NCBI GenBank assembly: GCA_038087875.1
Contig: CM075990.1
Location: forward strand, 14,820,001 to 14,884,000
Length of the DNA stretch: 64,000 bases
From: Malacoraja senta
Lineage: Eukaryota
Direction of reading: 5' to 3'
In this document: piece by piece, positions 1-64,000 of the stretch
How the letters are laid out: the number at the start of each line of letters is the position of its first letter
Position numbering within the stretch: position 1 is the first letter of the stretch
The notes under the pieces: model-generated
Databases searched by the model: none
What the model saw: the letters and a program-made list of their open reading frames with translations, nothing else
What the model was told of the DNA's origin: nothing
Made by a program: the position numbers and the translations under genes

Positions 1-999
1 ACTGTGTTCCAGTTGCTTGATTTAATTCACGATGATTAAATTATAAATGTAATGATGCACATTTGGAAACTGCATCATTAAGAAGCCACATCATTAAGAA
101 GCCATTTTCAACTGCAGTTATAAGCTTTCTTAATATTTAATGTCATGGAAGTGCTATTGGTTTTCCATATTTAAACTTCACATGATCATTTGCTGGGTAT
201 ACTGTGGCCAATGACTATGGGCACCTGTTTATATTTTATGTTATGTTATGTAACAGTCCATGAAAACCACGTGCCCTGCTACTGGTCTAAAAATGGGTTA
301 ATTGCATTTCTTAATGCAATGTACATCACTTTATAGGATTGAACTTGATAAAACTTCGAGAAGTGCAGGAACATGTTTCTCCCCAGAGCACATGGTTAAA
401 TGTCTTCAAAGCATGGGATAGGGTGTCATTTTCAAATTGTCTTTCAAAATACTGAGTTTAAGTGTTGCTGGACCACACCAAATCACAGATCTTTTTGTAG
501 ATGTGGCTTGTAAAATGTTGAGCTAAAATGTTGGAGTTGGCCTCTGTGAATGGCTTAACTCTGTTGCGTTTGTGTGTCCAACTGAGACTGTTGACAGCAG
601 CTAAACACTATGCCATTACAGTCCACTACATCAACTCCTCAATGTGTGAAATATATGAAATACTGCACTTTGAACTTTAGTTTTGGGGGAAAATAATGGA
701 AAACTTAAGTAGAATTAGCTAACATTTGGAGAACAATGGAGGGAGTGGTTTCAACAGTCACTGACTGGGAAGAGGTTCATTGTCAACAGGATGAAAATAT
801 AGCTGGTGATGTCTTCTCGAAAGCCTCTGCTCCTTCACTGCATCCTTTCATTAGTCGGCCAGGATGTCCATTGGTGCAGAACATTGCATTTCCGAGCTTT
901 GAAAATTGGAAAGAATTTGCATTGCTCAGTTGGAAGATCTAAGCAACCTTTCTCTTTCCAATATCATTAGAATTGTTAAATAGAAGCATTCAAAGAAGA

Positions 1000-1204
1000 T
1001 AAAACAAAGTGTTGGAGGATCTCACTGGGCCAGGCGACATATAAGGAGGAAAACGGACAGACGACATTTCAGGTCGGTGCACTCTAAAGAAAGGTCTCTA
1101 CCCAAAACACATCTGGCCATTCCTCTCCACAGATGTTGCCTGACTTGCTACGTTCCTTGCTACATTTGGTCAAGATTCCAGCATCTGCAGCACCTTGTGT
1201 CTCT
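1000..1204. mobile_element. Degenerate palindromic Penelope-derived short element
   Basis: Inverted then direct copy of the 3' segment of the Penelope element at 10191-10959 (..acagatgttgcctgacttgct..ccagcatctgcagca..). Confidence 0.65.
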
Positions 1205-2194
1205 ATTAAATTAACACGTTGATGAGGAGAACGTGTACTGTTTTATTTAGCGTCCCCATAAATGTTCACTCTGAAGGCAGGGAATATTAGCTTCAGTTTT
1301 TGAACTACAGTTCTAACTTGCATTTTGACGTAAGGTGAATGATCACGATGGGAAACGGTAGATCTTACTACACTGATCAGTGGTTATAATGATCATTTGA
1401 GAAAATGGGCAAGTCGATTATTAAAACTGAATTTGGAATCATGGAATAATTTACATGAGACCTTACGGATAATTACATTATATCATTACATTAAATCAAC
1501 TTGTGGAATTATAAGCGACACTAATAATAACATACACTTTTTGTATTACTGAGAATAATAAATGGTACTAAATTAAATTAAATCAAAATCTCACGCCGGA
1601 TAACTCTTCATGGTAATTTGATAAATAAGTGAATAAAATTATTATCCTTAACAGGAAGTCCAAATTGAAATTATCGTGCAAAATTATTTGAAACTATATG
1701 TGATTGCATATTTGGTGATACTGTTTTTCTGTTTTTTAAATCTTATGGAAGAGGAACAAATTACTAGTTGCAGTTTTAACTGCCATTATGCCTTATTAGC
1801 AAAACTTAGTGTCTTATCTTGAGGAAACTGGTGAGCATGGCTGGTGTGTATTGGTTTACTTATGTTCCATTGTGTGACAGTCTACACGTGAACAAACAAA
1901 ATTGATGCGCAGAAAACCTGCCCCATGCCATGATGATGTGAGCGACTGAATAAGTCACTTCATGCCTGCCTAGGCCAATCCAACGATCTCCTGTCAGATG
2001 CAAATAATCTCTGGAAAATTTGCGATTGAAGGGGGGAAAAAATGTTTGGCAAGATTTTCTATTATCTACCCATCTATCAAACAAATCCCCTCACCTGTGT
2101 CCACCTGCCACCTACCTCTATTTAATAATTCTAATCACTTGCCAGGTTTTGTCCCACCCCTACCACTCTTCCATTTTTCATCCCCATATTGCAA

Positions 2195-2325
2195 TTAGTA
2201 TGAAGAAGGGTCCTGTCCTGAAACGTTACCTATCCATGTCCTCCAGAGATGCTGCCTGACCCGGTGAGTTAACCAGCACTTTGTCTTTTTATTTTATAAA
2301 CCAGCATTTGATGTTTCTTGTGTCC
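2195..2325 (+). mobile_element. Penelope-like 3' end fragment
   Basis: tgaagaagggtcctgtcctgaaacgttacc..ccagagatgctgcctgacccggtgagtt matches the 3' terminus at 10830-10959. Confidence 0.7.
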
Positions 2326-3260
2326 TCTGTGCTTTTAGATGCATTTCAGCACAAAATATATGGAGGCTTTATTTTAACTTGGTCAGATTGAATGCTGCTT
2401 CAATAGAGAGCAAAAATAGCATTAAATAAACTTGGGAATTTGAGGCAGGCAGTGAAAGAGGTCTTTCTTTGCATCTCCATTAAATTTGATTCATGTTAGC
2501 TTCATGCAAAAATGACTTAAAATCTGTCTAGCACTTGGTGTGAGATGAGGTGTTTTATTTAAAATATAAGAAAGACTGAACAGTAGTCAAATATTGCATC
2601 GACTATGTCTCTTTTAATAGATTTACTGGTTTAAAAGAAAACAAACAGGATATCAAGCAAATAGCAGCCTTAACTAATGGACAACATCAATGGATATTTG
2701 ACAGGGTTGTTGGTGATGTGTTGTAGCAGCAATGTAGGAGTTATTAGAGTTTGGTGAGATCCCCAGCAACTACCATTACATTGGTATCTTTCTTTGGGAA
2801 CTGCAGTTCTGGTCTATTGAGCTCGAATGAGAGTTGTAGAAATTATGATGTGCTGATGAAGCAACCAAGAAACTTCAAGCTCTTATGCAGTCAAACCTCT
2901 TGGGTTATTTAAGAGTGAAATTTGGGGTAAAGGGCAGGGACAGGAGGGTATGGCCAAGAGCCTGACAGGTACGTGGAGCTAGAATGTGGTCTTTGAGGCC
3001 CCTCTGCACTGGTCCAAAGTTGCAGGATTCTTGCAGTTTCAGAGACCAGTTATCTCAGAGATGGGCATCCTGACCTCTGCATTATGAGAAATGGAGCCAT
3101 TGAACTGAGCATGGAGTCATTGAACTATGTAGAATAAAAAATTATTCTGGTTGGTGGCCAGTTCACATGGGAACAGATGCTTGGAGTTCTGAAGCCATCG
3201 TTGCCTCCCTGGTCCCAAGATTAAGGACATCTTAGGGTTGGAAAGGAGCCTATAAGGGGA

Positions 3261-3333
3261 AATATCACCCAAATCTTCTCTCCAGAGATGCTGTCTGTCC
3301 TGTTGAGCTACTCCAGCATGTTGTGTCCATCTT
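3261..3333 (+). mobile_element. Short Penelope 3' fragment with TSD
   Basis: Flanked by ctataagggga (3250-3260) and ctacaagggga (3334-3344). Confidence 0.6.
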
Positions 3334-3376
3334 CTACAAGGGGAGAGGCTAGCCAGTTGTCATGGTTGACATGGTT

Positions 3377-3916
3377 CCTAATCTGAGGAAAGACATTCTT
3401 GCCATAGAGGGAGTACAGAGAAGGTTCACTAGACTGATTCCTGGGATGGCAGGACTTTCATATGAAGAAAGACTGGATAGACTCGGCTTGTACTCGCTAG
3501 AATTTAGAAGATTGAGGGGGGATCTTATAGAAACTTACAAAAGTCTTAAGGGGTTGGACAGGCTCGATGCAGGAAGATTATTCCCGATGTTGGGGAAGTC
3601 CAGAACTAGGGGTCACAGTTTAAGGATAAGAGGGAAGTCTTTTAGGACCGAGATGAGAAAATCATTTTTTACACAGAGAGTGGTGAATCTGTGGAATTCT
3701 CTGCCACAGAAGGTAGTTGAGGCCAGTTCATTGGCTATATTTAAGAGGGAGTTAGATGTGGCCCTTGTGGCTAAAGGGATCAGGGGGTATGGAGAGAAGG
3801 CAGGGATGGGATACTGAGTTGGATGATCAGCCATGATCATATCGAATGGTGGTGCAGGCTTGAAGGGCCGAATGGCCTCCTCCTGCACCTATTTTCTATG
3901 TTTCTATGTTTCTATG
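3377..3916 (+). mobile_element. 5'-truncated CR1 LINE (ORF2 C-terminus, 3' UTR, TTTCTATG tail)
   Basis: ORF 3362-3817 has EGVQRRFTRLIPGM..LGLYSLEFRRLRGDLIE..TRGH..FFTQRVVNLWNSLP; 8-mer tandem tail; near-identical to 14478-14897. Confidence 0.95.
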
Positions 3917-6094
3917 AGAACCAACAACCTAGTTGAACTAAATGTTTCCGGGGCAGTATGAGGAACAAGGGTCTAAATTAACAAAGCAAGACAATAATCT
4001 CTGGTTAATATCTAGGCCATACTCAATACACAAGGGGTTAGAGAGTTGAGTATGTGGATTAAAGAGGGGGAGGAGAGGGGTTTCAGTTTATAATTGTTGA
4101 CACAATATTGGGGATAGAGAGAGCTGCTCCTTTGGGAAAGACTTCAGTTGAATCACGATTGGACGATTGTCCGAACAAATTGTCCGACCATTGTCCGAAT
4201 AACCAAGGGTGTAGATTTCAAGGGCATTGTGACAGGATCAGATTCATTAGAACTTCAACTCCCTGCTTCAACGTCCTGCAACCTCTTCTTCAAAGGCATT
4301 CAAACCTCACCTGTTAACTTACATTCAATTCACGTTATTCCAAATGCTACGTGTGTTAATTTTATCCTTTTGATAATCTTTTTTTGTTTCTTTCCTTTAT
4401 TTGCTGCCCATTTCACTAACTACTTTAACGTCATTCAACATGGTCACAGTTAGGAAAGATCTTTAAACTTATACCATTATGGCAAGCAAGCAGAGAAATA
4501 GAGTGCAGACCATCATCTTATTGCAATGCTTACTCCTGGTCTTGCATTCTTATCCTAAGTGGTTCTTTGACCGTGTGTAGGATTTTAAAACATTCTTCAG
4601 GTTTCTCTGCTTCAACTTATAACAACTGCGGTTACTTTGTAACATTGCAACGTATATTCATTTGAAAGACAAAGCCACAAGATTTATTGGTCGTTTGTTG
4701 TACAGAGTACCAAGCATCCTGTATGAATACCAAAATTAATTGAATATTATTTTGCTACCTATGCAGGATGTGTTCATGTTTAATACATGGGCCACATTGT
4801 TACTACCATTTGATCATGGACTTGAAGAATATGGATTATTTTGAGTATCTTGATTTCTCTCCAGAATATTAAACATTCAATATTAGCTTTGTGGCTGCAC
4901 ACATAAAAAAAGAGTTCATAAATTCAATATATTTTGCATATTTTTAATTCCTTGTATGTATAAAGAGATTATTTAGGCAACTAAATTAGCTCTATTGATA
5001 TCCCCTCTGCAGCAGCACTGATGAATGCTATGTATCATTGTTCTCCGTTGAGTAGGTGTGGAGGTGACGGGTCTTCCCAATAACCCACAAAAGGAAGATG
5101 TGCACCAGGCTGAAGTGAGAGACGTGCATGCACAAGCACGACTCTTCATGATAAACGAATGCACTCTTCAAAACGCTGTCAGGTATAAATTCTTGCAGAA
5201 GCACCTGTGCTCACTGAAATCTTGCAAAAATAAAGGAACTTTTTGAAGTGAATTTTGTGGTTTCCCTTGTCAAATACCAGGGTAAAGTGATAACCTGCAG
5301 GGTAGCAGCAAACTGCAACTTTAAGCAGGTAATGAAAATCTGACTTGCAACATAGTATATTTGATTTTGAAGAGTTGAGATCTCTATTTAGTGGGAGAGA
5401 CACACAAGTGGTGTGTTCAGTGCCCACAGAACCTATGGGCACAGAACCTGGTCGAAGGAGATCTCGTCAGTGAGATCTCCTTGGACCAGGACCCAGATAT
5501 TGGTATATACAGAGTATATACCAATTGTTCAAACTGTTACATGTGAAATCATTAATGTATTTTACACCTCAAAGGTGTAGTTACATTATATTGTAGTCTG
5601 TTTGGTTTCTGGCCACTATAGCATGCATCATCAGTTGGGGAAATCCAGCTTTCTAACAGTGAAGCTAGCATTCAATCCTCAATCAAGGCATTTTTTGACA
5701 GAAAGGTTGATTCTTTGAACTGTTATGTGCCGGGGATTCAAATGTTATCCAGAAAGCGTCAATGATACCCCTAGCCAAAGCTAATGCTATTCTCGCTGCA
5801 CCAAGTTCTGGGGAGATGTACCTACAGAAACAAATAAAATGTGAATATGGTAGTGTAGATCTTGCATTGCTGGACTGGTTACTCAGAGAAAGAGAGTTCA
5901 ATAGCCATCAGACCAGGTTAAGAGTTTGAATCAACTATATTAACAAATTGGGAAATATGAACCAAGCCATGTCAATTGCAAAACCCCATTGATGTCCAGC
6001 AGAACGGAAGATTCATACACAATAATTTATACAATGACATTTACGACCTTGAGCTGTCCCGAAATGGGTCACCTGCTATGTTCCACTTTTAAGG

Positions 6095-6352
6095 TCTAGT
6101 CATTGTTGTAAATTAGGAAGCAAGACAACTCATTTGTACACAATAAGTTCTGCCAGAAGCATTAACATAAGTATGTAATTAAAATGATTTGTTTCTAAAT
6201 ATTGGTTGAAAGATAAATGTAATCAGGCACCAAGAAAACTGCTTAATCTTCTGTGAAAGATGTCAAGGAATCATTAATATCAATTGGGGAGGCTGGATTA
6301 TGCAATGATTTAGCATTTTATTTCGGAAGATGCATCTCTGGTGCTTCACACT
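6095..6352 (-). mobile_element. Ancient Deu-domain SINE remnant (SacSINE1/AmnSINE-like)
   Basis: Degenerate match to the Deu-SINE reverse strand as I recall it (tagtcattgttgtaa..ttggttgaaagataaat..tcttctgtgaaa..tcggaagatgcatctc). Confidence 0.5.
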
Positions 6353-6598
6353 AAAATATTTTAGAAAGGACTCTTGCTGTCATCTTGTGGTCTGTTGAGT
6401 TGTGGAGGTAGCTTCAATATGATTGAATCTTCCATTAGAAAGTGTATTGTAAGCCATGCAGGTGTATCGATCATTAAAGATTACGTTGTCCAAGAAGAAA
6501 CTCCGCCACTTTCCAAGAAAACAATGTAAAATAAATGAACTTGCGAGTGGTTTTTGAAAAGGCAAAGTTAATTAAAACAAATATATTCTAATGAAAAA

Positions 6599-6812
6599 AA
6601 GACACAAAGTACGGGAGAAACTTAGCAGATGAGGCAGGATCTCTACAGAACATGAATAGGTGACGTTTTGAATCTGGACCCTTCTTCAGTCTGAAGAAGA
6701 GTCTCGACCCGACATGTCACCCGGCCATGTTCTCCAGAGAAGCAGCCTGACCTGTTGAGTTACTCCAACCACTTTGTGTCTAATTTTGTAAACGAGCGTG
6801 TGCAGTTCCTTC
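6599..6812. mobile_element. Palindromic (head-to-head) Penelope-derived element
   Basis: Arms gacacaaagt../..actttgtgtc meet at the centre cttcttcagtctgaagaag (~6681-6699). Confidence 0.85.
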
Positions 6813-7710
6813 TGCCACTATTTTAATGAACTTTGGAGAAAAGAAACAAGTATTATTGACATGAAAGTATAAAACTTCCCCCTTTCTTTGGAATTACAGA
6901 AAGCAAAAAAAATCTCACCATTTACTTTGATTCTGGTTGTAAATCAGGAATAGTAATAGATCCATACATGCAAAATGAATATGCACAATGATGTGCTCAG
7001 TATCTGCATATTAACTATTCCATCAGCTGTTTCATTGTGTAATATGTTGATAGATTCCAGCATTTGAATGAAGGTCTGTTTTAAACTGTCTGATCGGTTG
7101 GAAACAAACATAAAATGCTATTAGTAAGGAAAGATAAATCTGAGGTTGAAGGCACCATCTGTTAGGCCGGTGCATTGATTGCAAATGGAGATTCGATCTC
7201 GCTAAATTTATATAAACAATAAACTGTCGGAAGATCTCGGTTTCTGAGAAGGCAACAGGATGGTTGACATTTCAAATCAAGACCCTGTATCAGGGATGAG
7301 AGTGAAGGGGGAAACGAGAGAGTGTACAGGGGTGAGAGAGAGGGGTGAAACTTGAGTCTTCAATAGATCCTTGGGACTTGAGCTAATCATTTTATACTAC
7401 CCTTCAGGTTTGGAGCTACTTTTTATGGTAACATTCACAGTTAAAGCCGCTTGTTTTTAGTTTCCGTAGCTGGATCTTTCGCTGCTTTTCCAAGGTCGAT
7501 GGTGATTGTTGATTTTAGCTGCTACTGCTGTGTGTGGATGTTCCTCAGATCACCACTCTCTGCTGAACATACGTTTTCCTTGTGACTGACTAGATCAACT
7601 CCTCTGTCTGCAGCTGCCTGCCTTCAACAGCTGCGATTGCCAATATCTCCCACGCTTCATCTTCTCCGCACACTCCTGTACCTGCGTCATCGGTCGACTG
7701 ATAGGTTATC

Positions 7711-7823
7711 AAGGTCCCCTACAACCCTCGCCAACTTCTACAGATGCACCATAGAAAACATTTTTATCAGGATGCATCGCAGCTTGGTTTGGGAACAGCT
7801 CCATCCAGGACCGCAAGAAACTG
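7711..7823 (+). mobile_element. Rex1/Babar LINE internal fragment
   Basis: Encodes LANFYRCTIE, homologous to [10 protein letters not shown] in ORF 15978-17174. Confidence 0.75.
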
Positions 7824-8999
7824 ATGTTACACTAAATGTAGGATGTGGCGGCATTAGAAAGAGTTCAGAAAAGAAACTATTAGATCAGATTAATAACAAC
7901 AGCAAACATTTGTTGTCTTGTGGATTATATTCTGCAAGGAATTGCACACTGTCAACATTTCATGTACAATAATAGTGTTGTGTTCTAAGTCTTATAATGA
8001 CACATGGTGCCTGTGGCAGCATTGCACAAACATAAGGGATTGTGTCCATAATGTGAAAATAGATAAAATTCTTTGTTTTCTCTTGCTCATACTGTCATGT
8101 ACAGATGACAGGTGAGGATAGGGATATGCAGGTTACTTCCGACTTTTCAAACTACTTATGTTTCTACCTAGCATTGGTCCAGTGTGATGTAAAAAATAAC
8201 CTGCAGCAAATGCTCATCAGGCCAGGCGGTATCTGTGAAGGAAGAGTGGGTGCTGACATTTCAGGTCAATGCGCTTTCACCAGATGGTGATGGAGAAACC
8301 TGCAAGTTATGATTCTGAGCTCTGGGAGGGATGGGAGGACAGGGAGAACCTGTGATGAGATTGGGGATATGGTGGTGTCAGGGTAATGGAAATGTGATCT
8401 GAGATCAAGCCTCTGGTCTGGATGAGGTGAGGAAGGAGATGGTTGGGCTGTGTTGAATTGTTAATAGTGGATGTGGGAGATTAGTGGGTGAACACATGGG
8501 ATTTGCTGTTAGGGTTAGGATCAAGAGGTTGAGTTTAACAGAAAAACTGCTGCAGATGAGGAGTGATGCTCTCAAGTGGAAATCATCAAGTGTGGAGGAG
8601 GGAAATAGTTTGACAAATTTAGAGTCTGCAGTGCTTGGGTTGGGTTGGATGGTGGAAGTGACATGAGCAATTGTGCTTCATAGAATGATATCAGAGATTG
8701 GTGAAATGCTATGGGATGGTGGAGGTGGATGAAATGTAAGTCAGGGACAGGCATGGCAGTGAACCCAATCCATTGGTGCCCTGGGTAGCCTTTATGATTC
8801 CGTGTGATCAATGAATGGAACAATGAATCAATGGTTGCCTAGGCAGCAGCACTGCACAGTGTTCCTCATCCTCCCCATGTCTCACGAGGGGGAAATTACA
8901 ACAGTGGTACAAAAGTGATTCATGCCCAACACAACCAAAGATGGAATAGAATGTTGCGAAGTGTGGAGCCATGCATATTGACAGTTGGAATAACGGCGT

Positions 9000-9730
9000 A
9001 GGCTATGTTATAAGTGGGGAGAGAATTCAGTAATCAGTGGTGCAAAGGTCTTGGGAGTGCTGGTGCAGGATTCCCAAAAAGTTAATTTGCAAGTTAATTT
9101 GGTAGTAAGGAAGGCAAATGCAATGCTAGAATTTGTTTCGTGAGGGCTACAATACAAAAACAGGGGTGTAATGATGAGGTTTTATAAGACATTGGTCAGA
9201 CTGTATTTGGAGTATTGTGAGCAGTTTTGGGCCCCATATCTGAGGAAGGATGTGGTAGCATTGGAGAGGGTCCAGAGGAGGTTCAGGGGAAGATCCCAGG
9301 AATGATTGGGTTAACATAAAACAAGCGTTTGAAGGCACTGGGCTTGTACTTGCTGGAGTTTAGAAGGATGAGGGGGGACCGCATTGGAACTTACCAAATA
9401 TTGAAAGGCTAGGATAGTGTGGATGTGGAGAGGATGTTTCCACTTGTGGGAGAGTCTCGGACCAGAGGCCATAGCTTCAAAATAAAAATACATACCTTTA
9501 GAAAGGAGATGAGAAGGGATTTATTTAGTCAAGGCTGGTGAATCTGTGGAATTCATTGCCACAGATGGCCATGGAGGCCAAGACATTGGGTATTTACAAG
9601 ATGGAGATTGACAGATTCTTGGGGAGAAGGCAGGAGAATGGGGTTCAGAGGGAAAGATAGATCAGTCATGATTGAATGGTGGAGTAGACATGATGTGCCG
9701 AATGGCCTACTTCTGCTTCTATGATTTATG
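9000..9730 (+). mobile_element. Degenerate 5'-truncated CR1 LINE
   Basis: KANAML, LEYCEQFWAPYLRKD, LGLYLLEFRRMRGD motifs with stops and frameshifts; CR1 3' UTR gaatggcctacttctgcttctatg. Confidence 0.9.
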
Positions 9731-10190
9731 AACATGTAATGAATGATAGGCCACATAAATAGTTAGTGACTCTCTGCCTTAAGGGAAAACAACTGAGGGA
9801 GTTCACCTTGAGTCTCTGGCATTATTTAAAATACATAATCAAAAACTTTCCCAGTGATACTGTTGTTTGATGTGCTCAAATTGCTTTGCATAAATTGGTT
9901 ACTATATTACCCTGTATTATAATTCATCAAAATAGTTGTTTTAATAATCTGCATAGAAATGAAAAATCTGGCTTAGCATTTTCTTCTGCTTGATTGCCTT
10001 GCTCTATTCATTTATTTGTTCTGATTAACTTATTTGTCAAATGCATTTCACTTTTCTTTCTTGACCAGCCCATCAATTATTGAGAATCTTAGATTTTTTT
10101 ATTGCATGGTAATGAAGTATTTTGAAGCCATTTTCTATGCAAATTTGCGACAAAAGCTCAAGGGATTTCATATGAGCAGGTAAAATATTA

Positions 10191-10959
10191 TCCAACGGGA
10201 TCCCACTACTGGCCACATCTTCCCATCTCCACCCCTTTCTGCTTTCCGCAGAGACCGTTCCCTCCACAACTCCCTGGTCAACTCGTCCCTTCCCACCCAA
10301 ACTACCCCCTCCCCAGGTACTTTCCCTTTCAACCGCAGAAGATGCAACACCTGTCCCTTTACCTCCTCCCTTGACTCCACCCGACTGTCTATTCAGGTGA
10401 GGCAGAGGTTCACTTGCACCTCCTCCAACCTCACCTACTGTATCCGCTGTTCCAGGTGTCAACTTCTCTACATCGGCGAGACCAAGCGCAGGCTCGTCGA
10501 TCATTTCGCTGAACACTTCCGCTCAGTCCGCCTTAACCTACCTGATCTCCCGGTTGCTCAGCACTTTAACTCCCCCACCCATTCCCAATCTGACCTTTCT
10601 GTCCTGGGCTTCTCCATTGTCAGAGTGAGGCCCAGTGCAAATTGGAGGAACAGCACCTCATATTTTGCTTGGGTATCTTACACCCCAGCGGTATGAACAT
10701 TGACTTCTCTAACTTCAAATAGCCCTTGCTTTCCCCCTCTCTCCATCTCCTTCCCCTTCCCAGTTCTCCCACCAGTCTTACTGTCTCCGACTACATTCTA
10801 TCTCTGGTCCCGCCCACTCCCCTGACATCAGTCTGAAGAAGGGTCTCGACTCAAGTCACCCATTCCATCTCTCCAGAGATGCTGCCTGTCCCGCTGAGTT
10901 ACTCCAGCATTTTGTGTCTACCTTCAATTTAAACCAGCATCTGCAGTTCTTTCCTACAC
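10191..10959 (+). mobile_element. 5'-truncated Penelope-like element (GIY-YIG endonuclease region and 3' terminal segment)
   Basis: GIY-YIG coding segment, pyrimidine-rich 3' UTR, hammerhead-like motif at ~10833; 9-bp TSD aaaatatta (10182-10190, 10960-10968). Confidence 0.93.
10397..10696 (+). pseudogene. Penelope GIY-YIG endonuclease fragment (frameshifted)
   Basis: FTCTSSNLTYCIRCSRCQLLYIGETKRRL..FAEH..VAQHFN has the PLE GIY-YIG pattern with CxxC insert; the frame shifts after SVLG. Confidence 0.9.
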
Positions 10960-11792
10960 AAAATATTACACTATATGTTTTAAGCACATTGAGTTATCAT
11001 GGGTGTAATTATCACATCCGCAGATAATTTCTGATGGCACTGTCATTCTTAAAACTAACACTAGGATCTCACCTCAGTGTTTTCCTGGGTTCCCCATTGA
11101 GAACTAAAGCATTTTGCCACAAAGGCTTTCTCCTCTGAATACTTTGACTCCCTTTCTTACTCTGATCTGTTAAACAAAGTTGATGTACAAATTCCCTTTT
11201 AAGAGACAGAATGATCATTCGCCTGACAATGATGTCTGACATGATGGCACTTAGCTGTTCTTATTCCCTTCTCAACTGGATAAGTGATTGCACGCAGCCA
11301 AAATTTGTCAGCCTCTTCAGAGTTCGAAATGTTGATGCACTCTTTGTGATGGTCCTGATTTGTGCCAAATTCACTCAGCTGCACTTAATGCAACAATTGA
11401 TTTGGAATGTGAAAACTTGCATTTTATAATTTGCCAAGACATGATGTGGATTTCAAAAATCTAATTGCACTGCGAAGGTATATTTTAATCAACCCTTCAG
11501 ATATTTTATTTGAAAAGGGTAAATATAAAACTATATTAGAATCCATCAACCAAGATTACAGACAATGCTTCTGATCTATGCTTTTGCTTCTACATGAGCA
11601 TTAAATGCTCAGCCCCTTATTATGAAACTTGATACAATATGCCGACTTTAAAGCTGAAATTTAAGGATAAAATGATTGATGGTACATGGCAGTGTTTGGT
11701 CTCGATTCTGACTTCTGGTGCTGTCTATGTGGAGTTTGCACATTATCCCTGTGGCTGTATGACTTTTTACCAGGTTAGAGCATAGAACTGTA

Positions 11793-12083
11793 CATGGTGG
11801 CGTAGCGGCAGAGGCCTGGGGTTTGATCATGACTGCGGGTGCCTGTCTGTGCGGAGATTGTACATTCTCCCCATGACCTGTGTGGGTTTTCCCTGATATC
11901 TTTGGTTTCCTCCCACACTCCAAAGACATAAAGGTTTGTAGGTTAATTGGCTTGGTATCAATGTAAAATTGTCCCGAATGTGTGTAGTGTTAATGTGCGG
12001 GGATCCCTGGTCGGCGCGGACACGGTGGGCTGAAGAGCCTGTTTCCACATTGTACCTCTAAACGTATCTAAACTAAACTAAAC
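11793..12083 (+). mobile_element. tRNA-derived V-domain SINE (HE1-like)
   Basis: tggcgtagcgg A-box-like head, V-core ttctccccatgacctgtgtgggtttt..ttcctcccacactccaaagac, LINE-like tail ending in ctaaa repeats. Confidence 0.85.
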
Positions 12084-12299
12084 CCAGGAACAGGCCCATT
12101 GGCCCATACCAGTCAAATTAATCTCAATTGGCATGTGCTCCATAATACCTTAATTCCCTGCATATCCATGTGCCTATCTAAACAGGTTGTTCCTTTTTCC
12201 TCTCACATTCCCAAAACATGCAGTGACTTTGTAGTTATTAATTACCCCTTTGTCTTGGTGGGTGGCAGGAGGATCAAGGGTATTAATGAGTATGGGATT

Positions 12300-12632
12300 T
12301 AGGTTTTGGTGTATTATTGTCATGTGTGCCAATATAGAGAGATATGCTTTATTTAGTCACAAATACAATCAACTCAACCTCACATACAATAGGTAGAGCA
12401 AAGGAGAATATCCTAAAGGCAGAATATAGTTCTCAGCATTGTCACGCACTTGTTCTATAGACCGAGTCCAAAGTCCACAATGGGGTAGAGAAGAAATAAA
12501 CAGTCCCCTAAATTGTGGAAAGATCGTTTCGAAGTCTGATAACATGGAGGAAGAAGCTGTCCCTGAGTTTGGTGGTAATGTCAGACAGGAGCAGGGAGAA
12601 GAAGGAATGACTGAGACGTGACCAGTCTTTGG
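12300..12632 (-). mobile_element. Degenerate Rex1-like 3' end
   Basis: Reverse-strand match to the Rex1-type 3' end family; similar to 14025-14335 and 37980-38340. Confidence 0.6.
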
Positions 12633-13294
12633 CTGCAACCTATATTGCACTGAAATTATAGAAAAGGTTCAGTGTGATAAGTGGGTGAATTTGGTTGTTG
12701 ACATTGCTCTGAGCGCTGACATAGATTCAATGGGCTAAATTGTCACCTCTGTTGTAAAGAAATAGGGAATATAAATATGAAATATAGCACTATATCTCCT
12801 CAGATTAACTAAGCGCAGTATGATATCCACAAAACAGTGATATCAGTTTCCTCCTGATTACTGGATATCGGTTTATGTTACATTCATGCTCATAATGAAA
12901 CCAGAACATATTTTCATTCAACTTGTTTTAAAAGCTCAGTAAAAGATTCTTGAATTGGTATTAACTAAGTGAAATATCATGGATGGGTTTTTAAAATACA
13001 ATTAAAGTACATTAGTTCATGTTGCTTTCCATGGCACTGTTTCCTGCTTGGTTGATCAAATAAACATCAGTGGGCTTGTGTGATGATGAAAGCTAACAAA
13101 ATGTCGGGCAGTCTTCAGAGAAGTGTGAGTGGAGATAATTATTATCAACATCATAATGTGGCACTAATGTAACATTGATGTGCTATAGAACATTATATTT
13201 CTTAGATTATTTGCAATGTAGTGAAGTTGTCTTTTGACATGACAGAACCAGAACAAGTATAAGATGATTAAAGAGCATCAGGATGGATTTTGGA

Positions 13295-13590
13295 GTACAG
13301 GGCATGGAAATAGGCCCTTCAGCCCATTGAGTTCATGCTGACCATCAAGCAACAATTGCTAACATATTCCATTCTACTCGCATTCTCGTCATCTCCCTTC
13401 TGATTCTGCTGCTTGCCTAAACGCCAGGGGCAAGTTAACCCAACAACCAGCACATCTTTGAGATCTGGGAGGAAGCCAGTGCAGCTGGAGTAAACCCACA
13501 CAGTCACAGACGAACATACAATCGGCACACTGATGCGGAAGAGGTTGGTATTGAACCTGATTGCTGGAGCTGTGCGGCATAGCTTGCAGC
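13295..13590 (-). mobile_element. Degenerate V-SINE
   Basis: ggaaataggcccttcagccc tail, gggaggaagccag..aacccacacagtcacag core, attgaacc B-box remnant. Confidence 0.65.
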
Positions 13591-14024
13591 TCCTCAGTAA
13601 ATGAAGGAGTCCTCATCTGTGTGTGGCCCTGTCCGGACAATTTTCAGGCTTAGGCTTGATGCATGGCACGTTCAACTTCCATCACAAGCATGCTGGATAT
13701 TGACAATTCGCAACATGTGTGATCGTAACCACTCATCTTAATATTCAATGGCAGTGTTACCACTGTCAGTAGAGTAGTAGAATTATGCAACTCTTTGGTT
13801 CACCTGGTTCATGGCAACCTGGATGCCCCATTTTAGCTAATCGCATTTGTCGGCCCTTGAGCCATCATCTTCTCAACCTTCTCCATGTATATTTCCATGT
13901 TGTTATTGTACCTGCTTCAACCATCTCATCTGGCAGCTCATTCCATATACCCACCAACCTCCCATTTTTCCAGATCCTGTGAAATGAATAAACATAAGAA
14001 AAGTAATTGATTGAGAGTCTATGG

Positions 14025-14335
14025 TTAGGTTTATTATTGTCACGCGTACTGAGGTTTGGTATAAAGCTTTGCGTTGCATACTATCCAATCCATTGAGATG
14101 GTACTATTCAAAAACACAATCAGACCAAACTCAAGTACAATAGGTAGAGCAAAGGGAAAGATACAGAGTGCACAAAAAAGCTCTCAGCATTGTAGCGTAA
14201 TCATTCCAGAATCGTAAGTCAAATATCCGCAATGAGGCGGAGGGTGAATCGGACAGTTCTCTAGCTTATGGAAGAAGTGTTCAGAAGCCTGATAAGAGAG
14301 GAAGAATTTATTCTCGAGTCTGGAGGGATGTGCAA
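14025..14335 (-). mobile_element. Rex1-like 3' end
   Basis: gtttattattgtcacgcgtactgagg.. terminus shared with other Rex1 3' ends in the window. Confidence 0.65.
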
Positions 14336-14477
14336 TTGTGCTCAAGGAGTGAGAAAAGTTAGGATAAATGGAATTTATTTTTAAGACGGAAATGTGGCAT
14401 GCCAAGTTCTCCACAAATCTGTACTGAGATCCCAAGCTCCTCACCTTCTTCACATTATCCTTATCTTGGCTGAAGGT

Positions 14478-14897
14478 AGAATTTAGGAGATTGAGAGGGG
14501 ATCTTATAGAAACGTACAAAATTCTTATGGGGTTGGACAGGCTAGATGCAGGAAGATTGTTCCCGATGTTGGGGAAGTCCAGGACAAGGGGTCACAGCTT
14601 AAGGATAAGGGGGAAATCCTTTAGGACCGAGATGAGGAAAAACGTTTTCACACAGAGAGTGGTGAATCTCTGGAACTCTCTGCCACAGAGGGTAGTTGAG
14701 GCCAGTTCATTGGCTATATTTAAGAGGGAGTTAGATGTGGCCCTTGTGGCTAAGGGGATCAGGGGGTATGGAGAGAAGGCAGGTACGGGATACTGAGTTG
14801 GATGATCAGCCATGATCATATTGAATGGCGGTGCAGGCTCGAAGGGCCGAATGGCCTACTCCTGCACCTATTTTCTATGTATCTATGTATCTATGTA
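14478..14897 (+). mobile_element. 5'-truncated young CR1 LINE
   Basis: ORF 14491-14796 RGDLIETYK..TRGH..RVVNLWNSLP; tctatgta-repeat tail. Confidence 0.95.
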
Positions 14898-14899
14898 TA

Positions 14900-15022
14900 G
14901 GTCTGAAGAAGGGTCTGAAGAAACATCACCCACTCCTCCTATTCAGAGATGCTGCCTGTCCCGCTGAGTTACCCCAGAATTTTGTGTCTATCTTCGATCT
15001 AAACCAGCATTCCCTCCTACAC
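14900..15022 (+). mobile_element. Penelope-like 3' end fragment
   Basis: gtctgaagaagggtctgaagaaacatcacc..gctgcctgtcccgctgagtta..cctacac. Confidence 0.8.
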
Positions 15023-15800
15023 GTGAGTTGTTACAAGGTTTCAAGGTCAGTTAATTGTCACATGTACCAATTAAGGTACAGTGAAATTTGAGTTCTGGTT
15101 TGCAAATGGCTTCAGGTTAGGAGACATCGTATGCTGTGCAGTTGGGAGCAGGATGCTGCAAGTTGACATAGATTGAGGGCAAAATGATTGCTGGTGAGTT
15201 CATTGTGAGAAAAAATAATATTTTTCACATTTTCCACCAAGAAAAAATAAAATCTTCCTATTATACGAGGCCTTACATGCAGTCGGGAGCACCAGAGCAC
15301 TTTATGGCCAATTAAGTTCTTTTGACATGTAGTCACCATTGTAATGTGGAAAGATAAATTTTCTTAATTGTAAGATACCATAAACTCGAGAGGAACAGAG
15401 GGATTTGGGTATAAATATGCAGAAAGCATTAAAAGTTAGTGCATAGATACAAAAAGGAATGAACAAGACTTATGGAATATTCATACTTTTTCTGAAGGAG
15501 GCTGGAATAATAAAGTGAAGAAATAATGCTGAAGTTATTATCGTTCATTAGTTTGAATCTTTCAGGATCTTTGGGCATTGCACCACAGTTGGGGAGATAT
15601 GCTGAGGCGACTGGCACATTCCAGGGTGAAGGAGCACGTACTGAGGACCACAGTGAATCTCTTATGATCTTGAAACCAATCACCTGATTTCTGTTTTTAC
15701 CTCTCCATAATAGCTCTCCTCTGAATCTGATGCGGGGTCCTGACCTGAAATGTCAAAACCATCCATAAGTGCTACCTGACTTGCTGAGGATTGTAGCATC

Positions 15801-17306
15801 AAGTCAAGTCAAGTGAGTTTATTGTCATGTGTCCCTGGTAGGACAATGAAATTCTTGCTTTGCTTGAGCACAACAGAACATAGTAGGCATTTACTACAAG
15901 GCATTCTATAAATATATACACAATGGTCAATATACTGATAAAGTGCAAATAACAGTATTGGCTAGTAAAGTTCAGTGTTATGTCCGAGCCAGGTTTAATA
16001 GCCTGATGGCTGTGGGGAAGTAGCTGTTCCTGAACCTGGTCGTTGCAGTCTTCAGGCTCCTGTACCTTCTACCTGAAGGTAGTAGGGAGATGAGTGTGTG
16101 GCCAGGATGGTGTGGGTCCTTGATGATGCTGCCAGCCTTTTTGAGGCAGCGACTGTGGTAGATCCCCTCGATGGAAGGGAGGTCAGAGCCGATGATGGAC
16201 TGGGCAGTGTTTACTACTTTTTGTAGTCTTTTCCTCTCCAGGGCACTCAAGTTGCTGAACCAAGCCACGATGCAACCGGTCAGCATGCTCTCTACTGTGC
16301 ACCTGTAGAAGTTGGAGAGAGTCCTCCTTGACAAACCGACTCTCCGTAATCTTCTCAGGAAGTAGAGGCGCTGATGTGCTTTCTTAATAATGGCATCATT
16401 GTTCTCGGACCAGGAAAGATCTTCAGAGATGTGCACGCCCAGGAATTTGAAGCTCTTGACCCTTTCAACCATCGACCCGTTGATATAAACGGGACTGTGG
16501 GTCCCCATCCTACTCCTTCCAAAGTCCACAATCAGTTCCTTGGTTTTGCTGGTGTTGAGGGCCAGGTTGTTGTGCTGGCACCATATGGACAGTTGCTCGA
16601 TCTCTCTTCTATACTCTGACTCATCCCCATCAGTGATACGTCCCACAACAGTGGTGTCATCAGCGAACTTGATGATGGAGTTCGCACTATGTCCGGCTAC
16701 GCAGTCATGAGTATAGAGTGAGTACAGCAGGGGACTGAGCACGCAGTCTTGAGGTGCTCCCGTGCTAATTGTTATAGAGTCTGACACATTTCCACCAATA
16801 CGAACAGACTGTGGTCTGAGAGTGAGGAAGTCGAGGATCCAATTGCAGAGGGATGCGCAGAGACCCAGTTCTGCGAGTTTGGTAGCCAACTTGGAGGGGA
16901 TGATTGTGTTAAATGCCGAGCTGTAATCGATGAATGACAGCCTGACATATGAGTTTTTGTTGTCCAAGTGGTCCAGAGCGGAGTGGAGGGCCAGCGAGAT
17001 CGCATCCACCGTTGATCTGTTGTGGCAGTAAGCGAACTGCAGTGGGTCCAGGTTTTTGTCGAGGTAGGAGTTGATCTGCGTCATGATCAACCTCTCAAAG
17101 CACTTCATCACCACAGGCGTTAGTGCCACAGGTCGATAGTCATTGAGGCACGTTACCTTACTCTTCTTGGGCACCGGTATAATTGATGCCCTTTTGAAGC
17201 AGGTGGGGACCTCAGAAGTGAGAGGTTGAAAATGTCTGTAAGAACTCCAGCCAGTTGGTCCGCACAGGTTTTTAGAACGCGACCAGGTATACCATCAGGT
17301 CCAGGC
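15801..17306 (-). mobile_element. 5'-truncated Rex1/Babar LINE
   Basis: RT ORF, short 3' UTR, CTTGA-repeat tail; possible GCATC TSD (15796-15800, 17307-17311); inserted within a Penelope-derived fragment. Confidence 0.95.
15978..17174 (-). CDS. Rex1/Babar reverse transcriptase (partial, no endonuclease, probably non-functional)
   Basis: 398-codon open frame with [56 protein letters not shown]. The upstream [11 protein letters not shown] block lies across a frameshift. Confidence 0.85.
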
Positions 17307-17334
17307 GCATCTGTAGTCCTGGTGTCTCCATGAT

Positions 17335-17530
17335 AAGGTCATAAGTGATAGGAGTGGAATTAGGTCATTTGGCACATCAAGTCTACTCCACCATTCAATC
17401 CATGGCTGATCTATCTCTCCCTCCTAACCTTCTCCTGCCTTCTCCCCATAACCCCTGACACCCGTACTAATCAAGAATCTATCTATCTCTGCCTTAGAAA
17501 TATCAATTGACTTGGCTCCACAACCTTCTG
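17335..17530 (-). mobile_element. CR1 3' end
   Basis: Reverse complement of the CR1 3' UTR (ccattcaatccatggctgatct..ccttctccccataacccct). Confidence 0.85.
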
Positions 17531-17959
17531 GAACATTCTGCTCAGAGGCAAGTTCTTAGACAAATCATTAATTGTCCAGCCTCATGCTATTTAATTTATG
17601 TGGCAAAGTAGATGCTATTAAATTTAACCATTCAGCTCTTGATCATTAAATTTCTAGGCTTTTTTCTGGCAAAAGGTTTCAACTTTTTGACTTTATACTG
17701 CTTTACCAATATTATATTGGTTATACTTCATTTATAATTGCATGCAGACATGATTGAGGATGATCAAATCATGATTTTATAACTATTACAAAGACCTCTG
17801 GTGGAAAGGTCTACAATAATAGGACATTTAAAAAAAATGAATTAACTGACTCTTGAATGAGGTCAGCATCCACTTTTTACACAGACAGTGCAGTAAAAAT
17901 CTAGAAAACTCCTTCGTGAGAAAACTGGAAGGTGAATCGGTTGAAACTGAGATGGTTTT

Positions 17960-18310
17960 TCATTTAAGTAAAGTGAAATGAGTGAGCAAGAATTCGGCAG
18001 ATGAAGTGAAAATGTTTAGTTTGTGCACTTTGGGTGGAAGGATTAGTAAAGCAAATTATTATGTACACTGAGACTACAAAATGTTCCAAAAGTTCACATA
18101 AGGTGATAATAAGTAATTGGGAAGCTGATGGACAATTAGCCTTTATTGTATGGAGTATAAAAGTCAAAAGGTTTTGATATAATTTTACATAGGTCAGATG
18201 AGACTGCACCCAGAGTACTGTGTAGGTATGTTTTGGGTCACCATTTATAAGGAAGTATGTCCTTGAGTTTGAGGCAGCGTAGGGAAGGATCACTCGGTTG
18301 ATTCCAGAAA
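17960..18310 (+). mobile_element. Old CR1 ORF2 remnant
   Basis: Degenerate HFG, YC..FGSPFIRK and TRLIPEM motifs. Confidence 0.6.
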
Positions 18311-18649
18311 TGAGAAATTCCAGGTCGGGAGAGAGGGAGCTTGGTCCAGGAAGCTGCCGATGTTGCACTCTTCCCTTGTGTAAATGACACATGTCCAACT
18401 TCATCAGTGTATTACGACTTCATTCAATCGGAAAAGGGAAAAAGTCAGATTAGATTAACATAGAATTCGGTAAGTGGAAGGGTGAGCAGCTGAGCCAAGA
18501 TGGAAGAAAGAAAATAACACCAAGGGCCTTTTAAAAATAAAAGTGATCACACTGGCACAAATGTATTTCATGCCAACAGGCTAATTTTTTGCGATTAGAA
18601 CCTCTTGAATAGACGGTAAATAGGGTCACAAAGTTGTTATGTTGAATGG

Positions 18650-18830
18650 AGACACAAGGAACTGCAGGCACTGAAATCTTGAGCAAAACACAGTGCTGGA
18701 GGAACTCAGCAAGTCAGACAGCATCTGTGGTGGGAATAGACAGAAAATGTTTCAGGATGAGACTTCTTCAGACTGATTTGTAGTAGGTGGGGGAATAGGC
18801 TGGTAAGGTGAGGTGGTGACGAGACAAAGT
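18650..18830 (-). mobile_element. Degenerate Penelope-like 3' end
   Basis: gacacaaggaactgcagg..gctggaggaactcagc..cttcttcagactgat. Confidence 0.7.
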
Positions 18831-18864
18831 ATAGCAAGTCTTTTAGGCTGAATGGCTTATTTCT

Positions 18865-18910
18865 GCGGTGGGAGATTGCAACCTTCACGTGGTCCACCCT
18901 GAATGCAACC
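18865..18910 (+). ncRNA. HDV-like ribozyme, degenerate (8-nt deletion removes the predicted catalytic C)
   Basis: P1 GCGGTGG/CCACCCT, P2 GATTGCA/TGCAACC, P3 ACC/GGT, L3 TTCACGT. Confidence 0.7.
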
Positions 18911-18996
18911 AACCTGGCGCGCACAAACAGAAGATCAAACAGAACAAGTTGTCTTACAACTTTAGGCTGTGCACGCCACACGCAAGAAGAGAAGAA
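18865..18996 (+). mobile_element. Short non-autonomous retroposon with 5' HDV-like ribozyme and AAG-repeat tail (copy 1)
   Basis: Homologous end-to-end to 36714-36853 (-); TSD gcttatttct (18855-18864) / gcttaattct (18997-19006). Confidence 0.85.
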
Positions 18997-19051
18997 GCTT
19001 AATTCTTTCTTGTAACCTCTACATCTTTCCATGTTTTTCTAAAACAAATCC

Positions 19052-19640
19052 ATAAGATCATGTCATAAGATCATAAGTGATAGGAGTAGAGTTAGGCCAT
19101 TCGGCCCATCAAGTCTACTCCAACATTCAATCATGGCTGATCTATCTCTCCCTCCTAACCCCATTCTCTGACATTCTCCCCACAACCTCTGACACCCATA
19201 CTAATCAAGAATCTATCTCTGACAGCCTTAAATATACCCACTGACTTGGCCTACACAGTCTTCTGTGGCAAAGAATTCCACAGATTCACCACCCTCTGAC
19301 TAAATACATTTCTTCTCACCTCCTTCCGAAAATAACGTCCTTTAATTCTGTGGCTATGACCTCCAGTCCTAGACTCTCCCACTAGTGGAAACATCCTCTC
19401 CACATCTACTCTATCCAAGTCTTTCACTATTCTGTACGTTTCAATGAGGTCCCCCGTAAATCTTCTAAACTCCAGCGAATATAGGTGCCGTCAAACGCTC
19501 ATAATATGTTAACCTATTCATTCCTGGGATCATTCTTGTAAATCTCCTCTGGACCCTCTCCAGAGCCTTCCTCAGATATGCTGCCCAAAATTGCTCACAA
19601 TATTCCAAATGCAGCCTGACCAGCGCCTTATAGAGCCTTA
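19052..19640 (-). mobile_element. 5'-truncated CR1 LINE
   Basis: Reverse-strand CR1 ORF2 C-terminus and 3' UTR with cataagat-type tail. Confidence 0.9.
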
Positions 19641-20264
19641 GCCTTATAAGTCTGAAGACAGCGATTCCTTCAGTTGGCAGGATGTACTTTCCTTGTACAA
19701 TTTCCCCATAATATTTACCACGATTTAATTACATACAATATCCCATCCAATATAAAATTTGTTGGAAACAATTTGAATGTTTGAGTTAGAATAATAAATT
19801 AACCGTGCTTGTTCAACAAATTTCAGGGAGTGTTTAGCACTATATTTGACCAGAGGCAAATCTGAGGCTTAATGTCTATAATTTTGACCATCATCACCTA
19901 ATTATAACCCTGCGCTGCACTCTGATTTATTTTACTAATGTGGATATCAAACATGCCTGTATGCTTCTGCCTTATTTGCATTCTTAATTGCGAAGGATAT
20001 GAAAGTAACATTTATCTTCTCTGCTTCTTGTCAAGTGCTGTGACTACTTGGAGCATGACTCTGTTGCTGTGACTAGTGGATGGCATTCTTGAATGGCAAA
20101 TTGTTTAGATGCTGGGATATAGAGCCAAAGAACTGCACAGCATTGAAACAGGACCTTCTGCCCACCTTGTCCATGCTAACTAAGTTGGTTTACTGGGCTG
20201 GAACTATTTGCCTGCATTAGACCCTTCCTATCTGTATATCTGATTGAACAAACATATTCCCAAG

Positions 20265-20772
20265 GAATGATGTCAGGATCCATCACAGCTCGGTTTAGGA
20301 ACAGCTCCATCCAAGAGCGCAAGAAATTGCAACGAATTGTGGACGCAGCCCAGAACATCACACAAACCATCCTTCCTTCTATTGACTTCATTTATACCTC
20401 ACGCTGCCTCGGCAAGGCCAGCAGCATAGTCATGAACGAGTCACATCCCGACCACTCCCTTGTCACCCCTCTCCATCAGGCAAAATGTACAGGAGTGTGA
20501 AAACGCACACCTCCAGATTGAGGGACTGTTTCTTCCCAGCTGTTATCAGGCAACTGAATCATCGTAGCACAGCCAGAGAGCAGTGCTGAACAACTGTCTA
20601 CCTCTATGGTGACCCTCGGACTATCCTTGATTGGACTTTGCTGGATTTACCTTAATCTATACACTGTAAATGGATCAATTGTAATCATGTATTATCTTTC
20701 TGCTAACTGGTTAGCACACAACAAAAGCTTTTCACTACAACTCGGTACATGTGACAATATGCTAAACTGAAT
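20265..20772 (+). mobile_element. Rex1-like 3' fragment
   Basis: RKKLQRIVDAAQNI..YTSRCLGKASSI..HPDH homologous to the Rex1 C-terminus; 3' UTR ends gtacatgtgacaata. Confidence 0.85.
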
Positions 20773-20966
20773 AGAAAGTCCCAATTTTCATTTAATGAGT
20801 TTGGGAGATGGCTAATATGACTACCATTTTTGGATAGGAGTTTTATTTTGGGTGGTAGTAATGCCCCCATTTATTTAAGATCAAAATAATAATTCAAAGA
20901 AATTTGATGTACATTCCTGGGATTATCAGGTTATGTAGAGCAGAGTGCAGTGGTTTGAATGTCAAA

Positions 20967-21377
20967 GATAGACACAAAATGCTGGAATACCTCATGTAGC
21001 ATCTCTGGAGAGAAGGAATGGGTGACGTTTCAGATCGAGACTCTTCTTTACTTCTCACTTTTGTAGTTTTGATAGTCTATCTTCAGCACACCTAGGAACC
21101 ACATTTAACCAGGGTCTACATGAACAAATGTGTTCCCAGTGCACAAACCCAATCGTGTTCAATAGTCTACAACACACTTTGATTTGGCAAGGGGATGCTT
21201 CAACCCATTCAAGAATATCCTTTGTTGCCAAGTTTTTCAAATTGTTTAACTTAAGTCTCGACCAGAAATGTCACCCATTCCTTCTCTCCAGAGATGCTGC
21301 CTGCCCCGCTAAATTACTCCAGCTTTTTGTGTCTATCTTCGGTTTAAACCAGCATCTGCAGTTCCTTCTTACACAGA
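20967..21377. mobile_element. Palindromic Penelope-derived element with captured genomic spacer
   Basis: Inverted arm 20967-21050, direct arm ~21254-21377; 12-bp TSD ttgaatgtcaaa (20955-20966, 21378-21389). Confidence 0.88.
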
Positions 21378-22092
21378 TTGAATGTCAAATTTGGTCTGAC
21401 CTGCCCTGCTACAGGCGATGGACAGTTCCCCCAGTAGGACATGCTTGTGATGTTTCTTACTGGAATATAACAATTTTCTTTATTAGCTTGAATAGTGGTC
21501 AGGTGAAAACTAAATTTCAGATGTATGAAAATTGACAAAATCGCATTACATCTCGTTTATAGGCTTAATATGCCTTTGAAAGCTCATTTAGATGTCATGC
21601 AAGAAAGTACGGCATTTTCAGGGTAGTTTAGAACAAGACCACTTATGAATAAGGGACGGCCTCATCAACTCTACAGATTTCTCTTGATTGCAGTTTGAAG
21701 GTTACAAAACATCACAGTCTCTGGAGGAAGAATAAATTACTAATAACAACTTTGTATTTAACGTTGATATCTTAAAATTCACAGTGGCTGTGATGGTTTT
21801 GATGCCAACCCAAGCCTGAAACCTGGCCATTTGTTTTAAAGATTACTGTATAAACCGAGAGTATAATTGGCTGTTTCTGGCTTTAACTAACCTCATTTTT
21901 GTAGTTTTGGTTGGTGTCTCTATAGTCGGTTATCGTCAGCAAACCTAGGAACTCCACATTTAACCAGGGTCTACATGAACAAATGTATTCCCAGTGCACA
22001 AACCCAATCGTGTTCAATAGTCTACAACACACTTTGGTTTGGCAAGGTGATGCTTCAACCCATTCAAGAATATCCTTTATTGCCAAGTTTTT
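21054..22092 (+). repeat. Local direct duplication: 21054-21237 versus 21892-22092
   Basis: Shared ccacatttaaccagggtctacatgaacaaatg..cccattcaagaatatccttt..tgccaagttttt with few differences. Confidence 0.95.
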
Positions 22093-23105
22093 AATTTCAC
22101 ATGCCCTCTTTATAACCTAGTAAAAAATATGTTCCTTACATCCCTTCATCTGCAAAATTAATTGCTTCCGTTCTGAGTCCAGCCGCATAATAAATCTTCC
22201 ATTTGGTGTCCAACCACTGGTTTCAAACTAACAAGGTCTACAATGGCAACCTCTGATAGCAGAATGAGTAATAAAATACATCTCGAGTACATTTTGTTCA
22301 AATAGGAATAAAAGTCAATTCAGTAACCGTTCACTCTTGTTTACTTGTCTGTTTTGGCATTTGCAATTTAATCATTGCTTTGAAACATTACTAACTCTTT
22401 ACACAGCAGCAGCATGAGTGTGTTGTTGGTCTGGTGCAACTTAAAATTGCAGACAGTCTTACCACCATCCTATGTTTAGTGGTGGGAAGTATTTAGTGTT
22501 TCAGTGAGAAGACCGAAGAATTGAATGTGTTTTTAGAAAGTCAAACTGCAGATGATGGAAATATGAAACAAAAATGTAAAGGCTTTAAGCACATGGGCAA
22601 TCAAATAGTGTGTTGATTGTGACATTTTCTGTTTTTGAATTAAGTATGTGTGGTTATTAAACTTTTGGACATAATGGTGTTACGTGTCGAAAGTACCAAA
22701 GTTAAATTGCATATTAATTTGTGTTAAACTTGAGGAAACTATTGGAGGTCGTGACAGGTAAAGTGGGAAAGAATGCTCCTTATCTTGAGCAGGATTTCCA
22801 TCTTACCATGTACTTGTATAGCACCCTGAGATAAAAATGCTCCATCATAATTGTACTGAAATGAAAGTAGAGGGCAACATGCAAAGAAAATAGCCAATTT
22901 TAGTATTTTGTTCAAAACACTAAAAAATAGTTTTGCGTAGTTGGGTTTGTTTTATGATTGGTGTGACATTTTGAAGGAGAAAAGACCCAGTTTTCTTTCC
23001 TCTCCTCCTTATTTATCCATTGAGGGATCAACTGCTTGCCCACACTTCAAACATAGTCTGTGATAAATTATTGACATCCATAACATCATTAAATTATGTA
23101 ACAGT

Positions 23106-23235
23106 AGACACAGGAAACTGCAGATGCTGGAATCTGGAGCAAAAAAACAAAGCACTGAGGTAACTCGGCGGTTCAGGCAGCATCTCTGTAGAACCTAGAT
23201 AGGCAATGTTTCGGGTCGGGATCCTTCTTCAGACA
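23106..23235 (-). mobile_element. Penelope-like 3' end
   Basis: aactgcagatgctggaatc..gcagcatctct..tttcgggtcgggatccttcttcagac. Confidence 0.8.
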
Positions 23236-25859
23236 GATATATGTCTCGGTTGTTTAAGAAGCAGAGTTGATTGGCCACACATCATATGATGTCATAGAAG
23301 TGACCAGTAGAAATTTTAAATGAACTCTTCCAAATAAGCTTTCTCTTGCTTGGCTTTAACTTTGAGGCCCAAGAATGTATTTCATGCTTCTCTAGAGTAA
23401 AATGCTTGTTATTCATGTGTTACCCCTGTCCTGTCATTTGGAGCTGTATGCTTTGGGATGCTAAAAACAAGTGCATTTATGTTTAAGTATCTTTTGAAAA
23501 AAAGCTCCGCTCATTTACTACGTCTGAGCTCTGTTGAGAAGATTGGCACAGTAATCCAACAATAGCAGGCTGTATCTTTCTCGAATTGGTACAAAATGGA
23601 ACGGTGTGGATATTTTTCAATTCATTCTTTTTAATCTTTAAATAAAACGATTGATAGCCTGTTGGCAAGAAAATGGGCTCTGAATCTTATTCAAAAGTTG
23701 TATGGGAATGGTGGTTGGAATTTGGCAGGAAGCAACCAAATCTCTTACAGTGTGTGCTGTCAAGGGAAGCTTTTGCTGAGTTACCTGCTGGGTCCAAGGT
23801 CTTTTATGCTGTTGTTGTGACAGGTAGATTTATAAGGCTTGAAATTTGTACAAATCAGTTGTCATTCACGGCAAGCTGTCAATGTGTCAGGCTGTCACAC
23901 CCGCTGTGAGTGGATGCCTGAGGGGGTGTATGAAGGGGCAACTGCAGAGAGAGAAAATGAGTTCAAAACAGATCTGAAACAGAACTCAATTCTATGGGCT
24001 TTTTTTCCCCTGTAGAGCAAGCATTGATTTTTCTTGATGTTGAGCAACAGCAAACCTGAAATGACATGTTGTTCACTATATAAGTTGCTGCTTATTGTCT
24101 TTTAAATGGCATCAAATCATGCAGAAAAGAATTTTGAGTGTATTTTTGTTCGCAGAATTGTGCATGTTTAACACAATCCTGTCCTTGTCACTTTTCTGGG
24201 CCTGTTTCTGTAGAGTAGCATGCTGTTATATTGAGTGTGCCTATCCCCCAATTCTGCTAAGTATAATGTGAAGGAAAGTTTTTATATTTCACTGAAAGGT
24301 TTGAGGTTTTGGGCTGCTAGGATATGTAGGATTAAACTTGCCTTTGACAGGGTAAGGCATGAGTAACAGATAACCTGGCTTGCATCCAGCTTTTTGCATC
24401 TTACACATCTGGGTTTGTATCCCTGGCTTAATTAGTCATATCATTCCTGCCCAGTGGCTGATCCATCATCTATCACGCAGGGAAAATGGCAGGGGAAAGA
24501 AAGTGGGAAGGTGACACATGAGCAACAGTAACAACCATGAGATAAAAAATTGATCAAAGATCTGTGTTTCCACATAGCCATTACCAATTGGCACTCGTGG
24601 TCTCCGAGCCTTTGAGCTAAAAAGTCTACAGAGAGGTTTGCAGCGCAGCTGAGTTTGTCTTGTAAAAGTGCAGCTGTCCAAGACATGACAGCTACAGCAT
24701 TAGCAGGGCCATTAAGAGGTGTAGAACATTTCCAGGGAAATGATTTGAAAAATGACAATGCAGACTCCAGCATGATATTAATTATACCATGTACTCATGG
24801 CAAATAAGCTAAAATAGTTGGCAGGAAAGACAAAGTGAGTTGTCTTGTTGTTTCAGTTGCTCCTTTTGATCACAAGTAGTTCCTACCAGGTACACGTGTC
24901 CCTGAAGAGCAAACCATGCGAGATATAATTTAGCGTTCAAGTTCAAAGGAGAGAATATGAGAGGGGACATTGCAGAACAAAATAAGAATCACTGAACTTT
25001 CATATTGCAATGTTAAGGAGGTGTCAGGGGATGATTTTTTCTTTACAAGTCCCCATCAAGCCACTGCACTCAGTAAATGCTATCTGCTTATTGATTTTGC
25101 AGTGGTGATCTGTTAACTTTCATTGATACAACAAAATAATTGCAATTCTGAGGGAAAGGTTTTCAGCCTGTTTCTCTCTCCACAGATGCTGCCTGACCTG
25201 CTGAATATTTCAAATATTTTCTGTTTTTTCAGATTTCCAGCATTTGTGGATTTTTGATTTATGATTAAAGTGACATGAATCTCTTATTTTTAAGGAAGGA
25301 GTGTAGAATTGATAATGGAATTCTGTATTTAAAGCCCCACAGATGTAGCAGCTTAAATTGGTTTTTAATTCTTATCACAACAATTTCATTAAAGTGAAAA
25401 TGAATTTCTAATGGACTTATAGCAAATTGGATAGATTTTAAAGGGAGAGTTTTACAATATTTTAATTTGTTTACAAATAATTAAAGGAAATTATTAATTA
25501 GTAGATTGCATCCACTTATCAAGTCAAACCTTATCATGAGAAAGATGGTGCATTTTTTTGGCATTTATTTCTTGTTAAATTATAATGTATGACAAACCTC
25601 TTTGTGTGGAAGCATTGATGTATTCAAAAACACACTTAAAAATTCTAATAGCCATTTAATTATTAGAAATAGCAAATTTAGTTTTAAATACAATAATTGA
25701 TTATGAAATGTATTATGAAATATGCATTTTATGAATAATAGCATTTATTCATAAAATACAAATCCATAGAATGCTAAAACCATCCCATAATTGTGAAATT
25801 TCATTCCGTAAAGATTGAATACGTTTTGGTTCTCGTGTTGTAATTCGAATCATTCGAGT

Positions 25860-26175
25860 CATAAAGAACACAAAAGGCCCATTGGCTTGCCAAATCCGTG
25901 GCAACCATTAAGCTCTTATTTTTTGCACTAATCCCACCCCAACCATTTTTATTCTCCCAAATCCCCATTAACCACCCCTGAAATTGTACCATTGATCTAC
26001 ACACTTCGGTGGTCAATTAACTTACTAACTGCATATCCTTGGAATGTGAGAAGAAACAGGATCACCCAGAGGAAACAAGTTATCTCAGGGAGAATATGCA
26101 AATTCCACACAGACAGCAGTGGAGGTCAGGGTTGAAGCCAGGTCACTGAAGCTTTGAGGCAACAGTGTCACTGTG
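25860..26175 (-). mobile_element. Degenerate V-SINE
   Basis: ttggaatgtgagaagaaacagg..gcaaattccacacagacagc..gaggtcagggttgaagcc. Confidence 0.65.
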
Positions 26176-27414
26176 CTGCTAATGTACATGGTTACATTAA
26201 ATATCATGCTCTAGTTATTGTTTCTTAAGGTGGGATTAATAAATCTGTTGTGGGCCTGTTCTAATGTTTGTTTATTTTGTTGACATGACAACACACAACA
26301 GGATAACCTACTTGGCTCCTGCTTGTATAAGGACTGGGTAGAGTTGGTATGTCTTTGACTTACATTTCTGAAGCCTGTCAGTATTCTGCCCTCAGACCCT
26401 GAAACCATCTAGCATCCAGAATTATTTGGGAATTAAACGCACCCTTAATCTTTTTGTACCTGAATGTGTTTGCAACGTTCAATACTAATATTTCACTCTC
26501 TCTGCAGATTTTGAGCTATTTCGTGATTAGTATGTTCAAATCTTGAACTTTATGGTGTAATTGTTTCGCCCCCATTGCATTGTAAAAAATATAATTATGG
26601 ACGACTATAACTAGTCTAGTCATTATAATATAATATATAATTATAATGTCCAAAGACATTCTTGGAAATAACTGATCCAAGGTCTTAAACAACATATTTA
26701 TGAAGAAAGTGATTCATTATAACTCGTACCTGGATAAGAATTACAGACCACTCAAATACAAGGTTGTGGCTGAGACTTTCTTGTTTGACACGTGCACTGC
26801 CAGCAATCATTACTTTATTGTTGCTGACCCCGACGATCCTTGGTGTTTTCATTCTTGTGATTGTTATTGAATGACCTTTGTCAAGCTTGCTCTAAACATG
26901 GTCTTTTCTTGTCAAACATTAAATGTGTGGAGGTAAGTAGAGATGTCACAGGAACGGGTACAGCAATGCTTTTGGCAGTGGGCTTTATTATGTTTGCATA
27001 CAGTGCCATGTGCTGCAACAGTCTAAATGATACATGTTCAAATTATAAGAAATATTTGTAGATATTATTTACTGATATGAGAATTTGTTCTCTAAATTGT
27101 CTTGTCTTTTTTTTAATTATTGAAGTTTTGATCTGTTTAATATCATTTTACCCCTCTCAGCAATGTATTTTATTTGTGTGACTGACAGTGATATAGAGAG
27201 CAATGGTAATAACCATGAAATCATTTCAAAAAATTCAGAGACGCAGTCGACAGCTACTCATGTCCATAGTCAAGTGATGACACTGACTAGAAATTAGCCA
27301 CAGTTCTGTGGTACTCCAATGCTCGAAAATAAAGTTCGATGGATTATGGTTGAAGTATTATCTGATTTGATATAGAGACCATTCGTCAGTGTGCCTGTTC
27401 AAATGATGGAATCA

Positions 27415-27660
27415 TTTAGTTCAGTTTAGTTTATTTTCTTGTGTACCAAGGTACAGTGAAAAGCTTTTTGTTGCGTGCTATCCAGTCAGCAGAAAGACAA
27501 AACGTGATCACAATCGAGCCATTTACAGTGTATAGATTCATGATAAGGGAATAATGTTTAGTGCAAGGCAAGCCAGCAAAGTCCGATCAAGGATCGTCCG
27601 AGGGTCACCAAAGAGATAGGTAGTGGTTCAGCACTGCTCTTTGGTTGTGAACTACTATCT
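27415..27660 (-). mobile_element. Rex1-like 3' UTR
   Basis: gtaccaaggtacagtgaaaagc..ccagtcagcagaaagacaa is the reverse complement of 20600-20770. Confidence 0.8.
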
Positions 27661-29063
27661 ACAATTGAATGCTTATGAACCCATGTAATATTTTTGCATG
27701 GATTTGGATGCAATGGCCGAATGGGCAAGGGCAGGTAACCTATTTTTGTTTGCGTTCAATAAGAATGTTCCTCCAGGATTAAATGAATTATATTACATTA
27801 CAAATCATTGATCTTCCCTCTATGCATGGGTCCACCACACCATTTGGAACGTTTCTTTTTGTTGGCCAAATTTCCAGGCTTTCTTGGTTAACCAGCTACT
27901 ACTTTAATGAGGCTCGGGCACCAGAACGGGTGGGCACCAGTACTGTTTTTGAATGCTGAATGTGAGTATTCTGAAGGTCATTCAAACGTTGAAGTGATCC
28001 CCCCATGCGTGGTGACCGTGTAAATCAAAGATTGACGTCATCATTGGTAGTGAGTCTGGGAGATGGTTGAGTTCCCTCTATCAAGGCTTGACTGGTTTTT
28101 ATGTGCATTGCTGCTGAGACAGAGGGTGGAAAAACTGCATTTGAAATAATCCAAACTCCTATTCCATCAGCAGTAATAATGCATTACCTCCAAATGACAA
28201 GGATGTGAAGAGTTCTGTGTACACTGATAACACTGATAACAAATATTTATGTATACAACTCCCATAAATGTACTTAAAAACATTTAACTGATTGAATTTA
28301 ACGCAGAGCAAATTATTTTTAAAAAATTGATAATTAAACATAGCACACTTATTTAATGAATGTACTCATTTGAATAAAATTTTCATGAGTTGAATGCTGT
28401 AATGGTTTTGTCTGTATGAAACTATTTTGTTGAAAGAGGATAGAATCAACCTGGCGGTAATTTAGCGATGGATTTCCTCACTTGTATGTCAGAGTTTGTT
28501 GAAATGTAGTTTTTATTGTTATTTTGAGGGGAACTTCCTCTGCACCCTCGACTTTCTGGGGAACAGCTGTCTGGGCGGAAATCCACACCGGACATGTGGG
28601 GTCATTTGAAGCCACCTGGTTAGAGTTCAGGACCAGCATGTTCCACCGAGGATGAAAGACAAGGATGCCAAGGTTCAGAAACCTTGGATGACAAGATATA
28701 TTGTTAGATTAATCAAAAAGAAAAAGGAAGCATATGCAAGGATTAGGAAGCTGAAATCAGATAAGGCCCCTGGGGAATATAAAGGAAGCAGGAAAGAATT
28801 TAAACAAGACTTCAGGAGGGCTAAAGGGAGCCACGAAATATCTCTGGCAAGTGAGATTAAGGAGAATCCAAAGTTATTTTGTATGTTTATTATGAACATG
28901 CAAGTAGCTAGGGAAAGGGTAGGTCCACTCGAGGTCAAAAGGGGGAGTTTATGCACGGAGCCACAGGAGGTGGGTAACGTCCAGAATGAATACTTCATAT
29001 CAATATTTACCAAGGAACAGGACATGATTAATGGTGAGATCAGAGAAGGGTATGTGGATGAGC

Positions 29064-29295
29064 CAAGGGTTCCCAACCTGGTGTAAATTTACCCACAGGG
29101 GGTAAATTTCACCTACCCAGGGGGTAAATTTGTTGATTCTCGACGTAGATATTTTTTCTCATTGACTGACTGTGTTTGGTTCTGGTATACCTGTATCTGT
29201 TCATCATTAGTTGTTCATAAATAAGTGAAATAACATTGTTATGTGCTATTAAAGTTGCCAGGGGTAAACGGGACGAAAAAGGTTGGGAACCCCTA
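29064..29295. mobile_element. hAT (Charlie-like) MITE
   Basis: TIRs caagggttcccaacct / aggttgggaaccccta; subterminal ggggtaaa repeats; no clear 8-bp TSD. Confidence 0.75.
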
Positions 29296-29483
29296 ATCTA
29301 AGGAAAGTCAGTATTAGGGAGGAGAGAGTGTTGGATCTTTTGAAAAACATTTAAGGTGGATTAGTTCCTGGTGGAATCTATTTCAGGACACTGAGGGAGG
29401 CAGGGGACAAGGTTACTGAACCGACACAGAAATCTTCACAAACTACATACAAGGTCCCAGAAGACTGGAGAATAGTCAATGTT

Positions 29484-29878
29484 TTAAAGAAGGAACTGCA
29501 GATGCTGGAAAATCGAAGGTACACAAAAATGCTGGAGAAACTCAGCGGGTGCAGCAGCATCTATGGAGCGAAGGAAATAGGTAACGTTTCGGGCCGAAAC
29601 CCTTCTTCAGACTGATAGGGGGTGGGGAGAAGAAAGGAAAAAAGGAAAAATGCGGAGGAGGAGCCCGAGGGCTGGGGGAGGGGAGGAGACAGCCAGATGG
29701 CTGATGAAGGGGAGGGGACAGCAAGGGCTAGCAGAATTGGGAGAATTCAATGTTCAGGCCACCAGGATGTAGACTGCCCAAGCGGAATATGAGGTGCATT
29801 TCCTCCAATTTACGGTGTTGCTCGCTGTGGCCATGGAGGAGACCCAGGACAGAGAGGTCAGATACGGAATGGGAGGGG
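29484..29878 (-). mobile_element. 5'-truncated Penelope-like element, second subfamily
   Basis: Reverse strand encodes the GIY-YIG C-terminus (SDLSVLGL..KLEEMHLIFRLG); intact hammerhead core at ~29583-29610; 14-bp TSD gaatagtcaatgtt (29470-29483, 29879-29892). Confidence 0.92.
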
Positions 29879-30191
29879 GAATAGTCAATGTTGTTCCTTT
29901 ATTTAAGAAGGGTAACAGGGATAGTCCCTCAATTATATCTCAACAAGACCTGTATCAGTGGTAAGAAACTCCTCAGAGAAGAATCACGGGGGAATAATTT
30001 ACTTGTATTTGGAGAAGATAAATGTGGGACTAGACAACATGACTTTGTGCAGGTGAGGTCGTGACTTGTATATCAAATTTTTTTTGAGGAATTAACAAAG
30101 ATGATTGCAGGTAGGGCAGTGAATATAGACAGAAAATACGATACGATATGATACGATAAAACTTTATTCATCCCCAGAGGGAAATTGGTCT

Positions 30192-30280
30192 AGAGTGCCT
30201 GGAGTACCTCAGTGGGACAGGCAGCATCTCTGGATAGAAGGAATGCGTGATGTTTCGGGTCGAGACCCTTCTTCAGACAG
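30192..30280 (-). mobile_element. Penelope-like 3' fragment
   Basis: gggacaggcagcatctctgga..tttcgggtcgagacccttcttcagac. Confidence 0.8.
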
Positions 30281-30462
30281 CAGTGAAGCGCTGTGAAGGG
30301 CAGTGAATGATGTCCATATGGCTTTGAGTAATGCTTTTGATTAAATCCCTTGTACTGGGTTGGTTAAGTCATGTGGGATCCACGGTTAGTTGCGAAGCTC
30401 AGAAACGGATACAATAGCAACTTTTAAGAGACATTCAGGTAGACAGATGAAGAGATGGGGAA

Positions 30463-30589
30463 TGTTTAAGAAGGAACTGCAGATGCTGGAAAATCGAAGG
30501 TAGACAAAAAGGCTGGAGAAACTCAGCGGGTGAGGCGGCATCTATGGAGCGAAGGAAATAGGCGACGTTTCGGGTCGAGACCCTTCTTT
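30463..30589 (-). mobile_element. Penelope-like 3' end (second subfamily)
   Basis: tgtttaagaaggaactgcagatgctggaaaatcg..gacgtttcgggtcgagacccttc. Confidence 0.85.
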
Positions 30590-30782
30590 GATTACAGACC
30601 ACGTGCAGGCAGATGGCATCAGTTATGTTTATATCATAGTTGTTGCAGTCATGGTGGGTTGAAGGGCCTGTTCCTGTGCTGAAGTTCTATATTATTTGTC
30701 CTTTGAGATGCAAAAATGTCTCATAGCATATCCGAGAGAAAGCTGGTTGAAATGTCTGTTCACTTGAAAAGCTTCAGTTATA

Positions 30783-31090
30783 GGGCGGCACGGTGGCGTA
30801 GCAATAGAGCTACTGCCTTGTGGCGCCAGAGACCCAAGTTCAATCCTGACTACAGGTGCTTGTCTATACAGAGTTTGTACGTTCTCCCCGTGACCTGCGT
30901 GGGTTTTCTCAGATATCGTTGGTTTCCTCCCACACTCAAATCGTACAGGTTTGCAGGTTAATTGGCTTGGTATAAATGGGAAATTGTTCTTAGTGTAGGA
31001 TAGTGTTAATGTGTGGAGATCGCTGGTTGGTGTGGACTCGGTGGGCTGAAGGGCATGTTTCCGCACTGTATCTCCAAACTGAACCAAACC
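30783..31090 (+). mobile_element. tRNA-derived V-SINE (HE1-like), full length
   Basis: gggcggcacggtggcgtagc head, B box gttcaatcc, V-core, tail gggctgaagggcatgtttccgcactgtatctc. Confidence 0.9.
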
Positions 31091-31709
31091 ATTGGATGAA
31101 GTCGGGATAGTGAATGTGAAAATGTGTTATACTGTCAACGAGAATTGATACTTTGCTGGATAAAACTGGAGCAATTAATGCTTGGTAGTACTCCATCTCA
31201 ATATCTTAGCTCCCACCATGGATGTTGCACTTGAATTCACATCCAGGACACCAGAATGTGCTTTACCACACATTGCAATTACAGTATGACTGAAGTCAGA
31301 ATCAATTTGGAATTTTGGATTTATCATCAAAATGCAATGGCGTGAAACTGCTCTGGAGAAGAATCTGAAGCAATTTTTGGACTTGAGTCAGGCTTTCACA
31401 CCTGATTTACACTCCACTGAGGTAATTTCAATCAATGTTAGTGATGAGAAGAATCGGGAGGATTTTATAGTAAGTGGCCAATTTGACAAGGTCATTTGAC
31501 ACCTTTGTCCAGAGATAGAATTTTCCCTGCTGCTTTGGTGACATAGTGAAACCTAAACCATTCCATCCTCAAACTAAACATGTTCCATCAATGTATAATG
31601 GTACTTGTGGAAGTTCACAAAGACGAAAGGGTGGGAGGATGAGAATAACATATCGAAGGCAATATATTTTTCATTATTATTGAACTTCATTATTATTATG
31701 ACGTTTATC

Positions 31710-32085
31710 TCATGATAGAGCTTGGGTAGAACATTAATTTTGAGACTCTGGTGTAATTCATGAAAATGACATAACTTGCTCATTGGACCGAATTGAATGA
31801 AGCAACGCCTCTGTAGTATTGGTGTTGAACTGGAAGAGGACTCCAACATTGTTCACTTCAACTGCCAATGGATTTGGAAGATTTCCAAAGTTGGAGGTAT
31901 CTCAGTGTTTTGAGATGACTGCTGCTGTAAGTACCCCATGTATCAGAAGCATGGAGGAAAGCAGGGACACTGCCTTGTCATAGATTGTAAGCTTTGTATT
32001 GGATTTGAGATCTTCTTTTTCAACCACTCTTCCACATTGGCCAAAGGCTGTGCTGGAATACTGAAGGCGACACAGAATGTCATCA
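31710..32085 (-). mobile_element. Ancient RTE-clade LINE remnant
   Basis: Reverse strand gives DDILCRLQYSSTAFG..DLKSNTKL.IY, LHASDTW, HLKTL and QIHWQ across frameshifts, resembling the RTE post-RT region. Confidence 0.65.
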
Positions 32086-32777
32086 TGCCCATTTTATAGT
32101 CTCATTGTGGACCTTCATTTTCAGAGGGCAATATTGTACAGTGGGCTATATTGGTGGTGGACCTTTTTTTTTTTGCAGATATTATTTGCAAGTTGCATCT
32201 TCAGTTAATGTTGACCTGGAGATCAGGATCCAAACATGCATGTCCACATGCATCGTCCATGCACTGCTGCTAGACAAAGGAATCACAGTAAAAAATATTT
32301 AATGGAATTTTGCCTGAAAAGATCATTAAACTGTTGTAGTTTTAAGATCACTTACTTTGACAGCCCTGTGTTTCATCTGTTGCCACATTTTCTCTTCACG
32401 TCTGTAAATTAGTGCAATCTGTTCTAATACTTCACAGTGAGGAAGTGTTATTTATACTGAAAGCAGCATGTTTCGAAGTTGATTGTCAGAAAGGAATGCG
32501 TGGAACTGGAGGAGATGATTGCAGTCTGTGCGACCATTCTCACCAAAACTGACAACTACAGAAATTCCTCTTCAATTGCATTTGAGATTCCATTCTGAGT
32601 TGACTTGTTTGTTCACACTGCATGTATTCATTCTTCTACAGTTGTTGATGCAATAATCACACTTGTGAGTGAATTTTTCAACTGTTGTTTGTTTGTAGTC
32701 TTCACTGAATCTTCTTCATGAAAACACTGCACAATGTTAATTAAGGGTTATCCAATTTGAAGACCCATGTCTACACT

Positions 32778-33110
32778 TAGAACACAGAACAGTACACCAA
32801 AGGAACAGGCCCTTCAGCCCGTAATATCCATGATGAACATGATGCCTAGTGAGAGTAATCTCCTCTGCCTGCACGTGATACGTATCCCTCCATTCCCTGC
32901 ATATCCATGTACTCACCTAAAATCCTCTTAAATGCCACAATCGTACCTGCTTCAACCAACACTCCTGGTTGTGTGTTACAGGCATCCACCACTTTGTTAA
33001 TAAAAAGATCCTGCTCTGCACATCTCCTTTAAACGTTGCCCCTCTGACCTTTATGCTATGCTCTTGAGTCCTTGAAATTTCCACCCTGAAGGAAAGGTTT
33101 ACTCTATGCC
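32778..33110 (-). mobile_element. Old CR1-like 3' end
   Basis: ggaacaggcccttcagccc..cattccctgcatatccatgt..aaatgccac..ctttaaacgttgcccctct. Confidence 0.65.
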
Positions 33111-33310
33111 TTTGGTTCTTGAGTCCAGGCTGATATAAAATTTGTGAGACTGTGTTGTGCTTGAAACTTGGAATTTGGATTGTCAGCTTGCGTATGCAGG
33201 TACACTTACACGTGATTGCAAACATGCCTTGGAAAGTCTGCATGTGAAGGAGACGAAAATGATTAGTTTGTACAAGGAATGCAGTGTTGTACATTTGAAG
33301 TGTTGCCTTA

Positions 33311-33598
33311 AGGCCCTGTCCCACGATGAGAGTTTACCCAAGAGCTCTCCCGAGTTTAAAAAAAAAAATCAAACTCGTGGTACTTCATCACAAGTATTTT
33401 TTTACTCTTGGAAATTTTTCACTCTGTTGAAAAAACTTCACGAGTTTCCGTGTTTCCCGAGTACCTGCCGTTAGCATTAAGGGACATCCACGAGCTCCGA
33501 CGTACCCGCTACGTACATTCTACGTACTTGCCACGAGTTTGATTTTTTTTAAATCCCGGGAGAGCTCTTGGGTAAACTCGCATCGTGGGACAGGGCCT
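33311..33598. mobile_element. PIF/Harbinger-type MITE
   Basis: ~70-bp TIRs starting aggccctgtcccacgatg; TTA TSD on both sides. Confidence 0.92.
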
Positions 33599-33891
33599 TT
33601 AAACTCAGATAAGTACGCATAAAAAGAACAAAAGTATTGAGGTAAAGATGCAGTTTATATTTTAAATAGTCTCGTACAACAACAAAATATGAAATATTTA
33701 ATAGTAATCCAAAGGCATAAAGTGCACATGTTTTTAATGTAACCAAACTATGAGATTAAATAGGAGGGTAAACTAGAGAAATGGGGACCTGTGCTGGCCC
33801 AATAATTTTAGCTCTTCATTGAAACAAAATAAAAAATCTAAAAGACATAGATGAGGTGGCATCTTTGGAGAAAAGCAAAGTTAATGTTGAG

Positions 33892-34095
33892 AGACACAAG
33901 GAACCACAGATTCTCGAAACTTGAGCAAAGCAAAAAATTGCTGGAGGAACTCAACGGGTCAGACAGCATCTGTGGAGGAATGGACTGATGATGTTTCAGT
34001 CTGAAGAAGGATCCCGACCCCAAAACCTCATCTGTCCAGTCCCTCCACAGATGTTGCGTGACATGCTGAGTTCCTCTCATACCTTGTGTTTTGCT
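33892..34095. mobile_element. Palindromic Penelope-derived element (older)
   Basis: Inverted arms around tttcagtctgaagaaggatcccgaccc. Confidence 0.75.
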
Positions 34096-34654
34096 GAAAG
34101 TTACTTTGTTTGACATATATTCTGATTGTAATGATCAAGAGTATTTTATTGCCATATGTCCCAGATAGAACAATTTAAATTCTTACTTGCAGCAGCACAA
34201 CCAAATATGTAAACATAGTACTCTGTAAACAACATAATGAATGAGTGAGGAAAAAAACTATTAATTTGCCACTTGTATAAATTGATGTTAGCTTGAGTAT
34301 ATACGCACATTCATAATTTGCTGCTGAACAAAACTGCTGTCAGAGCCCTTTTATAGAATTTGGTTCATTGGAAACATTTAAACATTGTATGAATGAGTGT
34401 CGTCAGATATCCTGAATAATGTTGAGTGAGATCTCAGCGAGATTTGAATAGGTCATAATCATTACTTAGTAAACTCTGACACTTGAAATAAACCAAATAG
34501 CTTTGTTGTGAGATGTAATCCTCTCAACTAAATAATGTAATAGATTCATTCAGAACAGAAATAGGACCTTCGGCCCAACCTGTCCATGCCGACCAACATG
34601 CTAAGCAAGTCCTATTTGCCTGGGTTTGGCTTGTATGTCTCTAAACTAGCATTG

Positions 34655-34980
34655 CGTGCAAACGTTGCTTGTCCAAGGCCAACAGCATTATAAAAGACCC
34701 CACCCACACATCTCCATCATGGACTGTTCACTCTGCTGCCCTCGGGCAAAAGGTATCGCAGTATAAGGAGCAGAACGGCCAGGTTTTGCAACAGCTTCTT
34801 CCCCCGAGCCATCAGACTCTTGAATTCCATATAAAGTGCCGCCACTATTATCTATTTTTTCTTTTTATCTATTTTATCCTTTTGTTATTTTATGTTGCAC
34901 GGTGAGACAGATGCAACAACATTTCGTTCAGACTTGCATTTGTGTATTTTTGAATAACAATAAAGTCTTTGATTGATTGA
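34655..34980 (+). mobile_element. Rex1-like 3' end with TTGA-repeat tail
   Basis: CLSKANSIIKDPTH motif followed by SFFP.AIRLLN-like segment; aataaa then ttgattgattga. Confidence 0.75.
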
Positions 34981-35166
34981 CCTGTCCAAGTACTTGTTAA
35001 ATAATGTTGTAGTATTTGCCTCAACTACCTCCTCTTTCAGCTTGCTCCATATACCCAGTGGGAAAAGTTACCCCTCAGATTTGTATTAAATCTTGCCCCT
35101 CTCACCGTTAACAAGTTTCATCTTTTTTATACCCATACCGAGGGTAAAAATACTTTGTGTATTTAA

Positions 35167-35780
35167 AGGCTCTGTCTCACGGTGTTGCGGTCATCGGCGG
35201 TGAAGCGCGGCGTCGCCGGTAGAGGGGACCGCACGGCAACGGCGAGAGCGCCGAGCCTATGCCACGGGAGCGCCGCACGGATGCTGCGCGGGGGCTGAGT
35301 GATTTAAGTACGGCTGGTCCCACGAGCTTGCGGTAAGTAAAAACAAAGGGCGGGCCGACTGCGATGACGTCATTTTGGATCTGTGGGGCTGTGGCGGCGG
35401 CAGTGCTGATCGCGGCGCTGTGGCGGTGGCTGTGGAGGCGGCCGTGCGGCACACGTGACTCACTAGCGGCGGCTGTGGCGGCGGTCGTGCCTCACTGTCG
35501 GAGGCTGTGGCGGTGCAAGTTCGACGCACGGCGCTCGTGCCGCACTGGCGCCGGCTGTGGCGGCGGCCGTGCCGCACTCGTGCCTCACTGGCGGCGGCTG
35601 TGCGGTAAGAACATATTTTTGAACAGTGTTGGTTTTATTTTAGCACTGTGCGGTGTTGGGAACAACGGCGCACGGCCCCGGCGGCGGACGTTTGACCGAC
35701 CCCGCGGTCTCTGGCGGCCCAGGAGCGGTAGATTGTTCCTGTTTTGCCGCCAATGACCGCAGACTCGTGAGACAGGCCTT
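35167..35780. mobile_element. GC-rich PIF/Harbinger-type non-autonomous DNA transposon
   Basis: Imperfect TIRs aggctctgtctcacg..tgcggtcatcggcgg / ccgccaatgaccgca..cgtgagacaggcctt; TAA TSD; internal ggctgtggcggc repeats. Confidence 0.85.
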
Positions 35781-36087
35781 TAACCTATCTATTTTTAAAT
35801 ATTTAAAAAATTAAAATGAAGATCTAAAAAATATATATATTTTAATGTTTATATTTATATATTTTAATGTTTGTTCATGATGCTTATTGAATGTATACAT
35901 TTAAATCTTTATTTCATGTATCGCAATGATTGAAAATACTACATGAAATAAACTGCAGATGTTAGAAATCTGAAATAAAATAGAAAATACAGCAAAAACT
36001 CAGCATATGTGTGAGAAACAGGGTTAATATTTCCCAATGAGAATTGGGAAAGAGTTAGAAATGCCAAACTGCCATAAAAGTCCTCAA

Positions 36088-36338
36088 GTAGACACAAAAG
36101 GTTGGAGTAACTCAGAGGGACAGGCAGCATATCTGGAGAGGGAATGGGTAAAGTTTCGGGTCGAGACCCTTCTTCAGACTGAAAATCACATTTTCCTGTG
36201 ACTTTTAATCTGAAAAAAAGGGTTTCGACATGAAACGTCACCCATTCCTTCTCTCCAAATATGCTGCCTGCCCCTCTGAGTTACTCCAGGCTTTTGTGTC
36301 TATCTTCAGTTTAAGCTAGCATCTGCAGTTCCTTCCTA
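36088..36338. mobile_element. Palindromic Penelope-derived element
   Basis: Arms tagacacaaaag..cccttcttcagact and ..gaaacgtcacccattcc..cttttgtgtcta. Confidence 0.88.
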
Positions 36339-36713
36339 GGTAAAATTCCTCAGTCTGAAATGATAACCCCAATACTCTTTCCACACATGCTGCCTGCCCT
36401 GCAATTTGTGTTTTGGTTTCCAATCCTTAATTGGTATTTAAAAGAATGTTCACAGGGTTTATATAAAGAGATATACTTTTCCTTTTTATTTTGCTGTTGT
36501 GGGAATTGTTTACTGTTGTTGGAAGCTCAGCCAGTTTGATGTCCTGGCTGCATGCCAGTAATCCCATGGAACTGATGTCAGATATCAATGGTGGGAACCA
36601 GGATGTTCCATGAGAGATTACGTGGAACAGGGCCGTATAGTATAGGACCAGGCTCTTCAGCAGTACAGGAACAGGCTCTTCAGCCACAAGATGGCTGTGC
36701 TGAACATGATGCC

Positions 36714-36853
36714 TTATTCTTCTTCTTGCGTATGATGTGCACAGCCTAAAGTTGTAGGACAACTTGTTCTATTTGATCATATTTGATTGTGCCCGCCGGG
36801 TTGATTGCATTCGTCGAAACAGGGCGGACCACGTGAAGGTTGCAATCTTCCAC
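36714..36853 (-). mobile_element. Short non-autonomous retroposon with 5' HDV-like ribozyme and AAG-repeat tail (copy 2)
   Basis: Perfect 11-bp TSD aacatgatgcc (36703-36713, 36854-36864); homologous to 18865-18996. Confidence 0.9.
36803..36853 (-). ncRNA. HDV/CPEB3-like self-cleaving ribozyme motif (first 3 nt of P1 missing)
   Basis: Minus strand reads GTGG-AA-GATTGCA-ACC-TTCACGT-GGT-CCGCCCT-GT-TTCGA-CGAA-TGCAATC, the nested double-pseudoknot order P1,P2,P3,L3,P3',P1',J4/2,P2'. Confidence 0.8.
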
Positions 36854-36870
36854 AACATGATGCCAAATGA

Positions 36871-37048
36871 GTTAGTTTAGTTTATTGTCACATGTACCGA
36901 GGTACAGTGAAAAGCTTTTGCTGTGTGCTAACCAGTCAGCATAAAGACAAGACATGGTTACATTCGAGCCATCCACAGTGCACAGATACATGATGAAGAG
37001 AATAACGTTTAGTTCAAGGTAAAGTCCGATCAAAGATAGTCCGAGGGT
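36871..37048 (-). mobile_element. Rex1-like 3' UTR
   Basis: ttagtttagtttattgtcacatgtaccgaggtacagtgaaaagc. Confidence 0.8.
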
Positions 37049-37175
37049 AACTAATCCTTTCTACCTGCACATAAAACATATCCCTCCATTTCCTGCATAT
37101 TCATGTGCCTATCTAAAAGCTTCTTAAATGCCACAGTCATATCTGCTTCCACCACCACCCCTGGCAATATGTTCC

Positions 37176-37646
37176 AAGGCAGTGCAGCGTAGGTTCATGA
37201 GGTTAATCCCTGGGATGGCGGTATTGTCATATGAGAAAAGATTGGAAAGACTGGGCTTGTATTCACTGGAATTTAGAAGGATGAGGGGGATCTTACAGAA
37301 ACATATTAAATTATAAAAGGACTGGACAAGCTAGATGCAGGAAAACTGTTCCCAATGTTGGGGGCGTCCTGAACCAGGGGAAGCCATTTAAACTGAGATG
37401 AGAAAATATTTTTTCACTCGGAGAGTTGTGAATTTGTGGAATTCTCTGCCACAGAAGGCAGTAGTGGCCAATTCACTGGATGAATTTAAAAGAGAGTTAG
37501 AGAGAGCTCCAGGGGCTAGCAGAATAAAGGGATATGGGGAGAAGGCAGGCACGAGGTACTGATTAGCCATGATCAGCCATGATCGCAATGAATGGCGATG
37601 CAGGTTCGAAGGACCAAATAGCCTCCTCCTGCACCTATATTTCTAT
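37176..37646 (+). mobile_element. 5'-truncated CR1 LINE
   Basis: VQRRFMRLIPGM..LGLYSLEFRRMRG; CR1 3' UTR. Confidence 0.9.
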
Positions 37647-37745
37647 AAACACGCAAATCTTGGTGTAAAACAAAATCTTGCCCCACATATCTTCTTTAAA
37701 CTTTCCCTCTTCATCTCAAAGTAATACCCTCTAGAATTTAGACAG

Positions 37746-37946
37746 TAGACAAAAATGCTGGAGAAACTCAGCGGATGAGGCAGCATCTATGGAGCGAAGG
37801 AAATAGGCGACGTTTCGGGCCGAAACCCTTCTTCAGCGCGAAACGTTGCCTATTTCCTTTGCTCCATAGATGCTGCCTCACCTGCTGAGTTTTTCCAGCA
37901 TTTTTGTCTACCTTCAATTTTCCAGCAACTGCAGTTCCTTCTTAAA
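37746..37946. mobile_element. Palindromic Penelope-derived element (second subfamily)
   Basis: Long inverted arms gtagacaaaaatgctgg../..ccagcatttttgtctac; hammerhead core on the minus strand at ~37809-37837. Confidence 0.9.
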
Positions 37947-37979
37947 CCCTTTAGAATCTGATATTTACACACTAGGTCT

Positions 37980-38755
37980 AGGTTTGTTATTGTCAAGTGC
38001 ATTGAGGTACAGCAAAAATATTTATTTTGTATGCTATCCAATCAGAGCAGATTGGATAAATGCATAAATACATCAAGTCAAAATTGAATACGATAGAAAG
38101 TGCAACATGCTAGGTACAGAGTGCAGAATATAGTTCTCAGCATTGTAGTGCATTCAGGTAGAGGCAAATCAGACCTAGCTTACGGAAGAACCTTTCAGAA
38201 GCCTGATAGCAGCCTGATAGCAACCCTTTCATGCCTTTCAAGTTTCTGTACCTTCTACCTGATGGCAGCAGGAAGAAGAAAGAATGACCGGTGTGGGACA
38301 GATCTTTGATTATGTTAGTTGCTTTTCCCAGGCAGCATGAAGTGTGGATGGAGTCCATGGTGGAAAGTTTATGTGATGAACTGGGCGACATCTACCTCTC
38401 TCTGCAATTTATTGCGGTCTTGGGCAGAGCTGTGATGCAGCCAGACAGCTTGCTTTCTATGATGCATCTGGATAAGTTTGTAAGAGTCGCTGGAGGCGTG
38501 GTGAATTTCCTCAGTTGCCTTAGGACGTAGATGCATTGGTGTACCTTCTTGATGTTGCATCAATGTGGTTAGTCCACGACAGATCATTGGTAACATTAAG
38601 AAACCATGAGCTCTTAACCATTTTCACTTCCACACCATTGATGCTAATTGGGGCATGTATACCATCCTGTTTCCTGAAGTCAATAACTAGCTCCTTCTTG
38701 CTGGGATTGTGGGGGAGGTTACTATCCTGACACCAAGTCACCAGGTGTACCATCT
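37980..38755 (-). mobile_element. Degenerate Rex1/Babar LINE 3' part
   Basis: Reverse ORFs give LVTWCQD.NL..KELVIDFRK, DLSWTNHID and CLGKATNIIKD..SGRRYR. Confidence 0.85.
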
Positions 38756-39654
38756 ATCCTTTGGTATGTTGTGGATTTATGTAATTTATACGACCCAAAA
38801 TAATTTAACAGCGTCACAAATAGGTACTGTAAATATTACACATAAATCAACTAGATATTAGTTCCTTAAAATAGAAGGGCCAGACATGAATCCACTCATC
38901 CCATTTCACGTTTGTAAAAAAACATTTACGTCCTGATATAATAAATCAATAAAAATAATTGACTGAATGAATTATCACATAAGCATAACTGAAGTATACA
39001 ATTATTCTTTTTAACACAAATCAGCCTGATGAGTCTCTATTGATATGTAAAGGGTGCATTGTGCTCATATCATGTGTATTGTGTTCTCTTGTGCAGGGTA
39101 ATGGTTTCTAAAATTAGTTTTGATCCGTTCAATATTTGGACTAAATAAAACGCATGGATGTATACTTGAATATTTGTTTATTTTATATAATTGCTGTGTT
39201 ACTGTTCATCATGAGAAAGCCTGGGATGTGGTTTCTGCGGACTGTTTATATTCCTGAATTATGTCCTTTGCTCATTTGTGCATATTATTTTATAAAGACT
39301 TTTGTTTGTACTTAATTTGAATGTAATTAAGTTTATTTTTAAAGTTTTGATTAATTAATAAAATATTTAATAATCTAATATACGGTTGACGGAGCTAATA
39401 TTTAATCATCTGTTATAAGGCTGAATTGAGCAATAATTATTTCATATTTTGTTATGACAAAAAAGAGGCCACTCATTCCATCAATTCTATTCCAGCTCAG
39501 AGAGGATTCCTATTAATCCCATTCCCCTGTATTCCATTCTCCTGGCCATATTCCTGGTGCAGACCCGAAAGCCCAAATGGTCTAATTCTGCTCCTATATC
39601 TTTAAATTGAAGATAAGCACAACCAAAATAATGGTTGTCTTATGGTCATTGTCT

Positions 39655-40020
39655 AAGATGAATCGCATCCTGGTCACTCCCTCTTCTCCCATCAGGCAAA
39701 AGATATAGTAGTGTGAAAACGCACACCACCAGATTCGGGGACAGTTTTTTCCCAGCTGTTATTAGGCCACTGAACCATCCTACCACAACCAGAGAGCAGT
39801 GCTGAACTTCAATCTACCTCTTCGATAACTCTCTGACTATCCTTGACTGGACTTTGCTGGCCCTACCTGGCACTAAATGTTATTCCCTTATCTTGTATCT
39901 ATACACCGTATATGGATCGATTTTAATCATGTGTTGTCTTTCTGCTGACTGGTTAGCACACAACAAAAGCTTTCACTGTACCTCGGTACAAGTGACAATA
40001 AACTAAACTTAACTGAACTA
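39655..40020 (+). mobile_element. Rex1-like 3' end
   Basis: Homologous to 20430-20772; aaact-repeat tail. Confidence 0.85.
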
Positions 40021-40284
40021 AGTACATTTTAGGGTTAACTAACCAGTCTAATGCATGTGAAAATAGGCGGTTTCCTCTGCAATGTCACCATCAAATTTGT
40101 GAAGAGAGCAGAAGGTTGCATTGGCCATTGTTTGCCACAGTCAAAATTCCGTACAACTCCCAAAACACAAAGAGGAATATTCCCAACTCAAGCCATCACA
40201 CGCGCAAATGAACGTCAATGATGCTTCCTGGTCAATGGATCATCAGCAATTTAAAAAGTAATGAATCAGGATCCTCTATAAAAA

Positions 40285-40492
40285 CACAGACGCAAGAAAC
40301 TGCAGATGCCGAAAGCTTGAGGAAAATACTAAGTGCTGGAGGAACTGTGGAGGGAATGAGCAGGTGATATTTCAGTTTGGGATCCTTCTTCACGTCTGTG
40401 CACCCCCTCCACAGATGTTGCCTGACCCGCTGAGTTTCTCTGGCAATTTGTGTTTTTCTCAAGATTCGAGCATCTGCAGTCCCGTGTGTCTC
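40285..40492. mobile_element. Degenerate palindromic Penelope-derived element
   Basis: aactgcagatgc.. / ..gcatctgcagt arms. Confidence 0.65.
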
Positions 40493-43400
40493 AGTCTCCA
40501 AAATACTATTTTTACTATCATTACTATTTTTTTTTTCCCATGGAGTGAAGCACTTTGTGTTTCAACAACTGTTTTCAACAAACTTCCCATTCCAAATGTT
40601 TATCGTAATAATCAGCCAGAGTTTTGAGTAGAAATGAACGAGAAAAAAATTACTACAGCACAAAACCAAGAACTTCGATACTTTTTAAATAAATGGAGTA
40701 CTTTAAAATGATTGCATTACTTTTTTTCTAACTCTTTCAATATCTTATAATGCATCACATCACATTTCAAAATAACTGGCAGGGGATATTAAAACTCTGT
40801 TGTGAAGCTGCAACTGTTTGGTACAAATCTATTTGAATAGATATAATAAATCCAAAATAAAATTGAAAAGCTGTATATGTGAAATATTTTTTGTAGTTAT
40901 GATATTGCCTCTCTTGGATGTTATATTCCCAGGCTGTGGTTTAATTATGATTGAAGAGCATGTCCCTATTTTTTGTTTGGAGATGTTGAATTGTAGCTTA
41001 CCTATAAGATTGATTTAAGTCAATACTTTTGAAAGATTGTATCAATATTAAATTAAACACTTCTTGTGCAAAGCTCAAATAAAACATGCAGTTGTCAAAT
41101 GGAATTGTTGAAATATTCACCTATTACTGGCCATAAACTAGACTTATTAAATAGCTATGACAGAGGCTTCGGCCTTTAATAGTAAATTTTGTCTATAAAA
41201 CTGTTCCCACTGTTCTCTGGAGAGCTGTGGGTAAGGTCAGGGCAAAGGGTAGTAGATTGACAGGGTTGATGGGATTGGGACCTCACTCATATGGACTTGA
41301 GTGATACTTGTAAATTGCAGAAGGTGAAAGATCACATTATGTACTACATGTAACCCCAGCTTTGCAAGATGCATCCATGGCACATAACTATTCGGCGGGT
41401 TTTCTCAAATTCATATTGAATTCTTGTTGCTCTAAATTCATTCCTAAAATCTGTTTCTGTATGTCAGGTAACATGTCTCACGTTTAATTTACCTTAACGC
41501 TAGGGTATCTGCAGTGTCATTTTGTGTGGGATGATCTTCATTGTAGTTTTGTTTGTTTGTATTTCAACTTTTAAGATATTTAATAAATGCTGTAACTTGA
41601 CTTTGCTGATGATAAGAATCGCAAATAAAAAAAACGTTACTGCTTTTGCCATTGTTCATTTTTAACTTGAGTAACTTCACCACATAATAACTGGACATTG
41701 TTCACTTGTAATTTAAGTAACTTAATCACATAACATTTGAAATATTAAGTTATTAGGTGTCCTTAATCTTCATTATCCACCACTTTATTCGAGGTCTCTC
41801 TGAAACAAGGTTCTATTGTATGGAAAATGATAGACACGAGTTTCAGCCAGAATTCTGTTTTTAATTACTCTGTGAATCATGCGATGAAAATGTTGCTGTT
41901 TTTGTTTTCTCAAAGCTTGGAACTCAGAGACTGAAAATAATAAGTTATTAAAATCAAATTTTGTTTTAAAGCAAGCAGCGCAGGTGTCAAACATATTTCT
42001 TATATCCCAAGCAGTTTGATGGGCAGTATCCGCTGGCTCTGTGCAGATTCCATTGTAATCTGCTCCAAGTATCCATAATGCTTAGCTACAGTGCAAAGAG
42101 GCGGTGTTACTTTGTAGCTGACATATGGATATGTTCTTCCTCTCAGTGACCAGATTTGGTTTCTGCAGTGTGCGTGAGAAGGGAAGATAAATTTTGCACC
42201 AGTAATATTATAGCTACTCATAAATAAATGGTTACCCTTTGGTGCTTACAGTTTTCATTAAAGTGTTCTGAGCTTCGTTATTGACACCGTAGGTTGCCTA
42301 TGCAGGGAAATGCAGTAAAATTTATCAGTCCACTTTCTACACCTAATAAATCATCCAAACAGGGAACCATATGGCAGATAAGACCTTGAAAATGTGGCTT
42401 CAGCATGCGAAGAATCAAGTTGCTGAGAACTTGAATGATTACAGCCTGTGCATATTCCCTTGAATGTCACTCAATTATCTTTCACTTTGTTTTCTTGTTC
42501 TTTTAGCCATTCTTGTCACATTTTTGTGTAATTATTTTACATCCAGCGTAGTGTGGCCAAAATAGAATGTCCTTTATTATTTTAAAGTACCTTGGTGCCT
42601 TGTTGCTCATTGAATGAGGCAGAGAGCGGGAGAAGCTGATAGGAAGGAATGATATATGTGTCGGCTGTGTCCCAGCTCCCCTCTAGCCTATTCTCATTAA
42701 TCATGGCTATTAGCGTTTTTCAGGGTTGCCTTGTCTGCGCAGTGCCATCAAAAGAAAAAGCAAGCCTTTTACATTTTCCAAATGCAAAATAGGCCCTATG
42801 CTTCTTTCCTTGCTTAATGTTTTGCTTACTGACCCCCCCCCCCCCAAACAAAAAGCGTATTTGTTTGTGATTAAGCATCGGCAGTCAGTATATGGTATTA
42901 TAAATGATAATTTTCCAGTTTAGTCTTCTAATTGTGGCTCAAATGTTGTTTCGTTCACTCTGCTGATTCCTCTCACATTTTGCCCCCCCACCTCCTCAAA
43001 ACCTGCCGCTTAGATATTTTTTTTGATTACAAGTCGGCCTACTTGTTTCCAAGTCCAGCCTTTTTGCACGTTTGAAATCCTTTATAGAGGATTGTAGAGT
43101 GATGCATTTTTTTTCATTTGGATTGCAATGTATTTCAAGTTGTCATCTTGGGTCAAATAATGAAGATTAGTCAATGGGGTCTGCAACGGCCAGTGGGTGT
43201 AGCTAATGTTTGGTGGATGCATGACTCTTACACAAAAATGACCAACGATTTGAGTTGCACCTTTAAATTGTAACCAAGTACTTTAAAAAGAGTATCCATG
43301 ATGTGGAAAGTTACATCCAGTATCTTAGCGTTAATTTCAATTAGTGCATGTCCTACTTGCTAATGCACAATGTAATGTGGAGTAAAGTTACTTTAAGAAA

Positions 43401-43703
43401 CACAAATAACAGAAGACTGCATTCGCTGCATTGAAGAGGTGACGTCTTTTTCTGTGCGTGAATGTGAGCGACATATCATGGGCTGTCTCTCCCAAGCCAT
43501 TGCCAACAATTGGTCAATGGGCATGCTGTGTAATTGCAATAGCCACTGTTACTTATCCTAAAATGTTCACCTAATGCCGCTAAATCACATCACGACCTCC
43601 AGTAATACAAAACATTTTAATACCGCCTAAAGTTCTAACAGCTTCAGCACCTCTGTTGCCATTGTGGGTAGCATGTAAATCAGCAGCCCAATGCTTTAGG
43701 TAA

Positions 43704-43940
43704 CTGAATAAGGTCTCGACCAGAAACGTCACCTATTCCTTCAGTCTGAAGAAGGGTCTCGATCCGAAACATCACCTATTCCTTCGCTCCATAGATGCTG
43801 CCTCACCCGCTGAGTTTCTCCAGCATTTTTGTCCAAGCCAAATTGAAATTCATCCATGGTACACAAAAAAATGCTGGCGAAACTCAGCGGGTGCAGCAGC
43901 ATCTATGGAGCGAAGGAGATAGGCAAAGTTTCGGGCCGTG
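43704..43940. mobile_element. Adjacent Penelope-derived fragments (plus-strand piece with tandem hammerhead-like motifs; minus-strand 80-bp piece)
   Basis: 43861-43940 is flanked by a 16-bp TSD gaaattcatccatggt (43845-43860, 43941-43956). Confidence 0.85.
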
Positions 43941-44447
43941 GAAATTCATCCATGGTCTTTTTTTGGAATTTTTAACTAAGTTTGCAATAACATACTATAT
44001 TGTACGTTTCAAAACTATCAGTCAGTGTAATTTATAAACTGTGTGTTATTGACGACTTCTTACACCCATGGATATTCAGCAAAAGTCAGACATAACGTAC
44101 AAAATTCAAAGTAGTTATCATGTTTGCACCTAATTGTATCACCTTGCTAATTTTGGCATGGGATTGACTGGATAAGAGCAAAAAAAAAAGGGAAGTTTGC
44201 AAGTGAATCTCATTGTGTATATTGAGAGGCAATAGGTTATTTTTCTAAACAGTGCAGGAGCAACATTTCCACCCGCAAACCCTGTTGAGTCTCCCAGGAT
44301 GAACTAATGTCCCTCTAGATTTCCCACTAATTGTGCTCATTCGCAAGCATTCTATAAAGAACAAAAAAACATAAGCTGTTTCTTTTGTTTGCGAGAATAC
44401 CTCAATGGATTAAAAATAATTTGAATCGTAAGCAAAAAAAATCACTG

Positions 44448-44681
44448 AGGCCCTGTCCCACTTGGCGACTGCCGGCATCATTGACTGACGTATCAGGTCA
44501 CCGAAAAATCCGTGGCGTGATGCGGCAGTGACGCGGCTTGATGACGTATGATGCGCAGTGATTTTTCAAGTGTCGCAACGTTTTTTTTGTCGCCGCTGGA
44601 TTTTGAAATGTTCAAAATCTTTTGGCGACACTGATATGACGCCGGCAGTCGCCGAAAAAATCGCCAAGTGGGGCAGGCCCT
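44448..44681. mobile_element. PIF/Harbinger-type MITE
   Basis: TIRs aggccctgtcccacttggcga / tcgccaagtggggcaggccct; inner IR ggcgactgccggc/gccggcagtcgcc; TSD unclear. Confidence 0.85.
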
Positions 44682-45284
44682 GTAAGGTATAGATCACTGT
44701 ACCCCTATTATAACCAGGAAATATTTTGGATATTGAAAAAAAAATTTTTTGCAGTTTAAAATTGGATTACTTGTTCATGAGGAATAAAAACTGATTAAAA
44801 CGCATGTTTTTGTACAGCCTATTAAACAAAGGTTGCCATTTCTACTCTGAAGTTAATCAAGGAAAATTTTGTCAGGCATTAAAAACATTATTTAAAATAT
44901 TCCCTACTTTATGGTGGATTGTGCAAATAAGTGATTGAAAAGTTGAGAGTGGAGGAGACACTTTAAAAAACAGCTCTAATTTTAGATGGAAACTGTGTGC
45001 CCAAACTAGAAACTCCATCTCATCTGAACATAGGACACTGTAAAGACATTTGGATTTTTACACAATAGTCAATAAGAAATCACTTGACTTTCTGAATTGG
45101 GAAAGATGGCCCAGGCAATGTCACAAAGGATGAGGATTATAGTTTGATCTGAAATACGTTTGCTTATTCACTGAATTTTGATGAATAATTAGTTTAAGCA
45201 CCTACTGTACCTTTCAAAGGAGGTGTTTGGAAATCACTTTAATTATTCCTAGAGTAACACCAAATGGTCCCCAAATGATTGATA

Positions 45285-45607
45285 GTTTGAAAGATACTGT
45301 ATGGAAACCAGCTCTTTGGCCCACCGAGTTCACGTCTACCATTGATCACCTGATATCACGATGTAATCCCATATATGTTATGTTAGCCCACTTTCGCATG
45401 CACTCCCTACACACTAGGGGCAATTTTTCAGAGGCCAATTAGCAAACCAGCACATCTTTGGAGTGTGGGAGCAAACTGGAGCACCCAGAGTAAACCTTTG
45501 CCATCACAGGGGGAACGTGCAAACTCCACACAGACAGCACCTGAGGTTAGGATTGAACCAGGGTCTCTAGCGCTGCGAGGCAGTAGCACTATCCATTGTG
45601 CCAACCA
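45285..45607 (-). mobile_element. V-SINE
   Basis: tctttggagtgtgggagcaaactggagcaccc..gcaaactccacacagacagcac..ggattgaacc. Confidence 0.85.
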
Positions 45608-47317
45608 TAAAATATCTTTTTTTTTAATGCCGTGATGAGTAAATTCTCTTTTTATTTACTACGTCGTGTTCTTTTTAGACAGCCTCTTCACATCCCCTTT
45701 CGCTAGATTATTTTAATGAACCAACTCGTGTCTTTATAACAGGTGTTCGATAGATTGAGGGGAGAAAATTATGGGCAATGCTACTAAACGGGCAAGATGG
45801 TTGTGGACAAGAAGGTGACTGATTTTCATAATGCAATTTACATCATTTTGCTGTATAAAACTATCGCACTGGATGCTGAACTAATTTGCTGCCGATTAGA
45901 ATTTTTGACCTAACTATGCAATCTATCAGCAGCTATTTTCAACTATCTGTTTTCAAATGTGCCCCTGAGAGGATAAATTTATTTGGAGTTATATATAATA
46001 ATTATTTCAATAATATCATTGAAATAACAATTATTGAATCTTACAAATGTCAGTAATACTGTTTTGTGAATCTAATGAATTGGACTAGCTTTCTGATTTT
46101 CTCATGTACATGACAGTAGATTTGTTTTTAAGTAAAGGGGGTGAGGTGACAGTGTATTGTTGTGCTCTTATTTCCAGTTATAAATGGGCCAGTCAATTAG
46201 TTGTCTCATTGCTTCTACTTGTTTAATTTATTTTGGTTGTGCTTATCTTCAATTTAAAGAAAAAATTATAGCAGATAGACACCTTGCATTTGTTTATTGG
46301 TAGCTTCAGACTACACGGCAAACAAAGGCCATTAAGTACCTATTATTTTTATGCCGAGGGTACATTTTTCATTCCTTTTCTCTGATGAATTTTCAATTCT
46401 ACATCCTAGTGTGTATAATTAATTGCTTTCAGTTCAGAGGAGTAATAATGCAATAAATTACACTGGTATTTCTTGTCAGAAGAGGATCATATTGCTGCTT
46501 CCGTGGTAAAGCAAGGCTAATGATGATCTACTGAGAGCCATGAGGGTAAAAAAAATTACCAGGAATTAACCATTAATTCTACGCTGTTTTTCACTGAAGG
46601 ATGCAATGGGTAGTGTACAACATTGTGCATATTATTTAATTGAAAAGAGAGATTTTCTGTTATTTTCACTTTCAAAGGAATCTCTTAAAGGGTATAGATG
46701 TTGGTAGAAGACATTTTTATATGTGGTAATGACGTTTTTTTTTTAAGGTATCGTATCAGACATTATCCAAAAACTATTTAATCACATTGTAATCTTATTG
46801 TCTTTTCTGCTAAGTTGTTCCTTTCACTTGCTAACTAGTGATCTATTTCAATTTAAATTTTTCCAAACTGCGTTCGTCTTATCGGAATAGAGGTTTGGGT
46901 CCATTCTCATTCAAACCAAAAGCTCAGAAGTTAAAATAGTAAGTGAGAACAGAATTCTGAATGGCATTTATATCTGCTCATGGCCTCTAAATGTTTGATT
47001 TGCATAACTAGTTAAAATGATATCAGAGCAGCATATTGATTTAATTCCATCTCTGAAAACTGTTAATTAATAATGATAATAAATGTGTCAGGTCTTTATT
47101 ATCTGCTTTGAATTGGTGATGATGGCTGTATTAGGTCTTTCTGTAACGGTGCAGCTGGTGCAGGTTCGGCTCTGAGTGAATGGCTGCAAATGAAACGTGG
47201 CTTCCTTGACGTAGTGAGCACTGTGGAGGAGTGGTCAGAAAACAGAGGACAGCTGTGGACCTTGGCTCTCCTGACAATCCACCAGTAAACCACACTAGCC
47301 ATTGCTCAGAAATCTAT

Positions 47318-47736
47318 GTGTAGGAAGGAACTGCAGATGCTGGTTTAAACCGAAGATAGACACAAAATGCTGGAGTTACTCAGTGGGACAGGCAGCATCC
47401 CTTCGTCAGACTAGAGTCAGTGAAAAGATAAATGAGAGATATAGAGGATGATGTAGAAAGATTTAGAACAAATCTATGTTTGAGTCTAATGATTCTGAAG
47501 AAGGCTCTCGACCTGAAACGTCACCCATTCCTTCTCTCCAGAGATGCTGTCTGTCCCGCTGAGTTACTCCAGCATCTGTGTCTATATTCTAGAACAAATG
47601 AATGAAAGATATGCAAAACAGCGATGATAAAGGGAACAGGTCATTGTTAACTGTTTGCTAGGTGAGAACGACAAGCTGATGAGACGGGTGTGGGAGGAAT
47701 GGGTAGAGAGGGAATGCAGAGGCTATTTGAAGTTTG
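47318..47736 (-). mobile_element. Penelope-like 3' segment with a nested plus-strand Penelope fragment
   Basis: TSD agaaatctat (47308-47317, 47737-47746); inner piece bounded by duplicated tagaacaaat. Confidence 0.8.
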
Positions 47737-48282
47737 AGAAATCTATCTCCAACCAAACAGCCAGAAAGTCCATAAACTTACAATGAACAGAGAATATTTA
47801 ATTTTGATACTCCAGTATAATATCAGTTTCAAATTTCATATGGGAAATGTAATGACCAAATTTGCTTATTAAAGTGTCGATAAATTAATTTTAAATGGAG
47901 CATAATGACCTCGCTTCCAGCATAGTATATAACTACATCTTGAAAATGTACAGTAGAATTTCTTTGAGATTGTACATTGTAATTTTATGGGAGAAAATCC
48001 TTATTGGAAACCTTAAGTTCATTAAATATTTTTATGAGTGTATTGGATGTAAAGGTTCTTCAAAATAGAATAACATGGCCATCAAAAATAACTACCATTA
48101 AAGCAGGGTTACAAATCGAATAACATAGCCATCAAAACCAAGTGACTCTGGCTTAATAGTAGTTATGTAAATTACCCGGAAATTTAAAATGCCTCTTGAT
48201 CATTATTTATCGGGGTCAAGACATATAAAATGTTGTAGCAATCGTGTATTGGCTGTATGGTTGGAAGCTACAATCAAAACTT

Positions 48283-48516
48283 GTGTATAGGAAGGAACTG
48301 CAGATGCTGGTTTAAATCTAGGATAGACACAAAATGCTGGAGTGACTCAGCAGGACAGGCAGCATCTCTGGAGAAAAGGAACGGGTGACATTTTGGGTCG
48401 AGACCCTACTTCACGAATCTTTCGGGTCGAGACCCTTCTTCAGACCTGAAACGTCACCTATTCCTTCTCTCCAGAGATGCTGCCTGTCCTGCTGAGTTAC
48501 TCCAGCATTTTGTGTT
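48283..48516. mobile_element. Palindromic Penelope-derived element
   Basis: Inverted arms; duplicated gggtcgagaccct..ttca motif in the centre. Confidence 0.88.
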
Positions 48517-48739
48517 TCTCTTGTTTATTATGTAGTTGTGACACTAGTGGCTGGCCACATAGATCACTGTTTTCCAATGGCTAGTTTGCTGTTGGGATAA
48601 ATGGATATGGGTGTAATTAAGTGACAAAGAAAGAGGAATGAAAAAGGGAAGTAAAGAACTTGGGGAGGAGGAAATAGAGGAGCTGGAAGAATGTAAGGTG
48701 ATGATGTGGATTTGAATTTTTTTTTTAAAGAATGGTGAA

Positions 48740-49070
48740 GGCAGATAGTCAGAACCTTTTTCCCTGGATGTAAAAAACAGATACTAGAAGTCTTAGCTTT
48801 AAGTTGAGAGGGGGTCATTTTAAAACGGGCAATTTTTTTTTTTTACACAGAGTGGTGGGTGCCTGCAATGTGCTGCCAGGGATGGTGGTGGTGGTGGAGG
48901 CAGATATGATAGTGACATTTAAGAGACATTTGGATAGGCACTTGGATCTGCAGGAAGTGGTGTGGATCATGTGCGGGCAGAGAAGAGTTGGGTCTTGGTG
49001 CAAACACGATCATTGAATCAGTGAAGTGTGAGCCGAAGTGTCTGTTCCTGTGGTGTATTGTTCTATGTTT
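48740..49070 (+). mobile_element. Old CR1-like 3' end
   Basis: FF..RVVGACNVLP..FKRHLDRHL; tail tctgttcctgtggtgtattgttctatg. Confidence 0.75.
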
Positions 49071-49984
49071 TGTGTGGCATGATTTGAATGCAGGGAGAAG
49101 TAGATGGAATTTACGGCAGAGAATGAAAGTGAAGTAGGGGGCAAGAGAGTCAGGAGAGTGGTAGTGGGGTTGATATGAGAGTTACTTCTGGGAGGGGAGG
49201 AGGTGGGAGAGAGAGTAAGGCAGGATGAATCTGCTGGTTCTGCTCCACCTACTTCACGTTTATCCTGATATCTGTCTGGAGAGAGTGGGGTAAGAACCTA
49301 CTGAGCTTTGTTGTTGAGAAAGGCATCATGAATTTGATGAGCAGAAATTCTCTTAACTAAATCTCAGGCGGGAGGTGAACCACCTGTGACAAAAAGCCAA
49401 CTGCTGTCAGAGGGAGAAAAAGGGGACGGTATTACTGAAAGTTTGACAGAATTGATAGAGTGGGAATCTTCACACCATTCTCTTGTTTTGTACTCATTGT
49501 GTTTATTATTGCATTTATCATTACTATATGAATGCAAGGAACAAGGAATTTCATTGCACCCTGGTGTGGAAGACAATGAACTAGTCTGAACCTGAAAAGT
49601 GTTGTTTCCCACAATGTTAAAGAACTCAATCTACTCCAGGGCAATATTTAGGCCAAGTATCTGCAGGCAGAGCCAGTTTCTTGCTCTCAGGACATAATAA
49701 GTCTGTTTTTCAGGTGTGGCAGCTCCAGATCAAAAATCAATTATTTTACTTGCTCAATTACTTTTTTTGACACTCTTAATTTAAGTTTCAATCTTGGCAT
49801 TCTCAATAGGGGATGAATCAGGCTAGGTATTCTGCCTTATAGATCACTAAATCAATCTTTGAATTCTCTTTGACCTTCCTGTTCTTGCTGCCATCCCAGG
49901 CTAGATTCTCTCTGAGATAAACCTCGTAGTTTCCCTCTGTGCATCCCTTGGAAATCTGCGAAGAGCCCATCAAAACATTCACTC

Positions 49985-50142
49985 GACATAAAAACCTGGA
50001 GTAACTCAGCGGGTCAGACAGGTCTCGACCCGGAACGTCACCTATTCCTTTCCTCCAGAGATGCTGTCTTACATCCTGAGTCTCTCCAGCTTTTTGTGTC
50101 TATCTTCAGTTTAAACCAGTATCTTCTGTTCCTTCCTACACA
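49985..50142. mobile_element. Penelope-derived element with short inverted arm
   Basis: ctggagtaactcagc.. then ggtctcgacccggaacgtcacc..ccttcctacaca. Confidence 0.8.
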
Positions 50143-50504
50143 AGACATCCACTAGTGACTTCTTCTAAACACCAATCCCATTTGCTCCTTTGCATTCCCT
50201 CAGTGACATTACTGGCACCATCTCCTCTGACCTCAGTGACTCTGAGCCCTACTGTGTGGGCTGCAGCACATGAATTTAGAATGCTACACATGACCTAGTG
50301 GAGCAATTTAACATGCAACCTATTGCATGGCGCAGCAGTTATGCTCTAGGGACCCTGCCTTTGACTGCTGCCTGTGTGGAGTTTGCATGTTATCTCTGTG
50401 ACCACTGGGTTGTTCCTGCTGCCTGCCATATATATGCCTGATACATGCTGGTGCGTTAATCACAGTACTATAAATTACTCCTGCCATAGGTTAATGGTGA
50501 AAAC

Positions 50505-50705
50505 AGAAACATAGAAAATATGTGCAGGAGTAGGCAATTTGGCCCTTCGAGCCAGCACCACCATTCAATATGATCATGGCTGATCATCCAAAATCAGTAC
50601 CCCGTTCCTGTTTTTTCCCCATATCCTTTGAATAATTTAGCCCTAAGAGCTAAATCTCTCTCTTGAAAACATCCAGAAGCCTTCCACTGACTTCTGTGGC
50701 AGAGA
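50505..50705 (-). mobile_element. CR1 3' end
   Basis: agaaacatagaaaata..gcaggagtaggc..ccattcaatatgatcatggctgatcatcc. Confidence 0.88.
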
Positions 50706-52887
50706 AGAATCAAAAGGTGAATGGAGAGATAGTTCCAGGAAATAAAGATGGTGGAAGGATGAATGGGGGTGAATGAATTGGTCTCCTGGGAACCTACAGG
50801 ACCCGGCAAGCCAAATACGGGATCCTGCCTCGTTGTCAGATAATATGCATTGAGCCTCTGGTACAAAAAACATGTGAAAAATATAAATCATACAAGGATG
50901 CTTTTTTGAAGAAAACCAGGGGGATTTGTCCATGATCTTATAATAATATTTACTAATATTTAATTAGTAAGGACATCACAAGTAATGGGAAGATAGCAAG
51001 AGAATGGGAGTGAGAGGGAAAGATTGATCAGCCATGATTGAATGGCAGAGTAGAATGGCCTAATTCTGCTCCTATAACCCATGAATATTTATTCTTCAGT
51101 CAACATCACCATAACTATATGTTTATTAATAATCAAGCAAAAATAATGGAGCTACTGAAAATCTGAAATAATATCTGATAATGTGGGACATTCTCAGTAG
51201 ATCAGCCAACTTCTATGGAAATGGTTATTTTTTGAAGTAAATATGTTTGGTCCTTACCAAGATTTGTACATAAATGTACTATTATGGGTATTTTACTGAA
51301 TGCCTTTGTGATGGGTTTTTCAAAGGATTTCCCATAGGTTTGTTACAACCCATGTTGGTGATGATGTTAACCTTGTGTGGTAAGTCATGTGCACCATTGA
51401 TCTGGTATAATGAGTTCTTATGCAGGTTCATCTTGGACAGTGGTGGCCCAATGCCACAAGTGTGTTCATTTTGGGTACAAAGATGGGTACTTTTAACAAA
51501 ATAATAATAAGAACTTTGGGGGTAAACCCCCCCAAAATTGGGACCAGTGTGAATGGAGCACCTTGGTCGGCTTGGGCAAGTTGGGCCCAGGGGTCTGTTT
51601 CCCTGCTGTATGACTCTAAATTTAGGCAACTGATGTGTTGTTTTCATTTGGGTTTTTATTGGTGCAAATCTAACCAAACCTTGCAATAAAATTTGAAAAT
51701 AAAAACAAAATTGCATATATTGAAAATCTAAAATTAAAAAAAGAAAACTATGGAAATTCAGGCATGAAAGAGTGCAGATGCAAGAATCTGGAGCAAAGCC
51801 AACTGCTGGAGGAACTTAGCAGGCCAGGCTGCATCTCTGAAGGCAAAAGGATGCTCGACGTTTGGGGTAAAATGTTTTGGGTTGAGAAATGTTGACCATC
51901 CCTTTGTCCCCACAAATGCTGGAAATACTTAGCAGGTCCGGCTGTATTTGTGGTAAGTGAAACGTAACGTCTGAGGTTGAAGACAGAATTTTGCCAGTTC
52001 TGAGGAAAGGTCTTCAACCTGACACATTAACTCTGCTTCACTTCCCACTGATGCGGCCTGACCTCCTGATAAATCATACCGTCTGCTAAACACACTGTAA
52101 ATGTTGACTCTGTTGGCTCTTAACTGGAGATTGCTCCAGAGCTTAATACTACATGACTCCTGGTGTGGATGGATCATGGACCAACAGAAATGATTCCTTA
52201 AGTGGAGAGAGTTTGCTGATGGTTCTGATGGTGGTATGGAGGTGAGGAAATGATTTGTGTTCCTACATAATATTTGATCAGTTGTAAATGACCAATCTTT
52301 TTTTTTAAAGATCTTGAGGATACTTTTCCTTTTCATACCAATGGGAAACAAGATGAATGTTTTCTATTTTTCAATGTGTGGTACAGATCGGATGAGTAGT
52401 GAGCAGCTGTTCTGTTAGTGAATGATTCAAGGACTAGAGGGCATGTATTCAAAGTGACAGACAAAAGGTACAATGGGGAATGTGTGTAAAACAGATTGGT
52501 GACTCGAGCAGGTTGGAGGCTGAGCATCCCGCAGCAAGAGACTCGTTTGGCGTGCCAAGGCCTTTCCTTCATCTGAAAAAGCATGACATCAAGTCAAACA
52601 GTCATGCAGTCATACAGCCTTTCGGCCCACCATGTCCATGCCAACCAATCAGAAGCATGGCTGGGACAGGTTTAGAGGGATTAAAGGGCCAAACACAGGC
52701 AAGTAGGACTAGTGTAGATGGGGCATGTTGGTCGGTGTGGGCAAGTTGGGCCAAAGGGCCTGTTTCCACACTGTATGACTATGATTCCAAGCCAGATGGA
52801 ACGCTTTCCAATTGCCTGGATGGGTGCAGCACCAATAACGCCTGATGTTTGACTCCATCAAGGAGAAAGCAGCCATCTATCACCCTA

Positions 52888-53121
52888 ACTTTTACACCCA
52901 GAGAGTTGTGAATCTGTGGAATTCTCTGCAACAGAAGGCAATGGAGGCCAATTCACTGGATGGTTTCAAGAGAGAGAGAGATATAGCTCTTGGGGCTATG
53001 GGGAGAAAGCAGGAACGGGGTACTGATTTTGGATGATCAGCCTTGATCATATTGAATGGCAGTGCTGGCTTGAAGGGTGGAATGGCCTACTCCTGCACCT
53101 ATTGTCTATGTTTCTATGTTT
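52888..53121 (+). mobile_element. CR1 3' end inserted into an older LINE remnant (~52790-53510)
   Basis: FYTQRVVNLWNSL..FKRE; tail ctatgtttctatg. Confidence 0.85.
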
Positions 53122-53551
53122 TCAAATGCTCATTTCCTCTACCACTGGTGCATTAGAGTTGCAGGGTGCACTGCCTATATACGGAACTTCCAGGCTGTTC
53201 CAAAAACACTTCTCGAACCTGCAACTGCTTCCACCCAGAAATGAGAAGGCAACAGTTGTGTGGCAACATCACAGCCTATGGGAACATCACAGCCTATGGG
53301 TTCCTATCCAAGTCGCTCATTTTCCTACGTGGGAAATGGAACATTATTCCTTTGCCGGCTCTCACTGCTGGACAACTCACTGCAATGACACAATGGGAAT
53401 ACATTCAACAAAAGTCTGCAGCAGTTGAAGGTGGACACCCAATGCCAGCTTCTGAAGGTCAATAAATGATCCTCCTGCTGGTGATGCCGACAGATCGAAT
53501 TATGAACTGTAAGGGTGACAGGGACGGCTTCAGCCTGGGCTTTCAAAAAGG

Positions 53552-53643
53552 ACAGACGCAAAATGCTGGGTTAACTCAGCGGGTCGGGCAGCATCTCTGG
53601 AGAGAAGGAATGGGTGACGTTTCGGGTTGAGACTCCTTCAGAT
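53552..53643 (-). mobile_element. Penelope-like 3' fragment
   Basis: gcagcatctctggagagaaggaatgggtgacgtttcgggttgagactccttcaga. Confidence 0.8.
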
Positions 53644-54279
53644 TCAAAAGGGAATTGGGTCAGCAATTGAGGGCAAGGTAATGTACAGGGTTGCAAGGGA
53701 ACGGGACCCTGTGGATTGTCAGAAGCAGACCCATCATGGACGCAATGGATGGTCTGGTGTCTGTCTAAATGAATCTGTACGCAAAGTAACTGGGCCTTTT
53801 GCAGTTGAGCAGTCTGCTTTTATTTTACTTATTGCTTCACAGCAAATATCCCAAAAACGTTTAAATTTCCATTACCCATAAATAATGGGGCAAGCTCAGG
53901 TAGGAAATGTGATCGGCGTGGACGAGCTGGGCCAAAGGGCTTGTTTCCGTACTGTATAACTCTAAGACAGAATTATGCCTGGACAATGTTACAGTTGGTT
54001 CCCTTCAAATGAATGAAGCTTAAGTCACATCTGTTTAAAATCGTAACCCACAGATGCTGTTTTCTGCGGGGCGGAGTGGAGGGTGCGGGGAATATACCAT
54101 TTAAATGGGACAGCTGATGCTATTCTGTTTTGGTTTTTCTCTTTGGCAACTTTTGTAAATCTATACACTTTCTAGCCTTAATGAAAGACCAAAACTTGCC
54201 TCAAAATGATTTTAAAAAAGAGATTTTGGAGGTTTCATATTGGAATTAGTGAATTAATTGTAACACAGAACATAGCTTC

Positions 54280-55096
54280 ATGTTTAATGTGGATAAATGT
54301 GAGGTTATCCACTTTGGTAGCAAAAACAGGAAGGCAGCTTACTATCTAAATGGCGCCAAATTGGGAAAAGGGGAAGTACAACGGGATCTGGGGGTCCTTG
54401 TTCATCAGTCTTTGAAAGTAAGCATGCAGGTACAGCAGGCAGTGAAGAAAGCGAATGGCATGTTGGCCTTTATAACAAGAGGAGTTGAGTATAGGAGCAA
54501 AGAGGCTCTTCTGCAGTTGTTCAGGGCCCTAGTGAGACCACACCTGGAGTATTGTGTGCAGTTTTGGTCCCCTAATTTGAGGAAGGACATTCTTGCTGTT
54601 GAGGGAGTGCAGCGTAGGTTTACAAGGTTAATTCCCGGGATGGCGGGACTGTCATATGCTGAGAGAATGGAGCGGCTGGGCTTGTACACTCTGGAGTTTA
54701 GAAGGATGAGAGGGTATCTCATTGAAACATATAAGATTGTTAAGGGTTTGGACATGCTAGAGGCAGGAAACATGTTCCCGATGTTGGGGGAGTCCAGAAC
54801 CAAGGGCCTCGGTTTAAGAATAAGGGGAAGCCATTTAGAACGGAGACGAGGAAACGCTTTTTCTCACAGAGAGTTGTGAGTCTGTGGAATTCTCTGCCTC
54901 AGAGGGCGGTGGAGGCCAGTTCTCTGGATACTTTCAAGAGAGAGCTTGATAGGGCTCTTAAAGGTAGCGGAGTCAGGGGAGATGGGGAGAAGGCAGGAAC
55001 GGGGTACTGATTGGGGATGATCAGCCATGATCACATTGAATGGCGGTGCTGGCTCGAAGGGCCGAATGGCCTACTCCTGCACCTATTGTCTATTGT
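54280..55096 (+). mobile_element. 5'-truncated CR1 LINE
   Basis: ORF 54280-54879 FNVDKCEVIHFG..RDLGVLV..KKANGML..LVRPHLEYCVQFWSP; frameshift near 54840; 3' UTR and ctattgt tail. Confidence 0.95.
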
Positions 55097-55729
55097 TGAT
55101 AGCAAAATACAACACAGGAAGAGGCCCTTCAGCCCACAATGTCCATGCTGAACATGCTGCCAAGTTAAACTGATCTCCTCTGCCTGCACATCACTCCATT
55201 CTTTGCATATCCGTTGGCCCATCTAAAAGCTTCTTAAACGCCACTATTGTATTCCACCTCTATCCCTGGCAGCATGTTCCATGTACCCAGCACACTCTCA
55301 ATTGATCAGCAGAGTTCTAATTTATTTCATGCGCCAGTTTGTATCCAGGGCATCCAATGACTCAGTCCATCTGAGGAATTCCATCAGGCGTTCATCTTAT
55401 TTATAGTTCCTTGATCTGGGATCTTTTGCATAACATTGACGGTTTAAGTTGTGACGTGTACAGTACCTCGTTACACATGACAATAAACTAATCTGAAACT
55501 GAAAATAAAGTGAATCATTTGTTGTGTTAAAAAGTTACAATTATTTTAATTCCATTATTTATTTCCGAGACTCTAATTTCTGCTGTTGATGACAATACTT
55601 TAAGCAGCTGGATATAACACTTATGGAACTCAAAGTTCAAATGGCAAATGCAATGGAACTTAGATCTGTTTTCTTTGTTTAGACAGATGGGGGATGATTT
55701 TATTGATATGCATAAATCCCTGGGGGCGG

Positions 55730-56055
55730 GGGCATGAGAGCGTACGGTCTCCACTAGTGGGAGAGGCTCAAACAAGGCAACATAGATACAATATAATTGG
55801 AGTTTAATATTTATAAGTCGGATGTATATGAATTACTTTTCGCAGAGTGTGGTAAATCGTTGGAATTTTCTACCCTCGGAGGCTTGTGGAGGCTGCAACT
55901 GCTTAAAGGGGAGGTAGACACATTTTAGAATGATTAGAGAATTGAGGGCTATGGGGGAAATGGCACAGAAGAGGAGTTGAGGAATGGCAGAGATCATCCA
56001 TGATCATGGTGGACTGGTTTTGACAGAATTAGTGCTCTACTCCTGCTCCTATATT
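55730..56055 (+). mobile_element. Old CR1 3' remnant
   Basis: ttttcgcagagtgtggtaaatcgttggaattttctaccc..ctactcctgctcctat. Confidence 0.65.
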
Positions 56056-56060
56056 CTGGT

Positions 56061-56268
56061 GATAGACACAAAAAGCTGGAGTAACTCAGCGGGACAGGCA
56101 GCATCGTTGGAGAGAAGGAATGGGTGATGTTTCTGGTCGTAAAGAAGGGTCTCGACCTGAAACGTCACCCGTTCTTTCTCTCCAGAGATGCTGCCTGTCC
56201 CGCTGAGTTACTCCAGCTTTTTGTGTCTATCTTTGGTTTAAACCAGCATCTGCAGTTCCTTCCTACAC
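56061..56268. mobile_element. Palindromic Penelope-derived element (young)
   Basis: Near-perfect arms gatagacacaaaaagctggagtaactcagcgggacaggcagcatc / gatgctgcctgtcccgctgagttactccagctttttgtgtctatc. Confidence 0.92.
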
Positions 56269-58561
56269 CTGTTGTATTTTTGGTTAAGTAATGCCAGTTG
56301 AATTAACTAAAGTTTTTACTTTGTTTTACAGCGTTTCGTAATGCAGCGGGATAATTTTTTGTCAGGAGATGTAGCAGTAATCTGCCATCCCTGTGGCTGT
56401 GCTGCCTATCTTCTGTTTGGGAGATTAGAAGCAGTCAGCCTAGTAGAATAGGGTGTTAAAAGAAAATCTAATATTTAGAACTGAAAATGTGATTTGAATG
56501 TACGTACAGGAGGTTAAATAACATGAGCGAGCCAAATGCAAGTTTAAAAACCGTGGTAATCAATACGAGACCACTGATTCAGTATTGGGGAATTATCAAT
56601 TATCTCCCAAGAGGGAGGGAATTCCCTTTGCTACAGCAGAAAATCAGATTTGCATGGTGGTATCAGTGGAACCCAAGTCACAAAGCAATGTTAAATTAGC
56701 ATGTTATTTGCATTTCATCCTCTTAGTAATAAAGTGATTTTGAGAATCCTCACAACTAAAGCTGCCTCTGAATCAATGTTAGTTTAATCATGGATCTGCT
56801 GCCTCAGGTGAAATTATAGTGCTATGATTTCATAGAATCATAAGATTGAAGGATTCATATATTCCACCTGCATAATATTATGCATTCTGTCTTCGTACCA
56901 TACATGTTTAACAGGGAACAGTATAGTTATCGAATGATGAGTTATGCCAGTATTGGCAAGCAGCATATCAGATTGTATCTGTTCTGTTTAATAATGTTGG
57001 GGAACACTCTTAACTGTTATAAGGCTGCACTGCTTTAAGAATTGTATCATGCGATTCACTGCTTTGTTATTGTGGCAGTGTTTAGCTTTGAAAGTTGGAG
57101 TCTATCTGGCTCCATGGAGAAAACCATTGAAAAACTGCCGTCCTAACACTTACGTTTCTTTTATATACAAAGCACTTTTATTGTTGGTTTGAATTACCAA
57201 TTATATTCCACTCTTTTTTAGAGACTGATACTGAGATTCAGTCAGAAGCCCACAATACCCAGTCACTCTTTGCTTTAGTCGTTTTCTTTCACTTGCATTT
57301 AACTGGGTGCATTTTAATTGAAGTCATGTGAAGCAAATAAAATGCACTTTATAAACTAAAGAACAATGAAGTGTTGGAAGTATAACTGGAATTTGTCTGT
57401 ACACGGGGTTCAAAGCAGGTACTAGTCCAAAAGCAGTACTTCTGGCATTAGTTAGATTACATTATGTATTTAATTGCAATTCTTCAAGGCAAGCAGAAGA
57501 AAAGGCTGCAGCTTTCTTGAGGGACGGCCAATGTGGGAAGTTTTAAATCGTATAAAATGGCTTCTTTGTTACAATGGGGAAAAGAGGGCTTTTCTATTCT
57601 ATCTTTTCAATTAGGCAATGGCTGATGCATGGTGAGGGTGCACGTAAGCTGGAGAAAACTCACTTAAATTAGGTAAATGAATCTGCTGATGGGTTGAAAT
57701 CATGAAAATGCAGTTTGCACTGAAGACAGCATATTTTATTTAGTCCATTGGATAGGAGGCTGCAAACATTTTTGAAGAACCTATATCTAAGTATTTTGAT
57801 GATTAAAATTTGCTATCAAAAATTGTGATGAGGCCTCATAAGGGCATGATACATACAGTATAAACAGGGGAATTGAAAACTTGCAGTAGTAAGGTGTTCC
57901 GCTACTGGGTCCCCAATCAAATCCACAGAGCATCAAGAATACACAGCAAGTGGAATAAACCTGCTGTAAACAAGTCCAGTGACCTTGTTGTATCATTACA
58001 TCTGTAAATTACTGAATTAGCCTTTTCCCATTTAAAATCAGCTTTTATAATTTGGAAAAGGTCTTGGCAGCGATTTAAATGTTCATTTAATTTAACTTAA
58101 TTTGCTTGACCTTTTCTTTCTGTTGTTGTCACTGATTCTCTCTCCACAGAAGCTGCCTGGCTTTCTGATGATTTCCAGTGATTTTGTTTTTTAATCTCTC
58201 CTATCTGACCTTGTCCAATGTATATCATTTTTTAAAACCTGATTTAACAAGAGATTCAGCATTCTTATAGACATCCCTTTTGGTGTGACCATTTGTTTTT
58301 CTACCCCTGGACTTGAAGCAACATTTCATAAACATGCACGCCATTGCTTCTGGTTGTTCAGATCCACCTGCTGTTTTGAGGATCATACACCGTTTTAGTT
58401 TTATACGCTCAGCAACATTCCTTGAGAAACATACTGAACATCAAGTGGAAAAGGGCACAACTAACTCCAGAATGGAGAGCCGGGAAGATTTGTGCTTTTT
58501 TTTTCATGTTTTAAGACGGTCTCCAAAGGAGCAGTCGCATTTTCTGGAGACAACTTGGAAT

Positions 58562-58595
58562 AGTCTGAAGAAGGGTCTCAATCCGAAACGTCACC
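58562..58595 (+). ncRNA. Minimal type I hammerhead ribozyme motif (PLE-associated)
   Basis: CUGAAGA, extra A, helix II GGGU/AUCC, GAAA, loopless palindromic helix III ACGU, GUC site; helix I only 2 bp (GU/AC). Confidence 0.6.
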
Positions 58596-58645
58596 TATCC
58601 ATGTCCTCCAGAGATGGTGCCAGACCCGCTGAGTTACTCCAGCTC
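58562..58645 (+). mobile_element. Penelope 3' fragment beginning at the hammerhead motif
   Basis: agtCTGAAGAagggtctcaatccGAAAcgtcacc. Confidence 0.8.
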
Positions 58646-61600
58646 TCTTTTTTTTTCCTTTATGCTTTATTTCCATGAATGGGAATATCGTGTGAATCTG
58701 GCTTGTTTACTTTGCATCAACATCCAGGTTTTTGAAAAGATATTAGTCACCATTAAGTAGATTGGGAAGGAACTATGAGTGATTACTAACATGGAATAAA
58801 ATAAATCCATTCACTTTTTAAATTAACTTCTAATGTGCAGTATTTTTATTTATAGATACAGTGTAAAACACTTGCCTCTAATGGAATAAAAAGATAGCTT
58901 AAGACGGCGTGTTTGTGTGTGCGTGGAAACAGAGGGAAGTGCTGCTATGCTATTGCCGGTTCTGGCCTGCTGCAGTGGTTCTCGTACACTTCTAGACATC
59001 TCAGTATAGCTCAGCTGCGATTTCAGCAAAAGCAAAATATAGGATTGGGCTGGCTGAAGTTGATTAATAGTCCTGTGAGAGTGAAAGACTCCAGGGCCAA
59101 GCAGTAGGTCCATCCTGGTGGCATCTGATGTTGATTGGCTTTGTCCGATGCGGCTGCACTGGAAGAGCGGACATTAAGATTAAGTGATGCTGTCGTACTG
59201 AGGAGTGCTGTACTGCATCATTTGGGGAAGAGACAGCTGCGGTGGTTAATCCTTCATCACCAAGGGAGTGCTGCCAGGAGAAAGATATACTGCCAAAGAT
59301 AACCCTCCATAACTTCTGCTAAAGATCAGGAAACTTTGAATTCTCATCCATCTGCTGTATTCTGTGTTAAATATCAGATTGGGTAGACTGGGGAAAAAAT
59401 GCATCCATTGGGATATGCAGAATGTAGGCTGTACAAGGAAATTGCCTCAAAATGTATTTAAGGTTGTCATATATATGTTAGTCTCTTAGCATAAATTTCC
59501 GCAGCACAGAAAATTAAGGTAGTCTAGTTTTTTTTAGGCAATTGTAAGCAAACAAAACAGATGAAGGTCATTCATCTATTGCAGTTACAGAGTGCAGGCT
59601 GTGTGCATGTCTGCACCCTGGATTTAGCCTGATGAAATGCAATCAAAATAAATTTAAAACTTTATACATCGAATCTCATTCAAAATTAAAATGCAGTTAT
59701 GTGAAGCTAAATGTTGAGAGATCATTTAAAAACACAATGCAACTCAGAATGTCCACAACACCCATTAATATTTTCTTTTGAATGCAAGAGAAAATAATGT
59801 CGTCAAACACCATCAAAGCTAAACACGTTTTTAACTGTAACATGTTAAACGATGACAATTCTGAAACTAAGATTTAATGACCCTGAAAACTAAAAGGTGC
59901 ATGAAGCATAAAATGTGTTGTTAATATTTAAGAAATATGTTTGTATTGATTTCAGTGGAAGCAAAACATGTAATGAAGGATTTCAGAGTCAGTTGACTAA
60001 TGCAGTTTAAATTTGAGCTCTGGGCCTTCTCTTGAGTCCATTTCATCAGTCACATTTATCCTGGCAACCTGAAGCAAATAGCTACTCAAATATAAAAATG
60101 AATAATAGTGCAATTTTGTAAACTGAAAGATGTAAAAAGCTTGTAATGCTGGTAATGTACAACGATGTTTTGGGATGTTTTGCTTAGACTGTGATGGTGA
60201 TATGAAGAGAATATTTTTTGATGTGTTTGTATTAATGGCGTCAGCATATTTCGGAATGCTGGGCTTTGCATGTTTGCAGCTGGTATGATGCAGCTGTCAA
60301 GCCATGATTGATGAGTATCATCATTTAAAGTGTAAAAGAAAACGTCTCTGCAAAGAGAGACATGATGAACTGCCGTCTGCTGCCCCAACTAGACACGGTC
60401 ATCATTTTCTCCCCGCTGTCCTTGCCAGAATCTCGGAATGTCATCATGAACAGCACTGCCCAGCTTCTAGCTCTCCAATATCACTTCGGTACTTGTCAGA
60501 TCGTATGAAACGTCAAAATTCATGTGGCTTGTGTGAAGAGATATATTTAGTACAGCTGCTGCATACCTACATAGTGCCTCTGACAGTGACATATTAGTTA
60601 TGCTGTCTTTTGCAATCTGATATCTTTAAATTTGCCACCTTGTTAAGTTTTGATTAATGTGATTCCATTTCACTAAAGTAATTGGCTTGGCCTGTTGTAA
60701 AAAATAATCAGCCTTTCCATGGAACAAATGCTAGAACATGCTAATGAGGGAGTGAGTTCGTTAAACTGATGGCGAAGAGTGACAGTTATTAATGATTGTT
60801 TTATGATAAACAGACGAGTGTGAATCAGGATGAGTCGGTGAAAGTGACAGTTTAAAAATAACGTATATTGGAAAGTACTAACGAAGTAATATACTGTTAG
60901 GAAAACAATCATGCAACTTGTCAAGGAAAGAAGTGTAATTATACAGCTGTATTGTTGCCTGTGTGGACAAGACCTGGCTGATAATGGACATTTTTTGGCA
61001 AGGGGCTAGGGAAATTTGTTGTGACAGAAAGGCGTACACATTGATAAATTAATTGCTACTTTTTTTGTTTCTTTGAGGAAACTTGGATAAAGATTGTCAA
61101 GTTGATCTGAGGCTGGAGCAAGATGACCCCAGAGGTGCAATTCACTATATATTGGACAATGTCTACTGTGTATCTGTTGACTTGACTGAATATCTTGTAA
61201 AATTTGGCTTAACATTTCACTAATATAGCTTGGCAGCATTGTTTAAGCATTTGACTGATAGCGCTTGAATAAATTGTATAAGGGTAGTCAGTTTGAATGC
61301 TGCAACAAGCTGATTAGAGTCCCGCAGCCACAGTTCCTTCACCTTCAGGCCAGCCTAGCTCGGGATGAAATTTGTTAACTCTTTTTAAATGTTAAAATAG
61401 TTGACAGCTCCTCAATCTTTACAAAGGCTTTTATGCAGATTAACTGCTCAGTTGTCCATTATATTAAGTAGTCTTTTCCTTTGTACTTTTTCCCCCCCGC
61501 AGATTTATAAGTCTCCGTTTACTGAAAGGAATTAGATACTGTTGTGTTGAAATGTTGCTTTTGGAGGATCTGGGAAAACCAAAGGCTCTTTCTTCGTTAT

Positions 61601-63339
61601 CATGACATATAATTTTGGCAATCAGCTCTGCTGACTTGAATGCCAATTTCAAGCAGGAACAAAGGGGATTTGGGGGGGGGGGGGGGAGAGAATCTAATGT
61701 TAATTCCTTCCTCAGTCAGAATATAGCAAGTACAACATCCGTATGACAGAGGGCTGAAGGACTGTGGTTCTGAGGTTCTGAAGGCTGTGCTGACCTCCCA
61801 GTGAACTCCGACCAAATCTTATCACAGAAACTAGATGAGCAGAGGGGGGGTTTAATTAGAGGAGCAGGTCTCTGTCAAAGATGATATGTGATGTAAGGAT
61901 ATTCACGAAAGCCTCATCCTCCAATGTTGTATTTGTTAGATCTTTAAAGCATATTTTCACAGGAGAGTTGAACTGCGTAATCAGGAGATTTATTCTGCTT
62001 AGCGCCCATTACTAGTTAAAAGCAGGCTGTAGATCAGAATGTTGTGAAGTGGTCTAAGGAGGATAACTGTGGCAGATAGAAATTATAAACAATGAGAAAA
62101 TGTATTCGGGTTAAATAAATTCAAACTCTGCGTAATGCCTCTTTGTGAAGCCAGTTTGCAATCAAACATGTAATCTTGTCGCACCTTCACTGCAGATAAT
62201 CATCGCAAGAAGTTAAATGCGCTCTTTCTAATTATCAGCCTTTCATTTGCAGCTTGTATTAAATGCTGACGTGTTAATGTAAAAAAAACAGTATTAAAAG
62301 TAACTTGCATTTCTTTCAGTGGCTCGTGGAGCCACATACTCAGCAACCACACAACTGTCCTACATGTAAAATGTCACAACAAATTAAGATGATCTAGCTA
62401 GTGAGAAGTATAATTTGCTTGTTCCATAGTTAAGAATTAAAAAAAAGCTGGCAATTATCTACAGACTGGTGAGATTTAATTGTATGATATCTGAGTTATT
62501 TTGATGGTACAGTGGAAATGCAGTACTAATTAAAGCTGTACATCTTTGAATTATATACATTTCTTTACACATTAACAAAAATAATTGCTACATCTATATT
62601 GATATGTTTAAATAAAATTGCCCACCGTACTGTTGTTTACCAGATAATGTTTTTATTTTATTTTTATATACTTGACTGCATATTTGAAATTGAAACCTTC
62701 ATCATTCTGAGCAATGCCTCATTTATCAGGATGCATTTAAAATAATAGATAGTCTTGTGGAACCAGGGAAGTAGTTGTGCAGGGAATTCCGCAAATTCTC
62801 CCAGATTCTGTGGTAGTTTAAGGAAGTTGGTTTGTTCTGATGAATTCCAGGTCAATGTAGGTGGCAAGACGCCCTCACCTCAACTTGACCAAATGGCTCT
62901 GCTTTCCTGCAACAGTCCATCACAAGGAACTGTGTCCCCAGGCAAACAATGACACCAGTTTGAGAATGTCGTCACTGATGCTGACATTGAAGAATACCTC
63001 CTGGTGAGCTGTCAGCTTTCAAGATTCATGCTACGTGTAATTCCTCCAGTGTACGCATGCACATCCGGGGAACCTGAACAGATTATACCACCCCACTTTC
63101 ATTGGAGTTGTCCTATTGCTGAACCTCATGGCTAAAGAGACTGGGAACATTTTCCCAGCACCGATTCTGGTTGTGCCCTTTAGAAATATGAAATGAACAA
63201 TATGACACCATGTATATCACCTGGTAAAGTCACAAATATATTGGATCAGAGTATCTTTCAATGCAACTATGATGATATTATTGCTACAAGTAAGGAGAAG
63301 ATGAGAGGATAAATGCAGATTTTTATCTTTTCCTGCACT

Positions 63340-63636
63340 TCAGAGATACAGCACGGAAACAGGCCCTTCGGCCCACCGGGTCCGTGCTGACCAGCGATCC
63401 CCGCACATTAACACCATCCTACACCCACTAGGGACAATTTTTGCATTTACCAAGCCAATTAACCTACAAACCTGAACGTCTTTGGAATGTGGGAGGAAAC
63501 CGAAGATCTCGGTGAAAACCCACGCAGGTCACTGGGAGAACGTGCAAACTCCGCACAGACAGCACCCGTAGTCGGGATCGAACCCGGGTCTCCGGTGCTG
63601 CATTAGCTGCAACTCTACCGCTGTGCCACCATAACT
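63340..63636 (-). mobile_element. V-SINE (HE1-like), well preserved
   Basis: Minus-strand B box GGTTCGATCCC (~63574-63584), V-core, tail gggccgaagggcctgtttccgtgctgtatctc. Confidence 0.9.
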
Positions 63637-63797
63637 GCTGCATTCTCTTCGGAGCCCCATGGCTCACTCCTGACACTTATTTGGAAGACATTAGTTTCCA
63701 CTTTATATTGGCAGTGAGCTTTATCTCTCAACCCCTTCATTGCCTTTAATGTGTTATGTGTTTTGGCAATGACCAGGTTTGGTTGAGTAGGCAAAAT

Positions 63798-64000
63798 GTT
63801 TAAGAAGGAACTGCAGATGCTGGAAAAGCGAAGGTAGACAAAAATGATGGAGAAACTCAGCGGGTGAGGCAGCATCTATGGAGCGAAGGAAATAGGCAAC
63901 GTTTCGGGCCGAATCGTCTGAAGAAGGGTTTCGGCCTGAAACGTTGCCTATTTCCTTCGCTCCATAGATGCTGCCTCACCCGCTTAGTTTCTTCAGCATT
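63798..64000. mobile_element. Palindromic Penelope-derived element (second subfamily), runs off the window
   Basis: Inverted arms; gtCTGAAGAagggtttcggcctGAAAcgtt at ~63916-63945. Confidence 0.9.

What the first reader, a model, noticed from the sequence alone, without database searches (positions are those of the whole stretch)
36714..36853. Compact HDV/CPEB3-like self-cleaving ribozyme heading a 140-bp retroposon
Seen: the minus strand reads GTGG AA GATTGCA ACC TTCACGT GGT CCGCCCT GT TTCGA CGAA TGCAATC. This gives a perfect 7-bp P2 (GATTGCA/TGCAATC), a 3-bp P3 (ACC/GGT) closing a 7-nt loop, a P1' strand ending in U, and a CGAA joiner before P2'. An ~80-nt body, an AAG-repeat tail and a perfect 11-bp TSD follow. 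Established: this is the strand order of the HDV nested double pseudoknot. As I recall it, the mammalian CPEB3 ribozyme has the same UUCACGU loop, GU linker and CGAA joiner. HDV-like ribozymes define the 5' ends of R2 and L1Tc/ingi retrotransposons and of their short derivatives (SIDEs, NARTc/RIME). Inference: this is a SINE-like element with no Pol III promoter, released from read-through transcripts by self-cleavage, with P4 shrunk to ~5 nt. The predicted catalytic C is plus-strand G36813. This copy lacks the first 3 nt of P1. I cannot tell whether the family is already catalogued.
Basis: partly seen in the sequence, partly recalled or inferred. Interest (0 to 1): 0.92.

Follow-up and report, generated by a model that had tools for sequence, protein, structure and literature searches.

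The report
Ribozyme-headed short retroposon, P4-less CPEB3 type
This is one slightly shortened copy of a 143-base jumping element, present thousands of times in this vertebrate genome, that begins exactly at the predicted cut site of a very small hepatitis-delta/CPEB3-type self-cutting RNA fold.

Summary
The sequence is as described: motifs, (AAG)n tail and perfect 11-bp target-site duplication. It belongs to a family with 5,738 core matches in its own 1.94-Gb genome. Of 4,547 copies with an intact 5' region, 3,896 (86%) begin GGGGTGG. Duplicated target sequence abuts G1 directly.

Rfam does not call the head (best 14.4 bits). However, the same genome holds LINEs (an endonuclease plus reverse-transcriptase ORF, RTE-like) and a second short family whose heads pass Rfam's CPEB3_ribozyme cut-off. 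A model built from those families without this one finds full-length copies at 28-30 bits, E about 1e-5.

Across families, P1, P2 and P3 keep pairing through compensatory changes: 96.8% of cells paired against 36-46% in slid controls. L3, the GU linker and the J4/2 cytosine stay fixed. P4 is one U-A pair plus three bases.

All sampled LINE lineages share the (AAG)n tail.

Cleavage itself is untested. It is a new variant of a known kind.

The parts
36854..36864 (-). 5' target-site duplication GGCATCATGTT
   Evidence: An identical 11-mer lies at 36703-36713.
36850..36853 (-). Remnant of the P1 5' strand (GTGG = nt 4-7 of the full-length element). G1-G3 are missing in this copy.
   Evidence: 3,896 of 4,547 copies carry GGGGTGG.
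36848..36849 (-). J1/2 (AA; GA in the older subfamily)
36841..36847 (-). P2 5' strand GATTGCA
   Evidence: helix 10-16/72-78 has 6 of 7 pairs with changes on both sides across families and 95.7% of cells paired.
36838..36840 (-). P3 5' strand ACC
   Evidence: 2 of 3 pairs change on both sides.
36831..36837 (-). L3 UUCACGU. U20 (36837) and G25 (36832) are the reverse-wobble signature; C22 (36835) is the P1.1 partner.
   Evidence: Invariant in 20 of 20 aligned sequences and identical to the Rfam CPEB3 consensus. Roles of these bases are taken from PMC3386971 and PMC4836649.
36828..36830 (-). P3 3' strand GGT
36821..36827 (-). P1 3' strand CCGCCCT. The final T would pair with G1 as a G.U wobble.
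   Evidence: helix 1-7/30-36 is 99.2% paired, with 3 pairs changed on both sides. The older subfamily has CCACCCT (U5-A instead of U5.G).
36819..36820 (-). GU linker (P1.1 3' strand)
   Evidence: Invariant, as in the CPEB3 consensus.
36814..36818 (-). Vestigial P4: UUCGA (one possible U-A pair around UCG)
   Evidence: Column pair 39-67 is U-A in the two short families and C-G where P4 is full length.
36810..36813 (-). J4/2 CGAA. The predicted catalytic C44 is plus-strand G36813.
   Evidence: C is present in at least 90% of rows and AA is invariant. Same letters as the CPEB3 consensus.
36803..36809 (-). P2 3' strand TGCAATC; end of the 54-nt ribozyme-like head
36728..36802 (-). Body. A long-range stem (GGCGUGCAC/GUGCACACC in family copies) is predicted to enclose the hairpin AAGTTGT-CCT-ACAACTT (36749-36765).
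   Evidence: fold of a family copy gives -17.6 kcal/mol, z = -2.34, and 4 of 200 shuffles fold as well. No match to the sampled LINE 3' UTRs.
36714..36727 (-). 3' tail AAGAAGAAGAATAA, i.e. (AAG)n
   Evidence: The same kind of tail ends all sampled RTE-like LINE lineages.
36703..36713 (-). 3' target-site duplication GGCATCATGTT
18868..18990 (+). Second, older copy of the same family. It has lost TTTCGACG, including the predicted catalytic C.
   Evidence: Not found by model R1.

Best explanation
The element is a 5'-shortened copy of a ~143-nt non-autonomous non-LTR retroposon with no promoter of its own. In full-length copies the first 54 nt form a CPEB3-type HDV-like nested double pseudoknot. 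It has P1 of 7 bp with G1.U36, P2 of 7 bp, P3 of 3 bp, L3 UUCACGU, a GU linker, and J4/2 CGAA. P4 is cut down to one U-A pair plus three bases.

Proposed cycle: a copy lying in sense orientation inside some host or transposon transcript is read through. The head folds and C44 with bound Mg2+ cuts the chain just 5' of G1, so the retroposon RNA starts at G1. The reverse transcriptase of a co-resident RTE-like LINE primes on the (AAG)n tail at a nicked target and copies the RNA to its 5' end. The new copy is flanked by a 10-13-bp duplication.

Shown: the anatomy, copy number, exact 5' ends, duplications, homology to heads that pass Rfam's CPEB3 cut-off, compensatory changes, and LINEs with the same tail. 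Inferred: catalysis, read-through transcription, and which LINE supplies the enzyme. The window copy lacks G1-G3, so it could not regenerate its own 5' end.
For: 1. Copy number. The 47-nt core has 5,738 matches at up to 3 mismatches; the reversed pattern has 0.

2. 5' ends. 3,896 of 4,547 copies start GGGGTGG, and only 518 of those have a fifth G. Among 47 non-redundant copies in 60 loci, 36 have the full P1 strand. In 31 of those 36, a duplication of at least 10 nt (up to 1 mismatch) abuts G1. In contigs of 4 coded organisms, sequence beyond 36853 reads CCC and then diverges.

3. Sister families. RF00622 on the own genome gives 39 of 60 listed matches at or over 35 bits, best 64.2; the control gave 0 of 14 prokaryote genomes over the cut-off. 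Examples: a LINE head (L046) at 47.4 bits and short family B (L060) at 36.3 bits.

4. Independent model. R1, built from 16 sequences with no member of this family, finds 6 of 6 full-length copies tested at 28.3-30.1 bits (E 1.8e-5 to 4.7e-5). It finds the window copy at 18.4 bits (E 0.013). Nothing else appears in 82,813 bases at E up to 10.

5. Structure. On 20 sequences from four families, 96.8% of 441 cells pair, against 36.3-45.8% when the partner is slid. 14 pairs change on both sides, against 0-4. The covariation score is 0.432, against 0.095 or less. 0 of 500 shuffles reach the observed paired percentage or score.

6. Selection after P4 loss. This family and family B share the same P4-less linker (GUUUCGACGAAU vs GUUUCCACCAAU). 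They nevertheless differ at 5 of 7 P2 pairs and 2 of 3 P3 pairs, always compensated. This implies selection on the fold after P4 was lost.

7. Signature bases. U20, G25, C22, G37 and the J4/2 C-x-A-A are all present (roles from PMC3386971 and PMC4836649).

8. Precedent. P4-less HDV-like ribozymes exist and cleave in vitro (PMC10879173, abstract and introduction passages).

9. Possible drivers. One LINE copy has a 934-aa ORF with Exo_endo_phos and RVT_1 domains behind a CPEB3-type head. All sampled lineages end in (AAG)n-like tails.
Against: No cleavage assay exists and no RNA data are available. No public Rfam model calls this family: nothing at gathering on the window, no HDV/CPEB3 hit at E up to 10 on the window copy, and only RF02682 at 14.4 bits (cut-off 44, E 2.2) on a full-length copy.

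The nested minimum free energy of the 54-mer is ordinary: -12.6 kcal/mol, z = 0.31, with 119 of 200 shuffles folding as well. Pseudoknots are not modelled there.

The covariation rests on four to six families, so on few independent events. I chose 20 of 45 distinct sequences for that alignment. Within the family the copies are too alike to covary.

The body shows no similarity to any sampled LINE 3' UTR beyond the tail. No LINE carries the same head with a full P4. The enzyme donor is therefore unassigned.

Sister family B starts with four G although its P1 3' strand (GGCCCCU) would need five for a G1.U register. The rule that the 5' end equals the canonical cut site is therefore not clean in every family.
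Confidence: 0.72

Rival explanations
1. The head is a conserved structural module descended from a ribozyme but no longer catalytic, for example a protein-binding or RNA-stabilising 5' pseudoknot. The uniform G1 start would then come from a transcription start or another nuclease.
For: P4 is nearly gone. Public models score the head far below their cut-offs. No cleavage or RNA data exist. In R2 elements the element's protein binds a 5' pseudoknot within the ribozyme region (PMC6765202, passage read), so a fold can be kept for reasons other than cutting.
Against: All bases known to matter for catalysis are kept unchanged between families while the helices drift: U20, G25, the J4/2 C and AA, and the G1.U pair. 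P4-less relatives are active in vitro (PMC10879173). No promoter-like head was found.
Confidence: 0.17
2. It is an ordinary Pol III SINE, or a 5'-truncated LINE tail, and the HDV-like pairing is chance.
For: It is short, high in copy number, and has a LINE-type tail and duplications. The nested fold energy is unremarkable.
Against: ARAGORN finds no tRNA-like gene in 36500-37100. Rfam gives no tRNA, 5S or 7SL hit. 86% of copies share one exact 5' end, which is unlike truncated LINE tails. An independent model detects the head at E about 1e-5. Slid-partner controls collapse to 36-46% pairing.
Confidence: 0.04
3. It is a classic internally deleted LINE (a SIDE) whose parent LINE has the same head and the same 3' UTR.
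For: The layout of a ribozyme head plus a LINE-type tail is that of R2 SIDEs (PMC3414825). An 11-mer of the head (GAGATTGCAAC) recurs near the 3' end of one LINE lineage.
Against: No genomic sequence has this head with a longer P4: 1 and 5 matches, all looking like mutated short copies. The body has no significant match to two full LINE copies or to eight LINE 3' ends. Only part of roughly 10,617 first-look LINE candidates could be sampled.
Confidence: 0.07

Closest known systems
Mammalian CPEB3 ribozyme (Rfam RF00622)
   Same: It has the same strand order and an identical L3 (UUCACGU). It also shares the GU after P1, the CGAA before P2', a 7-bp P1 starting with a G run and closed by G1.U, and a 3-bp P3 (consensus).
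   Different: P4 (7 bp plus tetraloop) is replaced by 5 nt. The P1 distal half, P2 and P3 have different letters. The score is below RF00622's cut-off (not listed). It is dispersed in thousands of copies as the head of a retroposon, not a single copy in a CPEB3 intron.
HDV-like ribozymes at the 5' ends of RTE, Baggins, R2 and L1Tc LINEs
   Same: The position at the very 5' end of a promoter-less non-LTR element is the same. So is the presumed role of cutting the element out of a co-transcript (PMC6765202 and PMC7761336, passages read). The same genome has such LINEs.
   Different: This element is non-coding, 143 nt long and lacks P4. The primary papers (Webb 2009, Ruminski 2011) were not held, so their catalogues could not be checked.
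R2 SIDEs and R2/R1 hybrid SIDEs of Drosophila; NARTc of Trypanosoma cruzi
   Same: These are short non-autonomous elements made of a 5' HDV-like ribozyme plus a 3' end used by a LINE's machinery (PMC3414825, abstract and passages; PMC3383444, abstract in the search listing).
   Different: SIDEs sit in rDNA sites in few copies and keep recognisable LINE UTR sequence. This family is dispersed in at least 5,738 copies, shares only the (AAG)n tail with the sampled LINEs, and has a minimal ribozyme.
Minimal (P4-less) HDV-like ribozymes: drz-Mtgn-1 and phage theta ribozymes
   Same: The P4 domain is lost while the double pseudoknot core is kept, giving a size of about 50-55 nt (PMC10879173, introduction passage).
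   Different: Those come from metagenomes and gut phages, next to tRNAs. This one is in a vertebrate genome, heads a retroposon, and is demonstrably derived from the CPEB3-type lineage.
Schistosome Sm-alpha-type SINEs with hammerhead ribozymes
   Same: These are short interspersed retroposons carrying a self-cleaving ribozyme that trims their transcripts (PMC6765202, passage read).
   Different: The ribozyme class differs (hammerhead). Those SINEs are reported as Pol III-transcribed and often tandem. This element has no Pol III-type head.

Membership tests
HDV-like (delta) self-cleaving ribozymes | Nested double pseudoknot with strand order P1-P2-P3-P3'-P1'-P1.1-P4-P4'-P2' | tested here: met
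   P1, P2 and P3 are 95.7-99.2% paired across four families and collapse when the partner is slid. P4 is vestigial (1 bp plus 3 nt).
HDV-like (delta) self-cleaving ribozymes | Cleavage-site G1 paired as a G.U wobble at the base of P1 | tested here: met
   G.U in 13 of 13 rows that have column 1. Full-length copies start GGGG. This is not met in the window copy itself, which lacks G1-G3.
HDV-like (delta) self-cleaving ribozymes | L3 U and G forming the reverse wobble (U20, G25), called part of the signature in PMC3386971 | tested here: met
   Both bases are invariant in 20 of 20 rows. Formation of the pair itself is not testable here.
HDV-like (delta) self-cleaving ribozymes | Catalytic cytosine at the start of a 4-nt J4/2 just before P2' | tested here: met
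   CGAA at 36810-36813. C is nearly invariant and AA invariant across families. CPEB3 has a 4-nt J4/2 holding the active-site C (PMC4836649).
HDV-like (delta) self-cleaving ribozymes | P1.1 mini-helix between L3 and the linker after P1 | tested here: inconclusive
   The bases match CPEB3's reported register (C22-G37 plus U21.U38; PMC4836649). The register I entered (23-38, 24-37) differs from that. All of these columns are invariant, so the counts say nothing either way.
HDV-like (delta) self-cleaving ribozymes | Mg2+-dependent self-cleavage 5' of G1 | not testable with these tools
No RNA run is on record.
Rfam CPEB3_ribozyme (RF00622) and other Rfam HDV models | Score at or above the curated gathering cut-off | tested here: not met
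   no RF00622 or RF00094 hit at E up to 10. RF02682 gives 14.4 bits against a cut-off of 44. Sister families in the same genome do pass RF00622.
CPEB3-type ribozyme lineage of this genome (own model R1, built without this family) | Significant end-to-end match to a covariance model of the sister families | tested here: met
   6 of 6 full-length copies at 28.3-30.1 bits, E 1.8e-5 to 4.7e-5. The window copy scores 18.4 bits, E 0.013. E-values are rough because calibration was short.
Non-autonomous non-LTR retroposon | Variable target-site duplications, a 3' repeat tail and 5' truncations | tested here: met
   duplications of 10-16 nt (up to 1 mismatch) in 36 of 47 copies, with (AAG)n tails. 11 of 47 copies lack or have mutated 1-4 nt at the 5' end.
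SIDE (internally deleted LINE) | 5' and 3' ends recognisably identical to a parent LINE | tested here: not met
   no LINE has this head and no body similarity was found. Only the tail is shared. LINE sampling was incomplete.
Pol III SINE (tRNA, 5S or 7SL head) | Head derived from a Pol III gene with an internal promoter | tested here: not met
   no tRNA, 5S or 7SL match.

The most novel reading that the evidence does not exclude
The 54-nt P4-less head is an active ribozyme, and the smallest natural CPEB3-type one. It is the only processing signal of the most prolific retroposon found here. More broadly, CPEB3-type ribozymes would be the ancestral 5' heads of RTE-like LINEs in a fish-like vertebrate. 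The single-copy mammalian CPEB3 ribozyme, for which the literature says no outgroup exists (PMC8233481), would then be an exapted LINE head.
Probability: 0.4. Interest if true: 0.8.

Novelty: new variant of a known kind. Interest (0 to 1): 0.64.

Why it matters
Ribozyme-headed LINEs and a few short derivatives are known. P4-less HDV-like ribozymes, however, have so far come from metagenomes and phages, and a 2024 paper says of minimal variants in general that their origin and roles remain to be determined (PMC10879173). Here a P4-less form has a clear eukaryotic setting, a visible descent from full-length CPEB3-type heads, and a copy number in the thousands. That makes it a natural experiment on how little RNA is needed for this fold.

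The same genome also offers multi-copy relatives of the CPEB3 ribozyme that pass the Rfam cut-off. The host appears to be non-mammalian, although this is inferred only. [quoted passage not shown] If the host is indeed non-mammalian, these sequences supply the missing outgroup and make a transposon origin of the CPEB3 ribozyme testable.

Tried and rejected
- **Rfam.** The gathering scan of the whole window gave 0 hits. The E up to 10 scan of the window copy gave only a chance snoRNA match.
- **RNA evidence.** No RNA holder is listed for the stretch. The four runs laid were contigs only and cannot show RNA starts.
- **Parent LINE.** A pattern allowing a 7-37-nt P4 gave 1 hit, a small duplication. 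A pattern requiring two non-T bases after CCCTGT gave 5 hits.
- **Body origin.** blastn-short of the element against two full LINE copies and eight LINE 3' ends found only the tail and 9-11-mers.
- **Shared 3' structure.** No common 3' structure between the element and four LINE 3' ends or family B was seen.
- **Fold energy.** The nested energy of the head is not better than shuffles.
- **Mis-specified pattern.** One pattern had 7 N instead of 6 and returned noise: 9 hits against 37 in the control. Corrected: 75 hits against 7.
- **Loci allowance.** Eight short stretches were fetched instead.
- **Papers not held.** Ruminski 2011, Webb 2009 and Webb and Luptak 2011 were unavailable, so their lists of ribozyme-bearing elements were not seen.
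- **Earlier findings of this scan.** Nothing on this genome or sequence. Two unrelated notes turned up by words.
- **Not available.** Dfam and Repbase could not be searched. The host's identity was not pursued beyond the resident LINE proteins: the named matches include teleosts and Xenopus and, for the RTE-like ORF, insects, amphioxus, echinoderms, fish and Anolis. That its repeats resemble those of cartilaginous fish is my recollection only.

Full report
**Observation**

GGCATCATGTT is present on both sides, and the tail is AAGAAGAAGAATAA. The window is G000:C14:14820001-14884000 of a 1.94-Gb assembly. The 29-nt core occurs twice in the window at up to 3 mismatches, where shuffles give none. 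The second copy (18868-18990, +) has lost 8 nt, including the predicted catalytic C.

**The family and its ends**

A DNA search of the own genome gave 1,073 first-look candidates. All 40 that were scored are 95-100% identical. An exact-count pattern search found 5,738 matches to the 47-nt core at up to 3 mismatches, and 0 for the reversed pattern.

In the fetched loci nearly every copy has GGG directly before the GTGG with which the window copy starts. The genome-wide counts are:
- 4,547 copies carry GTGGRAGATTGCAACCTTCACGTGG.
- 3,378 of these have exactly four G preceded by a non-G.
- 518 have five or more G.

So 3,896 of 4,547 (86%) begin GGGGTGG and 651 (14%) are shorter, like the window copy.

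In 47 non-redundant copies from 60 loci, 36 have the whole 7-nt strand. In 31 of those 36, a duplication of at least 10 nt (up to 1 mismatch allowed, so lengths may be over-read by one) abuts G1.

Two subfamilies exist. One has GGGGTGGAAG with P1' CCGCCCT. The other, found with the older window copy as query, has GGGGTGGGAG with P1' CCACCCT. Pair 5 is thus U.G in one and U-A in the other.

Contigs of four coded organisms hold the element at 90% likeness or more. Their sequence beyond 36853 reads CCC and then diverges.

**Is the head an HDV/CPEB3-type ribozyme?**

Public models do not say so:
- Nothing at gathering in the window.
- No HDV or CPEB3 hit at E up to 10 on the window copy.
- On a full-length copy, only RF02682 at 14.4 bits against a cut-off of 44.

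The decisive evidence came from the same genome. RF00622 (mammalian CPEB3 ribozyme) gave 60 listed matches, 39 of them at or over its 35-bit cut-off, with a best of 64.2. None of 14 control prokaryote genomes was over the cut-off. These matches fall into several families:

| Family | What it is | Evidence |
|---|---|---|
| A | Heads a ~3.15-kb element with one 934-aa ORF (Exo_endo_phos and RVT_1), ending CACGAAAAGAAGAAGAAG and flanked by a duplication | |
| C, D, E | Further heads with a full P4. C and E continue into LINE-like 5' regions. D showed no LINE ORF downstream | |
| B | A second short element of ~185 bp. Its 53-nt head has the same P4-less linker as the target | L060: 36.3 bits, |

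From its architecture I call family A RTE-like. The clade was not tested by a tree. Its protein is 46-63% identical over most of its length to reverse transcriptases from insects, amphioxus, echinoderms, fish and Anolis.

I then built a covariance model (R1) from 16 sequences of families A-E, with no member of the target family. Results:
- All 6 full-length target copies tested: 28.3-30.1 bits, E 1.8e-5 to 4.7e-5.
- The window copy: 18.4 bits, E 0.013.
- Nothing else in 82,813 bases at E up to 10.

E-values are rough because calibration was short.

**Covariation**

I aligned 20 sequences, chosen from 45 distinct ones: 7 from the target family, 6 from B, 5 from A and 2 from D. Decayed C and E copies and near-identical target copies were left out. 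Results for the double-pseudoknot structure:

| Measure | Observed | Slid-partner controls |
|---|---|---|
| Cells paired (of 441) | 96.8% | 36.3-45.8% |
| Pairs changed on both sides | 14 | 0-4 |
| Covariation score | 0.432 | 0.095 or less |

No shuffle of 500 reached the observed pairing or score. The count of further pair types, however, was not above shuffles (425 of 500 reached it).

Per helix:
- P1: 3 pairs with double changes.
- P2: 6 of 7.
- P3: 2 of 3.
- The first P4 pair is U-A in the two minimal families and C-G where P4 is full length.

L3, the GU linker and the J4/2 C..AA do not vary.

The target and B share the linker (GUUUCGACGAAU against GUUUCCACCAAU). They still differ, always with compensation, at 5 P2 pairs and 2 P3 pairs. 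The fold was therefore maintained after P4 was lost.

Two cautions apply. First, these are few independent events. Second, the P1.1 register I entered (23-38, 24-37) is not the one reported for CPEB3, which is one G-C plus a U-U pair, with C22 in P1.1 (PMC4836649, passages). All of these columns are invariant, so nothing was tested there.

**Energetics**

The nested minimum free energy fold of the 54-mer is P1 plus part of P3 (-12.6 kcal/mol). It leaves both P2 strands free, but it is no better than shuffles (z = 0.31). The GU-UUCG-AC hairpin that could hide the catalytic C raises the energy from -12.4 to -10.7 kcal/mol. It is not a trap.

**Which enzyme moves it?**

The C-terminal part of the family A protein found 144 scored places out of 10,617 first-look candidates. 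These comprise family A at 85-100% identity and other lineages at 50-60%. The eight 3' ends I could still fetch, together with family A's own end, finish in (AAG)n-like tails.

The target's body has no significant match to them beyond the tail. No shared 3' fold was seen. No sequence in the genome combines the target's P1 and P3 with a longer P4.

The element is therefore best described as a ribozyme head, plus an unrelated structured body, plus the LINE-type tail. It is not a demonstrable internal deletion of a living LINE. The donor LINE remains inferred.

**Not a Pol III SINE**

No tRNA-like gene was found, and there is no tRNA, 5S or 7SL match.

**Literature**

- A review states that HDV-like ribozymes occur in Baggins elements and RTEs. 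These lack promoters and are transcribed from introns or from upstream elements. [quoted passage not shown]
- R2 SIDEs are the clearest short derivatives (PMC3414825, abstract and passages). NARTc shares L1Tc's ribozyme (PMC3383444, abstract in the listing).
- Minimal HDV-like ribozymes lacking P4 were first found in metagenomes. Their origin and functions are called undetermined, apart from the phage theta ribozymes (PMC10879173, passages).

Eight literature searches were run in all. The five aimed at prior reports of such an element, and one further search for 'CPEB3 ribozyme' with 'shark', found no report of a P4-less HDV-like ribozyme heading a vertebrate retroposon. Nor did they find CPEB3-type heads on LINEs. 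The key primary papers were not held, and Dfam and Repbase are not available here. Prior cataloguing therefore cannot be excluded.

**Verdict**

This is one 5'-shortened, hence self-processing-dead, copy of a very successful promoter-less retroposon. Its full-length RNA starts at the predicted cleavage site of a minimal CPEB3-type HDV-like ribozyme. Catalysis, read-through transcription and the identity of the mobilising LINE are inferred, not shown.

Noticed in passing
L041:86-3234 (G000:C1:217550400-217559400); also L031-L040, L044-L048: RTE-like LINEs of this genome begin with ribozyme-like heads that pass Rfam's mammalian CPEB3_ribozyme cut-off (up to 64.2 bits). [quoted passage not shown] The host looks non-mammalian only by inference from the matches of its LINE proteins.
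   Followed up: partly
L045:401-470 (family C; also L050, L053): This head resembles the Rfam CPEB3 consensus even in helices whose letters are free to vary (P2 GCAGGA/UCCUGC, P4 CAGAUUC...), at 47.7 bits. Its downstream sequence resembles the start region of the family A LINE. It hints that the mammalian ribozyme descends from such a LINE head.
   Followed up: partly
L049, L051, L055-L063 (e.g. L060:401-453, minus strand): A second short retroposon family (~185 bp, (AAG)n tail, 11-12-bp duplications) has a 53-nt P4-less head scoring 35-44 bits on RF00622. It starts with four G although its P1 3' strand GGCCCCU would need five for a G1.U register. Its cut site or P1 register is therefore unclear.
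   Followed up: partly
Genome-wide listing (first 100 places): The base just before full-length copies is T in 67, A in 23 and C in 10 of the first 100 non-G cases. It lies inside the duplication, so it probably reflects a target-site preference.
   Followed up: no
L102-L104 (3' ends of one RTE-like lineage): The 3' end ...GAGATTGCAACGGACTCGAAGAAG shares an 11-mer with nt 8-18 of the older target subfamily. It also shares GGACTCGA..AAGAAG with the 3' end of short family B, which may point to B's driver.
   Followed up: no
window 36872-37045: Another very high-copy repeat, with (GTTTA)n-like ends, abuts the element. Depth in all four laid runs is as high as or higher than over the element.
   Followed up: no
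window 15978-17294 (-), 3353-3817 (+), 14428-14796 (+), 54253-54879 (+): These are fragments of other LINE reverse transcriptases (a 438-aa open frame; the best named matches are teleost and Xenopus proteins at 50-64% identity). The window is largely made of repeats.
   Followed up: partly
Genome-wide: Intact non-target CPEB3-type cores (GTTCACGT-N6-CCCTGT) number only 75, against 7 for the control. About 20 of these are target copies with one change, and six identical ones are clustered on C2 at 2.6-3.8 Mb. The P4-less target family outnumbers all full-P4 heads by far.
   Followed up: no
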